From Lachnospiraceae bacterium (GTDB taxonomy: Bacteria > Bacillota > Clostridia > Lachnospirales > Lachnospiraceae): DNA of 64,000 nt. Numbering within the stretch: the stretch's first letter is position 1; the number at the start of each line of letters is the position of its first letter. The DNA is taken from assembly GCA_017465475.1 (NCBI GenBank), contig JAFTWC010000003.1, positions 25,725 to 89,724 of the forward strand. The letters run 5' to 3'. A program made the translations under genes and the position numbers. Below the pieces are notes generated by a model. That model did no database searches and was not told the origin of the DNA. It saw nothing but the letters and a program-made list of their open reading frames with translations. This document shows positions 1-64,000 of the stretch, one piece after another.

Positions 1-464
1 TGTGCGGATTGCATGCGGGAATTAAATGGGTAAATGATATTTTTATAAACGGAAAGAAAGTATGCGGCATCCTGGCAGAAGCGGAGATGAATCCGGAAAC
101 TGCCATGCCGGAGTATGTAATTCTCGGAATCGGAATTAATGTAAAGAAACAGTCTGTACCGGAAGAGTTAAAAGAAATTGCAGGTTGTCTGGAAGAATAC
201 GGAATGATGCCGGAAAAGAAAGAAGAGTTGATTGCAGCGGTATGGGAAGAATTCGGTATGCTTTATACCGACCTTTCTACGGCAGTCTATATGAAAGAAT
301 ACAAAGAACGGTCCGTTTTGTTAGGACGGGAAGTGACGGTATTTGCCGCAACCGGTGAGTACAAGGCTGTCGTATCGGATATTGACGAAGAAGGTCATCT
401 TGTGGTGGAACGGGACGGAAGTGTGCAGTATATTTCCACCGGAGAAGTCAGCGTCAGATTGTGA
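1..464 (+). CDS. birA: biotin--[acetyl-CoA-carboxylase] ligase, C-terminal part (gene begins upstream of the window)
   Basis: The reading frame is open to the window edge. The motif GIKWVNDIFINGKKVCGILAEA and the C-terminal tail are typical of BirA. bioY follows immediately. Confidence 0.85.
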   Translation, partial: CGLHAGIKWVNDIFINGKKVCGILAEAEMNPETAMPEYVILGIGINVKKQSVPEELKEIAGCLEEYGMMPEKKEELIAAVWEEFGMLYTDLSTAVYMKEYKERSVLLGREVTVFAATGEYKAVVSDIDEEGHLVVERDGSVQYISTGEVSVRL

Positions 465-483
465 CAAAAAAGGAGAAATTCGT

Positions 484-1107
484 TTGAAAAAGTCACGAAA
501 GAAATTACAATTCGAAAAAAATGAAAAATTGAACTATCGAGAAAACACGAAAAATAGAAGTGATACAGCTGTAGAATTAACAAAAACAGCATTGTTTACA
601 GCAATATTTTGTGTGTTATCCCCTCACACCCTGTATGTGTTTCTGCCCTTTAGTCCCATAGGAATTACATTCGGAAGTTTTCTGGTGTACATGGCAGGAT
701 TGCTTTTGGGGCTCCGTAGCGGATGTATCAGTGTGTTACTCTACTTGGGACTGGGATTTTTGGGATTACCGGTATTTGCAGGGTATCAGGCAGGTGCGGG
801 CATATTATTTGGTCCTACCGGCGGTTTTCTTTTAGGATATTTGCCTTGTGTTCTGGTAATCGGCATTCTGATGCAAAGAGTAGAGAAAATTAAACGGGGA
901 GAACTACGTTTTTTGATCGGAATGATGTTGGGAACGTTATTGCTGTATTTATGCGGTGTGATTTGGTTTTGCCTGGTATATACAAAGGATGTTACACTAA
1001 AAAGTGCGGTAATGGCATGTGTGCTACCGTTTTTGCCCTTTGACGGAATAAAAATTGCGGTTGCAATGATTTTATATAAACCGTTGCAACGTTTGAGACA
1101 GAGTTGA
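484..1107 (+). CDS. bioY: biotin transporter BioY (ECF S-component type)
   Basis: Multi-pass hydrophobic protein of BioY type located after birA. I chose the TTG at 484, 8 nt after AAAGGAG, because the longer ORF from 343 overlaps birA. Confidence 0.75.
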   Translation: MKKSRKKLQFEKNEKLNYRENTKNRSDTAVELTKTALFTAIFCVLSPHTLYVFLPFSPIGITFGSFLVYMAGLLLGLRSGCISVLLYLGLGFLGLPVFAGYQAGAGILFGPTGGFLLGYLPCVLVIGILMQRVEKIKRGELRFLIGMMLGTLLLYLCGVIWFCLVYTKDVTLKSAVMACVLPFLPFDGIKIAVAMILYKPLQRLRQS

Positions 1108-1170
1108 TATTGCAAATGAATGAAAGAAGAAAATACAAAGTGTAGACAGAATAATCAGGAGGTTAAAATT

Positions 1171-2034
1171 ATGAAAATCAGTGAGATGTATCAAAAAAAG
1201 AAACCGGTGCTTTCCTTTGAAATTTTTCCGCCGAAAAGAGACACTACGTTAAAGAGTATTGATGAGACTTTGGAAGTATTATGCGGGCTTTCTCCGGATT
1301 TTATCAGTGTTACCTTCGGAGCGGGCGGTTCTGCCACCAACAGTCTTACGGTGGGACTGGCGAAAAAAATAAAGAAGGAGTACGGAATCGAACCGGTAGT
1401 GCATCTTACTTGTATCAATTATACGAAAGAAGAGATTTTAGCTTTTGCGGATGAATTGGCAGAAGCGGAAATTGAAAATGTACTGGCGCTTCGTGGCGAC
1501 CGGAATCCGGATATTGCGCCGAAGGAAGAGTTTTTCTATGCATCGGAGTTGGTGTCATTTTTAAAGGAGAAGAGAAGTAATCTTTGTGTAGGAGGTGCCT
1601 GCTATCCGGAAGGACACACGGAAGCGGTAAGTAAGGTGGCAGACTTACATAATTTGAAAAAGAAAGCAGAAGCAGGCGCGGAATTTTTGATTTCCCAGTT
1701 GTTCTTTGATAATGATTTGTTCTATAAGTTCAGGGAAAACATGCAGATTGCGGATATTAAGCCTCCGGTTTCTGCGGGAATTATGCCGGTGATTAACCGG
1801 GCACAGATTGAACGGATGGTAACATTATGCGGAGCATCCCTGCCGGAAAAGTTTCGTCGTATTTTAAGTAAATATGAGTTTGAGAAAGACGCGTTGTTTG
1901 ATGCCGGAATGGTGTATGCGGTGAACCAGATTGTAGATTTGGTAGCCCATGATACGGATGGAATTCATGTGTATACCATGAATAATCCGGTGGTAGCAAA
2001 GCGGATTTGTGATGAGATAAAGAATTTAATTTAG
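1171..2034 (+). CDS. metF: 5,10-methylenetetrahydrofolate reductase
   Basis: N-terminus MKISEMYQKKKPVLSFEIFPPK and internal HLTC and ALRGD motifs are typical of MetF. The ATG at 1171 is preceded by AGGAGG. Confidence 0.9.
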   Translation: MKISEMYQKKKPVLSFEIFPPKRDTTLKSIDETLEVLCGLSPDFISVTFGAGGSATNSLTVGLAKKIKKEYGIEPVVHLTCINYTKEEILAFADELAEAEIENVLALRGDRNPDIAPKEEFFYASELVSFLKEKRSNLCVGGACYPEGHTEAVSKVADLHNLKKKAEAGAEFLISQLFFDNDLFYKFRENMQIADIKPPVSAGIMPVINRAQIERMVTLCGASLPEKFRRILSKYEFEKDALFDAGMVYAVNQIVDLVAHDTDGIHVYTMNNPVVAKRICDEIKNLI

Positions 2035-2046
2035 GCGGTGAGGAAA

Positions 2047-4548
2047 ATGACAAAGAATGAGTTCAGAGAGCTGGCAGAAGGTCGTCTGGTATTTTTAGAC
2101 GGCGCCACAGGCAGTAATTTACAACGGGCGGGAATGCCGACAGGAGTTTGTCCGGAACAGTGGATTTTAGAAAATCCGGATTGTTTTATACAGTTACAGA
2201 AAAGCTATCTTCACCGGGGAACGGATATTTTATATGCCCCGACCTTTTCTGCAAACCGGATTAAGCTTTCCGAGTATGGCCTTGCGGACCGTGCAGAGGA
2301 GATGAATGAGCAGCTGGTGGCATTAAGTAAACGTGCTGTGGGGGAATACATGGTGGAAAAGCGGAATGCGGAAACCATTCCGTTGATTGCCGGGGATGTT
2401 ACCATGACCGGACAGTTATTACAGCCCTTAGGACCTCTTTCTTTTGAAGAAGCGGTAGCAGTCTACAAAGAACAAATGACAACGTTATACCGTGCCGGTG
2501 TAGATTTGTTTGTGGTGGAAACCATGATGAGCTTACAGGAAGCCAGAGCGGCACTCATCGCAGCAGGGGAAGTGTGTGATTTGCCGGTGATGGTGACCAT
2601 GACCTTTGATGAAAGTGCGCATACCTTGTACGGAACGGAACCGGAGACGGCCATGCTTGTTTTGCAGGGGCTGGGCGCAGATGCGGTAGGTATCAATTGT
2701 GGTGCCGGCCCGGCGAATTGTCTGGAAGTGGTAAAGCGAATGAAAGCAGTGGCAAATGTACCGGTGATTGCCAAGCCCAATGCGGGGATGCCAAAGCTGG
2801 TGGACGGTGTAACCGTTTATGACCAGACGCCGGACGTGTTTGCCAGAGAGATGAAAGGTTTGATAGATGCCGGGGCCGGAATTTTAGGCGGTTGTTGCGG
2901 TACTACGCCGGACCATATAGCGGCATTGTATGAAAGCTTTTCCAAAAAACATCCGCCTCATATCGAGACTGCACCGGTGCGCGCATTAAGCAATGAGCGT
3001 CGTACTTTGTTTGTGTCATTGGACGGTTCTTTTCTTCCGGTGGGAGAACGGATTAACCCGACGGGGAAGAAAAAGTTTCAAGAGTCTCTTCGTACAGGAG
3101 ATATTTCTATGGCGTTGCAGTTTGCCAGAGAACAGGAAGAAAACGGAGCGGCGATTTTAGACATTAATGTAGGAATGGGCGGAATTGATGAAAAAGAGAT
3201 GATGTGCCGGATTGTGGAGGCGGTTTCTCAGGAGACGAACCTTCCGCTGTCCATTGATACCAGTGATGCGGATGTGATGGAAGCTGCATTGCGGATTTAT
3301 CCGGGTCGTGCATTGGTCAATTCTGTTTCTTTGGAGGAAGGTCGTGCCGAGCGGTTGTTTCCGTTGGTGAAAAAGTACGGTGCCATGGTGGTGGTGTTGC
3401 CTCTTGACAGTAACGGATTGCCGAAAAATGCATCGGAGCGAAGAGAGAATCTCCATACATTAGTACAAAAAGCAAGTATTTACGGGATTCCGAAAGAATC
3501 TATTGTGGCGGACGGTTTAGTTATGACAGTGGGAGCAGAGCCAAACGCAGCATTGGAGGCACTGGACACCATAAAATATTGTAAGGAAGAATTAGGCGTG
3601 GCAACCACCTGTGGCCTTTCCAATATTTCTTACGGTCTGCCGGAGCGAGGCTATATTAATACTGCATTTTTGATGATGGCAATTACAAACGGTCTTACCA
3701 TGGCAATCGTAAATCCGAACCAGGATTTATTGATGAATCTTGTCTATGCATCAGAGCTTTTAAGAGCGAAGGAAGAGTCTGCAAAGCGTTATATCGAGCG
3801 GGCGGAATGGATTGGAGCAAAAAAGGAAGAAGAAGCATTGCAGGCGGCAAAAACAGCACCGGTCACACCGGAAAAGCCGGTAAGGACAGAAGCGAATAAA
3901 AGTGTAACCTCACCGGAAACTCCGTTAATGCAGGCAGTATTACGGGGAGATCAAAAAAATGTGAAAGCACTGACGGAGCAGCTGTTAGCGGAGGGAAAAG
4001 AGGCCTCGGTATTGTTGGAGAAAGAGCTGATTCCGGCCATTACGGAAGCCGGGACGCGGTTTGAACAGAAAAAGTTTTTCCTGCCGCAGTTAATCGGGGC
4101 AGCGGAGGCCATGAAAGCAGCAGTGGAATTATTGGAGCCTCAGCTGCAAAAAAGCGGTGATGTGAAAGCCTCCGGAACCATCGTGATAGCCACGGTAGAA
4201 GGGGATATTCATGACATCGGAAAAAATCTGGTGACACTGATGTTAAAGAATCACGGTTTTTCTGTCATTGATTTGGGAAAAGATGTGACGGCAGAGCGTA
4301 TTATAGAAGAAGCAAAGAAAGCGGACGCGGATTTGATTGCATTATCGGCACTTATGACGACTACCATGCGGTTTATGGCAGAAGTAGTGGAAGTACGGAA
4401 CAGAGAAAACCTTCGTGCTAAGATTATGATTGGCGGAGCCGTAACCACAGAAGAGTATGCAAAAGAAATCGGAGCGGACGGTTATGCGAAGGATGCACAG
4501 GGGGCCGTTACCCTGGCAAAGCAATTGATAGGAGGAACAAACGAATGA
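2047..4548 (+). CDS. metH: methionine synthase, short clostridial type (homocysteine S-methyltransferase + pterin-binding + B12-binding domains, no AdoMet reactivation domain)
   Basis: The Hcy-binding GGCCGTTP motif, a pterin-binding region and the B12 motif EGDIHDIGKN (DxHxxG) are present. The protein ends right after the B12 domain. GTG 2038 is an alternative start. Confidence 0.9.
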   Translation: MTKNEFRELAEGRLVFLDGATGSNLQRAGMPTGVCPEQWILENPDCFIQLQKSYLHRGTDILYAPTFSANRIKLSEYGLADRAEEMNEQLVALSKRAVGEYMVEKRNAETIPLIAGDVTMTGQLLQPLGPLSFEEAVAVYKEQMTTLYRAGVDLFVVETMMSLQEARAALIAAGEVCDLPVMVTMTFDESAHTLYGTEPETAMLVLQGLGADAVGINCGAGPANCLEVVKRMKAVANVPVIAKPNAGMPKLVDGVTVYDQTPDVFAREMKGLIDAGAGILGGCCGTTPDHIAALYESFSKKHPPHIETAPVRALSNERRTLFVSLDGSFLPVGERINPTGKKKFQESLRTGDISMALQFAREQEENGAAILDINVGMGGIDEKEMMCRIVEAVSQETNLPLSIDTSDADVMEAALRIYPGRALVNSVSLEEGRAERLFPLVKKYGAMVVVLPLDSNGLPKNASERRENLHTLVQKASIYGIPKESIVADGLVMTVGAEPNAALEALDTIKYCKEELGVATTCGLSNISYGLPERGYINTAFLMMAITNGLTMAIVNPNQDLLMNLVYASELLRAKEESAKRYIERAEWIGAKKEEEALQAAKTAPVTPEKPVRTEANKSVTSPETPLMQAVLRGDQKNVKALTEQLLAEGKEASVLLEKELIPAITEAGTRFEQKKFFLPQLIGAAEAMKAAVELLEPQLQKSGDVKASGTIVIATVEGDIHDIGKNLVTLMLKNHGFSVIDLGKDVTAERIIEEAKKADADLIALSALMTTTMRFMAEVVEVRNRENLRAKIMIGGAVTTEEYAKEIGADGYAKDAQGAVTLAKQLIGGTNE

Positions 4549-5504
4549 CAAAGCGAATGAGAGGAAATCTCCTGCTATTGTTGGCAGCATTAATCTGGGG
4601 CTTTTCTTTTGTGGCGCAAAGTGAAGGTATGAAATATATCGGGCCTTTTGCCTTCATCGGTATCAGGTCCATGCTTGCCGGAGTTTCTCTGGCGGCCTTT
4701 ATTGCGGTAAGGGAGTTAAGAAAGAAGACGAAAAACATCGGAAAAAAACACGGAGACCCTATGTCGACGGCTACGATGACAGAAGCGACGGAGAAAAAGG
4801 GACAGGAAAAGAAGAATCTGGTTCTCGGGGGATGCTGTTGCGGTATTATCCTGTTTGCGGCAACCATGTTACAGCAAATCGGAATTATGCATAACAATGA
4901 GCCGGGGAAAGCAGGATTTATTACGGCACTGTATTTGATTTTCGTACCTCTTACCGGTATTTTTGTACGAAAGAAAGTGGGAAGAAAAGTCTGGATTGCG
5001 GTGGCGTTAGCGGTATGCGGCATGTATTTGTTATGCATCAAGGGCGGACTCCACATGGCAGTGGGAGATTTGTATCTGTTGGGATGCGCTTTTGTGTTTA
5101 CGGCACATATTTTGGTAATTGATTTCTTTTCTCCGAAGGTGGATGGCGTTGCCATGTCCTGTATCCAGTTTTTGCTGTGCGGAGTATTGGGGATGACAGG
5201 AATGTTTCTGACGGAGCAGGTTGAACTGGTTCACATATTAGAAGCGTGGCTGCCACTGGTTTTCTCCGGCGTTTTTTCCGGAGGTGTGGCTTATACATTA
5301 CAGATTGTGGCGCAAAAGGATACGGAGCCGGCCACAGCTTCCCTGCTTATGAGTTTGGAATCGGTATTTGCCGTACTGGGAGAGTGGATTATTTTAGGTG
5401 AAGTGTTGACGGAACGGGAATTTTTGGGCTGTGCACTGATGTTTGCAGGAATTATTTTATCCCAACGACCGGATAAGCCGGGAGAGAAAACGACAGAGAT
5501 TTAA
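4545..5504 (+). CDS. DMT superfamily (EamA-like) transporter
   Basis: About 10 predicted TM segments with two EamA-like halves. ATGA start/stop overlap with metH. Confidence 0.8.
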   Translation: MTKRMRGNLLLLLAALIWGFSFVAQSEGMKYIGPFAFIGIRSMLAGVSLAAFIAVRELRKKTKNIGKKHGDPMSTATMTEATEKKGQEKKNLVLGGCCCGIILFAATMLQQIGIMHNNEPGKAGFITALYLIFVPLTGIFVRKKVGRKVWIAVALAVCGMYLLCIKGGLHMAVGDLYLLGCAFVFTAHILVIDFFSPKVDGVAMSCIQFLLCGVLGMTGMFLTEQVELVHILEAWLPLVFSGVFSGGVAYTLQIVAQKDTEPATASLLMSLESVFAVLGEWIILGEVLTEREFLGCALMFAGIILSQRPDKPGEKTTEI

Positions 5505-5601
5505 CGTTGTGTATTTGAAAGTTTTATGCTATGATAAGAAAAGAAGCAAAATAAAACAAGTGCGAGAACAGAGTTTTTAGACTCGTGCGGAAAGAGGGAG
5601 C

Positions 5602-6531
5602 ATGTATTCGGTTGAATTAAAGAAAGTTGTAGAAAAAATGCAGTTGGAAAATTGTACGCCGGAAATCGATATCAGTGATATTCTGATTAAGCAACCGGAT
5701 GTAAATCGTCCGGCATTGCAGCTGGCCGGCTTTTTTGATTACTTTGATGCGGAGCGCGTGCAGATTATCGGTAATGTAGAGCATGCTTATATGGAGAAAA
5801 TGGAAAAGGATCACGGTATCAGCATTATGAAAAAGCTGTTGAGCTTTAAGGTGCCGTGTATTGTGTTCTGCCGTAATATCGAAGTTCCGGAGGATATGAG
5901 AAAGATAGCCATCGAGGCAGGAGTTCCGTTATTCCGTTCCGAGGCATCCACTTCTTCTTTTGCAGCGGAGTTGATTCGCTGGCTGAAGGTTGAGCTTGCA
6001 CCGCGTATTTCCATTCACGGCGTACTGGTGGATGTATACGGCGAAGGTATCCTGATTATGGGAGAAAGCGGAATCGGTAAGAGTGAGGCTGCATTGGAGC
6101 TGATTAAGCGCGGTCACCGCCTGGTATCCGATGATGTGGTTGAAATTAAGAAAGTTAGTGACGAAACCTTAATCGGTACGGCACCGGATATTACAAGACA
6201 CTTTATTGAACTTCGCGGTATCGGTATTATTGATGTAAAGACACTGTTCGGTGTAGAAAGCGTAAAGAATACCCAGTCCATTGACCTTGTTATCAAATTG
6301 GAAGAATGGAATCGGGATAAGGAATATGACCGTTTCGGTTTGGAAGAGGAGTATACGGAGTTTTTGGGAAACAAAGTGGTTTGCCATTCCATTCCGATTC
6401 GTCCGGGGCGTAACCTGGCGATTATCTGTGAGGCGGCAGCAGTAAATTACCGTCAGAAGAAGATGGGATATAATGCAGCGCAGGAGCTTTATAATCGTGT
6501 AACAAGCAACTTAATGAAAAAGAATGATTAA
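5602..6531 (+). CDS. hprK: HPr kinase/phosphorylase
   Basis: Walker A GESGIGKSEAALELIKRGHRLVSDD and the overall length are typical of HprK. Confidence 0.95.
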   Translation: MYSVELKKVVEKMQLENCTPEIDISDILIKQPDVNRPALQLAGFFDYFDAERVQIIGNVEHAYMEKMEKDHGISIMKKLLSFKVPCIVFCRNIEVPEDMRKIAIEAGVPLFRSEASTSSFAAELIRWLKVELAPRISIHGVLVDVYGEGILIMGESGIGKSEAALELIKRGHRLVSDDVVEIKKVSDETLIGTAPDITRHFIELRGIGIIDVKTLFGVESVKNTQSIDLVIKLEEWNRDKEYDRFGLEEEYTEFLGNKVVCHSIPIRPGRNLAIICEAAAVNYRQKKMGYNAAQELYNRVTSNLMKKND

Positions 6532-6546
6532 GAATAGGAGAACGTA

Positions 6547-7497
6547 ATGGAACAGGTTGTTTTCGGAATTGATATCGGAGGAACCTCCGTAAAGTGCGGT
6601 TTGTTTACCGCAGAAGGCACGGTAAAGGAAAAGTGGGAAATTCCGACGGATCGTACCGACGGCGGAAAGAATGTACCGCAGGATATTGCCAATGCAATTA
6701 ATAAAAAGTGCGAGGAACTGGGAATCGCCAAGGAACAGGTGGCAGGTGTAGGATTAGGAGTACCGGGTCCGGTAAAGGAAAACGGTTATGTATCCCATTG
6801 TCCGAATCTCGGTTGGAGAGATATTAATGTAAATGAAGTAATGACGAAGTTAACCGGTGTTCCGTCAGTGGCAGCAAATGATGCTAATGTGGCAGCCCTG
6901 GGTGAAATGTGGCAGGGTGGCGGTAAAGGCGTAAAGAACATGGTGTTAGTAACCTTAGGAACCGGTGTCGGCGGCGGCATTATTGTAGAAGGAAAGATTG
7001 TAGCAGGTGCATTCGGCGCCGGCGGTGAGCTTGGTCATATGATTATGAATCCGCAGGAAACCGTACAGTGCGGTTGCGGCGGGTTCGGTCATTTGGAGCA
7101 GTATGCATCGGCGACCGGTATTGTGCGCATGGCAAAGAAGCGTCTTTCGGAAACAACGGATGCTTCGGCACTGCGGGAAATCGAGCCGCTTACCGCAAAG
7201 GATATTTTTGATGCGGCAAAGGCGGGAGATACCGTGGCTGCAGAATTGGTAGAAGAGTTGGGAGAAGTATTGGGCAGAGCCCTTTCCCATGTGGCAGCCG
7301 TAACCGATCCGGAAGCATTTGTCATCGGTGGCGGTGTATCCCGTGCGGGAGAGATTTTAACAAAAACTGTGGAACGTCATTATAATAAAGGTATTATGAA
7401 GGCACTTTCCGGAAAGGAATTTCGTCTTGCAACTCTTGGCAATGATGCCGGAATTTACGGGTGTGCCAAGATGATTTTAGACCGTTTGGAAAAATAA
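6547..7497 (+). CDS. glcK: ROK family glucokinase
   Basis: N-terminal GIDIGGTSVK motif, and the ROK zinc motif GHM...CGCGGFGHLE. Confidence 0.85.
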   Translation: MEQVVFGIDIGGTSVKCGLFTAEGTVKEKWEIPTDRTDGGKNVPQDIANAINKKCEELGIAKEQVAGVGLGVPGPVKENGYVSHCPNLGWRDINVNEVMTKLTGVPSVAANDANVAALGEMWQGGGKGVKNMVLVTLGTGVGGGIIVEGKIVAGAFGAGGELGHMIMNPQETVQCGCGGFGHLEQYASATGIVRMAKKRLSETTDASALREIEPLTAKDIFDAAKAGDTVAAELVEELGEVLGRALSHVAAVTDPEAFVIGGGVSRAGEILTKTVERHYNKGIMKALSGKEFRLATLGNDAGIYGCAKMILDRLEK

Positions 7498-7510
7498 AGG
7501 GGGAAATGAT

Positions 7511-8446
7511 TTGGAAGCTTTTTACGAAGAACTCTGTAAGATAATTACAAAAGAAAATGGTGTTCTGCGCGAGGAGCCTATGAAAAATCATACAACATTT
7601 CGTGTAGGAGGCCCGGCAGAATACTTTGTAACCGTATCTGTCACAGAGGAGTTACAGGAGGTAATCAGGCTTTGTAACCGATGCGGTGTGGACTGGTTTG
7701 TGTTGGGAAACGGCAGTAATCTGTTGGTGTCCGATGCCGGAGTGAGGGGAGTCATCCTGCGTCTTGCGGGAGAGTTTGCACAGTGTGAAATAAAAGAAAA
7801 TGTAGAAGACGGAACGGCAGAAGCCGTGGCAGGTGCGGGTATGATGTTATCTGCATTTGCCATGGCTCTGGCGAAAAAAGGGTTTTCCGGATTCGAATTT
7901 GCAGCCGGAATTCCGGGTAGCGTGGGTGGCGCGGTAATGATGAATGCCGGTGCCTACGGTGGTGAAATAAAGGATTGCATTACAAAGGCTGAAATCGTAA
8001 CCGCCGATGGTGAGGTTACGATTTTGAACGCAGAGGAGTTGGAACTTTCCTATCGCCATAGTATTCTTATGGAGAAAAAGGGAATTGTAACCAAGGCATG
8101 GTTTTCTTTTCCTATCGGTTCAAAGCTTTATATTTTATCCAATATTGAAATGTTAAATCGGAAACGCAGAGAAAAGCAACCGTTAGAGTACCCAAGTGCC
8201 GGCTCTACCTTTAAACGGCCGGAAGGGTATTTTGCCGGAAAGCTGATTATGGAAGCAGGCCTTGCGGGAAAACAAATCGGAGGGGCTGCGGTTTCGGAGA
8301 AACATTGCGGTTTTGTGATTAACAAAGATCATGCAACGGCAACGGATATTTACAAGTTGATGCAGTATGTGACAGAACAGGTAGAAGCGGTGAGCGGAGT
8401 GCGCTTGGAGCCGGAAGTTAAGCTATTGGGCGACTTTTCCGTTTAG
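7511..8446 (+). CDS. murB: UDP-N-acetylenolpyruvoylglucosamine reductase
   Basis: MKNHTTFRVGGPAEYF, GNGSNLLV and SAGSTFKRP motifs. TTG start 5 nt after AAGGGGGA. Confidence 0.9.
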   Translation: MEAFYEELCKIITKENGVLREEPMKNHTTFRVGGPAEYFVTVSVTEELQEVIRLCNRCGVDWFVLGNGSNLLVSDAGVRGVILRLAGEFAQCEIKENVEDGTAEAVAGAGMMLSAFAMALAKKGFSGFEFAAGIPGSVGGAVMMNAGAYGGEIKDCITKAEIVTADGEVTILNAEELELSYRHSILMEKKGIVTKAWFSFPIGSKLYILSNIEMLNRKRREKQPLEYPSAGSTFKRPEGYFAGKLIMEAGLAGKQIGGAAVSEKHCGFVINKDHATATDIYKLMQYVTEQVEAVSGVRLEPEVKLLGDFSV

Positions 8447-8464
8447 TGTTACCGGAGGGAAATT

Positions 8465-9400
8465 ATGTCGTTTTCAATGGAAGTAAAGGAAGAACTTTTC
8501 GGGGTAAATGTACAGGCAAGGCATTGCAGAATTGCCGAACTTTCAGCCCTGATTACGGAATGTGGGAAAATAGATGTTGACAAAAGTGGACATCTTCATA
8601 TAAAATTACAAACGGAAAGCGGATATGTTGCCGGAAAGTGTAATATACTTTTAAAAAGGCTGTGTGAGATTCCTTTTGAGGTATCGGTACGTACAGGAAA
8701 GGGCAGGCAGTCCGTAGCGTTGTATTCCATAGATATACCGGGGGATACCAACGTACGAAAAGTATTGGAACTCTTAAAAATAAAAGTATCCGGCAAAGAA
8801 GGTGTACTGAAAGCCGACGGTATGGTGCATTTACATACGTGTTGCAAACGAGCTTTTTTGCGAGGAGCTTTTTTAGCGTCCGGTTCCATCAGTAATCCGA
8901 ACAAATCGTATCACTTTGAAATCAGTGAACCGGAACAGGGACGGGCAGACTCATTGGCTGAGTTGATTCGTTTCTTTGATGTGGACGCAAAAACCATCCT
9001 GCGGAAGCATTATCATGTAGTATATGTAAAAGAAGGAGCACAGGTAGCAGAGCTCTTAAATATAATGGAAGCGCATGTTGCATTAATGAATTTTGAAAAT
9101 GTGCGTATTGTGAAGGACGTACGGAATTCCGTGAACCGTCAGGTGAACTGCGAGACTGCGAACTTAAGCAAGACTGTCAATGCGGCAAGAAAACAATACG
9201 AAGATATCGTGTTGATTCGTGATCGTGTCGGGCTACAGAGCTTATCGGAGCAGTTAGAGAGTGTGGCACAGCTCAGGTTGGAATATCCGGAAGCATCGTT
9301 AATTGAACTGGGGGAGATGTTAAGTCCGAAGTTGGGGAAGTCGGGAGTCAATCACCGATTGAAAAAAATCAGCGAATATGCAGAAAGTTTGCGAGGATAA
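8465..9400 (+). CDS. whiA: DNA-binding protein WhiA
   Basis: N-terminus MSFSMEVKEEL, LAGLIDADG-like middle region and a C-terminal HTH (GKSGVNHRLKKI). Confidence 0.9.
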   Translation: MSFSMEVKEELFGVNVQARHCRIAELSALITECGKIDVDKSGHLHIKLQTESGYVAGKCNILLKRLCEIPFEVSVRTGKGRQSVALYSIDIPGDTNVRKVLELLKIKVSGKEGVLKADGMVHLHTCCKRAFLRGAFLASGSISNPNKSYHFEISEPEQGRADSLAELIRFFDVDAKTILRKHYHVVYVKEGAQVAELLNIMEAHVALMNFENVRIVKDVRNSVNRQVNCETANLSKTVNAARKQYEDIVLIRDRVGLQSLSEQLESVAQLRLEYPEASLIELGEMLSPKLGKSGVNHRLKKISEYAESLRG

Positions 9401-9418
9401 CCAGAAGGAGGATTAGGA

Positions 9419-9676
9419 ATGATTTCAAAGAGTATCACAATTAGCATACCGTCCGGTTTGGAAGCAAGACCGGTGGCGCTTTTGGTGCAGGTTGCAAGTC
9501 GGTTTGACAGCAAAATTACCATTGAAAGCGGCGAGAAGACAGTGAATGCAAAGAGTATCATGGGAATGATGACCCTGGGACTTGCCGCAGGAGAACAAGT
9601 AACTGTCAATGCAGACGGTGCGGATGAAGAGAATGCAATTGCTGAAATTGAAAAGTATCTGAACGCAGAGAATTAA
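9419..9676 (+). CDS. HPr-family phosphocarrier-like protein, Crh type (Glu at position 15, Ser46 kept)
   Basis: 85 aa. GLEARPV replaces GLHARPA. NAKSIMGMM keeps Ser46. It sits downstream of whiA, as crh does in Bacillus. Confidence 0.85.
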   Translation: MISKSITISIPSGLEARPVALLVQVASRFDSKITIESGEKTVNAKSIMGMMTLGLAAGEQVTVNADGADEENAIAEIEKYLNAEN

Positions 9677-9683
9677 CGGAGAT

Positions 9684-9720
9684 GCCGTAAAGATGCAAGA
9701 GTGTGTCTTTGCGGCTTTTT
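9684..9720 (+). terminator. intrinsic terminator after the HPr-like gene
   Basis: 10-bp stem GCCGTAAAGA/TCTTTGCGGC (one G-U pair) followed by TTTTT. Confidence 0.6.
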
Positions 9721-9749
9721 GCTTTTAATGGGCGGAGAAAGGAGCAGGT

Positions 9750-12700
9750 ATGGAGTTTACACATCTTCATGTACATACGGAATACAGTCTATTAGACGGT
9801 TCTTCTAAAATTAAAGAGATTGTTGCCCAGGCAAAAGCATTGGGAATGGATAGTCTTGCCATTACGGACCATGGTGTGATGTATGGTGTGATAGATTTTT
9901 ATCGTGCCTGCAAAGCTGAGGGAATTCGTCCGGTATTGGGGTGCGAAATTTATGTGGCACCGGGGTCCCGCTTTCAGAAAGAAGGCGGGGATTCGGAGGA
10001 GCGTTATTATCATTTGGTGCTTCTTGCCGAGAACAATACGGGATATTCTAATTTAATGAAAATTGTATCCAAGGGTTTTACGGAAGGATATTATTATAAA
10101 CCGCGAGTGGATTTGGAAGTATTAGAGGAGTATCATGAAGGTATTATTGCACTTTCAGCCTGTCTTGCGGGGGAAGTGGCCACCTATTTAAAAAAAGGGT
10201 TCTATGAGGAAGGCAAAGCAGCGGCATTACGTCTTTTAAATATATTCGGAGAAGGCAATTTCTTTTTGGAATTGCAGGACCACGGAATTCCGGAGCAGCG
10301 GACGGTAAATCAGGCATTGCTTCGTATGAGTGCGGAAACAAGAATTCCGTTAGTGGCTACCAACGACGTACATTATACCTTTGCAGAAGACGAGAAAGCC
10401 CACGATATTTTGCTTTGTATCCAGACTCAGAAAAAGGTGTCGGATGAGGATCGCATGCGCTATGACGGCGGCCAGTACTATTTAAAGTCTCCGGAGGAGA
10501 TGGAGGAACTGTTTCCGTATGCGAAGGAAGCTTTGCAGAGAACAAAGGCCATTGCGGACCGCTGTGAGGTAGAGATTGTATTCGGTGAGTATAAGTTACC
10601 CCATTATGAAGTACCGGAAGGCTATGATGCATGGACCTATTTACAGGCTCTTTGTGCGGAAGGAATGAAGAAACGTTATCCGGTGGTGACGAAGGAGTTA
10701 CAGGAGCGACTGGATTATGAACTTGGTGTCATTCATAAGATGGGATTTGATGATTACTATCTGATTGTATGGGACTTTATTAAATATGCAAAAGACCATG
10801 ATATTATGGTGGGCCCGGGGCGAGGCAGCGGTGCCGCCAGTATTGCGGCATATGCGCTGGGAATTACGGATATTGACCCGATTCGGTATCAGCTTCTGTT
10901 TGAGCGTTTCTTAAATCCGGAGCGAGTTTCCATGCCGGACTTTGATATTGACTTCTGCTTCGAACGCAGACAGGAAGTGATCGACTATGTGGTGGAAAAG
11001 TACGGAAAAGAAAAAGTGGTGCAGATTGTTACCTTTGGTACCATGGCAGCCAGAGGCGTCATCCGGGATGTGGGACGGGCCTTGGACTATCCGTATGCTC
11101 TCTGTGACCAGGTGGCGAAGATGATTCCCATGGAACTGGGAATTACCATAGAGAAAGCATTGCAGACCAACGGAGAGCTTCGTACTCTTTGTGAAACCGA
11201 CGAAAAAATACAGTATTTAATTGAAATGTCCAAGCGTTTGGAGGGATTACCGCGTCATACCTCCATGCATGCAGCCGGGGTGGTAATTTCCAATGCACCG
11301 GCAGATGACTATGTTCCGTTATCCAGAGGTGCCGATGAAGCTATCACCACCCAGTTTACCATGACTACGTTAGAAGAACTGGGACTTCTTAAGATGGACT
11401 TTTTGGGCCTCAGAACTTTGACGGTCATTCAGGATGCGGAAAAACTGGTAAACAAAAACCGGCCGAGGGAAGAGTGGCTGGATATGAATCAGATTGATTA
11501 TGATGATCCGAATATATATGAGATGATCGGAAGCGGAAAGTCGGAGGGTGTATTCCAGTTAGAAAGTACCGGTATGAAGAATTTCATGAAGGAATTAAAG
11601 CCGGAAAACTTGGAAGATGTCATTGCGGGAATCTCCTTATATCGTCCGGGCCCGATGGATTTTATTCCGAAGTATATTAAAGGAAAGCAGAATCCGGATA
11701 GCATTGTATATGACTGTCCGGAGCTTGTGCCGATTTTGAAGACAACCCACGGTTGTATTGTATATCAGGAACAGGTTATGCAAATTGTACGGGAACTGGC
11801 AGGATACAGTTACGGCCGAAGTGACCTTGTTCGTCGTGCCATGGCAAAGAAAAAGGCTGATGTGATGGCAAAAGAACGAAAGAATTTCGTTTACGGAAAT
11901 GAGGCCGAAGGCGTGAAGGGCTGCATAGCCAACGGCATTTCCGAAGAAGTGGGTAACAAGATTTTTGATGAGATGACAGACTTTGCAAAGTACGCATTTA
12001 ACAAAGCTCATGCGGCATGTTATGCGGTGGTTTCTTACCGCACGGCATATTTGAAATATTATCATCCGGTGGAATTTATGGCGGCACTGATGACGTCTAT
12101 TATGGATCAGACCGGAAAAGTAGCACAGTATATATTGACCTGTCGGCAAATGGGAATCGAGATTCTGCCTCCGGATGTGAATCACGGGGAGGAGAGGTTC
12201 ACCACAGAAGGGAAGGCCATTCGTTTTGCGTTGGCGGCTATTAAGGGAATCGGCAAGCCGGTGATTCGTGAAATCATGGCGGAACGGGAAGCAAACGGTC
12301 CGTTTACTACCTTAAAGGATTTCATTGACCGATTATCCGGTACCGGTGTTAATAAACGTGCGCTGGAAAGTTTTATTAAAGCCGGAGCATTGGATGGTCT
12401 GAAAGGAAACAGACGGCAGTTTATGCTCAGTTATGCTTCCATCGTGGACAGCATCGCAACGGAAAAGAAGAAAAACCTTTCCGGTCAGATGAGTTTGTTT
12501 GATTTTGCGGCACCGGAAGAGAAGGAAGAATTTGAAGTACGTCTTCCTGATGTGCCGGAGTTTGAGAAAAGTGAGCTTCTGGCCTTCGAAAAGGAAACCC
12601 TGGGGATATATTTGAGCGGTCACCCGTTAGATGAGTATCAGGAGATGCTGCAGAAGAATGTGACGAAAGTGTCTGCTGATTTTGTGGCGGACGAAGATGG

Positions 12701-13235
12701 GGAAGAGACGGAGACGCAGGTGCAGGACGGTGATACGGAGATTATCGGAGGTATCATAACCGAAGTGACGAGAAAAACGACCCGAAGTAATTCCATGATG
12801 GCTTTTGTTACCATTGAGGACGTATTGGGAACGGTAGAAGTTATTGTGTTCCCGAGAGACTATGAAAAGTATAAACAAGAACTGTTTGAAGATAATAAAG
12901 TATTAATACGCGGTCGTGTGGCTGTGGAAGAAGAACGGGCGGCAAGACTTATTTGTAGCGATATTATCCCGTTTACAGCGATGCCGCGGGAGGTTTGGGT
13001 GCGTTTTCCTGACAAAGAAGCTTTTTTGAAACGGGAAGAAGAATTGTACGGCATTTTGGATGCTTATGACGGAAAAGATGAAACCGTTGTGTACTGTGTG
13101 GCGGAAAAAGCAATGAAACGGTTGCCGAAAAGCCGCACTACCCAGGTGTCGGAAGCGTTAATTTCACGTTTGGAAGCTGCTTTTGGAAAAGATTCTGTAA
13201 AAGTTGTTGAAAAAACCCTTGAAAAAAGAGGATAA
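9750..13235 (+). CDS. dnaE: DNA polymerase III alpha subunit (DnaE type)
   Basis: 1161 aa with an N-terminal PHP domain (FTHLHVHTEYSLLDG), polymerase core and OB fold. Confidence 0.95.
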   Translation: MEFTHLHVHTEYSLLDGSSKIKEIVAQAKALGMDSLAITDHGVMYGVIDFYRACKAEGIRPVLGCEIYVAPGSRFQKEGGDSEERYYHLVLLAENNTGYSNLMKIVSKGFTEGYYYKPRVDLEVLEEYHEGIIALSACLAGEVATYLKKGFYEEGKAAALRLLNIFGEGNFFLELQDHGIPEQRTVNQALLRMSAETRIPLVATNDVHYTFAEDEKAHDILLCIQTQKKVSDEDRMRYDGGQYYLKSPEEMEELFPYAKEALQRTKAIADRCEVEIVFGEYKLPHYEVPEGYDAWTYLQALCAEGMKKRYPVVTKELQERLDYELGVIHKMGFDDYYLIVWDFIKYAKDHDIMVGPGRGSGAASIAAYALGITDIDPIRYQLLFERFLNPERVSMPDFDIDFCFERRQEVIDYVVEKYGKEKVVQIVTFGTMAARGVIRDVGRALDYPYALCDQVAKMIPMELGITIEKALQTNGELRTLCETDEKIQYLIEMSKRLEGLPRHTSMHAAGVVISNAPADDYVPLSRGADEAITTQFTMTTLEELGLLKMDFLGLRTLTVIQDAEKLVNKNRPREEWLDMNQIDYDDPNIYEMIGSGKSEGVFQLESTGMKNFMKELKPENLEDVIAGISLYRPGPMDFIPKYIKGKQNPDSIVYDCPELVPILKTTHGCIVYQEQVMQIVRELAGYSYGRSDLVRRAMAKKKADVMAKERKNFVYGNEAEGVKGCIANGISEEVGNKIFDEMTDFAKYAFNKAHAACYAVVSYRTAYLKYYHPVEFMAALMTSIMDQTGKVAQYILTCRQMGIEILPPDVNHGEERFTTEGKAIRFALAAIKGIGKPVIREIMAEREANGPFTTLKDFIDRLSGTGVNKRALESFIKAGALDGLKGNRRQFMLSYASIVDSIATEKKKNLSGQMSLFDFAAPEEKEEFEVRLPDVPEFEKSELLAFEKETLGIYLSGHPLDEYQEMLQKNVTKVSADFVADEDGEETETQVQDGDTEIIGGIITEVTRKTTRSNSMMAFVTIEDVLGTVEVIVFPRDYEKYKQELFEDNKVLIRGRVAVEEERAARLICSDIIPFTAMPREVWVRFPDKEAFLKREEELYGILDAYDGKDETVVYCVAEKAMKRLPKSRTTQVSEALISRLEAAFGKDSVKVVEKTLEKRG

Positions 13236-13290
13236 ACGCTGTACAATACAGTGGAGCGCATATAGTTATTTAAGCACGGAGGAATTAGAA

Positions 13291-14316
13291 ATGGCAACAA
13301 AGAAAGCTGAAGCAAAAAGTACGGTGGGAAAGATGACCGGTGATAATATTAAGACGATTGCTGTGTTGACCAGCGGTGGTGATGCACCGGGTATGAACGC
13401 AGTAATTCGTGCGGTAGTCAGAACGGCACTTGCAAACGGAAAAAAGGTAAAGGGCATCCGCAGAGGATATGCAGGCCTTTTGGACGAGGATATCATTGAT
13501 ATGGATGCAAAGAGCGTAGCAGACATTATCCAGCGAGGCGGTACGATTTTGTATACGGCTCGTTGTGCGGAGTTTACTACACCGGAGGGACAAGATAAGG
13601 GTGCTGCGATTTGTAAGAAGCACGGTATTGATGCAGTGGTAGTTATCGGCGGAGACGGTTCTTTCCAGGGCGCAAGAAAGCTTGCGGCACGCGGAATCAA
13701 TACCATCGGTGTGCCGGGTACCATTGACCTTGATATTGCATGCAGTGATTACACCATCGGTTTTGATACTGCTATTAATACTGCAATGGAAGCAATCGAT
13801 AAGGTACGTGATACTTCTACCTCCCATGAGAGATGTAGTATTATCGAAGTAATGGGTCGTCATGCAGGTTATATTGCATTATGGTGCGGTATTGCAAACG
13901 GTGCAGAGGATATTCTTCTTCCGGAGCGTTATGAAGAGAATTTCGAGCAGAAGATTATTGAAAATATTAAGGAAAAGAAGATGCTCGGTAAGAAGCATCA
14001 CATCATCATCAATGCAGAGGGTGTGGGCGATTCTTACGAGATGGCGAAGCGCATCGAACGTGCTACCGATATGGAAACAAGAGCGACTATCGTAGGTCAT
14101 ATTCAGCGTGGCGGAAGCCCGACTTGTCGTGACCGTGTATATGCGTCTATGATGGGAGCAAAGGCAGTGGATCTTCTTTGCGAAGGTAAGACAAACCGCG
14201 TTGTAGCTTATAAAAACGGCGGCCTTGTAGATTATGATATCGAAGAAGCACTGGCAATGAAGAAGGATTTGGATGAGGATATGGTGATCATGTCCCAGAA
14301 GCTGTCCAGAAAGTAA
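13291..14316 (+). CDS. pfkA: ATP-dependent 6-phosphofructokinase
   Basis: IAVLTSGGDAPGMN, GGDGS and PGTIDLD motifs. ATG 13291 follows GGAGG. The longer ORF from 13204 overlaps dnaE. Confidence 0.95.
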   Translation: MATKKAEAKSTVGKMTGDNIKTIAVLTSGGDAPGMNAVIRAVVRTALANGKKVKGIRRGYAGLLDEDIIDMDAKSVADIIQRGGTILYTARCAEFTTPEGQDKGAAICKKHGIDAVVVIGGDGSFQGARKLAARGINTIGVPGTIDLDIACSDYTIGFDTAINTAMEAIDKVRDTSTSHERCSIIEVMGRHAGYIALWCGIANGAEDILLPERYEENFEQKIIENIKEKKMLGKKHHIIINAEGVGDSYEMAKRIERATDMETRATIVGHIQRGGSPTCRDRVYASMMGAKAVDLLCEGKTNRVVAYKNGGLVDYDIEEALAMKKDLDEDMVIMSQKLSRK

Positions 14317-14339
14317 TAAGAGAACAGAGTATAATAATG

Positions 14340-14367
14340 AAGACCGGTTCGTCAGAACCGGTCTTTT
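14340..14367. terminator. bidirectional intrinsic terminator between convergent pfkA and the 14384-14911 gene
   Basis: AAGACCGGTT/AACCGGTCTT 10-bp stem followed by a T run. Confidence 0.7.
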
Positions 14368-14383
14368 ATGTTATATGTCAATA

Positions 14384-14911
14384 TTAAATGGCTACGTCTA
14401 CATTGGCACCTAAAAGTGCATCTAAATCAGCAGCTTTTTTATTTTTATCATAGTCGGAATCGCCGTATTTGATAAGCGTACGAGTGGTACCTCCGGCCAC
14501 ATAGGAGCGTCCGCATTCCGGACAAATGGCTGTTTTTAAGGAGACTTTTGCGGAAATCAATTCGTTTCCGGGTTTGTTTCCTTCCCGTTTTGCGTTGGCT
14601 ACATGTTCTTTTTCGTGAGACATGACCACACCGGCGGATGCTTCCGGTGCAATGTGTCCCGGTGCTTTAAAGGAAACGTTACCTTCATCGGAACCGTCAA
14701 CATACTTTCGTTCTTTGCAGGTTTGACATTCGCCTTTGGCTTCTGTTTTTCCGGTTTTTTGATTTCCTTCGGTCTTTTCGGAAGATACCGGAGAGACATT
14801 AGGAAGCTCTGGTGAAGTTACACCGGAGGGAGAAGAAGAGAAGGCGGTAGGAGTCGCAGTTCCGTAAAAGGACATAGGATTTGCCTTGGAAACGGAAAAA
14901 AACACGGACAA
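14384..14911 (-). CDS. hypothetical zinc-motif protein (HEKEH = HExxH, plus CQTC and CPEC pairs); resembles the SprA-related / CJM1_0395-type putative metalloprotease family
   Basis: The motifs are read directly from the translation. The gene starts 28 nt downstream of the PilZ gene stop, so the two are probably co-transcribed. The start is TTG 14911 or GTG 14905. Confidence 0.55.
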   Translation of the reverse strand: MSVFFSVSKANPMSFYGTATPTAFSSSPSGVTSPELPNVSPVSSEKTEGNQKTGKTEAKGECQTCKERKYVDGSDEGNVSFKAPGHIAPEASAGVVMSHEKEHVANAKREGNKPGNELISAKVSLKTAICPECGRSYVAGGTTRTLIKYGDSDYDKNKKAADLDALLGANVDVAI

Positions 14912-14939
14912 TCAACCTCCTTTCTTTTATAGGAGAATG

Positions 14940-15608
14940 TTAGTAATAGCGACGCTGTCTGGAGGACGCGGAATAAGCACTGGTTCTTCCCTGCTGACGT
15001 TCTCTCTGCTTTGTCATAAGGTAACTGGACAGGTATGCATTCGGTTCGACGAATTTACAACCATAGTTAAATGTTCCTTTTTCTTCATTAAAATCTCTTC
15101 GCACAATGGTAGCAGAAAGGACAAGGGTTTTACGTTCCGTAAGCGGAATGGACAAACGAATCGTTCTGGAGATTTCGTATTCTTCCTTGCTGACAAAGCC
15201 GAAACCGGTTTCACTGATGTCACGAACCAATACATTAAACGACTGCGGTCCGCTGCTTTGGAATACCGTAATGGCCATAGTCTCCCCAACGTATACACGG
15301 AAAGAACCACGTCGGTTGTACGGCTTTGCTTCTCCAGGTAACTCCACTTTATAATAAGTATTTCCCTTAATCTTAACAAGAGGAAGGGAGATGGAATGCC
15401 ATGCATATACGACCTGATCCTGTAAGTACAGAAAATCAATGGTACAGGTATTACCGAATCCTACGGTACGTCCGTCTACCAAAATAGGTTGTAATAAAAT
15501 GTGATCAGCATGCACTTCGGAGATGGTTGTAGCTAAATCTTTTGATTTTAGGCCCACGGTAACAACGAGGGTCACCGGGTGCTGCTCGTCTAAGTCCAAA
15601 ATTGTCAT
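14940..15608 (-). CDS. YcgR/MotI-like flagellar brake protein (PilZN + PilZ c-di-GMP-binding domains)
   Basis: 222 aa. RRGSFR (RxxxR) and DISETGFGF (DxSxxG) motifs lie in the C-terminal half. Length and architecture match B. subtilis MotI/YpfA. Confidence 0.75.
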   Translation of the reverse strand: MTILDLDEQHPVTLVVTVGLKSKDLATTISEVHADHILLQPILVDGRTVGFGNTCTIDFLYLQDQVVYAWHSISLPLVKIKGNTYYKVELPGEAKPYNRRGSFRVYVGETMAITVFQSSGPQSFNVLVRDISETGFGFVSKEEYEISRTIRLSIPLTERKTLVLSATIVRRDFNEEKGTFNYGCKFVEPNAYLSSYLMTKQRERQQGRTSAYSASSRQRRYY

Positions 15609-15664
15609 ATGTAAAAGTCCCTTGCATTATAGTTTAAAGAAAATTATCCTAATCCATCATAATA

Positions 15665-15693
15665 AATTATACTACATACTATTCACGGTTGCA
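15665..15693 (-). promoter_or_regulatory. sigma-A-type promoter for the PilZ operon
   Basis: On the minus strand: TTGCAA, 17 nt, TATAAT. It lies about 55 nt upstream of the ATG at 15608. Confidence 0.5.
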
Positions 15694-15779
15694 AGTAAAA
15701 AAAATTGTGGATATGAATTTTGTTGTGATAATTTTAAGTTTATGATATACTTGTCTTTGGATAGGAGCGTGATTGCAGT

Positions 15780-16787
15780 ATGATTTTTCCGAATTGGATA
15801 AGAAAAGGCGACAAAATCGGTGTTACTGCCTGTTCGGCGGGGAAGACTTCGCCGGTGGATCAGATAAGATTAAATAACGGAATAAAGCAAATGAAAGAAC
15901 GGGGATACGAAGTAATAGAAACCCCGGATGTGAGAACGGATGAAAAGGGAAGAAGTGCGCCGGCAAAGGTTCGCGGGGAGGAATTGCATTCTTTGGTACG
16001 AAATCAGGAGGTTACCTGGGTGATTCAGGCCTGTGGCGGTGACTATTTGGCGGAAATGCTTTCTTATGCGGATTTTGAAGAAATAAAACGGTATCCGAAG
16101 TGGTATCAGGGATATTCTGATCCTACGGGCTTACTGTTTTCCATAACGACAAATTGTGATATGGCTACGGTATATGCCGGAAATTTCGGGGATTTCGGAA
16201 TGGGACACTGGCATCGTTGCCTGGAAGAAAATGTGGCATTGTTGGAAGGAAAAGAGTTTGTACAAAAGAGTTTTCCGCTTTACAAGGATGGATTTGCAGA
16301 AAAGATAACAGGATATGAGGATTATCAGGAAGATACCCCGGTGAAATGGCTATGTGACACAAAAGATGCGGTTTTGTCGGGACGACTGTTGGGAGGCTGT
16401 CTTGATGTACTGCTTGATTTGGCAGGAACAAGGTTTGATAAAACGGCAGAGTGGTGTGAGCATTATAAGGAAGACGGAATTTTATGGTATTTGGAAAGTT
16501 TTGCGTTAAGTGCGGAACGTCTGACCATCGGGCTGTGGCATTTGAAGGAAGCAGGGTGGTTTCGATATGCGACGGGATTTGTATTTGGAAGGCCTACCTT
16601 TTTCTCAAGTGAAAATGAGGTGAGTTACCGGGAGGCTGTAGAGTCTGTATTGGGAGAATTGGGACTTCCCATTGTGTATGAGGCAGATATAGGACATAAA
16701 GCGCCTCGTATGACCATGGTAAATGGTGCATTGGCAGAACTGAAAGTAACAGATGGAAAGGGAGAACTCTGCTTATTCTTTGAATAA
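15780..16787 (+). CDS. S66 family LD-carboxypeptidase (LdcA/MccF-like)
   Basis: The N-terminus KGDKIGVTACSAG, and the length and layout, are typical of peptidase S66. Confidence 0.8.
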   Translation: MIFPNWIRKGDKIGVTACSAGKTSPVDQIRLNNGIKQMKERGYEVIETPDVRTDEKGRSAPAKVRGEELHSLVRNQEVTWVIQACGGDYLAEMLSYADFEEIKRYPKWYQGYSDPTGLLFSITTNCDMATVYAGNFGDFGMGHWHRCLEENVALLEGKEFVQKSFPLYKDGFAEKITGYEDYQEDTPVKWLCDTKDAVLSGRLLGGCLDVLLDLAGTRFDKTAEWCEHYKEDGILWYLESFALSAERLTIGLWHLKEAGWFRYATGFVFGRPTFFSSENEVSYREAVESVLGELGLPIVYEADIGHKAPRMTMVNGALAELKVTDGKGELCLFFE

Positions 16788-16819
16788 GCCGGAGAAAACG
16801 GAAAGGAACGTGACACGGT

Positions 16820-18853
16820 ATGGAACAAGGAAAATCTTCGATAGGATTACGATTGGTTTATTTTCCTCTATATTGTTTGTTTGCTGAGTTAGTGTTGAGA
16901 GTTTGCGTGTACCGGGGATTCCCGACAGGAACCGTGACAGCGATGCTATCGGCAATCGGTTTTGGTTGCATTTGGAATTTGCTTACCTTATGTTTTCCGC
17001 GTGTTTGGAATCGTGTATTTTTCTATTTCGGTTCCGGAATGGTAGGAATTTATGCGTGTGTTCAGATGATTTATTATACGGTATTTAATCGTTTCTTTTC
17101 TCTTCGTCTGATGTTTACGGTGGGGACGGATGTTCTGGATTTTAAAGAACAGATTTTCCAGACAATCGGGATGCGTTGGTACGGGATTGTTCTACTGGTT
17201 GCACCCATCGTTTTACGCATTGTTTTGGATGTTGCAAAGAAAGGGTTTGAAAAGCTTTCGCCATGGACCTTGATGTACGGAGGAGGAGCAGCCGGTGTTT
17301 GTTATGTAGCTTTTTTTATTTGTCTGCTTTCCGGCGGAAAAGAAGCATATTCTCCGTGGAATCTTTATTTTCATGAATGGGATGCGTCTTTGGGGACGCA
17401 ACATCTGGGTTTTTTTGTGGCAGCGGGAAAAGATGTCAAAGGAGTGTTCTTTCCTGATGAGGATGATTATGAAGAGGTCTTATTGGTGAGCCCGAAACCT
17501 TCACGAAAGGACATTACCCCCACCCCGGTACCGACGACCACACCGACAGGAGAGCCGGAACAAGGGGGAGACAAAGACGTGTTGACGCCGACACCGGCAC
17601 CTACACCGACACCGGTAGTGTATCATGAACTGTATGATTTCGGGCAACTTGCGGAGAAGGAAAAAAACGATACAATTCGGAATTTGCATACGTATTTCGA
17701 AGGGCAGACTGCTACTACACATAATGAATATACAGGAATGTTTGAGGGATATAACCTGATTTTACTGACAGCGGAAGGCTTTTCACCATGGGCTGTAGAT
17801 AAAGAGTTGACACCGACACTGTATCGCCTTACTCACAGCGGTTTTGTGTTTGAGAATTTTTACACGCCTCTTTGGTATACCAGTACCAGTGACGGAGAGT
17901 ACGTTGCCTGTACCGGGCTTCTTCCGGATGGAAGTAACAGTATGACCCGTTCTGCGGAAAATGACATGAGGTTTGCTTTTGGAAACCAGTTTTCCAAGTT
18001 AGGATATAAAACCTTTGCATACCATAATCATTCCTATACCTATTACAGCAGAGATAAGAGTCATCCGAATCTGGGATATACATACAAGGGAATCGGAAAC
18101 GGTCTGGTGCTTCCGACTACCTGCTGGCCTCGTTCGGACTATGAAATGATGCAGGCTACGGTGCCGGACTATGTGGGAGATGAACCGTTTCATGTGTATT
18201 ATATGACGGTAAGCGGTCATATGAGTTATACGTTTCTTGATAATACCATGGCAAACCGGAATCGTTCGGTGGTAAGTCATTTGCCGTATTCAGAACCGGC
18301 GAGAGCGTATATAGCGTGTAATTATGAATTGGAGAAGGCCTTGACATATCTGATTGAAGAACTCGAAAAGGCAGGAATTGCGGAACGTACCGTCATTGCA
18401 CTTTCCGCCGACCATTATCCGTACGGTTTGGAAAAAATGTATATTGATGAGCTGGCAGGACATGAAGTGGAAGAGGAATTTGAATTGTATAAGAATCACT
18501 TTATTTTGTGGTGTGCCGGCATGGAAGAAACCGTTACGGTGGACAAGGTATGTTCCAGTCTGGATATCGTACCTACATTGGCAAATTTATTTAATCTTCC
18601 GTTTGACTCCAGACTGTATCCGGGAAAGGATATTTTATCGGAGGAACCGGGAATCGTTATTTTCGATAACAAGAGTTTTCTGACAGATGAAGTGGCATAC
18701 AGTACGAAAACCAGAGAGGCAAAGTCATTAACCGGAGAAGTGATACCGGAGGGATATGTGGAGGAAAAGATTTTAGAAGTGAAGCAGAAATTTGCCGCAT
18801 CGAAAGGAATATTAAATAATGACTATTATTCCTATTTGCCCATGGAACAGTAA
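16820..18853 (+). CDS. LTA synthase family / sulfatase-domain membrane protein
   Basis: N-terminal multi-TM region, a Pro/Thr-rich linker (PTPVPTTTPTGEPE...TPTPAPTPTPV) and a C-terminal alkaline-phosphatase-like sulfatase domain. Confidence 0.75.
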   Translation: MEQGKSSIGLRLVYFPLYCLFAELVLRVCVYRGFPTGTVTAMLSAIGFGCIWNLLTLCFPRVWNRVFFYFGSGMVGIYACVQMIYYTVFNRFFSLRLMFTVGTDVLDFKEQIFQTIGMRWYGIVLLVAPIVLRIVLDVAKKGFEKLSPWTLMYGGGAAGVCYVAFFICLLSGGKEAYSPWNLYFHEWDASLGTQHLGFFVAAGKDVKGVFFPDEDDYEEVLLVSPKPSRKDITPTPVPTTTPTGEPEQGGDKDVLTPTPAPTPTPVVYHELYDFGQLAEKEKNDTIRNLHTYFEGQTATTHNEYTGMFEGYNLILLTAEGFSPWAVDKELTPTLYRLTHSGFVFENFYTPLWYTSTSDGEYVACTGLLPDGSNSMTRSAENDMRFAFGNQFSKLGYKTFAYHNHSYTYYSRDKSHPNLGYTYKGIGNGLVLPTTCWPRSDYEMMQATVPDYVGDEPFHVYYMTVSGHMSYTFLDNTMANRNRSVVSHLPYSEPARAYIACNYELEKALTYLIEELEKAGIAERTVIALSADHYPYGLEKMYIDELAGHEVEEEFELYKNHFILWCAGMEETVTVDKVCSSLDIVPTLANLFNLPFDSRLYPGKDILSEEPGIVIFDNKSFLTDEVAYSTKTREAKSLTGEVIPEGYVEEKILEVKQKFAASKGILNNDYYSYLPMEQ

Positions 18854-19024
18854 GAAACAGCCCGGTGAAGGATGCAGTAATAATTTATGGAAATTCTACT
18901 TGTCATTTGGAGCAGGAAACGGTATACTGTAACTATGGAAAAAGTGTAACAAAAATCCGGTACTCGTCCGGGCAGTGGTATCACCGGAAAACGATGTACG
19001 CACAGAACGTCAGAGGAGGTTATC

Positions 19025-19372
19025 ATGGAAGAAAAGAGAAAAAACAAAAGACTGCCGATTTCGCTTGAATTAAGTGTCTCTTCGTTGTTTAAGCAGGACA
19101 ATGTAAAGGCAGATGTAAAAGACACACCGATTATTGTAACAGATATTTCCAGAGGCGGAATCCGGTTTGAATGTGAGAGTATTTTACCGGTGGGCTATTA
19201 TTTTAATGCAAAGATAGAAATGGGAAATCAGGAAAGCGCATTGTATTCTGTTGTAAAGATTATCCGTAGCCGAGAAGGCGAAGAAGGAAGAGTCGTTTAC
19301 GGTTGTGAGTTTGTCGGACTTGCACCGGTACTGGGCTTCATTTTTGATGAATACGAGGCAAATTTGAAGTAA
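19025..19372 (+). CDS. stand-alone PilZ domain protein
   Basis: 115 aa. RKNKR (RxxxR) and DISRGG (DxSxxG) motifs. Strong RBS GAGGAGG. Confidence 0.8.
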   Translation: MEEKRKNKRLPISLELSVSSLFKQDNVKADVKDTPIIVTDISRGGIRFECESILPVGYYFNAKIEMGNQESALYSVVKIIRSREGEEGRVVYGCEFVGLAPVLGFIFDEYEANLK

Positions 19373-19419
19373 TCGATTGTAAGAGGTTTTTTTTTCTGAT
19401 TGATGAAAAATCGGAAATG

Positions 19420-19449
19420 AAAAAAGCAGGTCAACCGACCTGCTTTTTT
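19420..19449. terminator. bidirectional intrinsic terminator between the PilZ gene and csp
   Basis: AAAAAA-GCAGGTC-AACC-GACCTGC-TTTTTT. Confidence 0.8.
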
Positions 19450-19467
19450 GCTGTTCAGGATTATGAA

Positions 19468-19665
19468 TTATAACTTCGTAACGTTTGCAGCCTGCGGACC
19501 CTTTTCGCCGGTCACTACTTCAAACTCTACCTTGTCGCCTTCGTCAAGGACTTTAAATCCGTCCATGTTTAATGCGGAATAATGTACGAATACATCGGTT
19601 CCGTTTTCATCGGAAATAAAGCCAAACCCCTTTTTTGCGTTGAACCACTTTACTGTGCCGTTCAT
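19468..19665 (-). CDS. cold-shock protein (CspA family)
   Basis: 65 aa. [17 protein letters not shown] and VFVHYSAL are the RNP1/RNP2 motifs. Confidence 0.95.
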
Positions 19666-19831
19666 CTTGTGTTCCTCCGAAACTTAAAATTATAAATAGG
19701 ATGTTATAAAACAACCTAGTATTAAAGATAGCATAAATTCATAAAATTGTCAATGAGGACAAGGATTTTTATGGATTTTTTGTGGGTAATGTGGTAAGAT
19801 AAGCAAAAAGGAATAAGGAGAAGGAAAGAGA

Positions 19832-22774
19832 ATGAGTCATATGATTAAAAATACAGAAACATTGAAAAATTTGTCGGCCTATGAGGTGATGTCGGAGGAG
19901 AATCTGCCGGATATTTCCGGCTACGGTATGGTACTTCGTCATAAGAAGTCCGGAGCCAGAGTGGCGGTGATTTCCTGTGAGGATAACAATAAAGTATTTT
20001 CCGTGGGATTCCGTACACCGCCGGAGGATTCCACCGGTGTTGCCCATATTTTGGAGCATTCCGTATTGTGCGGTTCCGAACGTTTTCCGGTAAAGGACCC
20101 GTTTGTGGAACTGGTCAAGGGATCTTTAAATACGTTTCTTAACGCCATGACCTATCCGGATAAGACCATTTATCCGGTAGCCAGCTGTAACGATAAGGAT
20201 TTTGCCAATTTGATGGAAGTGTATCTGGATGCGGTGTTTTTTCCGAATATCCATCATGAAAAGAATATTTTCTTACAGGAAGGCTGGCATTATGAGCTTG
20301 AGAGCACCGAGGGAGAACTTACCTATAACGGCGTGGTATACAGTGAGATGAAGGGAGCTTTTTCCAGCCCGGATGAAGTCCTGTTTTCCGAGATTCAGAA
20401 GAGCTTGTATCCGGACACGTCCTATGGTGTAGAGTCCGGCGGTGACCCGGATCATATACCGGAGCTTACCTATGAACAGTTTTTGGAGTTTCACAAGCGG
20501 TATTATCATCCGGTAAACAGTTACATTTATCTGTATGGTGATATGGATGTGGCAGAACGCCTTGACTGGATGGATAAAGAGTATTTGAGCCGTTTTGAAC
20601 GTATTGAACTGGATTCTTCCATACTGATGCAGAAAGGCTTTGAAAAAAAGAAAACGGTGGAAGGCTATTACTCCGTAAATAATGAGGAAGAGGCAAAAAA
20701 TGCGGCTTATTTTTCCTATAATGTTGCCTTTACCGGAGAGGAAGATGTGGTAAAGGAAACGGCCATGGGCCTCCTTTGTTCCGCATTGATAAAAAAGCCG
20801 GGAACACCGCTTAAGGTGGCTCTTACGGAGGCGGGCATCGGAGAAGACTCTACCGCAAATTATGAGGATGAAATCGCGCAGCCGTTTGTGTCCATTGTGG
20901 CAAAGAATGCAGCGGAAGATAAAGCGGATGAGTTTTTGCGGGTGGTAACGGAAACTCTTGAAAAGTGTGCCACGGAGGGTGTATCCAAAAAGTCTTTGTC
21001 TGCGGCGTTAAACAGCATGGAGTTTTCTTTAAGAGAAGGAGACTCCGGAAATTATCCGAAGGGCTTACGTTATTGTCAGATGATTTTAGGAACCTGGTTG
21101 TATGATGACACCAGAGTATTTGAAAATCTCCACTGGACACCGGTATTTGAAAAGCTTCGTGGGCTTATTGAAACAGACTATTTTGAAAACCTTATTCGGG
21201 AGTATTTACTGGATAATACCCACGGGGCATTTGTAAAGCTTTATCCGAAGGTAGGACTTCTTGCGGAAAAAGAAAAGGCTCTTGCGAAGGAGCTGGCAGC
21301 CTATAAGACTTCTCTTACAAAGGAAGAGGTAGAAGCACTGGTAGCCCAGACGAATGCGTTGAAGCAGTACCAGAGCGAGCCGTCGAAGCCGGAGGATTTG
21401 GCAAAGATTCCGCGACTTTCCAGAGAGGATATTAAGAAAGAAGCAGATCCGTTTATCAATGAAGTGAAGGAGATTGCAGGAGTAACCGCACTTCATCAGG
21501 AACTGTTTACCGGCGGAATTGCTTATGTGAAGCTGTTGTTTGAGATGAAGAAGGTATCTGCGGAATTACTTCCGTATGCAGGAATTTTGGCGGATATATT
21601 CGGTCGCATGGATACGAAAAAGCACAGTTATCTGGATTTAAACAATGAAATCAGTATTCATACCGGCGGCCTTTCCGTTAGTACCATGATTTCTTCCAAG
21701 TTTGATGATTTACACGATTACCGTGCCCTTTTCATGGCGGAAGGAAAGACCTTATACCATAAGATTCCGGAGCTGTTTGCGTATATGAAGGAGATGCTTA
21801 CGGAAACCGTAGTTGACAATCCGGTTCGTTTGCGTGAGATTTTACTGGAGCGCAAGAGCGGATTGGAGCGCAGATACACCGGTATGGCCCATACGGTTGT
21901 GGTAAAGCGTGCCTCCTCTTATTTTTCCGAGGTAGGTATGGCCATGGAACAGCTTGACGGTATTGCATACTATGAGTTTATTTCCGATTTGCTGGAGAAT
22001 TTTGAAAGTCGTAAGGAGAAGTTGGTAGAAAAGCTTACGGAAGCATATGAAGCCATCTTTGCAAAGGATGTGATGATGCTTAGTGTAACGGCGGATGCGG
22101 AAGGTTACAAAAAAGTGACGGAACAGTGTGAAGGGTTGTTTGCAGCCTTTGCCACAGAGGCGAAGGGAAGTTGCCTTAAGCTTGCACCGGAGAAGAAAAA
22201 CGAAGGCTTTATTACTCCGGGACAGGTGCAGTATGTGTGCTGTGCCGGTAATTACCGAGATGCGGGGCTTGACTATACCGGTGCTTACGAGGTGCTTCGT
22301 ACCGCTATGAGCTACGGCTATTTGTGGAATCAGGTGAGAGTCCTGGGAGGCGCTTACGGTGCGGCACTGATGGCGTTAGAAAACGGCAGAATGGCCTTTT
22401 ATTCCTGGAGAGACCCGCATCTTACCAGAACCATGCAGGTGTACGCAGATGCGGTGGAATATATCGCTAACTTTGAAGCAGACGAGGCAGAGATGACCAA
22501 GTATGTTATCGGTACCATGAGTGATGTGGATTTGCCGCGAAATCCGCGTATGGAAGGCGAGCGTGGTCTTACCGCTTATTTGACCGGACGTACCTTTGCG
22601 TCGGTACAAAAGCATCGTGACGAGATTTTAAATATAACGGTAGAGGATGTACGCAGGTTGGCAGAAGGTGTGAAAGCAATGTTATCCCAAAATTGCTGCT
22701 GTACCGTGGGTTCCGAAAAGAAGGTTCGTGAGGATGCAAAGCACTTTATGGGAGTTCGTGATTTACTAAAGTAA
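19832..22774 (+). CDS. M16C insulinase-family metallopeptidase (PreP-like)
   Basis: 980 aa with the inverted zinc motif HILEHSVLCGS (HxxEH). Confidence 0.9.
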   Translation: MSHMIKNTETLKNLSAYEVMSEENLPDISGYGMVLRHKKSGARVAVISCEDNNKVFSVGFRTPPEDSTGVAHILEHSVLCGSERFPVKDPFVELVKGSLNTFLNAMTYPDKTIYPVASCNDKDFANLMEVYLDAVFFPNIHHEKNIFLQEGWHYELESTEGELTYNGVVYSEMKGAFSSPDEVLFSEIQKSLYPDTSYGVESGGDPDHIPELTYEQFLEFHKRYYHPVNSYIYLYGDMDVAERLDWMDKEYLSRFERIELDSSILMQKGFEKKKTVEGYYSVNNEEEAKNAAYFSYNVAFTGEEDVVKETAMGLLCSALIKKPGTPLKVALTEAGIGEDSTANYEDEIAQPFVSIVAKNAAEDKADEFLRVVTETLEKCATEGVSKKSLSAALNSMEFSLREGDSGNYPKGLRYCQMILGTWLYDDTRVFENLHWTPVFEKLRGLIETDYFENLIREYLLDNTHGAFVKLYPKVGLLAEKEKALAKELAAYKTSLTKEEVEALVAQTNALKQYQSEPSKPEDLAKIPRLSREDIKKEADPFINEVKEIAGVTALHQELFTGGIAYVKLLFEMKKVSAELLPYAGILADIFGRMDTKKHSYLDLNNEISIHTGGLSVSTMISSKFDDLHDYRALFMAEGKTLYHKIPELFAYMKEMLTETVVDNPVRLREILLERKSGLERRYTGMAHTVVVKRASSYFSEVGMAMEQLDGIAYYEFISDLLENFESRKEKLVEKLTEAYEAIFAKDVMMLSVTADAEGYKKVTEQCEGLFAAFATEAKGSCLKLAPEKKNEGFITPGQVQYVCCAGNYRDAGLDYTGAYEVLRTAMSYGYLWNQVRVLGGAYGAALMALENGRMAFYSWRDPHLTRTMQVYADAVEYIANFEADEAEMTKYVIGTMSDVDLPRNPRMEGERGLTAYLTGRTFASVQKHRDEILNITVEDVRRLAEGVKAMLSQNCCCTVGSEKKVREDAKHFMGVRDLLK

Positions 22775-22813
22775 GAGAAAAGTAACCGTTGTGAGGTTGC
22801 AAGGAGAACAGTT

Positions 22814-23764
22814 ATGGCACAAAACAGTGATAATAAGAAAAAGGCAGGAAAGGGAGAGCGGGGATTTCGCTCCGGATTTGTGGCATTAATCGGCAGACCC
22901 AATGTGGGAAAGTCTACCCTTATGAACCACTTGATTAAGCAAAAGATTGCGATTACCTCAAATAAGCCTCAGACCACCCGGACCCGGATTCAGACGGTGT
23001 ATACCGATGAGCGGGGACAGATTATTTTTCTGGATACACCGGGAATCCACAAAGCGAAAAATAAGTTGGGCGAATATATGGTAAACGTGGCGGAAGGGAC
23101 CCTTTCCGAAGTGGATGTGATTCTCTGGCTTGTGGAGCCTACGGATTATATCGGCGCAGGAGAACAGCATATTTTGGAAGTATTGGCCCGGACGAAGACG
23201 CCGGTGGTATTGGTCATTAATAAGATGGATACGGTGGATAAGGAGACGCTTCTTAAGGCAGAGGAAACTTACCGTGATGTGTATCCGTTTGCCGGCGTGA
23301 TTATGACCAGTGCACTCAGAAGCAGAAATGTGGATAAGTTACAGTCGTTATTATTTTCGTTGCTTCCGGAAGGCCCGATGTATTACGATGAGGATACGGT
23401 AACCGATCAGCCGGAGCGTCAGATTGCGGCGGAGATTGTTAGAGAGAAAGCCCTTCGTTTGTTGGATGATGAGATTCCTCACGGCATTGCGGTGGCCATC
23501 GACCGGATGAAAGAACGTCCGGACGGTCGATTAGTGGATATTGATGCTACGATTATTTGCGAACGTGATTCCCATAAGGGTATCATTATCGGAAAGCAAG
23601 GTGCTATGCTTAAGCGTATCGGCACGGAAGCCAGAAAAGAAATCGAGCTTTTGTTTGAGTATAAAGTGAATTTAAAGCTTTGGGTAAAAGTAAAGAAAGA
23701 TTGGCGGGACAGTGATTTTCTTTTAAAGAACTACGGATATGTGGAACGTTCGGAAGAAGAGTAA
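22814..23764 (+). CDS. era: GTPase Era
   Basis: GRPNVGKST, DTPG and NKMD G-motifs, plus a C-terminal KH domain. Confidence 0.95.
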   Translation: MAQNSDNKKKAGKGERGFRSGFVALIGRPNVGKSTLMNHLIKQKIAITSNKPQTTRTRIQTVYTDERGQIIFLDTPGIHKAKNKLGEYMVNVAEGTLSEVDVILWLVEPTDYIGAGEQHILEVLARTKTPVVLVINKMDTVDKETLLKAEETYRDVYPFAGVIMTSALRSRNVDKLQSLLFSLLPEGPMYYDEDTVTDQPERQIAAEIVREKALRLLDDEIPHGIAVAIDRMKERPDGRLVDIDATIICERDSHKGIIIGKQGAMLKRIGTEARKEIELLFEYKVNLKLWVKVKKDWRDSDFLLKNYGYVERSEEE

Positions 23765-23950
23765 CCGGTGTCAAGTCCCCAATTTCTTCCATGGGATAGG
23801 ATTATAGTATCAGAGTATTTTCTGTCAGATCGCAGATACTGATTTTGTAACGGAAAGAACCGCGCGGATGTGGTTGGCGCAGGAGAATTCCGATGAAAAT
23901 GAAGTATGGTACGGACGGTTTGTCCGGAAAGAAAATACGGGGGTACGGCG

Positions 23951-24130
23951 ATGGAAGAAGAATATTGGGAAAAGTTTAAAGAAACCGGCAGCGTGAAGGA
24001 TTATTTGTCCTATCGCAGTGCAGTGGATCAGAGAAACAAACAGGAACAGAGGACGCAGGGAGAGGCTTATGACGGAAAGCATTACAGTGACAGGCATGAT
24101 ACTGTCGGCACAGCCCATGGGAGAGTATGA
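23951..24130 (+). CDS. YqzL-like small protein
   Basis: MEEEYWEKFKETGSVKDYLSYRS resembles the YqzL family, which is found between era and recO in Firmicutes. It overlaps the recO start by about 60 nt, so the C-terminus and extent are uncertain. Confidence 0.45.
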   Translation: MEEEYWEKFKETGSVKDYLSYRSAVDQRNKQEQRTQGEAYDGKHYSDRHDTVGTAHGRV

Positions 24131-24890
24131 CCGCAGGATTGTGCTTTTGACAAAAGAACGAGGTAAAATTTCCGCATTTGCAAAAGGCGTGCGTCGCCCT
24201 ACGGCGATGCTCGCCGGCTGCAGCCAGCCCTTTGTGTTCGGAAAGTTTACCTTATACGAGGGAAGAAGTTCCTATACCTTGCAGGCAGCGGAGGTGGAGA
24301 ACTTTTTTGCGGAGCTTCGGAATGATTTGGAGTCCGTGTATTACGGGGTCTATTTTTGTGAGTTTGCGGAAGCGGTCACAAGAGAAGGACTTCCGGCCAA
24401 GGAAGAACTGAAGGTATTGTACCGGTCCCTGGGAGCACTTCTTAAAAAAAGTATCGGAGCGGAGTTGGTCCGGGTGGCATTTGAACTGAAAATGCTTTCT
24501 GTGGGCGGCATTTCCCCACAGGTATATGAGTGTGTAAAGTGCAGAAAAAAAGAAGACCTATCCTGGTTTTCTGCAAAAAGCGGCGGATGCATCTGTAAGG
24601 GATGCGCGGACAAGCTTTGGTTGGAAGAGTCTGTGCAGTCATCTGTTGGACTGTCTGCGGAAGGAGGCGCAAGCATGGCAGCGGGGCTTATGCCGGGAGA
24701 GAAGTTTTTGCCTGTCCTGGGTTCCACCCTTTATACCATGCAGTACATCTTAGCGACTCCCATTGAGAGTTTGTATACCTTTACGGTGTCGGAGGAGGTA
24801 CTCAGGCAGTTAAAGAAGATACTAAAGGAATTCCTTAGTGTACATATCGGAAAACAGTTTAAGAGCTTGGAGATGTTGGAGTTACTGTAA
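24069..24890 (+). CDS. recO: DNA repair protein RecO
   Basis: N-terminal OB-fold region (GMILSAQPMGEYDRRIVLLTKERGKISAFAKG) and zinc motif CVKC...CKGC. Position after era. Confidence 0.9.
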   Translation: MTESITVTGMILSAQPMGEYDRRIVLLTKERGKISAFAKGVRRPTAMLAGCSQPFVFGKFTLYEGRSSYTLQAAEVENFFAELRNDLESVYYGVYFCEFAEAVTREGLPAKEELKVLYRSLGALLKKSIGAELVRVAFELKMLSVGGISPQVYECVKCRKKEDLSWFSAKSGGCICKGCADKLWLEESVQSSVGLSAEGGASMAAGLMPGEKFLPVLGSTLYTMQYILATPIESLYTFTVSEEVLRQLKKILKEFLSVHIGKQFKSLEMLELL

Positions 24891-24901
24891 AAGGAGAACA
24901 A

Positions 24902-25195
24902 ATGGAACAAACAGGATTGAAGATGAATGTCATAAATGAAATCATTGAACTGGCACGTAAGTATCAGATGGAAAAGGTGATTTTGTTCGGTTCCCGTGCC
25001 CGCGGAGACTATACGAGGAGCAGCGATATAGACTTGGCGGTATTAGGAGGGGATGTCGTATCCTTTTCCATAGATGTGGAAGAAAGTGTATCCACTCTTC
25101 TTACTTTTGATATTGTAAATTTGTCTTCGGACGTTGCAGAAGGGTTATTAGAATCGATTAAAGAGGAGGGGCTTGTTTTATATGAAAAAATTTGA
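24902..25195 (+). CDS. nucleotidyltransferase (MNT/MntA-type antitoxin)
   Basis: GSRARGDYTRSSDIDLAV matches GSxxRG...DxD. 97 aa. Confidence 0.85.
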   Translation: MEQTGLKMNVINEIIELARKYQMEKVILFGSRARGDYTRSSDIDLAVLGGDVVSFSIDVEESVSTLLTFDIVNLSSDVAEGLLESIKEEGLVLYEKI

Positions 25196-25583
25196 GAATT
25201 ATTTATCAAATCTGGCGGTGTTAGAAAAGGCAGATAAGGAAGATTTGGAAAACGAATTCATTTTAAGTGGGGTAATCGATAAGTTTTTTTTGCAGTTTGA
25301 ACTTGGATGGAAGGTCTTAAAGGAGTTATTAAGATACGAGGGAAAAGCTGTTGCGAATACCGGGTCTCCCAGAGAGATTATAAAAGCTGCATATGCTGTG
25401 TATGATTTTATGGAAGAAGAGACGTGGTTATCCATGTTAAGAGACAGAAACGACATGGCACACGTATATGATGAAGAGGCAGCGAAGCGATTAGTGAAAA
25501 AGATTTTAGAAGTGTACATACCGACGTTTGTTCAGTTGAAGGATAGCTTGACGGAGTATTATGACGGAACTATTCCGGAGTAA
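25182..25583 (+). CDS. HEPN-domain protein, HI0074 / nucleotidyltransferase substrate-binding family (HepT-type toxin)
   Basis: RNDMAHVY matches the Rx4HxY HEPN motif. 14-nt overlap with the MNT gene. Confidence 0.85.
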   Translation: MKKFENYLSNLAVLEKADKEDLENEFILSGVIDKFFLQFELGWKVLKELLRYEGKAVANTGSPREIIKAAYAVYDFMEEETWLSMLRDRNDMAHVYDEEAAKRLVKKILEVYIPTFVQLKDSLTEYYDGTIPE

Positions 25584-25711
25584 GAATAAAGCGGCTATAA
25601 TGAAGAGTTTAATTTGCTAAAAGTCAAGTTCAATTTACTAATTTTGAAGAAAAATAGTAAATTAAACAGGACTTTATAAGGTAAAACAAAGAATAGTAGG
25701 AGATCACAAAC

Positions 25712-25948
25712 ATGTCAAGAACCATGCAATTTAAAATGGAACGTCCCGGTCTTGTGGAAGTGGGACAGGAGGTAGAAATCAGAGAGTCTACCCTACCGAA
25801 TGCAATCTTTTATTATGTCATAGAACCGGCGGTAGCCATGTCCGGAAATATTCCGTTCCGTGAGAGGCTCACAAAACTTTCCGGTGTAGTAAAAGACGTA
25901 GAAGAAAATGCAAAAGGATTCTATGTAACAGTAGAATTTGAGGAATAG
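25712..25948 (+). CDS. hypothetical 78-aa protein
   Basis: Good RBS (AGGAGA 7 nt upstream of the ATG). I recognise no motif. Confidence 0.5.
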
Positions 25949-26018
25949 TATCGGAAGCGGTATGAAAGAGTTTGACTATCTTGTAAGGGGACTGTGTAAA
26001 GAAATCGAATGTAGCACA

Positions 26019-26261
26019 CTCTTGCGAGTGGTATGGAAGGTACAGTAGAGTAAAACAAATGCGGCATTGAAATTGATTTTCGAATTTGTCCGAAGGACCG
26101 CGTTTTTAGCTGAGTCGAAATCACCTCTTAGAAAAGACTGGGCGCGAGGTCGCTCCCGAGCGTCCTAGTCGTTCTTAGAGGAAGTTTGACGAGGCGTTGC
26201 GTTTTGAGAAAAATCAATTTCAATGCCGCATTTGTTTTTTATGCCACCCCACTCGCAAGAG
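26019..26261. repeat. 243-bp composite palindrome (outer 13-bp arms, inner 29-bp perfect arms, two inverted copies of a 56-nt core)
   Basis: CTCTTGCGAGTGG at 26019-26031 pairs with 26249-26261. AAAACAAATGCGGCATTGAAATTGATTTT at 26052-26080 pairs perfectly with 26210-26238. The interior 26090-26205 is an imperfect palindrome. Confidence 0.85.
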
Positions 26262-26275
26262 CGGGGGAAAACTTT

Positions 26276-27280
26276 TTATCGGATTCTTTCCGGGAAACCA
26301 ATCTTTTTCTGTACTTTACGAAGGGTCTTGTTTGCCACGTAGTTGGCACGTTCACCGTTGTTCTTGATAATGCTGTCGATGTATGCCTTATCCTTGGAAA
26401 GCTCTGCTACACGGTCCTGAAGCGGCTTTAACACGTCCACAACGGATTCGCCTACAGCTAACTTAAAATCACCATAGCCCTTGCCTGCAAATTCCTTTTC
26501 TACTTCTTCAACGGATTTGCCGGTGGTTGCACGATAAATGTCGATTAAGTTGCTGATACCCGGCTTTTCTGCTGCGTAACGGATTTCGTTGTCAGAGTCG
26601 GTTACGGCACGCTTAAACTTACGGATAATGGTATCCGGGTCGTCCATAAGATAAATGCTTGCGTTTAAGTTCTCATCGGACTTAGACATCTTCTTGGTCG
26701 GGTCCTGCAGGCTCATAATCTTTGCACCAACCTTGCCGAGGTATGCTTCCGGAATTTTAAATACATCACCGTAGATACCGTTGAAGCGCTGCGCAATATC
26801 ACGGGTCAGCTCAAGGTGCTGCATCTGGTCGATACCTACCGGAACTACATCAGCCTGGAACAATAAAATGTCCGCTGCCATCAGTACCGGGTAAGTGAAG
26901 AGTCCTGCATTAATGTTATCCGCATGCTTTGCTGACTTATCTTTAAACTGGGTCATACGCTGTAACTCGCCCATGTAAGTATAACAATTTAAAATCCAAG
27001 CAAGCTCCGCATGACCGGAAACGTGGGACTGATAGTAGATACAGTTCTTTTCCGGGTCAAGACCTGCTGCGATATAAAGGGTCAAAAGGGCGCGGGCACG
27101 CTGGCGAAGCTCTGCCGGATTCTGGCGCACGGTAATGGAGTGTTCGTCTACCACACAGTAGTAGCACTCGTAGTCTTCGTTTAAAGAAACCCAGTTCTTT
27201 AATGCACCGAGATAATTGCCGAGAGTTAAGTTGCCGGTTGCCTGCATTCCGCTGAATAAGATTTTCTTTTCGTCTGCCAT
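26276..27280 (-). CDS. trpS: tryptophan--tRNA ligase
   Basis: The class I HIGH-region equivalent (TGNLTLGNYLG) and KMSKS are both present. 334 aa. Confidence 0.95.
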   Translation of the reverse strand: MADEKKILFSGMQATGNLTLGNYLGALKNWVSLNEDYECYYCVVDEHSITVRQNPAELRQRARALLTLYIAAGLDPEKNCIYYQSHVSGHAELAWILNCYTYMGELQRMTQFKDKSAKHADNINAGLFTYPVLMAADILLFQADVVPVGIDQMQHLELTRDIAQRFNGIYGDVFKIPEAYLGKVGAKIMSLQDPTKKMSKSDENLNASIYLMDDPDTIIRKFKRAVTDSDNEIRYAAEKPGISNLIDIYRATTGKSVEEVEKEFAGKGYGDFKLAVGESVVDVLKPLQDRVAELSKDKAYIDSIIKNNGERANYVANKTLRKVQKKIGFPERIR

Positions 27281-27431
27281 AATTTCTCCTTCTCCGTCTG
27301 ATACGGTACATGTCGTATCGCGGATGTTTTATCCGCTGATAATCATATCATATCGCGGGAAAAATCGCAAGGGGTAAGAGGGAGATCGTGAGTGAAATAA
27401 GCGGTGCGACGGAAAACGTCGAAGGTATGAC

Positions 27432-27460
27432 TTGTAATGGAGAAACAGGTGTAGTATAAT
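27432..27460 (+). promoter_or_regulatory. sigma-A-type promoter of the LRR lipoprotein gene
   Basis: TTGTAA, 17 nt, TATAAT. About 70 nt upstream of ATG 27530. Confidence 0.55.
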
Positions 27461-27529
27461 GACAGTAAGATGCAAGAACGGAGGCAAATTGTAAGGAAGA
27501 GCGTTAAGCTTAGAAAGAGAGGGAAGGGA

Positions 27530-28747
27530 ATGAGGAAAAAAAGACAGAAGTATAACACGGCTTTATTGATTGGAATGTTACTTGTCTGCAGTTTCAACGG
27601 ATGCGGAAAGACAGAAGCAGATGCTACAGGTATTGCAACACCGGAACCGACAGCGACACCGATATCTGACATTTCGGCAACACCGGAGCCTGTGGAGTTT
27701 CCGGTAGAAATTACCGAAATCATTTTTCCGGAGGAAATGTTACGGAAGAAAGCGCTGACAGCAGATTCCGACGGAGACGGGTGCTTAAACAAGGAAGAAG
27801 CAGAGGCGGTGACAAAGCTTTCTTTAAAAAAGCTGGCGGACGCAGATGCTAAGGATGACAGAGAGGGAATGCCGTTACCGGAGTATACAGAGGAGGATTT
27901 TTCTTTTGACTTTGAGGGAATACAGTATTTTACGGAACTTACGGAGCTTACGGTAAACTTACTGGGCGGAGAGGCGTTTGTGAAAGAGGAACCGGAAGAA
28001 ATTTTTGCGGTGACAAAGAACTTCAGTCGTATTTACGAATGTAGAAAAATAAAGAAGTTATCGTTATATGAGGCGGATGTGACGTCACTGGAACTTTCTC
28101 ATTTCCCGGATTTAAAACGTCTGGATTTAAATTGTATGTATCGGTTGGAAGGTTTGGATGCAGGAACGCACCAAAAGCTTTCCTCACTTTGGATTTCCCA
28201 ATGTAACAGGTTGGAAACGCTGGATGTGTCCGGGGCAGAGAAGCTGAACACATTGGACCTTGTGCAAAATGACAGTTTGAAGGTAGTACGTTTCGGGGAA
28301 GGCAACAAAACACTGGAAACCATCCAGTTAAACGGGTTACCGTGCTTGTCGGAAGCGGAGTTTTCCTGCTTGGAAAATTTAATTTCGCTGAATCTTACGG
28401 ATGTTTCCCTTACAGGCCTTGATGTAAGTAAAAATACAAAGCTGGAACAGCTTTGTGCGGAAGGATTAGAGCTTGCTACATTGGATTTACGAAATAATCC
28501 GAATATGGAATACTTAATTAACGCAAAGGATTCCTTCAAGGAGATTTTGCTTTCGGAAGAGAACCGTGTCAGCATGATCCGGTGGACGGAGTCTTCCGTG
28601 ACGGAGTTTCCTGTCACAAATTTAAATCCGGAGACTTTGATCGGGATTGATATACAGGGAACTGCCATAAAAAAATTGGATGTAAGCGGATTTACGAATC
28701 TGGAGCATTTGTATTATGATGAAGATGTGACGGAGATTGTACGTTAG
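27530..28747 (+). CDS. leucine-rich-repeat lipoprotein
   Basis: Signal peptide plus lipobox (LLVCSFNGCGK), followed by repeated roughly 22-aa LxxLxLxxN-type units. Confidence 0.75.
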   Translation: MRKKRQKYNTALLIGMLLVCSFNGCGKTEADATGIATPEPTATPISDISATPEPVEFPVEITEIIFPEEMLRKKALTADSDGDGCLNKEEAEAVTKLSLKKLADADAKDDREGMPLPEYTEEDFSFDFEGIQYFTELTELTVNLLGGEAFVKEEPEEIFAVTKNFSRIYECRKIKKLSLYEADVTSLELSHFPDLKRLDLNCMYRLEGLDAGTHQKLSSLWISQCNRLETLDVSGAEKLNTLDLVQNDSLKVVRFGEGNKTLETIQLNGLPCLSEAEFSCLENLISLNLTDVSLTGLDVSKNTKLEQLCAEGLELATLDLRNNPNMEYLINAKDSFKEILLSEENRVSMIRWTESSVTEFPVTNLNPETLIGIDIQGTAIKKLDVSGFTNLEHLYYDEDVTEIVR

Positions 28748-28800
28748 AGAAGGATAACAGAGTTTTGGTAACCAAATTGAGAAAGCAGAGAAACATGAAA

Positions 28801-28834
28801 GGACCGTGCAAGAGGTATGCACGGTCCTTTTTTT
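28801..28834. terminator. intrinsic terminator (LRR gene; also downstream of the tRNA on the other strand)
   Basis: GGACCGTGCA/TGCACGGTCC perfect 10-bp stem with a 7-nt loop, then TTTTTTT. Confidence 0.8.
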
Positions 28835-28836
28835 AG

Positions 28837-28907
28837 AGCAGATAACGGGAGTCGAACCCGCATCCTCAGCTTGGGAAGCTGATATTCTACCGCTGAACCA
28901 TATCTGC
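28837..28907 (-). tRNA. tRNA-Gly (anticodon CCC), 71 nt, no encoded CCA
   Basis: Hand-folded cloverleaf. Acceptor GCAGATA/TATCTGC, D arm GTTC/GAAT, anticodon stem TCAGC/GCTGA with loop TTCCCAA, T arm GCGGG-TTCGACT-CCCGT, discriminator U. Confidence 0.9.
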
Positions 28908-28918
28908 CTGACATATCT

Positions 28919-28947
28919 ATCTTACCATTGCAGAGTTTTCTTGTCAA
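28919..28947 (-). promoter_or_regulatory. sigma-A-type promoter of tRNA-Gly
   Basis: On the minus strand: TTGACA, 17 nt, TAAGAT. It ends 11 nt upstream of the tRNA 5-prime end. Confidence 0.55.
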
Positions 28948-29040
28948 TAAGTCAAAGGGATCAGGAAAACATTTTTGTGACAGGATAGAATAAAAATCGG
29001 AAAAAATAGGGAGAAATGGGGGAAAATCGTGGTTTTTCTA

Positions 29041-29068
29041 TTGAATTTAGCGAGGATATATGTATAAT
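29041..29068 (+). promoter_or_regulatory. sigma-A-type promoter of the pot operon
   Basis: TTGAAT, 16 nt, then TG-T-ATAAT (extended -10, TGTATAAT). Confidence 0.5.
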
Positions 29069-29128
29069 ATAATATGTTGCGGTATTGTGCTAAACTGAGG
29101 GCAATGTCTAGGTTTTAAGGAGGGTAAA

Positions 29129-30706
29129 ATGGAACGGAAAAAGGTAATTGAGTTTCGTAATATTGCAAAGAGTTTTGATAAGCAGATTACGTTAAAGGGT
29201 ATCAATTTGGATATCTATGAGAATGAATTTGTAACACTGTTGGGACCGAGCGGATGCGGTAAAACCACACTTCTTCGTATTCTGGGCGGTTTCTTGGAAG
29301 CAGATGAAGGTAGTGTTATTTTTAACGGAGAGGAAATCAGTCACAAGCCTCCCTATGAAAGAGAATTGAACACGGTGTTCCAGAAATATGCCCTGTTTCC
29401 TCATTTAAGCGTATACGAAAACATTGCATTCGGATTGAAGCTTAAGAAGATGAGTAAGGACGTCATCGACCAGAAGGTTATGAAAATGTTAAAGCTCATC
29501 GGTCTGGAGGGCTTTGAAAATAAAAATACTACGTTGTTATCCGGCGGACAGCAGCAGCGTGTTGCCATCGCGAGAGCATTGGTTAACGAACCGAAGGTGC
29601 TTCTTCTTGATGAGCCTCTTGCTGCCCTGGACTTAAAGCTTCGTAAGGAGATGCAGTACGAGTTAAAGCGTATTCAGCAGGAAGTCGGCATTACCTTTAT
29701 TTTCGTAACCCATGACCAGGAAGAAGCCCTGACCATGTCTGATAAGATTGTAGTTATGAACGGCGGTGAAATCCTGCAGGTTGGTACTCCGGAGGAGATT
29801 TATAACGAACCTGCCAACCGTTTCGTAGCAAACTTTATCGGTGAAAGTAATATTTTGCCGGGTGTGATGTTAGATGACTATAAAGTTCGGTTTGATGATA
29901 AGACCTTTGACTGCGTGGACTTCGGATTTAAGAAAAATGAAGAGGTCGAGGTGGTGATTCGTCCGGAGGATATTGATATTGTTCCGGTAGAGAACGGTAA
30001 GATGACCGGTGAGGTATTAAGCGTATTGTTTAAGGGTGTCCACTACGAGATTATCGTGGAAACCGTACCGGGTACCAGTGTAACGGTGGACATGCAGGTT
30101 ATTCGGAATAACGAAGTGACCGGTGTGGAAGGAAAAGAAAAGATTAATGCCAGCAATTTCTACGTGGATTTAGAAGATGTGGAGAAGCTGGATGATAAGG
30201 AAATCATTGCTCGTTCCAATGCCATGGCATGGAATCCGGAAAACGACGAGTATATTTCCATTGCAAGTATTCAGTATGATATTAAGCCGGAGCTTGGAAG
30301 TTATCCGGTGGTGTTCTCCACGGCAAACGGCACTGCAGTAGAGCGTACCGTATTTGTGGTAAATCAGCCGGTTATTAAGAACGAAAAGGCAAACGAAGCA
30401 ATCATGGCATTTAACTTCTCTGCGACTGTGGATGAAATCAAGGAGTCTCAGACGTTGGAAACGGATATTAAGACCTGGGCAAGTGCACAGGGCTGGAAGT
30501 TAAATGATGAGAATCAGGCAATTGATATCAGTGTAGATTACGATTTCGATCCGGAGGATGTAAAGGAAGGGGTTTATAAGATTACTTTCTGGACCACCGG
30601 TCGCGAGTTCAAGATACATACCACAGACTATTCGGAGGTAGGTCAGGAAGTCGGACTGACCTTCTTCCCTGAGGATATTCATGTTATGTCAAGGATGGTA
30701 TTCTAA
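29129..30706 (+). CDS. potA: spermidine/putrescine ABC transporter ATP-binding protein with a large insertion in the C-terminal regulatory domain
   Basis: Walker [10 protein letters not shown], signature LSGGQQQR, Walker B LLLDEP. 525 aa against the usual roughly 350-380. Confidence 0.9.
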
Positions 30707-31545
30707 TGAAGAAGTTTGCACATTTAGCAATTCCTTATATTGCATGGGCGGCAATGATGTTGATTTTTCCGGTGCTTTTGATGTTTCTTTATTCCTTTAC
30801 GGAGCACGGAAACAGCATTATTTCCTTTTCCTTCACGCTGGAGCATTACATTAAGTTCTTCTCCGACTCGGACTTTTTGTTGATTCTTTGGCGTTCCTTC
30901 GGAATTGCGGTTAAGACCACAATTATTTGTTTGGTACTGGGGTATCCGATTGCGTATTTTATTTCCCGCAGTAAGGAAAGCATCCAGAATATTTTGGTAC
31001 TTTGTATTACCGTACCGACCTGGATTAATATGTTGGTAAGAACCTATGCCTGGATCGGCCTTCTTAGCGATGGTGGTTTGTTCCAGCAGATTTTTGGATT
31101 TTTCGGTTTTGACGAGGTTTCCCTGTTGTATACGGAAGGTTCCGTACTTCTCGGTATGGTATATAACTTCCTGCCGTTTATGATTTTACAGATTAATACT
31201 TCCCTTTGTAAGATGGACCAGTCCTTGCTTAACGCCAGTGCGGATTTGGGTGCCAGACCGCGGGAAACCTTCTTAAAGGTGACGCTTCCGCTATCTTTAC
31301 CGGGTGTTATTAACGGTATTACTCTTGTATTTTTGCCGGCCATCAGTGCGTTCTTTATTCCGAAGCTCCTTGGCGGCGGACAGTACTTCTTAATCGGTAA
31401 CTTAATCGAGAACCAGTTTATTACCGTAGGCGAATGGAACTTCGGTAGTGCCATTTCCATGATTATGGCAGTGGTGATGATGGTTCTCATGATGGCGGTA
31501 AAGAAGGTAGAAGTGCGCAATAATGGCGGAAAGGAGGACGAATAA
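30706..31545 (+). CDS. potB: spermidine/putrescine ABC transporter permease
   Basis: 6-TM permease containing an EAA-like loop (ASADLGARPRETFLKVTLP). Confidence 0.85.
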   Translation: MKKFAHLAIPYIAWAAMMLIFPVLLMFLYSFTEHGNSIISFSFTLEHYIKFFSDSDFLLILWRSFGIAVKTTIICLVLGYPIAYFISRSKESIQNILVLCITVPTWINMLVRTYAWIGLLSDGGLFQQIFGFFGFDEVSLLYTEGSVLLGMVYNFLPFMILQINTSLCKMDQSLLNASADLGARPRETFLKVTLPLSLPGVINGITLVFLPAISAFFIPKLLGGGQYFLIGNLIENQFITVGEWNFGSAISMIMAVVMMVLMMAVKKVEVRNNGGKEDE

Positions 31546-31549
31546 TCTG

Positions 31550-33454
31550 ATGAAAAAGGAAAAACGTACCTTTGGAAAAGTACTGATTGGTTTGGCCATT
31601 GCGTTTTTTTACCTGCCGATTGTGTACATGATTATTTTCTCCTTCAATGAAGGAAAGTCCCTGACCAGTTTCTCCGGCTTTTCTTTACGGTGGTACCAGC
31701 ATATGCTGGAGTCCAGAGATATGATGAGTGCACTGTACACCACCTTTAGTGTGGCTCTTTTGGCCACCTTTATTTCCACGGTGGCGGGAACCATTGCGGC
31801 CATCGGTCTCAGTAAGTCAAAAAAGATTGTCCGGGATGTGATGGAACAGGTCAATAACTTCCCGATTATGAATCCGGATATTGTAACGGCCATCGGGTTT
31901 ATGTTACTGTTTATTACCTTTAAGGTGGAGCGTGGATATATTACCATGCTACTTGCTCATATTGCCTTTTGTATTCCGTATGTTATGCTTTCCGTTATGC
32001 CGAAGGTCCGTTCCCTGGACCCGAATCTGGCGGATGCGGCCATGGACCTGGGTGCAACTCCGTGGGTGGCTCTTACAAAGGTCATTGTGCCGCAGATTAC
32101 ACCGGGTATTTTCTCCGGTGCCCTTATTGCTTTTACCATGTCGGTAGATGATTTTATCATTTCTTATTTTGTTACCGGCGGCGGTGTAAAGAACTTAAGT
32201 ATCATGGTTTATACCATGAGTAAGCGTGTAAATCCGAGTATCAATGCAGTATCTACCTTGGTGGTACTCATAATTACCGTGGCGCTTATCATTATTAATG
32301 TGGTGCCGGCGATTTTGGCAAAACGACCGAAAAAGACAGAGATGAAGAAGAGCAAAGCGGCGGTTTTTGTTCCGGTAGGCATCGTGGCAGCAGTGGCGGT
32401 AGTACTTGTAGCGGTATTCGGAAGAACACCGGCAGGTTCCGGGCTTCCGTATGCGGGACAGACCCTCTACATTTATTTGCCGGGTGAGTATATGGGTGAG
32501 GAGATTATTCCTACCTTTGAAGATCAGACCGGTGACACTGTCATTGTAGAAAACTTTGATTCTAACGAGCAGATGTATATTAAGGTTACCAACGGAGAGT
32601 CTTACGACATTATTATTCCAAGTGACTATATGATTGAACGTCTGTTACAGGAGGGATATTTGCAAAAACTTGACCAGTCCCTGCTTACTTGTTGGGATGA
32701 ATTGAATCCGGTGGTAATGGCACAGCCTTATGACCCGAATAACGAATATTGTGTATCTTATTTCTGGGGTACGGTAGGTATTGTATACGATAAGACCGTT
32801 GTGGATGAAGCGGATTTGGAAGAACAGGGCTTTGGTATTTTCTTAAACGAAAAGTATAAGGGAGATATTTATCTGTACGATTCCGAGCGAGACTCTTTCA
32901 TGATGGCACTAAAGGACTTGGGCTATTCCATGAATACGGAAAGCGAAGAGGAACTGAACGAAGCCTATGAATGGTTGGTACAGTGCGTAACTACCATGGA
33001 GCCGGAAATCGTAACGGATGAGATTATCGATAATATGGCTCAGGGCAGAAAAGCATTGGGACTTTGCTATTCCGGTGATGCCACTTACATTATGAGTGAG
33101 AATGAAAACATGGGATTCTATATGCCGGAGGAGGGAACGAACCTTTGGTACGATTCCATGGTAATTCCGAAGAATGCGGAAAGCATCGAGCTGGCCCATG
33201 AGTTTATGAACTATATCAATAGTTACGACGCTGCGTATGACAACTCCGACTGGGTAGGGTATACCTCCCCGAATGTGGCGGTTATGGAAGCCTTATCCTC
33301 TGAAGAGGAGGAGGGAAGCTATGCGGGTATCAATGCATATCTTCCGAGAACCGACCATCCGATGGATGAAGTATTTGTATTCAATGCAGAGACAAAGAAG
33401 ACTCTCGGTAATCTTTGGAGTAAGGTAAAGATAGCGGCAAGTAATGCGAATTAA
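31550..33454 (+). CDS. fused polyamine ABC permease (PotC) and periplasmic-type substrate-binding protein (PotD)
   Basis: The N-terminal roughly 270 aa are a permease with an EAA loop (DAAMDLGATPWVALTKVIVP). An extra TM helix follows, then a roughly 330-aa PotD-like domain. Confidence 0.85.
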   Translation: MKKEKRTFGKVLIGLAIAFFYLPIVYMIIFSFNEGKSLTSFSGFSLRWYQHMLESRDMMSALYTTFSVALLATFISTVAGTIAAIGLSKSKKIVRDVMEQVNNFPIMNPDIVTAIGFMLLFITFKVERGYITMLLAHIAFCIPYVMLSVMPKVRSLDPNLADAAMDLGATPWVALTKVIVPQITPGIFSGALIAFTMSVDDFIISYFVTGGGVKNLSIMVYTMSKRVNPSINAVSTLVVLIITVALIIINVVPAILAKRPKKTEMKKSKAAVFVPVGIVAAVAVVLVAVFGRTPAGSGLPYAGQTLYIYLPGEYMGEEIIPTFEDQTGDTVIVENFDSNEQMYIKVTNGESYDIIIPSDYMIERLLQEGYLQKLDQSLLTCWDELNPVVMAQPYDPNNEYCVSYFWGTVGIVYDKTVVDEADLEEQGFGIFLNEKYKGDIYLYDSERDSFMMALKDLGYSMNTESEEELNEAYEWLVQCVTTMEPEIVTDEIIDNMAQGRKALGLCYSGDATYIMSENENMGFYMPEEGTNLWYDSMVIPKNAESIELAHEFMNYINSYDAAYDNSDWVGYTSPNVAVMEALSSEEEEGSYAGINAYLPRTDHPMDEVFVFNAETKKTLGNLWSKVKIAASNAN

Positions 33455-33528
33455 GAATAAGGCTGCGCGGCGTAGGCTGTGCGGCCTTATCCTGTAATGG
33501 GAAGAATGAAAAAGATGGGAGAGATTCG

Positions 33529-34569
33529 ATGGAAGAAAAGATATTAGAAAAAATTTGTCATGTATATAACCTGGGTGAGTTATTATGTAAACCAACCCGC
33601 TTAACCGGTGGCTTTATGCACAAAATGTATTCCCTGTTTACGACCCGGGGGAAATACGCCGTGAAGCTTTTGAATCCGTTCATCATGCAACGGAAAGATG
33701 CAATGGACAATTATCGTACCGCTGAGATGTTTGAATCAGCGTTGGAACAGACGAAGATTCCGATTCTTCCGGCGTTACTTTTCCATGAAAAGAAGATGCA
33801 GTGTATGGACGGGCAGTACTTTTATTTGTATCAGTGGTATGACGGTAAGGCATTAAATAGCGAAGAAATTACACCGTATCATTGTGAGAAAATCGGTGGA
33901 ATACTGGCAGAAATTCATGGATTAAAACTTCTGCGGACAAACGGGGCAGAAGCGGAACTCGGATCGGAATGCTGTGAAGAAAAGTACGAACGGAAAGAAC
34001 TTCACATTGATTGGGACGATTATATCGAACAGCTGACCGTAAAGAATAGGTCACTTTCCGAACTGTTGCAGACAAACCGCGTCCTCCTTTATGAAAGTCA
34101 GGACAAAGGCAACGAAGCCATAAAAAAGCTCCCGACCACAGTGGCAATCTGCCATAACGATATGGACAGCAAAAATGTGCTTTGGAGCGGGCAAGAGTGC
34201 CGGATTATAGATTTGGAGTGCCTTTCCTACGGAAGTCCGGTGATGGAACTGTATGAGCTGGCACTGTGCTGGTCCGGTTATGAGGTATGTAACATAGACT
34301 TTTCACTGTTTCAAAGCTTTATCCGGGCCTATGCAAAAGCCGGGGGGACACTTCCGACGGACTGGGAAACGGTGTACTACTGTAACAACGGCCGATTGGA
34401 ATGGTTGGAGTACAATGTAAAACGAGCTCTCGGTATGGAATGTTCGGAAGAAGAAATCGAGATGGGTGTGGAGCAAGTAAAGGAAACCATGGCTCACGTG
34501 ATTTATTATCATGAAGCGAAGAAGGACATACTTGAATGCTTGGATAACTTGATTTCACCGGAGCCGTAA
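33529..34569 (+). CDS. phosphotransferase-family (APH / choline-kinase-like) protein
   Basis: Catalytic loop CHNDMDSKNVLW (HxDxxxxN) and IIDLE. 346 aa. Confidence 0.7.
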   Translation: MEEKILEKICHVYNLGELLCKPTRLTGGFMHKMYSLFTTRGKYAVKLLNPFIMQRKDAMDNYRTAEMFESALEQTKIPILPALLFHEKKMQCMDGQYFYLYQWYDGKALNSEEITPYHCEKIGGILAEIHGLKLLRTNGAEAELGSECCEEKYERKELHIDWDDYIEQLTVKNRSLSELLQTNRVLLYESQDKGNEAIKKLPTTVAICHNDMDSKNVLWSGQECRIIDLECLSYGSPVMELYELALCWSGYEVCNIDFSLFQSFIRAYAKAGGTLPTDWETVYYCNNGRLEWLEYNVKRALGMECSEEEIEMGVEQVKETMAHVIYYHEAKKDILECLDNLISPEP

Positions 34570-34644
34570 GGTTTGAAACATCTGCAAACCGTACAGGAAT
34601 ATCCATCTGAACCGGAAAATCAGTATGAGAGGTAGAAACGGAAG

Positions 34645-34807
34645 AACTCTTTCCGGCGATAAAAGAACGGTAAAATAGCCCCAGACACCGATATTATATA
34701 TTTTTTGCATTCCCGAAGGGGCGCGCTTTTAGCGCAGTCGAAATCAGCTCTTAGGGATGGTTAGGCGCTTGGGGCTGTAAATATTGTATTAATCGCCGGA
34801 AAGAGTT
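34645..34807. repeat. 163-bp hairpin element carrying a third copy of the 56-nt core seen at 26090-26145
   Basis: AACTCTTTCCGGCGAT at 34645-34660 pairs perfectly with 34792-34807. The core at 34713-34768 matches 26090-26145 at 44 of 56 positions in my ungapped manual alignment. Confidence 0.75.
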
Positions 34808-34815
34808 AGGTATCC

Positions 34816-37242
34816 CTACTCCGCTAACGGTATCGTTAATTTTGCCTTAAACAAGTCCCCGTCGATTTCCACGTAGAAGCTGCCACCCTGCAGTGCTGCC
34901 AGACTTTCCGCAATGGAAAGACCGAGGCCACTGCCGTCTCCGGACCGATCGTCGTTTCCACGGGAGAAACGGGTTAAGAGTTCCTCCGGGGTCTTGGTAA
35001 GAACGGAAGCGGAAGTATTCTTCATGGTGAGGAGGGCAAGCCCGGTACCTTCCGGAAGATCCAGAGAAATAAACACTCTGGTGCCGGAAAGGGCGTATTT
35101 GCACACGTTGGAAAGCATATTTTCAATAATGCGGTGGGTACAGGCACCGTCTGCTAACACATTAACAGGCGTGTCCGGCAAGTTCATGCAAAGAGTTAAA
35201 TTACGTTCTTCCAAGCGTTCTTCAAAATCACCTACGGCCTGGTGAAGCAGTTCTAAGGCATTGAACCGAATCGGATCCAAATGCATGGTGCCGGAGGCTG
35301 CTTTGGAAGCCTCTACCAAATCATCAATCAGTCCTTTTAAACGCCAGGACTTCTGGGAAAGGATTTCTGCATATTCCGCAACCGCACCTTCCTGCGGCAA
35401 TTCATTTTTAATTAATTCAATATAGTTAATAATGGAAGTGAGCGGCGTTTTAATATCGTGAGAAACGTTTGTAATCAGTTCTGTTTTCATACGCTCACTT
35501 TTTGTTTGTTCTTCTACGGCAGAATGCAGTCCGTCACAAATCTGATTGATATTTTCCGATAGATTTTTGTTGGATGGAAGCATGGATGTGGTAGGAATCC
35601 GGGCAGACAAATTACCTTCGGACATCTGGAAGGTGATTTGGGAAATCCGCGCACGGTCTAACATGTTTCTGAGACAAACCACGGCACAGAACACAATCCC
35701 AAGGAGCAGGATGATGAGCGCAACGGCCGGCTGCTCCATAAGGAAAAAGACAAAGGTCAGGAGTAACCAACAGATTCCTCCGCTCATGTACAGGAATGTT
35801 TTGCCGAGAGAAGGAAGGTGATGATAGAACTCCTTCAGGTTAGATCCGATATAACGGAACAACTTCCTAATAGGTAAAATCACATAGCGTCCCAGCAAAG
35901 CACTGCTAAGAAAGGTCTTTGCCTTAATTCGACGTATCAGGCTGAAATATAAAAGTCCGCCTATGAAAAGAAACAGTGTCAAACAACCGAGGAAAAAGGA
36001 TACCCACTGTTTGTAATCAAAATAATTCATAAGTAACTCAGTGAGAGTTGTTTCCCAATAGGGTTGTCCCACCTCTTTCCATAAAAGAAACGGAACCATA
36101 AACAGTCCCAGAAGAGCCAGTAAAATAAGTTCAGTATAAATCCGATCATAAAAGTGAAGATGGATTTCGTCGGTATCGCTTCGTCTTCCGGACAGAACAT
36201 TGCTTAACATAAACAAAAGAAAAGAGAGCAATGTAAAGAAAACGGTGTGATTCAGTCTGTCTCCGAAATCTTTTTTTGCATCGTTAAAGCTTTTGGCAAG
36301 ATTGGAAAACTCGTCTGCAACAAGGTTATCAGATACAAAGGCATACAGAAGATAGGTGCCGTTGGGTGGTGCCGGAGGTTCTGCACCCGGAGTTGTAATC
36401 GGATCTGTAAACGGAAAATTGATATACGGAGAATCCGGTGGGTATGTTTCTATACGGAGTCCGCCGGATTCCACGCGTAACGCAGAAGTCGCTTTTGGTG
36501 CCGGCGTCGATACCGGTTCAAACCCGGAATTGGCTACAGCTTCTAAATAGTCCATATCATTTGAATCCATGTCGGATTCGGACGTGTTGTAGTTATAGTC
36601 GTACTGAATATCCTCCGCCATTTCAGATAAAGGACGGCGCAAAAAGTCCATGGACCAAAGAAGATTGGAACGGTTTAGAACGTTGTTGTTTCCGCCGCCG
36701 GTCATGGTACGGTTGTTTCCCGTATTTAAAATAAGGTATAGATTCTCATGAATAATTCCGGAGGAAAGAAATGCTTCCACGCTGCCGCTTTTTTGTGTGG
36801 CATAGCTCTCAAAGCCGGTCGATGCATAAACTTTGCCGGTGTCTGTGTTTTTAACGTAGTACTGGTAATTGGTGGGTTCCTCATTTAATTTTGCGTGATA
36901 ATAGTAAAAAGCGGTTTCGCTCGGTTCGTAAACATTAAAGAGAGCACTTTCCAAATCGGTGTCGGTAACTTCACCGTTCAGTAAAAGCGCAAGCTCCGAC
37001 GTAATATCCGTATTACTTAATTCATAGCCGTCTTCCCGATAACGGACATAGACGGCAGTACGTTCTACATATTTTGAAAAGAGTTCGGAGTATTGTTCTG
37101 TTTCATAAACGGTTTTGGCGTTTTTGTACAGAAGCGGGGCCCGCAAGGTTAAAAAACCATAGTGCGCGGCAACGACACAACAAAACAGAAGAAGAACTGC
37201 CAGTATGGTTTTGGTTATGCCGGAATAAATAACGCGTTTCAT
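34816..37242 (-). CDS. sensor histidine kinase with a large extracytoplasmic domain
   Basis: 808 aa. TM1 near the N-terminus, a roughly 300-aa external region, several TM segments, H-box SHDIKTPLTSI and a HATPase_c domain (GSGLGLSIA). Confidence 0.85.
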   Translation of the reverse strand: MKRVIYSGITKTILAVLLLFCCVVAAHYGFLTLRAPLLYKNAKTVYETEQYSELFSKYVERTAVYVRYREDGYELSNTDITSELALLLNGEVTDTDLESALFNVYEPSETAFYYYHAKLNEEPTNYQYYVKNTDTGKVYASTGFESYATQKSGSVEAFLSSGIIHENLYLILNTGNNRTMTGGGNNNVLNRSNLLWSMDFLRRPLSEMAEDIQYDYNYNTSESDMDSNDMDYLEAVANSGFEPVSTPAPKATSALRVESGGLRIETYPPDSPYINFPFTDPITTPGAEPPAPPNGTYLLYAFVSDNLVADEFSNLAKSFNDAKKDFGDRLNHTVFFTLLSFLLFMLSNVLSGRRSDTDEIHLHFYDRIYTELILLALLGLFMVPFLLWKEVGQPYWETTLTELLMNYFDYKQWVSFFLGCLTLFLFIGGLLYFSLIRRIKAKTFLSSALLGRYVILPIRKLFRYIGSNLKEFYHHLPSLGKTFLYMSGGICWLLLTFVFFLMEQPAVALIILLLGIVFCAVVCLRNMLDRARISQITFQMSEGNLSARIPTTSMLPSNKNLSENINQICDGLHSAVEEQTKSERMKTELITNVSHDIKTPLTSIINYIELIKNELPQEGAVAEYAEILSQKSWRLKGLIDDLVEASKAASGTMHLDPIRFNALELLHQAVGDFEERLEERNLTLCMNLPDTPVNVLADGACTHRIIENMLSNVCKYALSGTRVFISLDLPEGTGLALLTMKNTSASVLTKTPEELLTRFSRGNDDRSGDGSGLGLSIAESLAALQGGSFYVEIDGDLFKAKLTIPLAE

Positions 37243-37258
37243 GGGGTACTCCTTTCTG

Positions 37259-37960
37259 TCAGCCTTGCCAGTCGATTTTATAGCCCAGTCCCCAGACTAC
37301 TTTCAGGTAGCGAGGGTCTTTCGGATTGATTTCGATTTTTTCACGGATGTGACGGATATGTACCGCTACAATATTGTCCGCACCGAAGGAGGGTTCGTTC
37401 CAAACCGCAGTAAATATCTGCTCAGTGGAAAAAACCTTTCCTTTGTTTTGTACCATAAGGAGTAACATGGCGTACTCTGTCGGAGTCAGCCGGACCGGCT
37501 CGCCGTCTACGGTTACTTCTTTGGTATCATCGTTAATAATCAGGCCTCCGATAGTGTAGCAATGCTCCGTTTGTTCTTCCGGAAGACTTCCGAAGGTGGT
37601 GTAACGGCGAAGCGCTGACTTTACTCTGGCTACCAGCTCCAAAGGACGGAACGGCTTTGTAATATAGTCATCCGCACCGATATTAAGTCCTAAGATTTTA
37701 TCGGTGTCTTCGGTTTTTGCACTTAAGAAAAGAATCGGAAAGGTATAGCCTTCTTCCCGGAGCTTTCCGGTGAGACGCATGCCGTCTAACTCCGGCATCA
37801 TGATATCTAAAATGGCAAGGTGCGGAACTTCTTTGTGAACCGCTTCCAAGGCTTCTCTGCCGTTATATGCCGAAATGACCTGATAGCCTTCGCCGGACAA
37901 ATAAATGCGAATAGCTTCTACAATCTCTTTATCATCATCACAAACTAAAATCTGGTACAT
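37259..37960 (-). CDS. OmpR-family response regulator
   Basis: The receiver domain has the phosphoacceptor-type sequence LAILDIMMPELDG and there is a winged-helix C-terminus. ATG 37960 follows GGAGG. Confidence 0.9.
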   Translation of the reverse strand: MYQILVCDDDKEIVEAIRIYLSGEGYQVISAYNGREALEAVHKEVPHLAILDIMMPELDGMRLTGKLREEGYTFPILFLSAKTEDTDKILGLNIGADDYITKPFRPLELVARVKSALRRYTTFGSLPEEQTEHCYTIGGLIINDDTKEVTVDGEPVRLTPTEYAMLLLMVQNKGKVFSTEQIFTAVWNEPSFGADNIVAVHIRHIREKIEINPKDPRYLKVVWGLGYKIDWQG

Positions 37961-38149
37961 GAAAAACCTCCGTTCCCCGAACAATTTTAAAATGATATGA
38001 CTATATTACCACAGATAAATGAAAAAATCAGTATCATAATTCTTAATAATTCCTTAGGATTCTACTTCATTCGCGCTTTGGAGTATAGTAGTCTTATAAA
38101 AAATTGCAGATTATTCGTATTTATAGGAAAAATTTCTCGTTTTGAGTAG

Positions 38150-38178
38150 TTGACATGCGGATTGAGGAGTGATATAGT
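38150..38178 (+). promoter_or_regulatory. sigma-A-type promoter of the ABC exporter operon
   Basis: TTGACA, 17 nt, TATAGT. About 120 nt upstream of ATG 38300. Confidence 0.55.
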
Positions 38179-38299
38179 AGACAAAATACTTTTTCGATAC
38201 AAATATCACATGTATTTAAAAAGTCAAGATTAGTTCGGGGAAATGTGGTATAGTCAGGTGGGATATGTATCTGTTGTTTTGTAGTGAGAGGAGTAAGGA

Positions 38300-40156
38300 A
38301 TGAAAAAGAAGAAAGAAAGGGAACGTACCAGAGCGTTAAAAAACAATCTGTATGCGTTGAAACTGGGCTGGCAGATTGCACCGGAGCTGGTAATTCATAT
38401 GGCGGTGGCAAGGATTCTGGGGTATTTTGAGTGGCTGTTTTACAGTGCGTTTTTCATGCGCTATGTCATCAATGCCTTGGAGACGGAGCAAGAGGTAGCA
38501 TCCATATTTGTTTTTCTTGGAGTGACGGTGGCAGTGTTTGCCTCCATGACATTATATAACCAGTACCTGGAAGGAAAGGTATGGCCCGTTGCTACTGCGA
38601 AGGTGCACAAGAAGCTGAACCTGCGCTTGTTTGAGAAGTCTACCAATGTGGAGCTTTCCTGTTTTGAGGACAGTGAGTTTTACAACAAGTATACGCTGGC
38701 AACGGAGGGTGCGGCGGATAAGCTGATTGAGACCATTTCAAATCTTTGGGGAGTGTTCTTCGGAAGTATTGCGGCGGTGTTGGGCTTTTATCTGATGTAT
38801 GACATTGATAAATGGTCGATGCTGTTTGTTATTTTCCCGGTTATCGGAAATTTTGTGTTTAATCGGAAAGTGGGGCAGATTGATTATAACCGAAATAAGG
38901 ATATGGCACCTCACAACCGCAGAATTGCATATGTCAACCGTGTCATGTATTTGGCAGAGTATGCCAAGGAGATGCGTTTGACCAATGTATTTTCTTTGAT
39001 GAAGAGAGATTACAGAGAAGCCATCAGGGGCGTTGCGGATGTCACAAAGAAGTATTCCGCAAAGGCGGTGATTCTTCACTGGTTGTATGTCCAGTTTACA
39101 TTTTCCTTTATTTTTGAGGGTGTGTTGATTTACGGAGCATACCGTACGCTGGTAAATGACAGTATGAGCCTTGCAAAATTGGCGGTACTCACCAGTATGA
39201 TGGTATCCTGTACCTGGATATTAATCGGATTCACGGATTATCTGGTGGCGGGCTTTAAGAACGGTTTATTTGTGGATAATTTGCGTAACTTCTTAGAGTA
39301 CGAAGAAAAAATTCCGGAAGATTATCCGGGCGATGATCCTGGTACCGTGATTGAAAGCATTGAATTTCGGAATGTATGCTTTTCCTATAAAGATGAGGAA
39401 GTGATTAAGGATTTGTCCTTTGAACTGCGGGGCGGTAAGACCTATGCACTGGTAGGGCATAACGGCGCCGGAAAATCCACCATTATCAAGCTTTTGATGC
39501 GATTTTACGACCCGACCTCCGGTGAAATTTTCTTAAACGGAAGAAACATTAAGGAGTATGAGCTTCAGAAGTATCGTGCTCTGTTTGCGGGAGCCTTTCA
39601 GGATTACCAGATTTTTTCCTTGTCGGTGTTGGAAAATGTAATGATGCGTAAGAGTACGCAGGAAGATGAAGCGGAAGCGGTGCGGGCGTTGAAGCTTGCC
39701 GGAGTCTATGAGAAGGTGCAAAGTCTTCCGAACGGGATACATACCATACTGACGAAGGAATTTGCAGAGGACGGAGCGGTTCTTTCCGGCGGGGAATATC
39801 AGAAAATTGTGGTAGCGAGAGCCTTTGTGCAGAAGCGTCCGGTAAAGATTTTTGATGAGCCGTCATCCGCCTTAGACCCGATTGCAGAGTATCAGTTATT
39901 TGAAAGTATTTTACAGGACGGCCAGGATAAGACGATGCTTTTTATTTCCCATCGTTTGTCTTCCGTACAGAATGCGGACTGGGTGTTTATGCTTGAGAAC
40001 GGAACTATTATCGAGCAGGGTTCCCATAAGATGCTGATGGCAAATCACGGAGCTTATGCGGATATGTATGAAAAACAGGCAATCAACTATCTGGCAACGG
40101 ACAGAACAACCTTAGAGGGAAGCTTCTTTGCCGCTGATAAGGAGGTGGCTCGTTAA
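38300..40156 (+). CDS. ABC exporter, fused permease/ATPase subunit (heterodimer partner 1)
   Basis: 6-TM domain plus NBD (GHNGAGKST, LSGGEYQK, IFDEPSSALD). Confidence 0.9.
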   Translation: MKKKKERERTRALKNNLYALKLGWQIAPELVIHMAVARILGYFEWLFYSAFFMRYVINALETEQEVASIFVFLGVTVAVFASMTLYNQYLEGKVWPVATAKVHKKLNLRLFEKSTNVELSCFEDSEFYNKYTLATEGAADKLIETISNLWGVFFGSIAAVLGFYLMYDIDKWSMLFVIFPVIGNFVFNRKVGQIDYNRNKDMAPHNRRIAYVNRVMYLAEYAKEMRLTNVFSLMKRDYREAIRGVADVTKKYSAKAVILHWLYVQFTFSFIFEGVLIYGAYRTLVNDSMSLAKLAVLTSMMVSCTWILIGFTDYLVAGFKNGLFVDNLRNFLEYEEKIPEDYPGDDPGTVIESIEFRNVCFSYKDEEVIKDLSFELRGGKTYALVGHNGAGKSTIIKLLMRFYDPTSGEIFLNGRNIKEYELQKYRALFAGAFQDYQIFSLSVLENVMMRKSTQEDEAEAVRALKLAGVYEKVQSLPNGIHTILTKEFAEDGAVLSGGEYQKIVVARAFVQKRPVKIFDEPSSALDPIAEYQLFESILQDGQDKTMLFISHRLSSVQNADWVFMLENGTIIEQGSHKMLMANHGAYADMYEKQAINYLATDRTTLEGSFFAADKEVAR

Positions 40157-41946
40157 TGAAAAAAGTGTGCAGTAATCTCTGGTTTATGTGGAAGCTTTGT
40201 TTTAAGACGGCACCGGGTTTTATGCTGTATCATTTGTATGACGGCTTCCGGTTGCAGATTATGATTTTTTTGGAACATACCCTTTGCATCCAGTACGTAT
40301 TAAAGTGTGCGGAGTACGGAGAACCGTTTTGGAAGGTGTTTTTAGTTGTGGGAGGATTTTTGTTACTCATGATGCTGGTGACGATTCCGGACGGATATTA
40401 TCAGCATGCTATGGTATATCGCGTCAAACCGAAGCTTTATAAGGCTTTAAAGGATCAGATGTACGAAAAAGCAGCGGAGCTTGATCTTTCTTGCTATGAC
40501 AATCCGAAATACTACAATGAGTTTGTGTTGGCTGTGTCGGAGTCGGAGACTTCCATTGACCGTTTCCTGACGTTCTTAAACAATACGGTACAAAGTATAA
40601 CCATCTTAATTAGCACCGGTGTGTTCTTTATCTTGACGGATTCCATCGGAATTTTGTTTGTATCGGTATCCTTTGTGGCATCCTTCTTCCTGGCGAAGAA
40701 GTTAAATAAGTTGAATTACGATGTACGTATGAAAGTGAATCCTTGGGAACGTAAACGGAACTATGCCGGTCGTGTCTTTTACTTAAACGACTATGCGAAG
40801 GAGTTGCGTCTGAACAAGGATGTTGCCAAGATTTTGAAGGAAGACTTTGAAGAAGCCAACGATGCCATTGTGGCGGAACAGAAGGCAGTGGCAAAAAAGA
40901 GAATCGGACTGTCCTTTTTGCGGTATTACTGTGCAGGAGACTTTATTACGGATGGTTTGTATGTGGCCTATTTGATTTTCCAGGCAGCGGTATTCCATAC
41001 CATCGACTACAGCAATGCGGTGGTGCTGTTTAACCAGACCGGACGTTTGCGCAGGGGCATGCGCGGTATTGCGGAAATCGGACCGGCAGCCAATGAAAAC
41101 AGCTTGTACATAGAGAAAATCAGAAGTTTCCTTGCCTATGAACCGGAAATGAAGCAAGGTGTAGGTGAGGAAGTACCGGCAGGAACGGGAAGTCTGGAGC
41201 TGAAAAACGTGTCTTTCCGTTATACGGAGGATTCCGAGGAGATTTTACATGATATCAGCCTTAAGGTAGAACCGGGGGAGCGCGTGGCTATCGTAGGTTA
41301 CAACGGTGCCGGAAAGACGACGTTAATCAAGCTTTTGATGCGTTTGTACGACCCGAGTGCAGGTACGGTGGCTTACCACGGAAAGGACATTAAAGAGTAT
41401 GTACTTTCTGACTACAGAAATCGTGTAGGTGTTGTATTCCAGGACTTTAAGATGTACGGTGCAACTCTGTTGGAAAATGTGGTATTGGAAGATGTGGGCG
41501 ACGGTAAGAAGGAAGAAGCGGCAGTAACCGAAGCACTTTGTAAGAGTGGGTTCGGGGACAGAATCGAAACCTTGCCGAAGGGGCTTTCTACCGGTCTGAC
41601 CACGGAGTTCGACGAAAAAGGAGTGAACTTATCCGGCGGTGAAAGTCAGAAGGTAGCTATTGCAAGAGCCTTTTACCGTCAGGCGGATATTCTTATTATG
41701 GATGAACCGTCTTCTGCATTGGACCCGATTGCAGAGTACAATTTAAATAAAGCCATGCATGAGGCAGCGGAAGGAAAAACCGTATTCTATATTTCCCACC
41801 GTCTTTCCACCACCAGAGAGGCGGACCGTATCCTGATGCTGGAAAAGGGCCGGATTATTGAGGAAGGTACCCATGAGGAGCTGCTTGCAAAAAACGGGCA
41901 GTATGCCGAGATGTGGTATGCCCAGGCAGGAAAGTACACGGCGTAG
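40156..41946 (+). CDS. ABC exporter, fused permease/ATPase subunit (heterodimer partner 2)
   Basis: 6-TM domain plus NBD (GYNGAGKTT, LSGGESQK, IMDEPSSALD). 1-nt start/stop overlap with the upstream gene. Confidence 0.9.
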   Translation: MKKVCSNLWFMWKLCFKTAPGFMLYHLYDGFRLQIMIFLEHTLCIQYVLKCAEYGEPFWKVFLVVGGFLLLMMLVTIPDGYYQHAMVYRVKPKLYKALKDQMYEKAAELDLSCYDNPKYYNEFVLAVSESETSIDRFLTFLNNTVQSITILISTGVFFILTDSIGILFVSVSFVASFFLAKKLNKLNYDVRMKVNPWERKRNYAGRVFYLNDYAKELRLNKDVAKILKEDFEEANDAIVAEQKAVAKKRIGLSFLRYYCAGDFITDGLYVAYLIFQAAVFHTIDYSNAVVLFNQTGRLRRGMRGIAEIGPAANENSLYIEKIRSFLAYEPEMKQGVGEEVPAGTGSLELKNVSFRYTEDSEEILHDISLKVEPGERVAIVGYNGAGKTTLIKLLMRLYDPSAGTVAYHGKDIKEYVLSDYRNRVGVVFQDFKMYGATLLENVVLEDVGDGKKEEAAVTEALCKSGFGDRIETLPKGLSTGLTTEFDEKGVNLSGGESQKVAIARAFYRQADILIMDEPSSALDPIAEYNLNKAMHEAAEGKTVFYISHRLSTTREADRILMLEKGRIIEEGTHEELLAKNGQYAEMWYAQAGKYTA

Positions 41947-42207
41947 AGGGACGCAACCGCTCTGATGCGGCATCCATGCCTTATGGCGAGCTCGCTCAGA
42001 CATCCTGTCTGAGCGTTGCTGTATTCTTACGAAGTAATAAGAAAGTCTAATATCCTGCACAAAGTTCGAAGATACGTTTATGTGCGGGAAGCTCCTGAGA
42101 CTTTGAAAAGAGTGGCCACCCGAATCATCCCTGAAAGTTAAGAAAAGTGAAGGTTGCCGGATGGATAGTAAGTATGAGTTTCTTTCCTACAAGTACGGAT
42201 GAAAGAG

Positions 42208-42247
42208 AAAAAACAAGTTTGTAACGGAATGCAAACTTGTTTTTTTA
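42208..42247. terminator. strong intrinsic terminator, with an A-run and a T-run flanking the stem
   Basis: AAAAAACAAGTTTG, 10-nt loop, CAAACTTGTTTTTTT. Confidence 0.8.
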
Positions 42248-42340
42248 TATAGTTATGGTAAAATGGTGGTATGCGACTGTTTGTTGAAATGTAAATGGTA
42301 AGGCTGATTTATTAAAGGTTATAGAGCGAGGTTATTTTCT

Positions 42341-43786
42341 ATGAAAAAGGGTATGGATTATATCGGTGTGGTTGAGCGTGTGGATTTTCCCAATAAGGGA
42401 TTTGTTCGGGTGATTCCGGATTGTGAGGAGAATGCTGCTGATGCAGAAATTCGTGTGACAGTAAAAGGCGTTTTAGAGGGACAGAAGGTGAAGTTTCGGT
42501 TGTCGAAGCTCCATGTAAGCAGTAAAAAGGGAGAAGGTCGCCTGTTAGAAGTGATTACACCGGCTCCGCAAGAGGTGAAGGCACCGTGTGCCTTGTTCGG
42601 AAGTTGTGGCGGTTGTGCGTACCAGAGTCTTCCGTATGAAGCCCAGCTTGCTTTAAAGGAAGAGCAGATTCGTCGCCTTATGGATGGGGTGATTACCGAG
42701 CCTTATGAGTTTATGCCGATTCGAAGAAGTCCGCAACCGTTACACTACCGTAACAAGATGGAGTTTTCTTTCGGTAACGAGTATAAGGACGGACCGCTGG
42801 CATTAGGATTGCATAAAAAGGGCAGCTTTTATGATGTGCTGACTACGGATTCCTGTCAGATTGTCCATGAAGACTACAATTTGATTTTAAGGGAAGTGCT
42901 GTCTCTTTGTAAAGAGACCGGGCTTGCCCATTTTCATAAAATTACCCATAAGGGATATTTCAGACATCTGGTCGTGCGGAGAGGGCTTAAGACCGGCGAG
43001 ATTTTGGTAAACCTTGTGACAAGCTCCGATACCAAGACCTATATTGGCGGACAGGCAGAGGAAATGAACTTTGTTGAAGAAGACTTTTTAAAGACTCTTT
43101 GTGACCGTTTACTTGCACTTCCTTTAGAAGGGAAGATTGCCGGTATCATTCATATCAGAAATAACAGTGTTGCAGATGTGGTAATGAGTGAAAAGACTAC
43201 GGTTTTATACGGGAAGGACCATTTTTACGAGGAACTTTTGGGACTGAAGTTCCGTATTACCCCGTTTTCCTTTTTCCAGACCAATTCTCTCGGGGCGGAG
43301 GTGCTTTACAGTACCGCCCGAGAGTTTATCGGAGCTGTGGACGGAAAGCTGGTGTATGACCTATACAGCGGCACCGGAACCATTGCCCAGATGGTGGCAT
43401 CGGTGGCACGTAAGGTTATCGGTGTGGAGATTGTGGAAGAAGCAGTGGAAGCTGCAAAAGAAAATGCAAAGGCAAACGGCATTGAGAATTGTGAGTTTAT
43501 TGCCGGAGACGTATTGAAAGTGTTAGATACCATTGAAGAACGTCCGGATATGATTATTTTAGATCCGCCGAGAGACGGAATTAATCCGAAAGCGTTGGAT
43601 CGGATAATCAATTACGGAGTGGACAACTTAGTATATATCTCCTGTAAGCCTACCAGTTTACAGAGAGACTTGGTGACGTTACAAGAGCGAGGGTACCGTG
43701 TAGTAAAGGTATGTCCGGTGGACGAGTTCCCGATGACCGCACATACCGAGACATGTGTACTCTTATCGAAGACAAGCGAAGCGTAG
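42341..43786 (+). CDS. 23S rRNA (uracil-C5)-methyltransferase, RlmD/RumA family
   Basis: TRAM-like N-terminus, Fe-S cysteines (CALFGSCGGCAYQ) and a SAM methyltransferase fold (DLYSGTGTI ... DPPRDG). Confidence 0.9.
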   Translation: MKKGMDYIGVVERVDFPNKGFVRVIPDCEENAADAEIRVTVKGVLEGQKVKFRLSKLHVSSKKGEGRLLEVITPAPQEVKAPCALFGSCGGCAYQSLPYEAQLALKEEQIRRLMDGVITEPYEFMPIRRSPQPLHYRNKMEFSFGNEYKDGPLALGLHKKGSFYDVLTTDSCQIVHEDYNLILREVLSLCKETGLAHFHKITHKGYFRHLVVRRGLKTGEILVNLVTSSDTKTYIGGQAEEMNFVEEDFLKTLCDRLLALPLEGKIAGIIHIRNNSVADVVMSEKTTVLYGKDHFYEELLGLKFRITPFSFFQTNSLGAEVLYSTAREFIGAVDGKLVYDLYSGTGTIAQMVASVARKVIGVEIVEEAVEAAKENAKANGIENCEFIAGDVLKVLDTIEERPDMIILDPPRDGINPKALDRIINYGVDNLVYISCKPTSLQRDLVTLQERGYRVVKVCPVDEFPMTAHTETCVLLSKTSEA

Positions 43787-43829
43787 TCTGAGATTAGAGT
43801 TATCGAATAACAAAGTTGACGAGGAACTT

Positions 43830-44351
43830 ATGGAAACAAAAGATTTAATTTTACGAGCATGGCAGGAACGGGATGCGGATAGTCTATTTGAATTATGTCA
43901 GGATAGCGAAATGGAGAAAAACGGAATCTCGTATTTTGATTCAAAAGTAGAATGTCTGGAACTGGTAAAAGCATGGATGGAGGACTTCGGTTTTCTTGCG
44001 ATTGTCAGGAAAACGGACAATGAATTAGTTGGTTTTATTTCTCTGGGGGACATGAACCGCTACGAGGGGTATTTGGAATTAGAGTACGGAATCGGTGCGA
44101 ACTACCGCAACAAAGGATACGCTACCCAGGCAATTAAGTGTGCATTGGAATACGGCTTTTGCAAGTTGAATGCTTCTGTAATTGCGGCATGGGTGCGGTC
44201 CCATAATGCAGGTAGTGCGCGTGTTCTTTTGAAGAGTTCCTTCACATTTGAAGGAAGACTTAGAAAACATGCCAGAGACGGTAGCGATACCTTATGCTAT
44301 TCGATTTTAAAGGAAGAGTGGGAAAGTAAACCGAGAGAGCAAGTGTTTTAA
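43830..44351 (+). CDS. GNAT family N-acetyltransferase (RimJ/RimL-like)
   Basis: YRNKGYATQA acetyl-CoA binding motif. ATG 43830 was chosen because the longer ORF overlaps the methyltransferase gene. Confidence 0.8.
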   Translation: METKDLILRAWQERDADSLFELCQDSEMEKNGISYFDSKVECLELVKAWMEDFGFLAIVRKTDNELVGFISLGDMNRYEGYLELEYGIGANYRNKGYATQAIKCALEYGFCKLNASVIAAWVRSHNAGSARVLLKSSFTFEGRLRKHARDGSDTLCYSILKEEWESKPREQVF

Positions 44352-44389
44352 GTGACGGAAGAAAGCAGTGTTTTGCAGAGGAGTAAATC

Positions 44390-45268
44390 ATGAAGTACAT
44401 AGAAAAACATCCGATGATTATGATTGTGGTAGGTATTTTAGGAATATCCATGTCTGCAATTTTTGTAAAATATTCCACGGCACCGTCCGCGGTGACGGCA
44501 ACCTATCGATTGTTATGGACGGTGGTTCTGATGTCTTTTGTTGTGCTCGGGAAAAAAGAAGTGCGTCGGGAGTTGTTTGCACTGGATAAGAAGAAAGTGT
44601 GTTTAAGCGCAGTCAGCGGATTGTTTTTGGCAATCCACTTTGTACTGTGGTTTGAATCATTGAAACATACAACGGTGGCAAGTTCCACTACAATCGTTTG
44701 TACGGAAGTAATCTGGGTAGCGCTCGGATTTTGCATTTGTATGAAAGGCAAAATAAAGGGAAAGGCAATTTTGGCAATTGCAGTTACCTTTGGAGGAAGT
44801 ATTGTAATTGCATGTGCGGACTCGGCTTCTGGAGGAGTGCATTTGTTTGGGGATTTGTTGGCATTGTTAGCTGCGATAGCGGTTGCGGTATATACATTGA
44901 TAGGACGTATCGTCCGTGAAAAAGTTTCTACAACTGTTTATACCTATGTAGTGTATTCTGCTTGTGCCTTTGTGCTGGTTGTAATCTGTCTGATACAAGG
45001 GTATGCTCTTTTTGATTATGGGATAAGCCCGATTGTTGTGGGAGCATTACTCTCTGTTTTTTCTACTATTTTAGGTCACAGTATATTTAGCTGGTGTCTG
45101 AAATATTTTTCACCGGCCTTTGTGTCAGCGTCGAAACTTTGCGAGCCGGTGGTGGCTGCCGTATTTGCTGCTTTTTTGTTTGGAGAAATACCGGCAATAC
45201 CTGTATTTGCAGGTGGTGCCATGATACTTGGCGGTGTGCTTTATTATTCAAGGATCGAATCAAAGTAG
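44390..45268 (+). CDS. DMT superfamily (EamA-like) transporter
   Basis: 10 predicted TM segments in two EamA halves. Confidence 0.8.
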   Translation: MKYIEKHPMIMIVVGILGISMSAIFVKYSTAPSAVTATYRLLWTVVLMSFVVLGKKEVRRELFALDKKKVCLSAVSGLFLAIHFVLWFESLKHTTVASSTTIVCTEVIWVALGFCICMKGKIKGKAILAIAVTFGGSIVIACADSASGGVHLFGDLLALLAAIAVAVYTLIGRIVREKVSTTVYTYVVYSACAFVLVVICLIQGYALFDYGISPIVVGALLSVFSTILGHSIFSWCLKYFSPAFVSASKLCEPVVAAVFAAFLFGEIPAIPVFAGGAMILGGVLYYSRIESK

Positions 45269-45294
45269 AAGAGGTGTTTGTAAGGAGGTAACAA

Positions 45295-45882
45295 ATGAGA
45301 CTGATCGATATTTCGCAAGAGGTTTTATCCTGTAAGGTATTTCCGGGAGATGACAGCCCGAAGGCGGAGCAGGTACTTTGTGTGGAAAAAGGAGATGTTT
45401 GTAATCTTTCCGTGCTTTCTATGTGTGCCCATAACGGCACCCATGTGGATGCACCATTTCATTTTTTGAACGACGGAAAGACGGTGGACGAGATTTCTTT
45501 GGAAGCGTTTGTGGGTGATTGTTTTGTGGTCCGGCACGAAGGGGATGTATCCGCAGAGGATGCGAAGGAGATTTTGAAGAAAGCAGAAGAAGTCGGAGTT
45601 CGCGAGCGTATTTTAATTGCCGGGAAAGCAACGGTGACCCTTGCGGCAGCGGAGGTGTTTGCGGAAGCAGGAATAAAGCTTCTGGGAAATGAAAGCCAGA
45701 CGGTAGGGCCGGAGAATGCACCTATGGCAGTACATAAGGTGTTGCTTGCAAAGGAAATTGTACTGTTGGAGGGTGTTGTGTTGACCGATGTTACGGAAGG
45801 AGCGTATTTTTTGAGTGCGGCACCCCTTAACTTTGCGGGATTTGACGGAGCACCGTGCCGGGCATGGTTGATGGAGAAGTAG
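45295..45882 (+). CDS. cyclase-family protein (arylformamidase / kynurenine-formamidase-like)
   Basis: HNGTHVDAPFHF matches the HxGTHxDxPxH motif of the putative cyclase family. Confidence 0.8.
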   Translation: MRLIDISQEVLSCKVFPGDDSPKAEQVLCVEKGDVCNLSVLSMCAHNGTHVDAPFHFLNDGKTVDEISLEAFVGDCFVVRHEGDVSAEDAKEILKKAEEVGVRERILIAGKATVTLAAAEVFAEAGIKLLGNESQTVGPENAPMAVHKVLLAKEIVLLEGVVLTDVTEGAYFLSAAPLNFAGFDGAPCRAWLMEK

Positions 45883-45891
45883 GAGGGGGAA

Positions 45892-46368
45892 ATGCAGACA
45901 AGAAAATCAAGCCGGGCAATTGTTTTAAATAAGCAGAATCAAATATTTCTGTTTTGCTATACTTTCGACTTCTTTGCCGAAAACGATGCCATCTGGATAA
46001 CACCAGGTGGAGCATTGGAGGAAGGAGAGTCCTTTGAAGGTGCTCTGAAAAGGGAGCTTTTTGAAGAACTTGGGATTAAGATTACGGCGCAGGCACCGTT
46101 TGTTTTTTATCGGACACCGATGTATAAGTTAAAGGGCGGAGAAACGGTGCGAAGTGAGGAACGGTTTTATCTTGTATATTGCGATGATGAGACGTTTTCT
46201 TACAACGGTTGGAGTGAGAATGAGATGAAAAAGATGACTGCCGGAAAGTGGTGGTCTGTGGAAGAAATCAAAAAGTCTTCCGAGAAGTTTTTCTCGGAGG
46301 ATATCGTGGAAATACTGGAGAGGCTTTCCGCGGGAGAAATCCTGAAAGAACCGTTGGAGATTCGGTGA
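45892..46368 (+). CDS. NUDIX hydrolase
   Basis: Nudix box GGALEEGESFEGALKRELFEELG. Confidence 0.85.
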   Translation: MQTRKSSRAIVLNKQNQIFLFCYTFDFFAENDAIWITPGGALEEGESFEGALKRELFEELGIKITAQAPFVFYRTPMYKLKGGETVRSEERFYLVYCDDETFSYNGWSENEMKKMTAGKWWSVEEIKKSSEKFFSEDIVEILERLSAGEILKEPLEIR

Positions 46369-46391
46369 GAGACTGAACGCTGTTGAAGACA

Positions 46392-46857
46392 CCCAACGAA
46401 ACGAAGAAAAAGAAGAAATCGTTGGGTGGAAGAGCCAGGGTGAACCCAACGAAACGAAGAAAAAGGAGAAATCGTTGGGGGGAAGAGCCAGGGTGAACCC
46501 AACGAAACGAAGAAAAAGAAGAAATCGTTGGGTGGAAGAGTCAGGAAGAACCCAACGAAACGAAGAAAAAGGAGAAATCGTTGGGTAGAAGAGTCAAGGT
46601 GTACCCAACGAAACGAAGAAAAAGAAGAAATCGTTGGGTAGAAGAGCCAAGAAGAACCCAACGAAACGAAGAAAAAGAAGAAATCGTTGGGTAGAAGAGC
46701 CGGGAAGAACCCAACGAAATGAAGAAAAAGAAGAAATCGTTGGGTAGAAGAGTAGGGGAGAACCCAACGAAACGAAGAAAAAGGAGAAATCGTTGGGTGG
46801 AAGAGCCAAGGTGGACCCAACGAAACGAAGAAAACCAAGAATAAGTTGGATTATACC
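46392..46857. repeat. tandem array: 8 complete and 1 degenerate copy of a 53-bp unit, each holding a hairpin (CCCAACGA / TCGTTGGG arms, 19-nt purine-rich loop)
   Basis: Motif starts at 46392, 46445, 46498, 46551, 46604, 46657, 46710, 46763 and 46816, an exact 53-bp period. Confidence 0.95.
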
Positions 46858-46873
46858 GTGCAAGCGTTATAAT
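46846..46873 (+). promoter_or_regulatory. sigma-A-type promoter of the HIT gene
   Basis: TTGGAT, 16 nt, TATAAT. The -35 lies inside the degenerate last repeat unit. Confidence 0.45.
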
Positions 46874-46901
46874 AAATATCAAAAAAGGCAGGGTTGATAA
46901 A

Positions 46902-47317
46902 ATGATACATAAAAACAACGATTGCATATTTTGTAAAATAATAAGCGGTGAGCGCCCGTGCAAGAAGGTGTACGAGGATGAGTATACTTTAGTAACCATG
47001 GATAAAGCCGGAGATGCAGACGGACATATGCTTGTGATGCCGAAAAAACATGTAAATAACATTATGGATACGGACATTGAGTCGTTAAATCAGATGATGG
47101 CGACGGTGAAAAGGTGTCCAATCATTGCGTGGACAACTGCGGATACGAAGGAATTAACCTGATAGGGACCAACGGACCCGGCGCGGACCAAACGGTTCCC
47201 CATTTTCATATGCATGTGATTCCGCGTAAGAAGGATGACGGCATCGAAGCTTGGCCGGAGTTCGGCGGGGCGAAGCATGACATGGACGAGATATTTGAGA
47301 AAATCAAGATGATGTAA
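46902..47317 (+). pseudogene. HIT-family (histidine triad) protein interrupted by a 1-nt frameshift
   Basis: The two ORFs 46902-47162 and 47114-47317 together give a complete HIT protein (CIFCKI..., HMLVMPKKH, HFHMHVIPR). The frame changes at the A4 run 47109-47112. Confidence 0.8.
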
Positions 47318-47478
47318 GAACGGAACTTGTGAGTCGACAACGCCGGAGTGAGGATGTATAAGAAAGGAAAATGAGAGCCGGAGATGTTTTGAGGCGGACC
47401 GGAAGTTAGGGACGGTTCATGTTTGAAAACTGCCGGAAACGGTGGAAAAGAGAGAGCTATGGGAGAAGGAGAGTCAGT

Positions 47479-48603
47479 ATGAAAAGAAAACGTTTGGACA
47501 GAGATGCTTGGGGATTTCAGTATTTTCCGTACTACCAGATGCGGATAGAAACGGAGCATTTTAAAGGATTGGTGGCTTTGCTTTCACTGACTTCCGGAGA
47601 GTATCAGTACTGGGAGTATCCGAAGGCCGGTAAGACAAAGATTTGCGGCGAAGGAATGACCTGGCTTCAGATGGTTCCGGAGGGAAGAGCACATATGGTG
47701 ACGGCAATGTATCTTCCAAACGGCCGGGTGTCTACCTGGTATGTGGATATATTGGAGGCTGTGGAATACAACCGGGACGGTATTGCGGTGTATGTGGATA
47801 AGTATCTGGATGTGATATTTACGCCGCAGGGAGATGTACTGGTGGATGACAGGGATGAGCTGGATGCTGCCTATGCATCGGGAGAACTGTCAAAAGAACA
47901 GTATAAAAATGCCCTTGGAGAAGGGGACGCCGTGTTGGCGGAATACTGTGCGAATTTGGAACAAACGGAGCAGTATTCCAATGAAGTATTGGAAGCTGTA
48001 AAACAAAAAATCGCAGAAGGTGCCCGTGACTACAAAAAAGTGGTACGGGAAACCTTGGACGAAAAGATGAAAGCATACCCTAAGATGCGTCCTTTGTTTT
48101 GCGTGGATATGCTGGATTATGAGGAAGATTGGCAGCATTCTGCCAGACCTTCCGTACGGGGGATTATCCGAAAAGGGGATACTCTTGCCATGGTACATAG
48201 TGCATTGTATGACTATTATAAATTTCCGGGAGGAGGCTTCAAAGAGGGAGAAGACCACAAGGCAGCACTGATTCGTGAAGTACAGGAAGAAACCGGATTG
48301 AATGTAAAACCGGAAACCATTAAGGAATATGGGTTTGTGCTTCGGTTACAGAAGAGTGAACACCTTGAGAAAACTATTTTCGAACAGGAGAATTTTTACT
48401 ACACCTGTGAGGTTTTGGAAGAAATCGGAGAACAGAATCTGGATGATTATGAGGCTGAAGAAGGTTTTACCTTAAAGTTTGTGAAACCGGAGGAGGCCAT
48501 CCGTACCAACCGGAACTGCCATTGTACCGAATGGGACAAGGCTATGGTGGAGCGGGAAACGAAGGTGCTGGAAGGCTTAAAGAAAACTTGGAAAGAGCGG
48601 TAG
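47479..48603 (+). CDS. DUF402 (FomD/Ntdp-like nucleoside di/triphosphatase fold) fused to a NUDIX hydrolase domain
   Basis: The N-terminal half has WYVDILEAVEYN...YLDVIFTPQGDVLVDDRDELD, typical of DUF402. The C-terminal half has the Nudix box GGGFKEGEDHKAALIREVQEETGL. Confidence 0.75.
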   Translation: MKRKRLDRDAWGFQYFPYYQMRIETEHFKGLVALLSLTSGEYQYWEYPKAGKTKICGEGMTWLQMVPEGRAHMVTAMYLPNGRVSTWYVDILEAVEYNRDGIAVYVDKYLDVIFTPQGDVLVDDRDELDAAYASGELSKEQYKNALGEGDAVLAEYCANLEQTEQYSNEVLEAVKQKIAEGARDYKKVVRETLDEKMKAYPKMRPLFCVDMLDYEEDWQHSARPSVRGIIRKGDTLAMVHSALYDYYKFPGGGFKEGEDHKAALIREVQEETGLNVKPETIKEYGFVLRLQKSEHLEKTIFEQENFYYTCEVLEEIGEQNLDDYEAEEGFTLKFVKPEEAIRTNRNCHCTEWDKAMVERETKVLEGLKKTWKER

Positions 48604-48651
48604 GCACAAAAAGTTCAAGTGAAATCTTATCGGTAGAAGGGAAGTAATGCG

Positions 48652-49143
48652 ATGACATTTACATATCGGCTTGCGACATTGCAGGATTTGGAAGCAATAT
48701 GGAACAAAAACATTGCAGATAACCCGGAGGATAATCGCTGGGTTCACTGGAAAGAAGAATACATCCGCTATAACAGAAACGGTATGGCACAGACTTATGT
48801 GGTGGTATGTGAGGAAGAGCCGGTAGGAGAGTGTACGCTTATTTTGTCTCCGGAATGCAATGCGGTCAGAGGACGTTTGGAACTGGCCGACGGTGAGAAT
48901 GTTGCCAATATCAATGCCTTGCGGATTGACGCAAAATTTGAAGGTCAGGGGCATATTTCCAAGTTGATGGCATGTGTGGAAGCAGTGGCAGAGGCACAAA
49001 ATATACAAGCACTTACCATCGGAGTGGAGGCAAAAGAAACAAGAAATCTCGGTATTTACCTTCACTGGGGCTATGATACATTTGTGATGTCGGAAACAGA
49101 GGATGACGAGCTGGTGTTATATTACAGAAAAGAAATCCGTTAA
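48652..49143 (+). CDS. GNAT family N-acetyltransferase
   Basis: 163 aa. RIDAKFEGQGHISKLM is a Q/RxxGxG/A-type motif. Confidence 0.75.
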   Translation: MTFTYRLATLQDLEAIWNKNIADNPEDNRWVHWKEEYIRYNRNGMAQTYVVVCEEEPVGECTLILSPECNAVRGRLELADGENVANINALRIDAKFEGQGHISKLMACVEAVAEAQNIQALTIGVEAKETRNLGIYLHWGYDTFVMSETEDDELVLYYRKEIR

Positions 49144-49210
49144 AACGGGAAAGTGTGTAAGCTTGAAGCGGAGTGGCAAACGGAAAATGTCGGAGAAATA
49201 GGAGGAGTCT

Positions 49211-49717
49211 ATGCAAATCAGAAACGCAACGACCGGGGATTTACCCAAAATCAGGAAAATATATGATGCCGCAAAATCCTACATGGACACCTCCGGAAAC
49301 CCGAACCAATGGCCGGTGGGGTATCCGCCGGAGGAGTTTTTACGACAGGACATAGAACTTGACCGGCTTTTTGTTTGTGAGGAAGCGGGTGTATTGCACG
49401 GTGTGTTTTTGTTTGCGGTTATGGAGGATCCGACTTATCGCTATATAGACGGAGCTTGGTTGAACGATAAGCCTTACGGAGTGATTCACCGGATTGCAAG
49501 TGACGGAACAAAAAGCGGGATTTTCAAAAGTGTGTTGGAGTTTTGCATAGAGAAAATGGCAGAAGGGAACATAACAAATCTGCGGATTGATACCCATGCT
49601 GACAATAAAACAATGCAGCATTTGGTTGAAAAGTACGGTTTTGAATATTGTGGCGCAATTTATCTGGAAAACGGCAGTCCTCGGATGGCGTATCAGTTGG
49701 AACATATCAACTTATAA
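49211..49717 (+). CDS. GNAT family N-acetyltransferase
   Basis: 168 aa with a GNAT-like fold pattern. Strong RBS GGAGGAG. Confidence 0.75.
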   Translation: MQIRNATTGDLPKIRKIYDAAKSYMDTSGNPNQWPVGYPPEEFLRQDIELDRLFVCEEAGVLHGVFLFAVMEDPTYRYIDGAWLNDKPYGVIHRIASDGTKSGIFKSVLEFCIEKMAEGNITNLRIDTHADNKTMQHLVEKYGFEYCGAIYLENGSPRMAYQLEHINL

Positions 49718-49922
49718 AGATTAGAAATGATGAAAAATAAGGAAAAGGATTGTACATAAGCGTATAGTCCTTTTTTCATTTAGGGAATTGGGTAATTACC
49801 TGTGACGTAAAAAACTCTGCTGTGAATGAGCACGTTTTTACAATTGTAATTTTGAATCTGGGGTAAAATGGAAGGAAAAGTTGAAAGAAAACGGATGCTT
49901 TGCATGGAAAATATTGCCTGAA

Positions 49923-49951
49923 TGCTTGATTTGTGATATAATTTTATATAT
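49923..49951 (+). promoter_or_regulatory. sigma-A-type promoter of the HD-GYP/histidine kinase operon
   Basis: TTGCCT, 17 nt (ending TGA, extended -10), TATAAT. Confidence 0.55.
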
Positions 49952-50000
49952 ATTGCGAGTATTGTGAAAAATAAAAAGAGGAAGGGGAAAGGTGACGTAT

Positions 50001-50984
50001 ATGAAGCACATTTTGATTGTAGATGATAATAAAACAAATCTTGTTATGGCGAAGCAGGAGTTGTCTGCAGAATACCAGGTTACACCGGTACTATCAGGTG
50101 CCCAGGCGTTGTCTTTTTTGGAAAAGAAACATACGGATTTGATATTGTTGGATATTAATATGCCGGAAATGGACGGAAGAGAAACCATGCGAAGAATCCG
50201 TGAAAACGAGGTATGGAGTCAGATTCCGATTATTTTTCTGACGGCAGATTCTCCCCCGCAGACGGAAGCCCAGTGTTTATCCGACGGCGCGGACGATTTT
50301 ATTGCAAAGCCCTTTGTACCGCAAGTTATGAGAAGCCGAATCAGCAGGATTTTGGAGCTTCACGAATTGAGAAATGATTTGGAAACCAGATTGGAACAGA
50401 AAACAAAACAGTTGGAACTTGTTACCTTAAATGCCGTGATGGCTATTGCGAAAGCAATCGAAGCAAAGGACAGTTATACCAGTGGTCATTCCGACCGTGT
50501 GGCATCCTGTGCGGTAGCTATTGCCACACGTCTCGGCTGGGAAGAAGAACGGGTGACTAATCTGCAGTATGTGGCACTTTTACATGATATCGGTAAAATC
50601 GGTGTGCCGGACGCTGTGTTAAATAAACCGCTTTGTCTGAATGAAGAGGAAGTAGAGATTATCAGACAGCATGCATTAAGCGGAGGCGAAATATTAAAGG
50701 AAATCCATACTATTCCGAATTTGCGTAACGGTGCGCTGTATCATCATGAGCGGTATGATGGTGAGGGATATCCTATGGGGCTAAAGGGAGAAGCAATTCC
50801 GGTGGAGGCCAGAATAATTGCAATTGCGGATACGTATGATGCGATGACCTCGGACCGGGCATATCGAAATCGATTGTCATCCGCGAATGTTCTTTCTGAA
50901 TTGAAAAAGGGAAGAGGAACCCAGTTTGATCCGGAACTGTTGGACTTGTTTATTTCCATGTTAGAAGAAGGGTTTACATTATAG
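50001..50984 (+). CDS. response regulator with HD-GYP domain (c-di-GMP phosphodiesterase type)
   Basis: The receiver domain has ILLDINMPEMDG. HD (LLHDIGKIGVPD) and HHERYDGEGYP (GYP) motifs are present. Confidence 0.9.
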   Translation: MKHILIVDDNKTNLVMAKQELSAEYQVTPVLSGAQALSFLEKKHTDLILLDINMPEMDGRETMRRIRENEVWSQIPIIFLTADSPPQTEAQCLSDGADDFIAKPFVPQVMRSRISRILELHELRNDLETRLEQKTKQLELVTLNAVMAIAKAIEAKDSYTSGHSDRVASCAVAIATRLGWEEERVTNLQYVALLHDIGKIGVPDAVLNKPLCLNEEEVEIIRQHALSGGEILKEIHTIPNLRNGALYHHERYDGEGYPMGLKGEAIPVEARIIAIADTYDAMTSDRAYRNRLSSANVLSELKKGRGTQFDPELLDLFISMLEEGFTL

Positions 50985-50998
50985 CTGATAAGTGAGGT

Positions 50999-53749
50999 GT
51001 GCAACTGAGTAAAGCGGAAGCAAAGAGGGATAGAATACATTGCTATTTAACCTGGGGTGTGTTTACTTTTTTTTCCTTGTTTATGTTAGCAACATCGATT
51101 GTGGGAAACTGGGATAACTGGGTGAATCTTTACGTACTTTTTGTGATTGCTTTTGTCAGTTTTTTTACGTGGAATAAGAGAGTGACGGTAAAGGTTCAAT
51201 CGTATATATTTGTTTTAATGTCGATGCTAAACATAATGATTTACAGCGTCATGGAGCATAATTTTTATGCAGCGGTTGTGGTTATATGCAGCCTTGCAGC
51301 CCTAACAGCCATTTACATGGATGCGAAATTAATTTTTTTGTTGTCTCTTTTATCTGTGGGAGCGGTCATTATACATGTGGGAGTGTTACATACAATTCAA
51401 GTAGTCACATTACATGATAAAATAGCATTGGGGATTCGTGTCATTGCCATGTTTGCGGCAGAGATTTTTTTGACTTATTTTGTGAACCGGCAGTATTGGA
51501 TAGAAGAAAGTTTAAAAGCTAATGTGGAAGAGGCAAGAAAAGCAGATCGTTCCAAAGCGGAGTTTCTTGCTAATATGTCCCACGAAATCAGAACCCCCAT
51601 GAATGCCATTGTGGGAATGTGCGAACTGATTTTGCGGGAAAATATCAATGATGAAGTGAAAGAAAATTGTATCAACATTCAACATTCGGGTAGAAGCCTT
51701 TTGGCAATCATCAACGATATTTTGGACTTTTCCAAGCTAAATTCCGGGAAAGCGGAGTTGGTGGAAGAACCGTTTAACATAGGTTCCATGGTAAATGATG
51801 TAATGAACATGGCAATCACTCGAAAGGGCGGCAAAAATATAGAGATTATAGCAAGAGTTGACCCGGAAATTCCGAAGGGGTTAATCGGAGATGAGGTACG
51901 GATTCGACAGGTAATTATTAATTTGATAACCAATGCAATTAAGTTTACCGAAAAGGGATGCGTTGTACTGAAGATTACGCAAAGTCGTCATGAATACGGA
52001 ATTAACCTTAATGTTTCCGTTGCAGATACAGGAATCGGAATCACGGAGGAAAATTTGGAAAAGTTGTTTACCAGTTTCCAACAGGTGGATACCAGAAAAA
52101 ATCGTTCCGTGGAAGGAACCGGTCTCGGTTTGGCCATTTGTAAAAATTTGGTTGCACGAATGGGCGGATTCATGAATGTTTCCAGTGTATACGGAGAGGG
52201 TTCTACATTTCACTTTGTAATTCCGTTAAAGGTGTCGGATGAAGAAGCATTTATTACCATTCAGAATGCGGAGTCCAGCTCGGTGGCCATTTATGTAGAA
52301 ATGAAAAAGTTCCAGTATATGAGAGTGGTTAAAGAATATATGAAACTCATTCGGGAATTAAGTGATAAGTTTGGTACGGAAATTCAACTGTTCGAAGATG
52401 CGGAAACTTTTCGAACGGAGTGGAAGAAAAAAAGGTATACCCATTGCTTTACTGCGAAAGATGAATATCTGTGTCATAAAGAGCTGTTCGGTGAAATTGC
52501 AGAGCAGAGTAAGGTGTTTGTAATACAAGAACGTAGCAATGCCGTACCGCTTTCCGGTGGAATAAAATGCATCTATAAGCCGTTTTATGCCATGTCGGTA
52601 GCTGCGGCACTAAACAACGAAAAATATATTTTAAATTTGGGAGAACGTAAGTCGGTAGCCAGGTTTGTTGCGCCGGAGGCACGGGTGCTTATTGTGGATG
52701 ATAATGTGACAAATCTTAAGGTGGCGGAAGGGTTGATGCGTCCGTACAACATGAAGATTTCCACCGCAATCAGCGGAAGAGAAGCATTAGATATGTTGCG
52801 GAAAAAGGATTATGATATTGTATTTATGGATCATATGATGCCGGAGTTGGACGGTGTGGAAACCACCGCATTGATTCGGGAAATGGACGGAGAATATTAT
52901 AAGAAACTTCCGGTGGTGGCACTGACGGCTAATGCGGTCAATGGTGCAAGAGAAATGTTTTTAAGTTCCGGCTTTAATGATTTTATTGCGAAGCCGATAG
53001 AACTTTCTTTCTTGGATCGAGTGCTTCGTGCATGGTTACCGAAAGAAAAAGTGCAGTCGGTGTTGGTGTTGCAGCAGGTTCCGGAAAACGATACGGAAAC
53101 AGTGCTGTTAGAGAGCTTCCGGGAAGTAATCCAAGAGGAAAAAGGACTTGTGTATGCAGGAGAGAGCCGTGAGACTTACTACGATAATCTGAACACTTAT
53201 CTAAAGAACGGAGAAATGTACCGACGGTCTTTACAACGACGGTACGAAGAGGAAGATTGGTCGAACTATATTATTGAAGTCCATGCCATAAAAAGCTCTT
53301 CATTAAGTATCGGAGCGGTGAAACTTTCCGAATTGGCAAAAACATTGGAGTTTGCAGGAAAGGAAGGAAATTTTGATGTAATACGTGCAAAACAACAGGC
53401 CTTAATCGGGTTGTATGACAGAGTATTGGACGAAATTAAAAAGTATTTAAGTATTAACGGACGGATGGAGGATAGTGAAAAAGACAACGAACGAAAGAAC
53501 GCTCCTTTGACAGAACTGCCCGAATCGAAGCTTGTGACTTATGTAGAACAGATTTGTTCTGCTTGCGATAACTTTGATGGGGAGGGAGTGGTAGTTATTG
53601 TGAATTTATTGGAAGAATATTCGTTCCGCGGAAAGGTACTTAGGGAATATTTTGGGCCGGTGAAACAATTGGCGGAAGATTTTGAGTATGAAAATGCATT
53701 GCATGCTGCCAAGGAGTGTATTGCGAAGCTGAGGGAGGAGACGGTATGA
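50999..53749 (+). CDS. hybrid sensor histidine kinase (membrane N-terminus, HisKA, HATPase_c, pseudo-receiver, REC, HPt)
   Basis: SHEIRTPMNAI H-box, GTGLGLAICK, REC LIVDDN...DHMMPELDG, HPt HAIKSSSLSIGA. The GTG start has poor RBS spacing, so the exact start is uncertain. Confidence 0.85.
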   Translation: MQLSKAEAKRDRIHCYLTWGVFTFFSLFMLATSIVGNWDNWVNLYVLFVIAFVSFFTWNKRVTVKVQSYIFVLMSMLNIMIYSVMEHNFYAAVVVICSLAALTAIYMDAKLIFLLSLLSVGAVIIHVGVLHTIQVVTLHDKIALGIRVIAMFAAEIFLTYFVNRQYWIEESLKANVEEARKADRSKAEFLANMSHEIRTPMNAIVGMCELILRENINDEVKENCINIQHSGRSLLAIINDILDFSKLNSGKAELVEEPFNIGSMVNDVMNMAITRKGGKNIEIIARVDPEIPKGLIGDEVRIRQVIINLITNAIKFTEKGCVVLKITQSRHEYGINLNVSVADTGIGITEENLEKLFTSFQQVDTRKNRSVEGTGLGLAICKNLVARMGGFMNVSSVYGEGSTFHFVIPLKVSDEEAFITIQNAESSSVAIYVEMKKFQYMRVVKEYMKLIRELSDKFGTEIQLFEDAETFRTEWKKKRYTHCFTAKDEYLCHKELFGEIAEQSKVFVIQERSNAVPLSGGIKCIYKPFYAMSVAAALNNEKYILNLGERKSVARFVAPEARVLIVDDNVTNLKVAEGLMRPYNMKISTAISGREALDMLRKKDYDIVFMDHMMPELDGVETTALIREMDGEYYKKLPVVALTANAVNGAREMFLSSGFNDFIAKPIELSFLDRVLRAWLPKEKVQSVLVLQQVPENDTETVLLESFREVIQEEKGLVYAGESRETYYDNLNTYLKNGEMYRRSLQRRYEEEDWSNYIIEVHAIKSSSLSIGAVKLSELAKTLEFAGKEGNFDVIRAKQQALIGLYDRVLDEIKKYLSINGRMEDSEKDNERKNAPLTELPESKLVTYVEQICSACDNFDGEGVVVIVNLLEEYSFRGKVLREYFGPVKQLAEDFEYENALHAAKECIAKLREETV

Positions 53750-54594
53750 AGAAGGTTGTAATTACTGCTGATTGCGTATGCGATATGCCGGAAGAGCTGT
53801 TGGAGCAATACGGTATTAAGGCAATATACTTTTATATCATTACGGAACACGGATGTTTCAGGGACAGAGAGGAGGTTACATCCGATAATATTGTGGAGTA
53901 TTTCAGACAGGGAGGCACCAATGTAAAGACCAAAGCGCCTCTTGTCGAGGAATACAGAGAATTTTTTGAGAAAAATTTGAAGGATGCCGATCAAATCATC
54001 CATATAGCCATGTCATCGGCCTTGAGTCTGGGCTGCGGTCGTGCAGAAATCGCTGCAAAAAACTTTGAGGGGAAGGTGTCGGTAGTAGACAGCAGGTTAT
54101 TTTCTACCGGAATGGCACATCTCGTAATGAAAGCGTCGGAACTTGTAAAGAAAGGAAGCGATGCAAAAGAGATTATTTCTGCCTTAGAGGAAATGAAGCT
54201 TAAGGTGGTTACCGGGTTTATTGCAGAAAATGCAAAGTACTTGTATGAGACAGGTAATGTGAATCGTTTTGTGAAGGTAGTGTGTGAGGTTTTTAAAATT
54301 CATCCTGTTCTGATTATGAAAAAGGGTGTGATGAAGCTTAAAACAATAAAAATCGGTAACTATGAAAACGCGGTACTACGTTATGTGAAAGGAGAAATGA
54401 AAAAGCGGGATAAGATTGATAAAAAAAGAGTATTCATTACTCATGCCAGCTGTAGTGTGAAGCTTCTTTCAAGAGTAAAGAGGGAAGTGGCAAAGTATTG
54501 TGTATTCGAAGATACGAAAATAACCCAAGCATCGGCTACAATTACCGGTAACTGCGGACCGAACACCATCGGAGTGTTATTTGTCCGGAAGTGA
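53746..54594 (+). CDS. DegV family fatty-acid-binding protein
   Basis: MKKVVITADCVCDMP and the overall DegV layout. ATGA overlap with the kinase stop codon. Confidence 0.85.
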   Translation: MKKVVITADCVCDMPEELLEQYGIKAIYFYIITEHGCFRDREEVTSDNIVEYFRQGGTNVKTKAPLVEEYREFFEKNLKDADQIIHIAMSSALSLGCGRAEIAAKNFEGKVSVVDSRLFSTGMAHLVMKASELVKKGSDAKEIISALEEMKLKVVTGFIAENAKYLYETGNVNRFVKVVCEVFKIHPVLIMKKGVMKLKTIKIGNYENAVLRYVKGEMKKRDKIDKKRVFITHASCSVKLLSRVKREVAKYCVFEDTKITQASATITGNCGPNTIGVLFVRK

Positions 54595-54613
54595 ACAGAA
54601 AAGCTGTAAGAAA

Positions 54614-54631
54614 TTGTTAAAATATTTACAA
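54614..54631. promoter_or_regulatory. candidate Rex (redox repressor) operator
   Basis: TTGTTAA-AATA-TTTACAA has 1 mismatch to the clostridial Rex consensus TTGTTAA-N4-TTAACAA. It lies about 95 nt upstream of the rnf -35. Confidence 0.35.
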
Positions 54632-54723
54632 AGTTTTCTTGCTGCGCCGGAATGTGCCAAAAGTGGCTGATTTGACTTGATTTAAGCATGGTTCCACGGG
54701 CTTTGACAGATGCAATAATGCTG

Positions 54724-54752
54724 TTGACAAAGAAATCAAAAAAATATATAAT
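54724..54752 (+). promoter_or_regulatory. consensus sigma-A promoter of the rnf operon
   Basis: TTGACA, 17 nt, TATAAT (both hexamers perfect). About 110-nt leader before rnfC. Confidence 0.65.
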
Positions 54753-54865
54753 AAGAATATATTAATATGATTGTAAAACAGAGGCTTACGACAGATATCG
54801 TTAAGTCTTGTTTTACTGTTAGCTGTAGTTTGAACTTAAAAATCAAATAGAAAGGTAGTAAAAGA

Positions 54866-56188
54866 ATGGCTTTTTCTCTTCATGGGGTACATGTTCCCCA
54901 CAGAAAAAACACGCAGGACAAACCGGTGGCACGTATGGATGTACCGCAGACCGTGACAATACCTATGGTGATGCACATCGGTAAGGCGGCACAGCCGGTA
55001 GTAAAAGTGGGAGATACGGTAAAGGTGGGTACAAAAATCGCAGAAGCAGACGGAATGGTTTCATCTCCGATTCATTCCAGTGTTTCCGGTAAGGTTATAA
55101 AAATTCAGGATATTCTTTTATCAAATGGTGCAAAAGCTCCGGCCGTGGTGATTGAATCCGACGGAGAAATGATCACGGATGAGAATATAAAGGCTCCTAC
55201 AGTGGATTCAAAAGAGAGTCTTATGGAAGCGTTGAAAGAAAGCGGAATTGTAGGACTGGGAGGTGCCGGTTTCCCGACACATGTAAAGTTCAATGTGGAC
55301 CCGGCCCGTATTGAATACCTTGTCATTAACGGGGCAGAGTGTGAGCCGTATGTGACCAGTGATACCGTTACCATGGTAAGTCGCGGAAGTGATATGGCCT
55401 GTGCCCTTCGCGTGCTGAGCAAATATCTCGGCATTCAGAATGTGATTATAGGTATTGAGTCTAATAAAAAAGCAGCCATCGCTTCCATGAAGCAACTTTC
55501 GGAGGAAGTAAAGGATGCTTGTACAATGCAGGTGAAGGTTCTTCCGGCGGTATACCCGCAGGGCGGTGAAAAAGTGTTGATTTATCATACTACGGGGAAG
55601 GTGGTTCCGGTCGGAAAGCTTCCGATTGATGTGGGATGCATTGTGGTGAACTGTACTACGTTGGCGGCCATCGGTGCTTATCTGCAAACCGGTATGCCTC
55701 TTGTGGAAAAGTGTGTAACCGTAGACGGCGGAGCAGTAAAAAATCCGCAGAATGTGATGGCACCGATCGGAGTATCCATGGCAGATTTGTTTGCGGTTTG
55801 CGGTGGCTTGACAACAGAGCCGGCAAAGCTCATTTACGGCGGACCGATGATGGGAATTACGGTACCGGATGACAGTGCTCCGGTGATTAAAAATACCAAT
55901 GCGATTTTAGCATTGACCGAGAAGGAAGCAAAGCTTCCGAAGACTACCGCATGTATTCGTTGCGGTGCTTGTACCAATACCTGTCCGTTTGGACTTGCTC
56001 CGGCGGCAATTTCCAAAGCACTGGAAAATAAGGATGCAGACCTGCTTACAGAGCTTTCCGTAAATGCATGTATGGAATGCGGCTGCTGTAATTTTGTCTG
56101 CCCTGCAAATCGCCCGCTGGTACAGAATAACAAGCTGGCAAAAGTATTTTTAAGAGAAGAAAAGGCAAAGGAGGAAGCAAAAGCATGA
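54866..56188 (+). CDS. rnfC: Rnf electron transport complex subunit C
   Basis: NADH/FMN-binding region GLGGAGFPTHVK and two 4Fe-4S motifs (CIRCGACTNTCP, CMECGCCNFVCP). Confidence 0.95.
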   Translation: MAFSLHGVHVPHRKNTQDKPVARMDVPQTVTIPMVMHIGKAAQPVVKVGDTVKVGTKIAEADGMVSSPIHSSVSGKVIKIQDILLSNGAKAPAVVIESDGEMITDENIKAPTVDSKESLMEALKESGIVGLGGAGFPTHVKFNVDPARIEYLVINGAECEPYVTSDTVTMVSRGSDMACALRVLSKYLGIQNVIIGIESNKKAAIASMKQLSEEVKDACTMQVKVLPAVYPQGGEKVLIYHTTGKVVPVGKLPIDVGCIVVNCTTLAAIGAYLQTGMPLVEKCVTVDGGAVKNPQNVMAPIGVSMADLFAVCGGLTTEPAKLIYGGPMMGITVPDDSAPVIKNTNAILALTEKEAKLPKTTACIRCGACTNTCPFGLAPAAISKALENKDADLLTELSVNACMECGCCNFVCPANRPLVQNNKLAKVFLREEKAKEEAKA

Positions 56189-57120
56189 ATAGTAAAGTAA
56201 AGCTCTCTGTTTCTCCTCATATACACAGCGGGAAGTCTACTGCAGGAATTATGCGGGATGTATTGATTTCATTGCTGCCGGCTACCGTCGCAGGAACTGT
56301 TATCTTCGGATTACGTTCTCTTTTGGTAGTGGCTGTTTGTGTGGCGGCCTGTGTGGGATTTGAAGCATTGTTTAATTGGATAATAAAAAAGGATCAAACG
56401 GTGGGAGACCTTAGTGCTGCGGTTACCGGTCTTTTGCTGGCACTGAATTTACCGGCAAATATTCCGCTTTGGCAGTGTGTGGTAGGTTCTTTGTTTGCTA
56501 TTGTTGTGGTGAAGTGTTTGTTTGGCGGTATCGGTTGCAATCCGGTGAATCCGGCCATTACAGCCCGTGTCTTTATGTTGGTGGCATTCGGCTCCATGAC
56601 GGTACAGGCATTTCCGACGGTGGTGGATACCGTTTCAAGTGCAACACCGCTTAGCCTTGGAGAAGGTGCGGAATTGCCTTCTTTGTTGGAGTTGTTCTTA
56701 GGACTTAACGGAGGTGCTATCGGTGAGACTTGTGTATTGGCACTGATCCTTGGCTTTGTTTACCTGTTGGTACGCAAGATTATTACCTGGCATGTTCCGG
56801 TAGCATTTATCGGCACCGTGTTTGTATGTTCTTTCTTTATGGAAGGAATGAGTTTTGTGGGTGCCTTAGAGATGATTTTCTCCGGCGGATTGTTTATCGG
56901 TGCGATTTTTATGGCAACAGACTATGTAACGTCTCCGTCCACTGCGGCGGGCAAGCTGATTTTTGGCTTGGGAGCGGGTTTGCTTACCTTTATCATCCGT
57001 TATTTCGGTGTATACCCGGAGGGCGTTTCCTTTGCAATCCTGTTTATGAATATTCTGACGCCTTACATTGATTCCTGGACAAGGCATAAAGTCTTTGGAG
57101 TGGGAGGTAAGAAAGCATGA
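56185..57120 (+). CDS. rnfD: Rnf complex subunit D
   Basis: NqrB/RnfD-type membrane protein. SPHIHS N-terminus and the FMN-attachment-type motif VSSATPL. Confidence 0.95.
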   Translation: MNSKVKLSVSPHIHSGKSTAGIMRDVLISLLPATVAGTVIFGLRSLLVVAVCVAACVGFEALFNWIIKKDQTVGDLSAAVTGLLLALNLPANIPLWQCVVGSLFAIVVVKCLFGGIGCNPVNPAITARVFMLVAFGSMTVQAFPTVVDTVSSATPLSLGEGAELPSLLELFLGLNGGAIGETCVLALILGFVYLLVRKIITWHVPVAFIGTVFVCSFFMEGMSFVGALEMIFSGGLFIGAIFMATDYVTSPSTAAGKLIFGLGAGLLTFIIRYFGVYPEGVSFAILFMNILTPYIDSWTRHKVFGVGGKKA

Positions 57121-58310
57121 AAAAGTCTTTGAATTTAAAAAGTATTGTGGTATTGACGTCGATTTGTGCAGTGATATCGTTGCTGCTTGCTGCCACCAAT
57201 GCCCTCACGGCTCCGATTATTGAAAAAAATCAGAATGCGGCAGCCAATGAAGCACTTTTGGTGGTAATGCCGGATGGTACAGGATTTGAAAAGATAGATA
57301 TTTCTTCTTATGAACTCCCGGCTACCGTAGACGAAGCTTATAAAGAAGCCGGCGGCGGGTATGTGGTGAAGCTGACAACGGCAGGATACTCCTCCGGATT
57401 TGTCATTATGTGCGGTGTGAATGCCGACGGTACGGTCAGCGGAGCAGTGTGTTTATCTTCCAATGAAACCCTGGGTTATGAGAAAACCTTTGGTGATAAT
57501 TTCGCAGGAAAAAACAACGAAGGGGTAGATGCAGTGGATAGCATTTCCGGTGCCACAAAGACAACAGCCGCATATCGTAATGCGGTAAAGGATGCTATCA
57601 ATACCGCTACGATTCTTGGCGGAGGTTCCGTGGATATCCGCAGTGAAGAAGAAATTCTTGCAGACAACCTTTCTGCAGCACTTCCTGCGGGAGAAGGGAA
57701 GTTTACAAAACTGTTCCTGACAGAAGTAATCGAAGGAATTGACGCGGTTTATACGGCAGAGAACGGGAAGGGTTCCGTGTGTGTTATCGGTGAGCAGTTT
57801 ATCGGTGTGGATGAGAATGGTACGGTTATATCCGGTGCAGAGGGCGATACGGCAGCAAATGTTTCCGCACAGATGGCACTGCTTCGTGCTTCCGAAGCGA
57901 CTGTGATTGATCTTAGTGCATTTGCCGATTTACCGTCCGCGCTTGTTTCTGCATCAAAGACTGCAACCGGAAATTATATTCTGGAGATGAAGGGCGCAGG
58001 GTATGGTATCAACGGTGGTGACGATTATCATCCGGCTTCCGGAGAGTATATATATATCCGCGTGTCCATGACAAAGGAAGGAAAAATTATTGACTGCCTG
58101 ACACTTTCCCAGGCGGAAACGCCGAATTTCGGTTCCGCTTGTGCGGAGGAAACATTCTACGGTCAGTTTGTAGGAAAGACGGAAAGTGATTATGATTCCG
58201 TGGATGGCATCGCAGGGGCGACCCTTACCACCAACGGATATAAGAAAGCGATTTTACGAGCATTCGAATCGGTAAAGATATTAGAAGGAGGTGCCGGTAA
58301 TGAAGAATAA
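57117..58310 (+). CDS. rnfG: Rnf complex subunit G, double-length form with two FMN-binding domains
   Basis: 397 aa. N-terminal TM anchor. DSISGAT (residues 141-147) and DGIAGAT (363-369) are flavinylation-type motifs. Confidence 0.9.
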   Translation: MKKSLNLKSIVVLTSICAVISLLLAATNALTAPIIEKNQNAAANEALLVVMPDGTGFEKIDISSYELPATVDEAYKEAGGGYVVKLTTAGYSSGFVIMCGVNADGTVSGAVCLSSNETLGYEKTFGDNFAGKNNEGVDAVDSISGATKTTAAYRNAVKDAINTATILGGGSVDIRSEEEILADNLSAALPAGEGKFTKLFLTEVIEGIDAVYTAENGKGSVCVIGEQFIGVDENGTVISGAEGDTAANVSAQMALLRASEATVIDLSAFADLPSALVSASKTATGNYILEMKGAGYGINGGDDYHPASGEYIYIRVSMTKEGKIIDCLTLSQAETPNFGSACAEETFYGQFVGKTESDYDSVDGIAGATLTTNGYKKAILRAFESVKILEGGAGNEE

Positions 58311-58989
58311 CAGTAATATGTCGGTTTTGCTGAAGGGTATTCTGAAAGAGAATCCGGTGCTGGTATTGATTCTCGGAACCTGTCCGACCCTTGCAACTAC
58401 CAATAATGTGGCCGGTGCTTTCGGTATGGGAATTGCAGCGATGGTAGTGCTTGTATGTTCCAATATGCTGATTTCCCTGCTTCGTAAGATTATTCCGGAC
58501 AGTGTTCGTATCCCATGTTATATTGTAATTATTGCAGGATTTGTTACCATTGTTCAGATGTTTGTACAGGCGTATTTCCCGGCTTTGTACGAGATGCTTG
58601 GAGTTTATCTGGCACTCATTACGGTAAACTGCATTATCCTCGGTCGTGCAGAGATGTTTGCAAGTAAGAACAATGTACTCCGTTCCGCACTTGACGGTAT
58701 CGGCATGGGGTTGGGATTTACCGTTGCTCTTTGTGCCATGGCATTTGTCCGCGAAGTATTCGGTAACGCAAGCTTTGCAGGAATTGCCATTCCGTTCCTT
58801 GAACCATATAAAATCGCATTTTTGGTAAAGGCTCCGGGCGGTATGTTGGTATATGGTTTATTGATTGCTTTGGTGTATGTGCTTACCCAGGGAAAGGCTC
58901 CGTTAAAGAAAGATTTTTCCTGTGCGGGTTGTCCGTCTGCGGGTAGTTGTCATACCGGCGCATGTATGAAGAAAGGAGAGGAACAGTAA
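58300..58989 (+). CDS. rnfE: Rnf complex subunit E
   Basis: ENPVLVLILGTCPTLATT is typical of RnfE/NqrD. Cys-rich C-terminal tail. Confidence 0.95.
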   Translation: MKNNSNMSVLLKGILKENPVLVLILGTCPTLATTNNVAGAFGMGIAAMVVLVCSNMLISLLRKIIPDSVRIPCYIVIIAGFVTIVQMFVQAYFPALYEMLGVYLALITVNCIILGRAEMFASKNNVLRSALDGIGMGLGFTVALCAMAFVREVFGNASFAGIAIPFLEPYKIAFLVKAPGGMLVYGLLIALVYVLTQGKAPLKKDFSCAGCPSAGSCHTGACMKKGEEQ

Positions 58990-59588
58990 TGGAAGTGTTT
59001 AAAACATTAATCGTCATTTTACTTTCTTCGGTATTGGTAAATAACTACGTCCTGAGTCGGTTCCTTGGAATTTGTCCGTTCCTTGGCGTTTCCAAGAAAC
59101 TCAATCAGGCAGTAGGTATGGGCATTTCGGTTACTGCGGTTATGCTTTTAGCCACAGCCGTAACCTGGCCGATTCAGTATTTTCTTTTAGATAAAGTAGG
59201 TCTCGGATATATGCAGACCATTATCTTTATCCTTGTAATTGCCACTTTGGTACAGATTTTGGAGTTGCTCTTAAAGAAATTTTCGCCTGCACTTCACAAG
59301 GGATTAGGTGTATATCTTCCCCTTATTACCACAAACTGTGCTGTGCTTGGTGTAGCAATTAACAACATCAACGACGGTTACAATTTCTTAGAGTCCATGG
59401 TAAGTTCCTTAGGCTGCGGTCTCGGATTTTTGCTGGCGATGGTACTGTTTTCAGGGCTTCGTTCCCGTATTGATGAAAGCCGTGTACCGGCACCGTTCCG
59501 AGGTCTTGCGGTTACATTAATCGCTGCTTCCTTCATTTCGCTGGCCTTCATGGGCTTTGCGGGTGTTGTGGATGCGCTGTTCGCATAA
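58989..59588 (+). CDS. rnfA: Rnf complex subunit A
   Basis: VLVNNYVLSRFLGICPFLGVS is typical of RnfA/NqrE. TAATG overlap with rnfE. Confidence 0.95.
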   Translation: MEVFKTLIVILLSSVLVNNYVLSRFLGICPFLGVSKKLNQAVGMGISVTAVMLLATAVTWPIQYFLLDKVGLGYMQTIIFILVIATLVQILELLLKKFSPALHKGLGVYLPLITTNCAVLGVAINNINDGYNFLESMVSSLGCGLGFLLAMVLFSGLRSRIDESRVPAPFRGLAVTLIAASFISLAFMGFAGVVDALFA

Positions 59589-59606
59589 AGGAGGTAACGG
59601 AATACG

Positions 59607-60437
59607 ATGGAGATTTTAGTTGCATTTTTAGTAGTAGGAGCCATTGGTTTGGCGGCAGGTTTGTTGATTGCGGTAATGTCCCGGTTCTTCGGAGTGGAAG
59701 AAGACCAAACAGTAAAGGCGGTTCGTGCTTGTCTGCCGGGTGTCAATTGCGGTGCCTGCGGGTATAAGGGCTGTGATGATTATGCAGCGGCAGTGGCGGA
59801 AGGAAAAGCAAAGCCGAATTTATGTGTTCCGGGGGCTGAGTCCACAGCAGAAGAGTTGGGTGCTCTTTTAGGAATAGAGGTAGAACCTCCGAAGGATGTG
59901 GTCGCATTTGTTCACTGTAACGGAAACTGTGAAGCTACTGCTACAAAAGCCGATTATGTGGGAGTGACAAGCTGTAAGGCGGCTGCCATGTTGTACGGCG
60001 GTCCGGAATCCTGTCAGTACGGTTGTATGGGATTTGGAGATTGTGCCGTTGCATGTCCGGCGGGAGCCATTTGTATGAAGGATGGGATCGCCCATGTGGA
60101 TACCAGCCGGTGTTTGGGATGCGGACTTTGTGAAAGTATATGTCCTAAGAAAGTAATATCCATGGTTCCGCAGGAGACGGCAGTCGTTGTTATGTGTAAT
60201 AATAAGGACAAGGGTGCGGAGGCACGAAAAGCTTGTAAGAATGCATGCATCGGCTGCATGAAATGTGTAAAAGCATGTCCGCAGGAAGCCATTACGGTAA
60301 CGAATAATTTAGCAAAAATCGATTATGATAAGTGTGTACGATGCGGAGCATGTGCGGCAGGCTGTCCGACCGGATGCTTAAAGCAGGTATTTTTCCCGGA
60401 TTTATCCGAGGAGTTTGAGGATTTTAAGGTAGAGTAA
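59607..60437 (+). CDS. rnfB: Rnf complex subunit B (polyferredoxin type)
   Basis: N-terminal TM segment, CGACGYKGCDDYA cluster, and several CxxCxxCxxxCP ferredoxin motifs. Confidence 0.95.
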   Translation: MEILVAFLVVGAIGLAAGLLIAVMSRFFGVEEDQTVKAVRACLPGVNCGACGYKGCDDYAAAVAEGKAKPNLCVPGAESTAEELGALLGIEVEPPKDVVAFVHCNGNCEATATKADYVGVTSCKAAAMLYGGPESCQYGCMGFGDCAVACPAGAICMKDGIAHVDTSRCLGCGLCESICPKKVISMVPQETAVVVMCNNKDKGAEARKACKNACIGCMKCVKACPQEAITVTNNLAKIDYDKCVRCGACAAGCPTGCLKQVFFPDLSEEFEDFKVE

Positions 60438-60439
60438 AG

Positions 60440-60856
60440 ATGAATCAAAAAGCAAAGACTACGCCCACCGCCAAAAGCGGTGGGCAACTATTTCGAAACG
60501 ACATTATTTTTATTGCGGTAGTATTGGTCCTGGTGTCTTTATTGGGCCTTTGTTTCTATCTGTTCCGCGGAGACGGGGACGAAGTGGTGGTAACGGTAGA
60601 CGGTGAGGTGTTCGGGACCTATTCTTTGGCAGAAGACAGAGTCGTAGAAATCCGTACAGGGGAAGAAAACGAAGAGCTGAATGTATTGGTAATAAAGGAT
60701 GGTAAGGCATTTGTGGAACAGGCCACCTGTCCGGACGGAATATGTGCCGGACACAGACCCATTAAACGGGATGGTGAAAGTATCGTTTGTCTGCCTCACA
60801 AGGTAGTGATAACGGTTCGCGTAACAAATGAGGAAGCACCGGATATTGTTGTGTAA
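60440..60856 (+). CDS. NusG domain II-containing membrane-anchored protein (DUF1312-like)
   Basis: TM anchor followed by CPDGICAGHRPIKRDGESIVCLPHKVVI, the cysteine and CLPH pattern typical of this family. Confidence 0.75.
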   Translation: MNQKAKTTPTAKSGGQLFRNDIIFIAVVLVLVSLLGLCFYLFRGDGDEVVVTVDGEVFGTYSLAEDRVVEIRTGEENEELNVLVIKDGKAFVEQATCPDGICAGHRPIKRDGESIVCLPHKVVITVRVTNEEAPDIVV

Positions 60857-60867
60857 AGGAGAATTGT

Positions 60868-61371
60868 ATGAGACCTGCTACAAAAAAAATGGCCCTTTTA
60901 GGCCTATGTACTGCAGTGGCTCTTGTTTTGGCCTATATGGAGTCAATGCTTCCGCCGCTTTTTCATGGGATACCGGGTATAAAAATCGGACTTCCGAATA
61001 TTATAATTGTGTTTGTATTGTATCGGTTCGGCCTGTGGGAAGCAGCGGTTGTTTCTTTCATACGAATGCTGGCAATTTCCTTTATGTTCGGCAACCTGAT
61101 GGCCTTGGTTTACAGTCTGGCAGGTGCTTTTTTGAGCTTGCTTGTTATGGCGGTTCTGAAAAAAATGAAATTTCTTTCGCCTGTGGGAGTCAGTGTAGCA
61201 GGCGGTGTGTTTCATAATGTTGGACAGATTTTGGCAGCAATGGTTTTGTTGGGAACGGCAGAACTGGGCTACTATTTAATTGTTTTGACCATAACCGGCA
61301 CGGTGTCCGGAATTTTTGTGGGGCTGTGCGGTGCGATTATTATGAAACGAATACCTAAGAAATTCATATAA
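60868..61371 (+). CDS. Gx transporter family protein (heptaprenyl diphosphate synthase component I-like, PF07456 type)
   Basis: 167 aa, 5 TM segments, MESMLPPLFHGIPGIKIGLPNI N-terminal pattern. Confidence 0.7.
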   Translation: MRPATKKMALLGLCTAVALVLAYMESMLPPLFHGIPGIKIGLPNIIIVFVLYRFGLWEAAVVSFIRMLAISFMFGNLMALVYSLAGAFLSLLVMAVLKKMKFLSPVGVSVAGGVFHNVGQILAAMVLLGTAELGYYLIVLTITGTVSGIFVGLCGAIIMKRIPKKFI

Positions 61372-61378
61372 ATACGTG

Positions 61379-61407
61379 TTGACAAAGTTCATTTTATGAT
61401 GCATAAT
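61379..61407 (+). promoter_or_regulatory. sigma-A-type promoter of the lipoprotein gene
   Basis: TTGACA, 17 nt, CATAAT. Confidence 0.5.
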
Positions 61408-61456
61408 AAAGATAGATAAAAAATTAACAAGTAATGAGAAAAAGGAGGATTTTTCC

Positions 61457-62455
61457 ATGAAAATGAAAAAGTTACTTTGTGTATCTCTTAGTGTTTTTAT
61501 GATTGCATCCTTTGTCGGATGTAAAAAAGAGGCAGAAACCTTAAAGTTTGGTATGGGTGTGTACACTGAGGTTTCCAAGGCAAGCAGTGCGGAGGCGGAT
61601 GCCAACGGCCAGGGTAAGGTTACTACCAATGTGGCTGTAGTTACCGTAGATGCGGCAGGAAAGATTGTGGCATGTGAATTAGATGCGGCAGATGCCACCG
61701 TAGCATATACCGGTGACGGTAAGGCAGTAGCAAACGAGTCCTTTGCAACCAAGTACGAATTAGGCGATGCTTACAACATGGTTGCATACGGCGGCGCGGT
61801 AAAGGAATGGTATGAGCAGGCAGATGCATTTGAAGATGTGGTTTGCGGAAAGACTTTGGACGAAGTAAAGGCTTTGGTTGCCGGGGAAGATAAGGGAACG
61901 GAAGAAGTCATCAATGCAGGTTGTACCATTACGATTGCTGAATTTGTTAAGGCAATTGAAAAGGCATATAACAATGCGGTTGCTTCCGATGTGACGGCAG
62001 AGCATACCGTAAAGCTTGGGGTATCCACTGCACAGTCCTGTAAGGATGCTGCGGAGGAAGCAGACGGACAGAATCAGTTGGAAACTACCTTCCTTGCAGT
62101 GGCTGTAGATGCAGACGGTAAGGTTGTGGCAGCTACCAGTGATTGTGTGCAGGTAAAGTTTACCTTTGATGCCACCGGTGCTTCTACTTATGATTTGACG
62201 AAGGCAGTTTCTTCCAAGAAGGAAGCCGGTGCAAATTATGGTATGAGTGCATACGGTACTGATTTAAACGGTGACGGTGTTGTGAAGGAATGGAATGAGC
62301 AGGCGGCTGCATTTGATGCAGCTTGTGTGGGTAAGACTACCGGTGAGATTGCTTCCTTAATGGGTGCAGACAGCTATGGGAATGCTGACTTACAGGCTGC
62401 CGGATGTACAATTGTAGTAGATGGATTTGTAAAGGCTGCTGCTAAGTTGAAGTAA
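61457..62455 (+). CDS. lipoprotein with two internally duplicated FMN-bind-like domains, function unknown
   Basis: Lipobox SFVGC (Cys22). Residues about 30-170 and 185-332 are clear repeats of each other (VKEWxEQAxAF, GKT, AGCTI...FVKA). Confidence 0.7.
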   Translation: MKMKKLLCVSLSVFMIASFVGCKKEAETLKFGMGVYTEVSKASSAEADANGQGKVTTNVAVVTVDAAGKIVACELDAADATVAYTGDGKAVANESFATKYELGDAYNMVAYGGAVKEWYEQADAFEDVVCGKTLDEVKALVAGEDKGTEEVINAGCTITIAEFVKAIEKAYNNAVASDVTAEHTVKLGVSTAQSCKDAAEEADGQNQLETTFLAVAVDADGKVVAATSDCVQVKFTFDATGASTYDLTKAVSSKKEAGANYGMSAYGTDLNGDGVVKEWNEQAAAFDAACVGKTTGEIASLMGADSYGNADLQAAGCTIVVDGFVKAAAKLK

Positions 62456-62497
62456 GCGATAACGGAATGAGGGAGAGAGCCTCCTATTAGTTCCGGA

Positions 62498-62539
62498 AAC
62501 AGCATTGTAGTGTTTCGCTACAATGCTGTTTTTGTTTTT
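62498..62539 (+). terminator. intrinsic terminator after the lipoprotein gene
   Basis: AACAGCATTGTAG/CTACAATGCTGTT 13-bp stem followed by TTTGTTTTT. Confidence 0.8.
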
Positions 62540-62568
62540 GAATACAAAAAAAGATGAGAACAAGAGTA

Positions 62569-62597
62569 TTGACTTTTTCTTTCTGATAGAATATACT
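62569..62597 (+). promoter_or_regulatory. sigma-A-type promoter of the AraC-family gene
   Basis: TTGACT, 17 nt, TATACT. Confidence 0.5.
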
Positions 62598-62598
62598 T

Positions 62599-62628
62599 AC
62601 AAATAGTTAGCTGATGCTAACTATTTGT
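62599..62628. promoter_or_regulatory. perfect 13-bp inverted repeat at the predicted transcription start (candidate operator)
   Basis: ACAAATAGTTAGC-TGAT-GCTAACTATTTGT. The half-site GCTAACTATT is repeated at 62649-62658. Confidence 0.5.
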
Positions 62629-62702
62629 GACACGCAGGGTAAGCTGTGGCTAACTATTGCGTCGTTTACGTAAAATGTAGGACAACAGAGGAAGTAATAC
62701 GC

Positions 62703-63623
62703 ATGAAGAAGAGTGTCAGAAAATATATCTATAAGGATGAGACCGGAGACGCACAGGTAACAGTGTATCAGCTGTTTCCGGGAATAGAAGTGGCTTATAT
62801 TGCAGCTCATATGGCGGAATTTGATTTCGGTGTATCCCAAAAAGGTTCTTGTAAAAGAAATGCAATCATTCACTATTGCAGAGAAGGACGACTGGAACAG
62901 GAGGGAGAAAAGGAGTTTTTTTATTTGATGCCGGGAGATTGTTCGATTAATATCCGGAACAAGCGTAAAACGAAGTTTCGTTTACCGGTTCGTCATTATC
63001 ATGGTGTATGCATCGGAATAGATTTGGATGAAGTGAACTGTCCTATACTTGCTTTTTGTGAAAATTGCGGATATGCCCCCAACGAAATAATGGAACATAT
63101 ATGCGGAGAACTGTTCCATACAATTCTTCGTTCGTCGGAGTCGGTCAGAAAATATTTTGATGGTTTGTATGAAGTTTCCCATGAGCAGCGTTTGGATTAT
63201 TTAAGGATGAAATTGCCGGAATTGTTTTACAAAATGAAGTACTTACATACGGACACTCTCGAGGTTCGCAATCCGGTTCCTCGTACACAGGTTGATTTCG
63301 TAAAACAGGTTGCACATTATATATCTGAAAATATCAATGAAAAAATTACGGTCAAGAGATTGACACAGGAATTCGGAGTTTCCGATTCTTATCTGCAAAA
63401 TGCTTTTCGGAACGTGTATGGTATGCCGGTAATCAGTTTTATTCGGGTTCAAAAAATGCAGTGCGCAGCACAGGTGTTGATTCAAACAACGCAAACGATT
63501 GATGAAATCGCGGAAACCTTCGGATATGAAAATGAAAGTAAATTCTCAGCCGCATTTAAAAGAATTATGGGAGATTCTCCGGGAGTATTTCGCAAGGAAC
63601 ATTCAAAAATTAAAATAATATAG
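62703..63623 (+). CDS. AraC-family transcriptional regulator
   Basis: C-terminal double HTH (VSDSYLQNAFRNVYG ... IDEIAETFGYENESKFSAAFKRIMGDSP) and a cupin-like N-terminal sensor domain. Confidence 0.85.
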   Translation: MKKSVRKYIYKDETGDAQVTVYQLFPGIEVAYIAAHMAEFDFGVSQKGSCKRNAIIHYCREGRLEQEGEKEFFYLMPGDCSINIRNKRKTKFRLPVRHYHGVCIGIDLDEVNCPILAFCENCGYAPNEIMEHICGELFHTILRSSESVRKYFDGLYEVSHEQRLDYLRMKLPELFYKMKYLHTDTLEVRNPVPRTQVDFVKQVAHYISENINEKITVKRLTQEFGVSDSYLQNAFRNVYGMPVISFIRVQKMQCAAQVLIQTTQTIDEIAETFGYENESKFSAAFKRIMGDSPGVFRKEHSKIKII

Positions 63624-63628
63624 CAGAG

Positions 63629-63667
63629 GAACAGAAATACTTGTCTGAGTGTTTCTGTTCTTTTTTT
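63629..63667 (+). terminator. intrinsic terminator after the AraC-family gene
   Basis: GAACAGAAAT/GTTTCTGTTC stem followed by TTTTTTT. Confidence 0.75.
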
Positions 63668-63693
63668 TGTGAGATAATAATGAAACGGAGCAA

Positions 63694-63749
63694 TGAAATG
63701 TTTCGGAGTGTTAAGGAACATTTATGGAGCAAAAACGAAATGTTTCGGA
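63694..63749 (+). promoter_or_regulatory. two exact 13-nt direct repeats (GAAATGTTTCGGA) directly upstream of the nifH-like promoter
   Basis: Copies at 63694-63706 and 63737-63749, each preceded by GGAGCAA. The second copy abuts a TTGTAT, 16 nt, TATAAT promoter at 63752-63779. Confidence 0.45.
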
Positions 63750-63819
63750 CGTTGTATTTGTGGAGAAATTACGTATAATAAGTATCGTTCGCTGTGTGGC
63801 GAAAATTTTTTAGGGAGTG

Positions 63820-63835
63820 GTTAGCTTTTGCTAAC
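63820..63835. promoter_or_regulatory. GTTAGC-TTTT-GCTAAC palindrome in the nifH-like leader, sharing its core with the 62599-62628 palindrome
   Basis: Read directly from the sequence. Confidence 0.4.
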
Positions 63836-63847
63836 TTATGGGGTTAA

Positions 63848-64000
<153 letters not shown>

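Follow-up and report, generated by a model that had tools for sequence, protein, structure and literature searches.

A probable half-deleted copy of a palindromic interspersed element in a Lachnospiraceae genome, with a frame in common with TwoAYGGAY RNAs

The hairpin at 34645-34807 and its truncation

Two related 56-nt segments, at 26090-26145 and 34713-34768, lie in the window (the whole 64,000-nt stretch of Lachnospiraceae DNA that was analyzed), both inside long hairpins of otherwise unrelated sequence and both immediately past a minus-strand stop codon. This arrangement raises the question of whether the segment or the hairpin around it is the repeated unit, and what kind of unit that is. 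Comparison with the remainder of this genome (hereafter the own genome) and with sister species of the genus points to an answer that we hold to be rather probable, namely that the feature at 34645-34807 is a broken, half-deleted copy of a non-coding palindromic interspersed element of ~250-350 bp.

The similarity that the preliminary description of this DNA had reported was recovered in full. A repeat finder aligns the two segments with 44 of 56 identical positions (79%) and no gaps, and BLAST gives 36 of 42 over the first part. The outer arms, 34645-34663 and 34789-34807, are complementary at 95% of 19 nt, including the 16 perfect pairs named earlier, AGCCCCA at 34677-34683 pairs exactly with TGGGGCT at 34770-34776, and the convergent-gene setting described for both loci agrees with the open reading frames found around the hairpins. 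The region 34645-34807 folds with -68.3 kcal/mol (z = -6.2 against shuffles). Because the window copy is found both by a profile made from other copies of the own genome (E = 2.2e-12) and by a covariance model (37.4 bits, E = 7.4e-6), the core match is not due to chance. The extent that had been ascribed to it did not hold: the 56-nt core is a conserved match but not a complete unit, since it covers only the 5' half of a 112-nt module, of which the copy at 34713 is a truncated example. Likewise, three copies had been counted, and the repeat is real, but the genome holds ~18 copies of the 112-nt module. The parts of both loci are listed in Table 1.

Table 1. Positions of the parts of the two hairpin loci and of neighboring features in the window
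Feature	Position	Strand	Basis or remark
Full-length sister copy (locus 1)	26019..26261	+	Fold, nhmmer, covariance model 144.9 bits; outer arms 26019-26031 / 26249-26261, perfect inner arms 26052-26080 / 26210-26238, module 26090-26201
Resident bidirectional terminator CCACCCCACTC-GCAA-GAGCGGGGG	26244..26267	.	Sister species without element have only this terminator after a 78-aa ORF (L166-L168)
TrpRS ORF	26276-27280	-	Ends 14 nt beyond the locus 1 hairpin
APH / choline-kinase-like gene, convergent on hairpin	33529..34569	+	Context
Outer 5' arm AACTCTTTCCGGCGATAAA	34645..34663	+	Pairs with 34789-34807 (19 nt, 95%); same arms at orthologous site in G005, G011, G012
5' internal loop between outer and inner arms	34664..34676	+	Orthologue alignment and fold
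5' inner arm AGCCCCAGACACCGATATTATATATTTTTTGC, intact, with conserved TTTTTGC end	34677..34708	+	G005 orthologue L018 has both arms, complementary
Linker ATTC and module 5' half (56 nt): CCC-GAA-GGG side hairpin, 5' strand of long arm	34709..34768	+	nhmmer, model positions 1-57 only; 37.4 bits
Deletion junction	34768..34769	.	84 nt of the G005 orthologue missing; four-way orthologous-site alignment
Final 8 nt TTGGGGCT of 3' inner arm	34769..34776	+	TGGGGCT 34770-34776 pairs with AGCCCCA 34677-34683
3' internal loop	34777..34788	+	Orthologous-site alignment
Outer 3' arm TTAATCGCCGGAAAGAGTT	34789..34807	+	Inverted-repeat pair with 34645-34663
Histidine kinase gene	34816..37242	-	Stop codon 8 nt beyond hairpin
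TwoAYGGAY RNA (RF01731), shortened copy	41915..42041	-	Same type of hairpin, other tip module

Some further features of the window were recorded in passing. Positions 34570-34637 are a remnant of a GNAT-like acetyltransferase gene of which only the first ~45 nt and the last ~20 nt are kept, with a TAG end; in sister species (L014, L015, L017, L018) a GNAT-like ORF of ~170 aa lies between the APH-like gene and the hairpin. Upstream of locus 1, a plus-strand ORF at 25173-25583 encodes a nucleotidyltransferase substrate-binding (HEPN-like) domain, and 46285-46920 consists of nine 53-bp units in tandem.

The orthologous site downstream of the histidine kinase gene presents an allelic series across sister species. 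Genome G005 has the full element with the same outer and inner arms. Relative to it, the window copy lacks 84 nt. The module's 3' half is missing, and of the 3' inner arm, the partner of the arm at 34677-34708, very little is left; the junction is flanked by GGCGC / GGTGC microhomology. G011 has both arm layers with only TTTTTTGC-GCTTA-GCACAAAAA at the center, G012 has the outer arms only, around a 23-nt loop, and in G006 and G008 the site is occupied by other simple hairpins. The window copy is a deletion remnant and is probably inert, and this specific feature is of little importance alone. Core-less or shortened forms elsewhere (L017, contig C26 of the own genome, and hairpins of G007) differ in their end points and retain homologous parts of the inner arm, which indicates palindrome-centered deletions and not empty targets. 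Copies of the element would decay through deletions in or around the center of the palindrome, and the 84-nt loss would be one such case. In G007 (L318-L324) there are also many hairpins of 53-96 bp between TTGAGTTTCCGCATTTT and AAAATGCGGAAACTCAA, which keep the outer part of the inner arm and resemble terminators; these look like center-deleted derivatives of the 250-bp element. The family shows long palindromes decaying to terminator-like hairpins, which bears on the origin of terminators and hairpin RNAs.

Architecture, fold and distribution of the family

In the 120 copies with sufficient flank, the arms form a copy-specific inverted repeat (median self score of 30 against 8 across copies), and a layered build of about constant size is seen copy by copy. 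From the center outward, the 112-nt module is closed by the conserved stem TTTTTGC / GCAAAAA. Next come a near-perfect inner stem, 25-32 bp long, internal loops that measure 10-20 nt on either side, and an outer stem of 12-14 bp that often starts with (A/C)TTCTTA. Many copies carry a one-sided 16-nt bulge, GGCTCGGGCGTGGCGG, on the 5' side, opposite GGG on the 3' side, with an outermost stem, GCGCGGC / GCCGCGC, beyond it; in this bulge subfamily the similarity between copies ends at the GCGCGGC / GCCGCGC stems, which gives a unit of ~290 bp. The full-length copy at locus 1 folds with -117.7 kcal/mol (z = -10.4). In agreement with the palindromic setting proposed earlier for the copies, each lies at the tip of a layered hairpin with near-perfect arms of its own.

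The module folds as a three-way junction, in which the closing stem meets the CCC-GAA-GGG side hairpin and a long arm interrupted by conserved internal loops, and its tip comprises the GAA triloop and a variable apical loop of 5 nt. The apical stem exists in four or more versions, all fully compensated. In an alignment of 35 sequences, 97.5% of pair cells are standard pairs, compared with 86% after shuffling of the 3' partners and ~42% after a shift of these by 1-3 columns, and 15 of the 32 module pairs display double-sided changes. The small side hairpin, which had been said to covary between the two window copies, does so among these diverse copies: columns 12/20 are C-G in 23 and U-A in 12 of the 35, and unpaired in none. 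Copies from other genera have all stems rewritten with compensation and the side hairpin absent, with the loops kept (UUUUAGCG.AG, AAAUC, CUUAG, GAGG-N6-CCCGA, AGUU, and CG.AGCGUUGC); three of the four examined lie inside copy-specific arms (75, 31, and 23 bp). This is the covariation of a structured RNA, and a folded DNA strand would give the same signal. The module stems contain 273 G-U cells on the plus strand against 8 A-C cells, and the conserved G-U pairs, which are replaced by A-U or G-C in some copies, are also seen in other genera. Together, the strong covariation and the strand-specific G-U pairs indicate that the module folds as RNA or single-stranded DNA, and its predicted fold is better as the plus strand in either form. 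The tip is probably a binding site for a protein, as predicted from these sequence patterns, and would act as a folded plus single strand.

Two other readings of these parts were considered and rejected. A coding role for the core is ruled out, as conservation tracks base pairs and not codons; the similar short peptides read from one frame had rightly been taken as incidental, and they are a by-product of conserved nucleotides in a non-coding module whose positions covary in base pairs. The idea that the copy-specific arms are guides or spacers found no third copy of any arm in the own genome and no matches among 50,697 phage records at E up to 1.

A census of the core, by profile search in the own genome and by BLAST in the sister species, found further copies in the own genome and in 17 of 19 sister species, so that the family is not confined to the window. 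The own assembly (3.07 Mb in 81 contigs, 89% complete) contains 15 full copies of the module by profile search and 18 matches with a covariance model made from 35 diverse copies, a model that separates true copies cleanly. A further copy at C26:3274 has an internal deletion, and an additional one on contig C68 is broken up by an 80-nt insert. This insert (C68:17374-17453, locus L157) lies directly 3' of CCGCG, starts with a small hairpin, CCTCGCAAC-AAA-GTTGCGAGG, and may be another small nested element. By BLAST, 17 of the 19 congeneric species have the module, each genome with between 13 and 126 candidate matches (71-126 each in G003, G004, and G007), and 21 genomes of other genera gave no match. 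With the covariance model, diverged copies (1 to 22 in a genome) were found in 6 of 149 other sampled Lachnospiraceae genera. When one genome of each prokaryote species was scanned for an exact pattern, more than 112 stretches matched; with a single exception, these came from uncultured Lachnospiraceae or Clostridia in ruminant, deer, or chicken gut metagenome assemblies. The odd match, L114 (SFMO01000203.1), comes from a metagenome-assembled genome labeled Ruminococcus flavefaciens, a label that may be a binning or labeling error.

The exact core pattern had no match in viral contigs and the core had none in a plasmid collection, on which basis a plasmid origin is ruled out. Scans with Rfam at gathering and permissive thresholds (E up to 1-10), covering the window and 16 copies of the own genome, gave only noise matches to microRNA-precursor hairpins; the Rfam scan suggested earlier thus identifies no known RNA family for the module. 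A literature search for a named Lachnospiraceae MITE found nothing relevant. A 15-nt pattern of the outer arm, which is too short for this purpose, gave 119 stretches in metagenomes, all single random matches. The family behind the finding is an undescribed structured repeat that has its frame in common with TwoAYGGAY. As a covarying, multi-copy motif of at least seven Lachnospiraceae genera that is absent from Rfam, the module is a candidate new family.

Arms, insertion sites and rival explanations

The arms evolve in a concerted manner. Among orthologues, the inner 32 nt of the arm contain 69 positions where both sides have changed and still pair, 36 with a change on one side only, and 11 where both sides have changed and do not pair. 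Median identity of the arms between orthologous copies is 0.75, against 0.85 for the mostly coding far flanks. Isolated arm mismatches comprise 42 of the G-U type, 45 of the A-C type, and 63 transversions; the equal G-U and A-C counts give no sign of RNA-level selection on the arms, a reading that was rejected on this basis. In loci L007 and L119, whose right flanks are 100% identical, a clustered three-base change on one arm is mirrored on the other, and the version of the apical stem has been exchanged as a block. These compensated, clustered changes and the block swap fit templated change within the palindrome combined with gene conversion. After insertion, both arms would change together via intramolecular templating (template switching or hairpin mismatch correction), which would keep them complementary while they drift from the arms of other copies, and copies would exchange tip segments through gene conversion. 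Excerpts of three reports (PMC8794818, PMC13100816, PMC8604942) describe template switching as homogenizing and extending inverted repeats. The family is a clean natural example of co-evolving inverted-repeat arms.

Filled and empty sites were sought by searching the flanks of four own-genome copies against 19 sister species. The copy on contig C50 is missing in 16 of the 16 sister species in which both flanks were matched, where the gap is ~95-206 nt compared with 432 nt in the own genome and in most cases contains a plain terminator. The C78 copy is missing in four species, one of them with a 95%-identical flanking gene. At window locus 1, the element is present in G006, G012, and G013 and absent from G002, G003, G004, G005, and G010. 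The C76 copy is filled in at least six species and is therefore old. Empty orthologous sites lack the entire ~310-nt insert and not the module alone. It should be noted that the evidence for mobility is a comparison between species, and that orthologous copies enter the tallies more than once.

Species with an expanded family indicate what is copied. In G003, G004, and G007, the outer arms are a common terminal motif, CTTGAGTTTCCGCATTTT, at both ends. In G004, copies at separate loci have almost the same inner arms, and contigs break off within copies. In G007, there are 189 matches to the terminal motif TTGAGTTTCCGCATTTT and none to a reversed control, with inverted pairs 243-253 bp apart. 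Arms common to paralogous copies in recently expanded species suggest that the hairpin is copied in its entirety, in the manner of a MITE, and we conclude from this comparison that the copy-specific arms of the own genome would be old arms that have since diverged. Such repeats also break the assemblies of gut genomes recovered from metagenomes. Of the proposals in the preliminary description, a mobile or palindrome-targeting element thus survives in part: the family is dispersed and multi-copy, with filled and empty orthologous sites, but the copied unit appears to be the whole hairpin, arms included (the inner arms are common to the G004 paralogues), and not the core. The flanking stems do differ in sequence, as had been said, but they are diverged parts of the element and not only pre-existing target palindromes. 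The other proposal, a structured RNA module at 3' ends, is borne out by a covarying folded module and by a gene end that faces the element in 57 of 58 contexts, and covariation does not separate RNA from single-stranded DNA. A terminator-like setting was not confirmed, as the terminator scan found no stem-loop followed by a T-run at either window element; resident terminators adjoin the elements.

Searches for a mobilizing partner were negative. No target-site duplication was found at the boundaries, themselves approximate, of copies with defined ends. The Y1 transposase (PF01797) is absent from the own genome (89% complete) and from G116 (99% complete, 11 copies), is present as a fragment only in G007, and occurs in G071, G156, and G165; this distribution is inconsistent with that of the element, and a RAYT or IS200 partner was rejected. 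An autonomous element between terminal motifs of the same orientation in G007 was also rejected, the two candidate intervals containing ordinary small genes and no transposase. At two loci, window locus 1 and C78, the outer arm repeats the resident terminator in inverted orientation, and at locus 1 the center of the terminator at 26244-26267 also serves as the 3' outer arm of the element. Plain cut-and-paste does not predict an outer arm inverted from a terminator, so that palindrome extension or a targeting rule is needed; palindrome extension could lie behind the inverted terminator copies at both loci.

Gene context could be classified for 58 copies: 24 are convergent, 23 lie between two minus-strand genes, 10 between two plus-strand genes, and one is divergent. 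In 47 of these 58, the 3' side of the element lies near the end of a minus-strand gene, and many copies adjoin the far side of the flanking gene's own terminator. In tandem contexts, the element is antisense to the flanking genes in 23 cases and sense in 10, so that read-through would usually yield the weaker-folding strand. Gene context does not decide between RNA and single-stranded DNA. No promoter-like site was found by a consensus scan upstream of either window copy, and a scan for intrinsic terminators (hairpin and T-run) over 25700-26500 and 34400-35000 found none. In addition, the stem GGGCTGTCGCA...TGCGACAGCCC was seen as a terminator or outermost stem at many unrelated loci in the genus (e.g., G018:C64, L174) and may be a separate repeat family.

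We prefer, with moderate confidence, to read the family as a non-autonomous palindromic mobile element with a folded tip that binds a protein. The whole hairpin would be copied to new sites like a MITE, and these sites would mostly be just past intrinsic terminators at gene ends. Counted against this reading are the negative searches for a target-site duplication and a transposase, the outer arms inverted from terminators, and the prevailing antisense orientation in tandem contexts. So are the deeply conserved loops and the stems covarying across genera, as expected of a functional RNA gene, and the main rival, which we regard as unlikely although still worth serious consideration, builds on them. 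It proposes a small-RNA gene family like TwoAYGGAY in which the 112 nt would be the mature RNA, the stem an RNase III processing stalk as in rRNA precursors, the arms would be selected for pairing only, and the window copy would be a dead gene. In its favor are the strong covariation and the conserved unpaired nucleotides, both seen inside the genus and between genera, the conserved G-U pairs on one strand (273 against 8), the fixed orientation of the module relative to the bulge, and the fact that the same frame carries TwoAYGGAY, an RNA family in Rfam (RF01731). A perfect duplex of 25-32 bp is also a suitable substrate for RNase III. However, a stalk under RNA-level selection should show an excess of G-U over A-C mismatches in the arms, where the counts are 42 and 45; neither window copy has a promoter-like site 5' of it; and a range of 0 to more than 100 copies among congeneric species, contig breaks, and many decayed copies are the behavior of a repeat.

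Two further explanations were weighed. A cis-acting 3'-end module, that is, an elaborate or bidirectional terminator or an mRNA-stabilizing hairpin selected at each locus for the neighboring genes, accords with the facing gene ends (57 of 58), with a minus-strand gene end ~140 nt or less from the core in most contexts, and with short derivatives that resemble plain terminator hairpins. We nevertheless consider it improbable: many copies lie past a separate canonical terminator, and at locus 1 the resident terminator is kept beside the element; a plain terminator suffices in sister species; neither window element has a hairpin with a T-run; ten copies lie directly 5' of a ribosome-binding site and start codon; and a three-way junction of 112 nt conserved across genera is unnecessary for termination. 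Alternatively, the module alone (112-116 nt) might be mobile and insert in the loops of pre-existing hairpins, which was the idea behind palindrome targeting. Unrelated outer frames hold the same module (bulge-type in the own genome, TTGAGTTTCCGC-type in G003, G004, and G007), one frame carries either the module or TwoAYGGAY, and the G011 allele, with both arm layers and only its short central sequence, could pass for an empty target. This explanation is nonetheless very improbable, as the core-less forms (L017, C26, and the short G007 hairpins) vary in their end points and keep parts of the inner arm, as deletions do, the inner arms in G004 travel together with the module, and empty orthologous sites are without the whole insert.

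Comparison with TwoAYGGAY and with known repeat families

The mobile-element reading invites comparison with several known systems. Bacterial MITEs and repeats that form long imperfect palindromes include ERIC/IRU, Correia, and RUP/BOX. Like MITEs and ERIC-type repeats, the element is small, non-coding, intergenic, and present in many copies that fold as long hairpins. As in MITEs, there are terminal inverted repeats within a subfamily, filled and empty sites between relatives, and assembly breaks in copies. The element is a short, non-coding, multi-copy sequence with filled and empty sites, and common terminal inverted repeats are present as CTTGAGTTTCCGCATTTT in G003, G004, and G007 and as GCGCGGC...GCCGCGC in the subfamily of the own genome and its relatives; no recognizable shared ends were found in the other copies, both window copies included. 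Unlike in MITEs, no target-site duplication and, in the two G007 intervals, no parent insertion sequence were found, the center and not the ends is most conserved, and the arms evolve jointly and become copy-specific around a center with RNA-like covariation across genera. Mutation of quasipalindromes by template switching, as set out in the excerpts cited above, would account for near-perfect arms, clustered compensated changes, inverted copies of neighboring sequence, and equal counts of G-T and A-C mismatches. It is, however, a mutational process and not an element, and leaves the conserved tip and the dispersal unexplained.

The closest relation is to TwoAYGGAY (RF01731), of which the own genome has 15 RNAs and species of the genus 0-33 each. 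By its Rfam model, membership entails a score of at least 43 bits and two AYGGAY-loop hairpins on a common basal stem. The 112-nt module is without the AYGGAY loops and the two-hairpin tip, and the RF01731 model had no match, even at E up to 1-10, to either window locus or to 16 copies of the own genome. The likeness, which is not a formal Rfam criterion, is that TwoAYGGAY is multi-copy and intergenic, is itself a long hairpin, and has the same flanking architecture. Each of the 14 full-length TwoAYGGAY copies lies between layered arms of its own, which score 21.5-40 when paired with each other; arms paired across copies reach 11 at most. At least four TwoAYGGAY loci have the same GCGCGG stem, GGCTCGGGCGTGGCGG bulge, and ATTCTTA stem as the core family, and the bulge is found upstream of 22 cores and of 4 TwoAYGGAY copies, in every case on the strand of the module and never on the opposite one. 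TwoAYGGAY with bulge and ATTCTTA stem was noted at C22:1078-1244, C48:18442-18605, C23:55218-55382, C59:9118-9284, and window 41915-42041 on the minus strand; the last is a shortened copy of 127 nt (54.8 bits) with a degenerate bulge upstream. The copy numbers of the two are uncoupled, as G003, G004, and G007, with 71-126 candidate module matches, have no TwoAYGGAY.

A 2026 preprint reports that TwoAYGGAY copy number is extremely variable, with expansion like that of a mobile element, and that the basal stem is elongated in Bacillota, and leaves the function open (doi 10.64898/2026.09.22.753630). In the Firmicutes compared here, a palindromic repeat has TwoAYGGAY at its tip, judging by how the motif behaves. 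A bolder proposal, which we offer as speculative and distinctly doubtful, is that a single class of self-correcting palindromic elements carries the 112-nt module and TwoAYGGAY as interchangeable cargo. A putative enzyme would recognize the folded tip, as RNA or single-stranded DNA, and set the whole hairpin past intrinsic terminators without target duplication, sometimes with an inverted copy made of the neighboring terminator, and replication-templated correction would keep the arms perfect. If true, this would amount to an undescribed route of transposition and a functional explanation for TwoAYGGAY. The shared frame is a concrete lead on this motif, which has been known since 2010.

Finally, REP/REPIN-RAYT systems resemble the element as palindromic extragenic repeats at gene ends that are proposed to act as folded single-stranded DNA, and REP/REPIN sequences have been linked to TwoAYGGAY in Pseudomonas (2026 preprint, doi 10.64898/2026.09.22.753630). 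They differ in that the own genome and G116 have copies of the element without a Y1 transposase. REPs are also 20-40 bp long and have conserved arms and variable loops, which is the reverse of the element described here.

Follow-up and report, generated by a model that had tools for sequence, protein, structure and literature searches.

Intergenic repeats of the REP, BIME, BOX, ERIC and MIRU types are well studied in proteobacteria, streptococci and mycobacteria. MIRUs are intergenic direct tandem repeats of about 50 bp (in classes of 51-53 bp) that lie between co-directional genes at several loci per genome, with an orientation fixed relative to transcription and a copy number that varies between strains, and their units carry small ORFs that overlap the flanking genes. 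Loci of 53-bp MIRUs have been mentioned in the literature (PMC3558156). BOX elements (boxA-boxB(n)-boxC) contain boxB modules of about 45 bp in variable tandem arrays, are predicted to form stem-loops once transcribed and have orientation-dependent effects on neighbouring genes, with longer arrays varying more (PMC3049150). REPs are extragenic palindromes, regularly spaced and clustered, which are found mostly 3' of genes between unidirectional ORFs and are in some cases tandem; they have been implicated in mRNA stabilization, attenuation and protein binding (PMC2817692, PMC3733652, PMC3333891).

Here, we describe an array of nine 53-bp hairpin units in a stretch of 64,000 nucleotides (64 kb) of Lachnospiraceae DNA, referred to below as the window. 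Judged from its sequence, the nine-copy repeat comes from a small and previously undescribed repeat family of gut and rumen Lachnospiraceae, whose members are structured, tandem and intergenic; our literature searches turned up no published equivalent in Clostridia or Lachnospiraceae. By analogy, the array resembles REP-, BOX- and MIRU-type elements. With MIRUs it shares an intergenic position, direct repeats of about 50 bp, a sense orientation at four loci and a variable copy number. This is a functional analogy only: there is no sequence similarity, the organisms are unrelated, a conserved hairpin, its loops made up of purines only, is what defines the units of the array and, unlike the small ORFs of MIRUs, the + strand frames of the array are stopped within three units. 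As in BOX elements, a Firmicute intergenic region holds a tandem of stem-loop modules of variable length; BOX elements, however, have boxA/boxC terminal inverted repeats, behave as MITEs and reach >100 copies per genome, whereas the arrays described here are rare and lack flanking modules. REPs and BIMEs are GC-rich, near-perfect palindromes with 2-5 nt loops, a GTAG/CGTC head, hundreds of copies (alternating in BIMEs) and a cognate RAYT. The array has an 8-9 bp stem, a 17-19 nt purine loop, direct orientation, a low copy number and no RAYT in the window, and its units begin with (A)CCCAACGA rather than with GTAG or CGTC.

Four further systems invite comparison. In the sopC centromere of the F plasmid, a 43-bp unit is directly repeated 12 times, and SopB binds a short inverted repeat present in each copy. 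The array is likewise a phased series of direct repeats with one short inverted repeat per unit, but it is chromosomal, lies in a housekeeping region with no adjoining parA/parB-like genes, is dispensable and is strongly strand-asymmetric. Type III antitoxins (ToxI, CptI, AntiQ) are purine-rich tandem direct repeats of about 35-45 nt, to which the short purine-rich repeats of the array are similar; type III arrays, though, lie between a promoter and a terminator, directly upstream of a ToxN/AbiQ/CptN endoribonuclease gene, a neighbour that is missing here. Some units of the family carry type-A arms (ACCCAAC...GTTGGGT) and others type-G arms (CCCGAC...GTCGGG; loci L088, L097 and L089). The outer 7-mers of type-A units fit the R''/R' sites of attC (RYYYAAC...GTTRRRY), and the array shares with attC a potential single-stranded DNA hairpin and small co-oriented neighbour genes. 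It differs in its core of 35 nt (57-141 nt in attC), in having no L boxes or extrahelical bases and in its tandem units without cassettes or ORFs between them; type-G units break the AAC/GTT triplets of attC, and no intI, attI or tyrosine recombinase was found in the window. Finally, regularly spaced repeats with a palindrome recall CRISPR arrays. The intervening segments are, however, 17-19 nt long and 77-93% identical between units, not unique spacers of ~25-70 nt, and there are no cas genes in the window, in keeping with the initial annotation of the locus, made from the DNA letters, in which a CRISPR array had been rejected.

Architecture of the array

The units lie head-to-tail at 46392-46850 on the + strand of the window, between a NUDIX hydrolase gene and a HIT-family gene. 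The features of the region are:

45892..46368, + strand, NUDIX hydrolase gene (PF00293), with its stop codon 23 nt before unit 1
46392..46815, + strand, units 1-8, 53 bp each: left arm CCCAACGA, 19-nt A/G loop, right arm TCGTTGGG, 18-nt purine-rich linker
46816..46850, + strand, unit 9 (degenerate, terminal), CCCAACGAA...TAAGTTGGA, with its right arm overlapping the putative -35
46846..46873, + strand, putative HIT-gene promoter: TTGGAT at 46846-46851, 16-nt spacer, TATAAT at 46868-46873
46902..47317, + strand, HIT-family gene (PF01230), in two overlapping ORFs

Nine units at an exact period of 53 bp had been reported in the initial annotation, and both the start points of CCCAACGA (46392, 46445, 46498, 46551, 46604, 46657, 46710, 46763 and 46816) and Tandem Repeats Finder (46391-46841; period 53, 8.5 copies, 90% matches, 0% indels, score 699) agree with it. 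By the latter program this is the strongest repeat of the window by a wide margin, and the 8-mer CCCAACGA has only two further copies in the 64 kb. Each unit combines an 8-9 bp stem (CCCAACGA/TCGTTGGG) with a 17-19 nt A/G loop and an 18-nt purine-rich linker, and the arms of units 1-8 are identical. The finer details also reappear in our listing of the units: GGAG in the loops of units 2, 4 and 8 (as AAAGGAG in these three loops), an ACG>ATG change in the loop of unit 7 and a degenerate unit 9, whose right arm reads TAAGTTGGA. For unit 1, previously put at ~75% purine overall and ~85% outside the stem, we measured 75.5% and 86.5% (outside the arms). Since an assembly from another sample (L084) contains the same nine units, identical except for one linker SNP, the nine-unit array is not an assembly artefact.

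Stops interrupt the + strand frames within each one to three units, and no ORF joins NUDIX to HIT. All three minus-strand frames are open through the array, for the sole reason that TTA, CTA and TCA do not occur on the + strand. The resulting pseudo-ORFs are not conserved in relatives, and a minus-strand coding repeat was rejected, the open frames being an artefact of composition and the stops TTA and TCA occurring in L088 and L097. The earlier statement that this is not a coding repeat stands.

The array is set in the core chromosome, among metH, dnaE, era, recO, trpS and Rnf genes, and Pfam scans of ~40 window ORFs gave no cas, rep, par, integrase or transposase genes in the 64-kb window; precomputed Pfam calls for the neighbours likewise contained no Cas families. 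GC skew in the window ranges from +0.14 to +0.31, and the purine-rich strand is the leading strand there. No terminator-like site was predicted on the + strand between 46368 and 46900, as had been stated for the interval from the NUDIX stop, across the 23-nt gap, to the array. Our scan of either strand gave no promoter- or terminator-like sites bracketing the array, and the promoter scan gave no minus-strand promoter downstream of it. The right arm of unit 9 does overlap TTGGAT, as had been noted; the second half of that claim, that this hexamer is the -35 of the HIT gene, is less secure, as the putative -35 matches only 3/6 consensus positions and the promoter consensus scan did not list the promoter at 46846-46873. 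A palindrome, TTATACCG-N6-CGTTATAA, overlaps the putative promoter and looks like an operator from its sequence. The putative promoter/palindrome block, including the -10, is kept in relatives with and without the array. Compared with its intact counterparts in L103 and L089, the HIT gene of the window has lost 1 nt from an A-run near 47108-47112 and is frameshifted. L084 has the same deletion; codons 1-6 of the gene (MIHKNN) derive from a leader-like mini-ORF.

The same locus in relatives

The corresponding loci of relatives were recovered through orthologues of the flanking NUDIX gene (71-92% identity). Nine units lie 3' of NUDIX in the window, L084, L090/L091 and L102, seven in L111, five in L112 and L088, four in L097 and one in L089; only a remnant is left in L094, L095, L096 and L100, and the NUDIX locus of L103 has neither unit nor remnant. 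A comparison of unit number between strains had been proposed in the initial annotation, and the number indeed varies (0, 1, 4, 5, 7 or 9 units): it is 5, 7 or 9 among close strains and 0-9 among related species. Such rapid change is most simply explained by replication slippage or unequal recombination between units. Several relatives have no array and nothing visible in its place; because it has been lost from them, the array is dispensable. Edge units are degenerate in the arrays compared. The terminal unit is orthologous across species, abutting a conserved TTATAyCG...CGTTATAAT in L088, L089, L090, L097, L102 and L111. GNAT genes come and go beside the array. Many contigs end inside the array.

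Folding and conservation of the unit

A stem-loop in every unit, on both strands, had been proposed from the letters, and folding confirms it: the predicted minimum free energy structures of both strands contain one hairpin per unit (+ strand array, -142.6 kcal/mol, z = -9.4; - strand array, -135.6 kcal/mol, z = -13.0; one unit alone, -11.4 kcal/mol, z = -4.8), with an 8-9 bp stem that includes five G-C pairs and an unpaired 17-nt loop. The right arm can alternatively pair with the left arm of the next unit (-13.6 vs -11.4 kcal/mol). In the modelled energies and in arrays with mixed arms, the register of the hairpin, i.e. which segment is loop and which is linker, is ambiguous, and the two pairings appear about equally good.

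Per-site minor-allele fractions, taken over 26 units from the interior of four arrays, are 0.01 in the left arm, 0.03 in the right arm, 0.10 in the loop and 0.18 in the linker. The period is 53±1 in the arrays of relatives, and the linker measures 18 nt in 50/50 units of nine arrays, even where its sequence is randomized. The four units of L097 illustrate this: identity between them is 78% in the arms, 50% in the loops and 35% (about random) in the linkers, with every loop 17 nt and every linker 18 nt long. Pairing is conserved as well, with 89% of stem cells paired against 84.8% in shuffles, none of 500 shuffles reaching the observed value; when the partner is slid by one column, pairing falls to 41-53%. 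Position 4 of the stem is A-U in 29 units and G-C in 8, and position 7 is G-C in 23 units and U-A in 5. The position-4 swap is also found in the orthologous terminal unit. The changes at both positions are mirrored on the two sides, i.e. compensatory, a kind of change for which the initial annotation had proposed a search in relatives.

Between the window and L090, the consensus units are identical at 47/53 positions (34/35 in the core), and identity at four-fold degenerate sites in the NUDIX genes alongside is only 57%. In the closer pair L090 and L102, unit identity (45/53) is about equal to that of four-fold sites (85%). The loop GAAGAAAAAGAAGAAA is common to the window, L090 and L101, and the loops of L007, L008, L088 and L097 are completely different. 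Mismatches in the stem, read on the purine strand, comprise 19 G·U and 16 A·C, and interior units show the same parity; an RNA-type wobble bias is absent and there is no strand preference, and at 19 vs 16 this test of strand is uninformative. The stem of L088 is more stable on the opposite strand (-12.7 kcal/mol) than on the purine strand (-8.8). On these comparisons, the proposed hairpin is real and has been maintained in evolution, and they show that complementarity, sequence and spacing of the short inverted repeat have, in all likelihood, been kept by selection; a near-neutral origin is the less likely alternative and is weighed below.

Related arrays at other loci

Similar arrays occur at at least three other loci in other Lachnospiraceae (L101, L007 and L008). 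At 4/4 independent loci (the NUDIX locus and these three), both neighbouring genes have the purine-rich strand as their coding strand, and the loops, read on this sense and leading strand, are 76-93% purine. The genes beside arrays include NUDIX, HIT, GNAT, GH3, tRNA and Y-family polymerase genes. The array of L007 starts ~20 nt past a strong intrinsic terminator and is followed, directly after its last unit, by TATAAT; that of L101 lies ~300 nt past an intrinsic terminator.

The family appears sparse in sequence databases. A pattern of two units recovered relatives in 2/185,579 species representatives (L007 and L008); the other six of the eight loci in this genome scan were chance hairpins. 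An nhmmer profile of the unit matched only inside arrays in 190 kb (the window and 24 Lachnospiraceae loci), with no solitary units. As had been anticipated in the initial annotation, in which no named RNA family was recognized, Rfam gave no match to the window array at the gathering threshold or at E<=10, nor to seven related loci at the gathering threshold or at E<=1. The 74 loci returned by a metagenome scan with CCAACGAA-N-TCGTTGG-N-CCAACGAA were all unrelated hairpin repeats, mostly of one marine repeat family. Scans of IMG/VR with three arm patterns gave chance matches only, and BLAST against phages and plasmids gave nothing relevant. Resemblances to the PurBox, LexA, Spo0A and cre operators were considered, and none of these fits the arm sequence. 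An H-DNA or triplex structure was considered for the window loop GAAGAAAAAGAAG, a mirror repeat, and rejected, as the symmetry is not kept in relatives.

Possible roles of the array

None of the three functional hypotheses put forward in the initial annotation (an RNA sponge, an antisense anti-Shine-Dalgarno RNA and a DNA-level iteron or centromere-like array) gains support. We tentatively favour a selectively maintained hairpin minisatellite that is co-transcribed and acts in cis on the transcript, its copy number drifting by slippage, which we consider possible rather than probable. Since the stretch from the NUDIX stop to the array lacks a predicted terminator, we infer that transcripts of the NUDIX operon run on through the array as a 3' extension; effects at the RNA level are likewise read from the sequence. 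The RNA would be a string of 8-9 bp stem-loops, with A/G-only loops and linkers unable to pair with one another; being C-poor and G-rich, the transcript would be expected to be a poor Rho substrate. The stem-loops might form a series of obstacles to 3' exonucleases or of processing sites, or the array might be an insulating spacer between the upstream operon and a separately regulated downstream promoter, and copy number would tune the strength of the effect. The array would not be a trans-acting regulator. BOX, REP/BIME and ERIC elements are co-transcribed with operons, where their stem-loops stabilize, attenuate or trigger cleavage of transcripts (PMC3049150, PMC2817692). A role in the 3' UTR cannot be general, because the arrays of L007 and L101 follow intrinsic terminators. 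The fixed linker length answers no obvious need of an RNA exonuclease barrier; helical phasing is the better fit for it, since 53 bp is close to five turns.

Helical phasing would suit an array that acts as duplex DNA, with the arms as half-sites for a dimeric or oligomeric regulator or a nucleoid-associated protein and the 53-bp period phasing the sites upstream of a promoter, as an operator or enhancer, a roadblock or insulator, or for DNA wrapping. We judge this unlikely. The strict period and 18-nt linker, arms that keep their sequence from locus to locus and between species and whose two half-sites change in mirror fashion, the last unit abutting or overlapping the conserved promoter-operator block at the NUDIX locus and running directly into TATAAT in L007, and stem mismatches without strand preference are all as it would predict, but a duplex site leaves the extreme strand asymmetry of the loops at all four loci unexplained. 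Moreover, half-sites ~26.5 bp (2.5 turns) apart would lie on opposite faces of the helix, which is unusual for a dimer, the same promoter is found without any unit in L094 and L100, and neither the genes of the window nor the neighbours of the arrays include a candidate binding protein. Of the original DNA-level proposal, the iteron or centromere version gains no support, given the core-chromosome setting, the lack of rep and par genes in the window and the 0-1 copies in some relatives, and a looser protein-binding role is kept in play by the strict spacing. The unit may, on the other hand, have no function of its own: a hairpin that arose upstream of a promoter and expands and contracts by slippage as a near-neutral structured VNTR, with arm complementarity restored by template switching in quasi-palindromes instead of selection, and with orientation filtered only since the opposite, C-rich orientation would create Rho-dependent polarity. 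This we find unlikely yet credible. It accounts for the copy numbers of 0-9 in relatives and 5, 7 or 9 in close strains, for lineages that lack the array without visible replacement, for degenerate edge units (as tandem arrays predict), for mismatches without wobble bias and for unit identity at about the four-fold-site level between L090 and L102. It does not account for units that agree at 47/53 positions between the window and L090 though neutral sites are near saturation (57%), for the 78% arm identity and exact lengths in L097 despite randomized linkers, or for the same arms at at least four unrelated loci in different species. In the initial annotation, a neutral VNTR had been equated with no transcription on either strand together with free copy-number drift and no stem conservation in relatives; copy number does drift, but the stem is conserved.

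The same arms at unrelated loci in several species could also mean that units were seeded by an enzyme. Were the unit a single-stranded DNA hairpin of the REP/RAYT or attC type, recognized at the replication fork by a trans-acting HUH Y1 transposase or tyrosine recombinase that seeds new loci, its orientation would be fixed relative to replication. Transposition of single-stranded DNA coupled to replication predicts uniform orientation (PMC5027513, PMC3333891), and in the window the uniformly oriented units lie on the leading strand. Complementarity kept without an RNA-type wobble bias and the exact fit of type-A arms to the attC core consensus (ACCCAAC to RYYYAAC, GTTGGGT to GTTRRRY) point the same way, but several observations make such an element distinctly unlikely: the units are very sparse, with one array in 64 kb and no solitary unit in ~190 kb against >100 REPs per genome (PMC2817692); the GTAG or CGTC head by which REPs are recognized (PMC3733652) is missing; neither the window nor the neighbourhood of any array has a transposase or integrase; type-G arms (CCCGAC/GTCGGG) break a triplet that is invariant in attC; and the hairpin lacks L boxes, comprising just an 8-9 bp stem and an unpaired 17-nt loop. 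More speculatively, and with little likelihood in our view, the arm hairpin (RYYYAAC...GTTRRRY-like) with its rigid 17/18-nt spacing might be the recognition module of a dedicated trans-acting protein, either a single-stranded DNA recombinase or HUH enzyme, or an RNA-binding protein on a multi-hairpin scaffold. A trans-acting RNA sponge or scaffold whose identical loops titrate CsrA, Hfq or a similar protein, or 30S subunits, as had been suggested by analogy with CsrB, is very improbable. Up to nine near-identical, accessible A/G loops, the retention of GAAGAAAAAGAAGAAA in three arrays and AAAGGAG in three window loops speak for it; against it, loops and linkers show no excess of GGA (47 across 50 units from nine arrays vs 62.5±5.9 in mononucleotide shuffles), GGAG loops occur in 4/50 units and are not conserved, the loops of L008 lack GGA, those of L007, L008, L088 and L097 are wholly different, some relatives have 0 or 1 unit, and the scan of either strand gave no own promoter or terminator marking an sRNA gene. 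The suggested CU-rich anti-Shine-Dalgarno antisense RNA from the minus strand is scarcely credible. Such an RNA would fold equally well, its loops (UUUCUCCUUUUU) resemble the 16S 3' tail and the L088 stems pair better on that strand, but no minus-strand promoter was found downstream of the array, arrays sit at every locus between co-directional genes on the opposite strand, so that the purine strand is sense at all four, and a C-rich, G-poor antisense transcript would be expected to be an ideal Rho substrate.

Wider relevance and database artefacts

A hairpin family in which pairing, sequence and spacing are conserved and copy number is free provides a compact test case for distinguishing action as RNA, single-stranded DNA or duplex DNA, and its carriers are dominant gut and rumen Clostridia. 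If a dedicated protein were involved, whichever its kind, the arrays would represent a novel protein-nucleic acid system rather than a passive minisatellite; in the case of a single-stranded DNA enzyme, they would correspond in Firmicutes to REP/BIME or attC substrates and would have been seeded at replication forks. The array could be used as a strain-typing VNTR for uncultured Lachnospiraceae.

The array also breaks short-read assemblies, and false 'proteins' derived from it have entered public databases. When the translated minus-strand pseudo-ORF served as the query, a word-indexed search returned one relative, P0121, which led to locus L101, and an exhaustive search returned four further apparent clusters of pseudo-ORFs (P0123-P0126), judged by repeat periodicity.

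Sequence and setting of the array

The initial annotation described nine hairpin units repeated every 53 bp between the NUDIX (PF00293) and HIT (PF01230) genes, and the sequence agrees: CCCAACGA occurs nine times at exactly this spacing (46392-46850), with only two further copies in the 64 kb. Tandem Repeats Finder (TRF) reports a period of 53, 8.5 copies, 90% matches, no indels and a score of 699. Units 1-8 have the architecture proposed for them: all share the arms CCCAACGA and TCGTTGGG, which enclose an A/G loop of 19 nt and are followed by a purine-rich linker of 18 nt. Their arm pairing can be extended to 9-10 bp. GGAG in units 2, 4 and 8, the replacement of ACG by ATG in unit 7 and the degeneracy of unit 9 were all found again, and unit 1 is 75.5% purine overall and 86.5% outside the arms, close to the earlier estimates of about 75% and 85%. 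Folds of both strands give one hairpin per unit (z = -9.4 and -13.0 versus shuffles). Since L084, an independent assembly from another sample, shows all nine units again, with a single SNP in a linker, the array is real.

Unit 1 starts 23 nt after the NUDIX stop. A terminator between the two had been reported absent, and the prediction gives no terminator-like site on the + strand anywhere before HIT begins. The NUDIX protein of the window has an identical counterpart, MBQ8798140.1, in an uncultured Lachnospiraceae MAG. About 40 ORFs were scanned with Pfam, and their families mark the window as a core chromosomal region (metH, hprK, murB, whiA, dnaE, pfk, era, recO, trpS, two-component systems and the Rnf complex); integrase, transposase, cas, rep and par genes were not among them. 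GC skew is strongly positive throughout (+0.14 to +0.31), so the + strand, which is the purine-rich strand of the array, is the leading strand.

Two readings dismissed at the outset stay dismissed. The array is not a CRISPR array, having neither unique spacers nor, in the window, cas genes. Nor is it a coding repeat, since its period cannot be divided by three and the + frames contain stops. The + strand lacks TTA, CTA and TCA, which leaves three open frames on the minus strand across the array; these are not conserved in relatives. Such stop-free pyrimidine-strand frames make the array 'proteins' of 100-276 aa in public collections annotation artefacts produced by gene callers. They include the pseudo-ORF clusters P0121 and P0123-P0126 and the following:

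L092, 3309-3728 (-), array-derived 'protein'
L109, 4309-4776 (-), array-derived 'protein'
L111, 473-1036 (-), array-derived 'protein'
L090, 3504-3803 (+), array-derived 'protein'

Relatives of the array

We traced NUDIX homologues to their contigs and counted units directly downstream of the NUDIX gene. Synteny is kept, running from a cyclase through NUDIX, a variable set of GNAT genes and HIT to DUF402-NUDIX.

Units directly downstream of NUDIX in related contigs
Units: Loci
9: window, L084, L090/L091, L102
7: L111
5: L112, L088
4: L097
1: L089
Remnant only: L094, L095, L096, L100
No units, no intergenic module: L103

Copy number is thus labile. L111 and L112 differ in unit number, possibly through short-read collapse, and share an identical NUDIX gene with 92% nucleotide identity to that of the window. 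The array breaks assemblies, as several contigs stop within it (L085-L087, L092, L093, L109, L110). The terminal unit is orthologous across all species at this locus and always adjoins the conserved block TTATAyCG-N6-CGTTATAAT.

The gene content between NUDIX and DUF402-NUDIX is highly variable (L088, L089, L090, L094, L097, L100, L102, L103), with zero to two genes for GNAT acetyltransferases, small ORFs of unknown kind and an HIT gene that is present or absent; the interval downstream of the array is a small hotspot of gene gain and loss.

A two-unit pattern scan over 185,579 species representatives yielded two true relatives. L007, a Lachnospiraceae MAG, has four units by our segmentation (TRF gives 2.8 copies with a period of 54), flanked by a GH3 gene, including its terminator, and by tRNA genes. 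L008, an Acetatifactor MAG, has five 54-bp units with a GNAT gene on one side and a Y-family polymerase gene on the other. A protein search with a minus-strand pseudo-ORF recovered L101, where five units lie between the terminator of an ABC-ATPase gene and the Shine-Dalgarno sequence of another NUDIX gene. The exhaustive protein search added four pseudo-ORF clusters of the same periodicity (P0123-P0126). P0125 looks like the orthologue of the L101 locus, judging from a non-repeat tail similar to that of P0121; other arrays seem to be the source of P0124, P0126 and P0123, the last being more distant. Four loci were available as DNA, and in each of them the genes on both sides are encoded on the purine-rich strand, so that orientation relative to neighbouring genes is fixed. 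A unit profile found no solitary units in 190 kb of Lachnospiraceae sequence, units being confined to arrays. The repeat family is real, lineage-restricted and low-copy.

In L008 (3304-5326) the array lies about 300 nt upstream of the polymerase gene (DinB/ImuB-like), which is followed by a YolD-like gene; the leader between array and polymerase gene has no Rfam match.

Conservation within the units

Segmentation of nine arrays gave 50 units. The type A arm consensus is CCCAACGAA / TTCGTTGGG, and type G arms, CCCGACTAA / TTAGTCGGG, occur in L088, L097 and L089. Across 42 distinct aligned units, pairing holds in 89% of stem cells, a level reached by none of 500 shuffles (84.8%), and sliding the partner by one column lowers pairing to 41-53%. 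Both sides change together at stem position 4 (A-U in 29 units, G-C in 8) and at position 7 (G-C in 23, U-A in 5). The orthologous terminal unit shows the position-4 swap too, so this is a true pair of substitutions, beyond what homogenisation within the array would produce.

By minor-allele fraction, variation rises from the two arms (0.01 and 0.03) through the loop (0.10) to the linker (0.18). The old L097 array retains 78% identity in its arms, 50% in its loops and 35%, roughly random, in its linkers, with its geometry intact (every loop 17 nt, every linker 18 nt). The linker is 18 nt in 50/50 units and the period 53±1 everywhere. Consensus units of the window and L090 agree in 47 of their 53 positions, with 34 matches in the 35 positions of the core; the adjacent NUDIX genes share only 57% identity at four-fold degenerate sites. 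At least 90% of units have an A-run at the loop centre, and in every array purines make up 76-93% of the loops; in the linkers of L097 and L089 they are down to background level. The array is a hairpin-forming minisatellite with constraint on the sequence of its arms, on their complementarity and on the spacing.

With some L090 and L102 linkers (e.g. GGGCTGAGAAGCC, GGGCTGAAAAGCC), the last right-arm Gs and the linker can pair into a 4-bp stem with a GNRA tetraloop (GAGA or GAAA), which would compete with the main hairpin. Conservation of this alternative does not extend to the window, L007, L008 or L088.

Comparison with known families

No named RNA family had been recognised in the array at the outset, and Rfam gave no match to it at gathering thresholds or E<=10. 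For the arrays of seven related loci there was likewise none, either at the gathering threshold or at E<=1. Phage and plasmid collections searched by BLAST returned nothing relevant, three pattern scans of IMG/VR gave chance matches only, and literature searches on structured intergenic repeats of Clostridia or Lachnospiraceae turned up no described equivalent. A type III antitoxin was rejected, there being no ToxN-like neighbour, as was REP/BIME membership (low copy, no GTAG/CGTC head, long loop, direct orientation, no RAYT seen). The element is a structured intergenic tandem repeat of the same kind as MIRU, BOX and BIME, with no Rfam entry. What sets it apart is that its hairpin units stand in direct tandem, with loops of purines only and a rigid spacing of 17/18 nt, and that its copy number is low.

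Possible roles

The most economical role, which we favour tentatively and by analogy, would be action in cis on the transcript, for which BOX, REP and ERIC elements offer analogues (PMC3049150, PMC2817692). The window array would be transcribed as the tail of the NUDIX operon, and its A/G-only unpaired segments may keep the stem-loops mutually independent. These segments also leave the RNA with little C, so that Rho would be expected to act on it poorly. Transcribed the other way round, the array would suit Rho very well, and this may account for the fixed orientation. The array could then serve as a 3' exonuclease barrier, a processing site or an insulating spacer before a separately regulated downstream promoter. 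Against this role, however, stem mismatches are equally often G·U (19) and A·C (16), L088 pairs better on the other strand, the L007 and L101 arrays lie downstream of intrinsic terminators, and the hairpin register is ambiguous. The rigid spacing would also be a better fit to DNA helical phasing, 53 bp being about five turns. A duplex-DNA protein-binding array upstream of promoters is a rather unlikely rival. The earlier, different proposal of a replication iteron or centromere fails: the array is a dispensable part of the core chromosome, and the window around it contains neither rep nor par genes. A near-neutral VNTR with templated palindrome repair would fit labile copy number and paired arms; we think it unlikely, though the foremost of the alternatives to cis action, with the arms far less variable than the linkers.

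A single-stranded DNA hairpin element of REP or attC type is improbable. The integron attC core consensus is RYYYAAC/GTTRRRY, and type A arms match it exactly; however, the unit is too short and lacks L boxes, type G arms break the AAC/GTT triplet and the window has no integrase, so the match is probably coincidental. Of the RNA roles suggested initially, a trans-acting sponge is very improbable: for the CsrA type, GGA is unenriched (47 observed vs 62±6) and GGAG loops occur in only 4/50 units. An antisense anti-Shine-Dalgarno RNA is hardly credible, with no minus-strand promoter found and arrays in sense orientation at every locus. The array would gain considerably in interest if a dedicated ssDNA recombinase or RNA-binding protein turned out to act on its arms.

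Other features

The window holds several further features:

41915-42041 (-), TwoAYGGAY RNA motif (RF01731)
46851-46872, palindrome TTATACCG-N6-CGTTATAA overlapping the TATAAT -10
46902-46919, first six codons of a leader, fused to HIT codon 2
46902-47317, HIT gene, as two overlapping ORFs
47108-47112 (approximate), A-run with a 1-nt deletion

The palindrome is kept in all relatives, with or without the repeat array, and is probably an operator for a repressor of the downstream GNAT or HIT gene. In relatives (L094 at about 3560-3620; L100, L089, L102, L111), ATGATACATAAAAACAAC opens a 14-codon mini-ORF (MIHKNNRNRRFDIS*). Behind it come a hairpin (CAGGAGATTTGATATCTCCTG) and the Shine-Dalgarno sequence belonging to an Eis-like GNAT gene, an arrangement reminiscent of a resistance gene whose translation is attenuated through a leader peptide. 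The window has lost this GNAT gene by deletion. The HIT frameshift, upstream of the HxHxH motif (GAAAAGG in the window vs GAAAAAGG in L103), recurs in the independent assembly L084 and seems to reflect a genuine pseudogene or slippery site rather than an error of sequencing.

Marine metagenomes hold an unrelated element of about 120 nt with nested CCCAACGAA / TTCGTTGGG motifs (e.g. GCCCAACGAAATCGGCCTCCGTTAGGGGCTTCGTTGGGCTTCGTTGGGGGCCCAACGAAGCCCAACGAAG) on dozens of contigs (L011, L012, L019-L022, L027 and about 35 more), which looks like a dispersed repeat of one abundant organism. The TwoAYGGAY RNA (54.8 bits, above the gathering score) lies just past an ABC-transporter gene on the strand opposite to all surrounding genes, and fits gut Clostridia.
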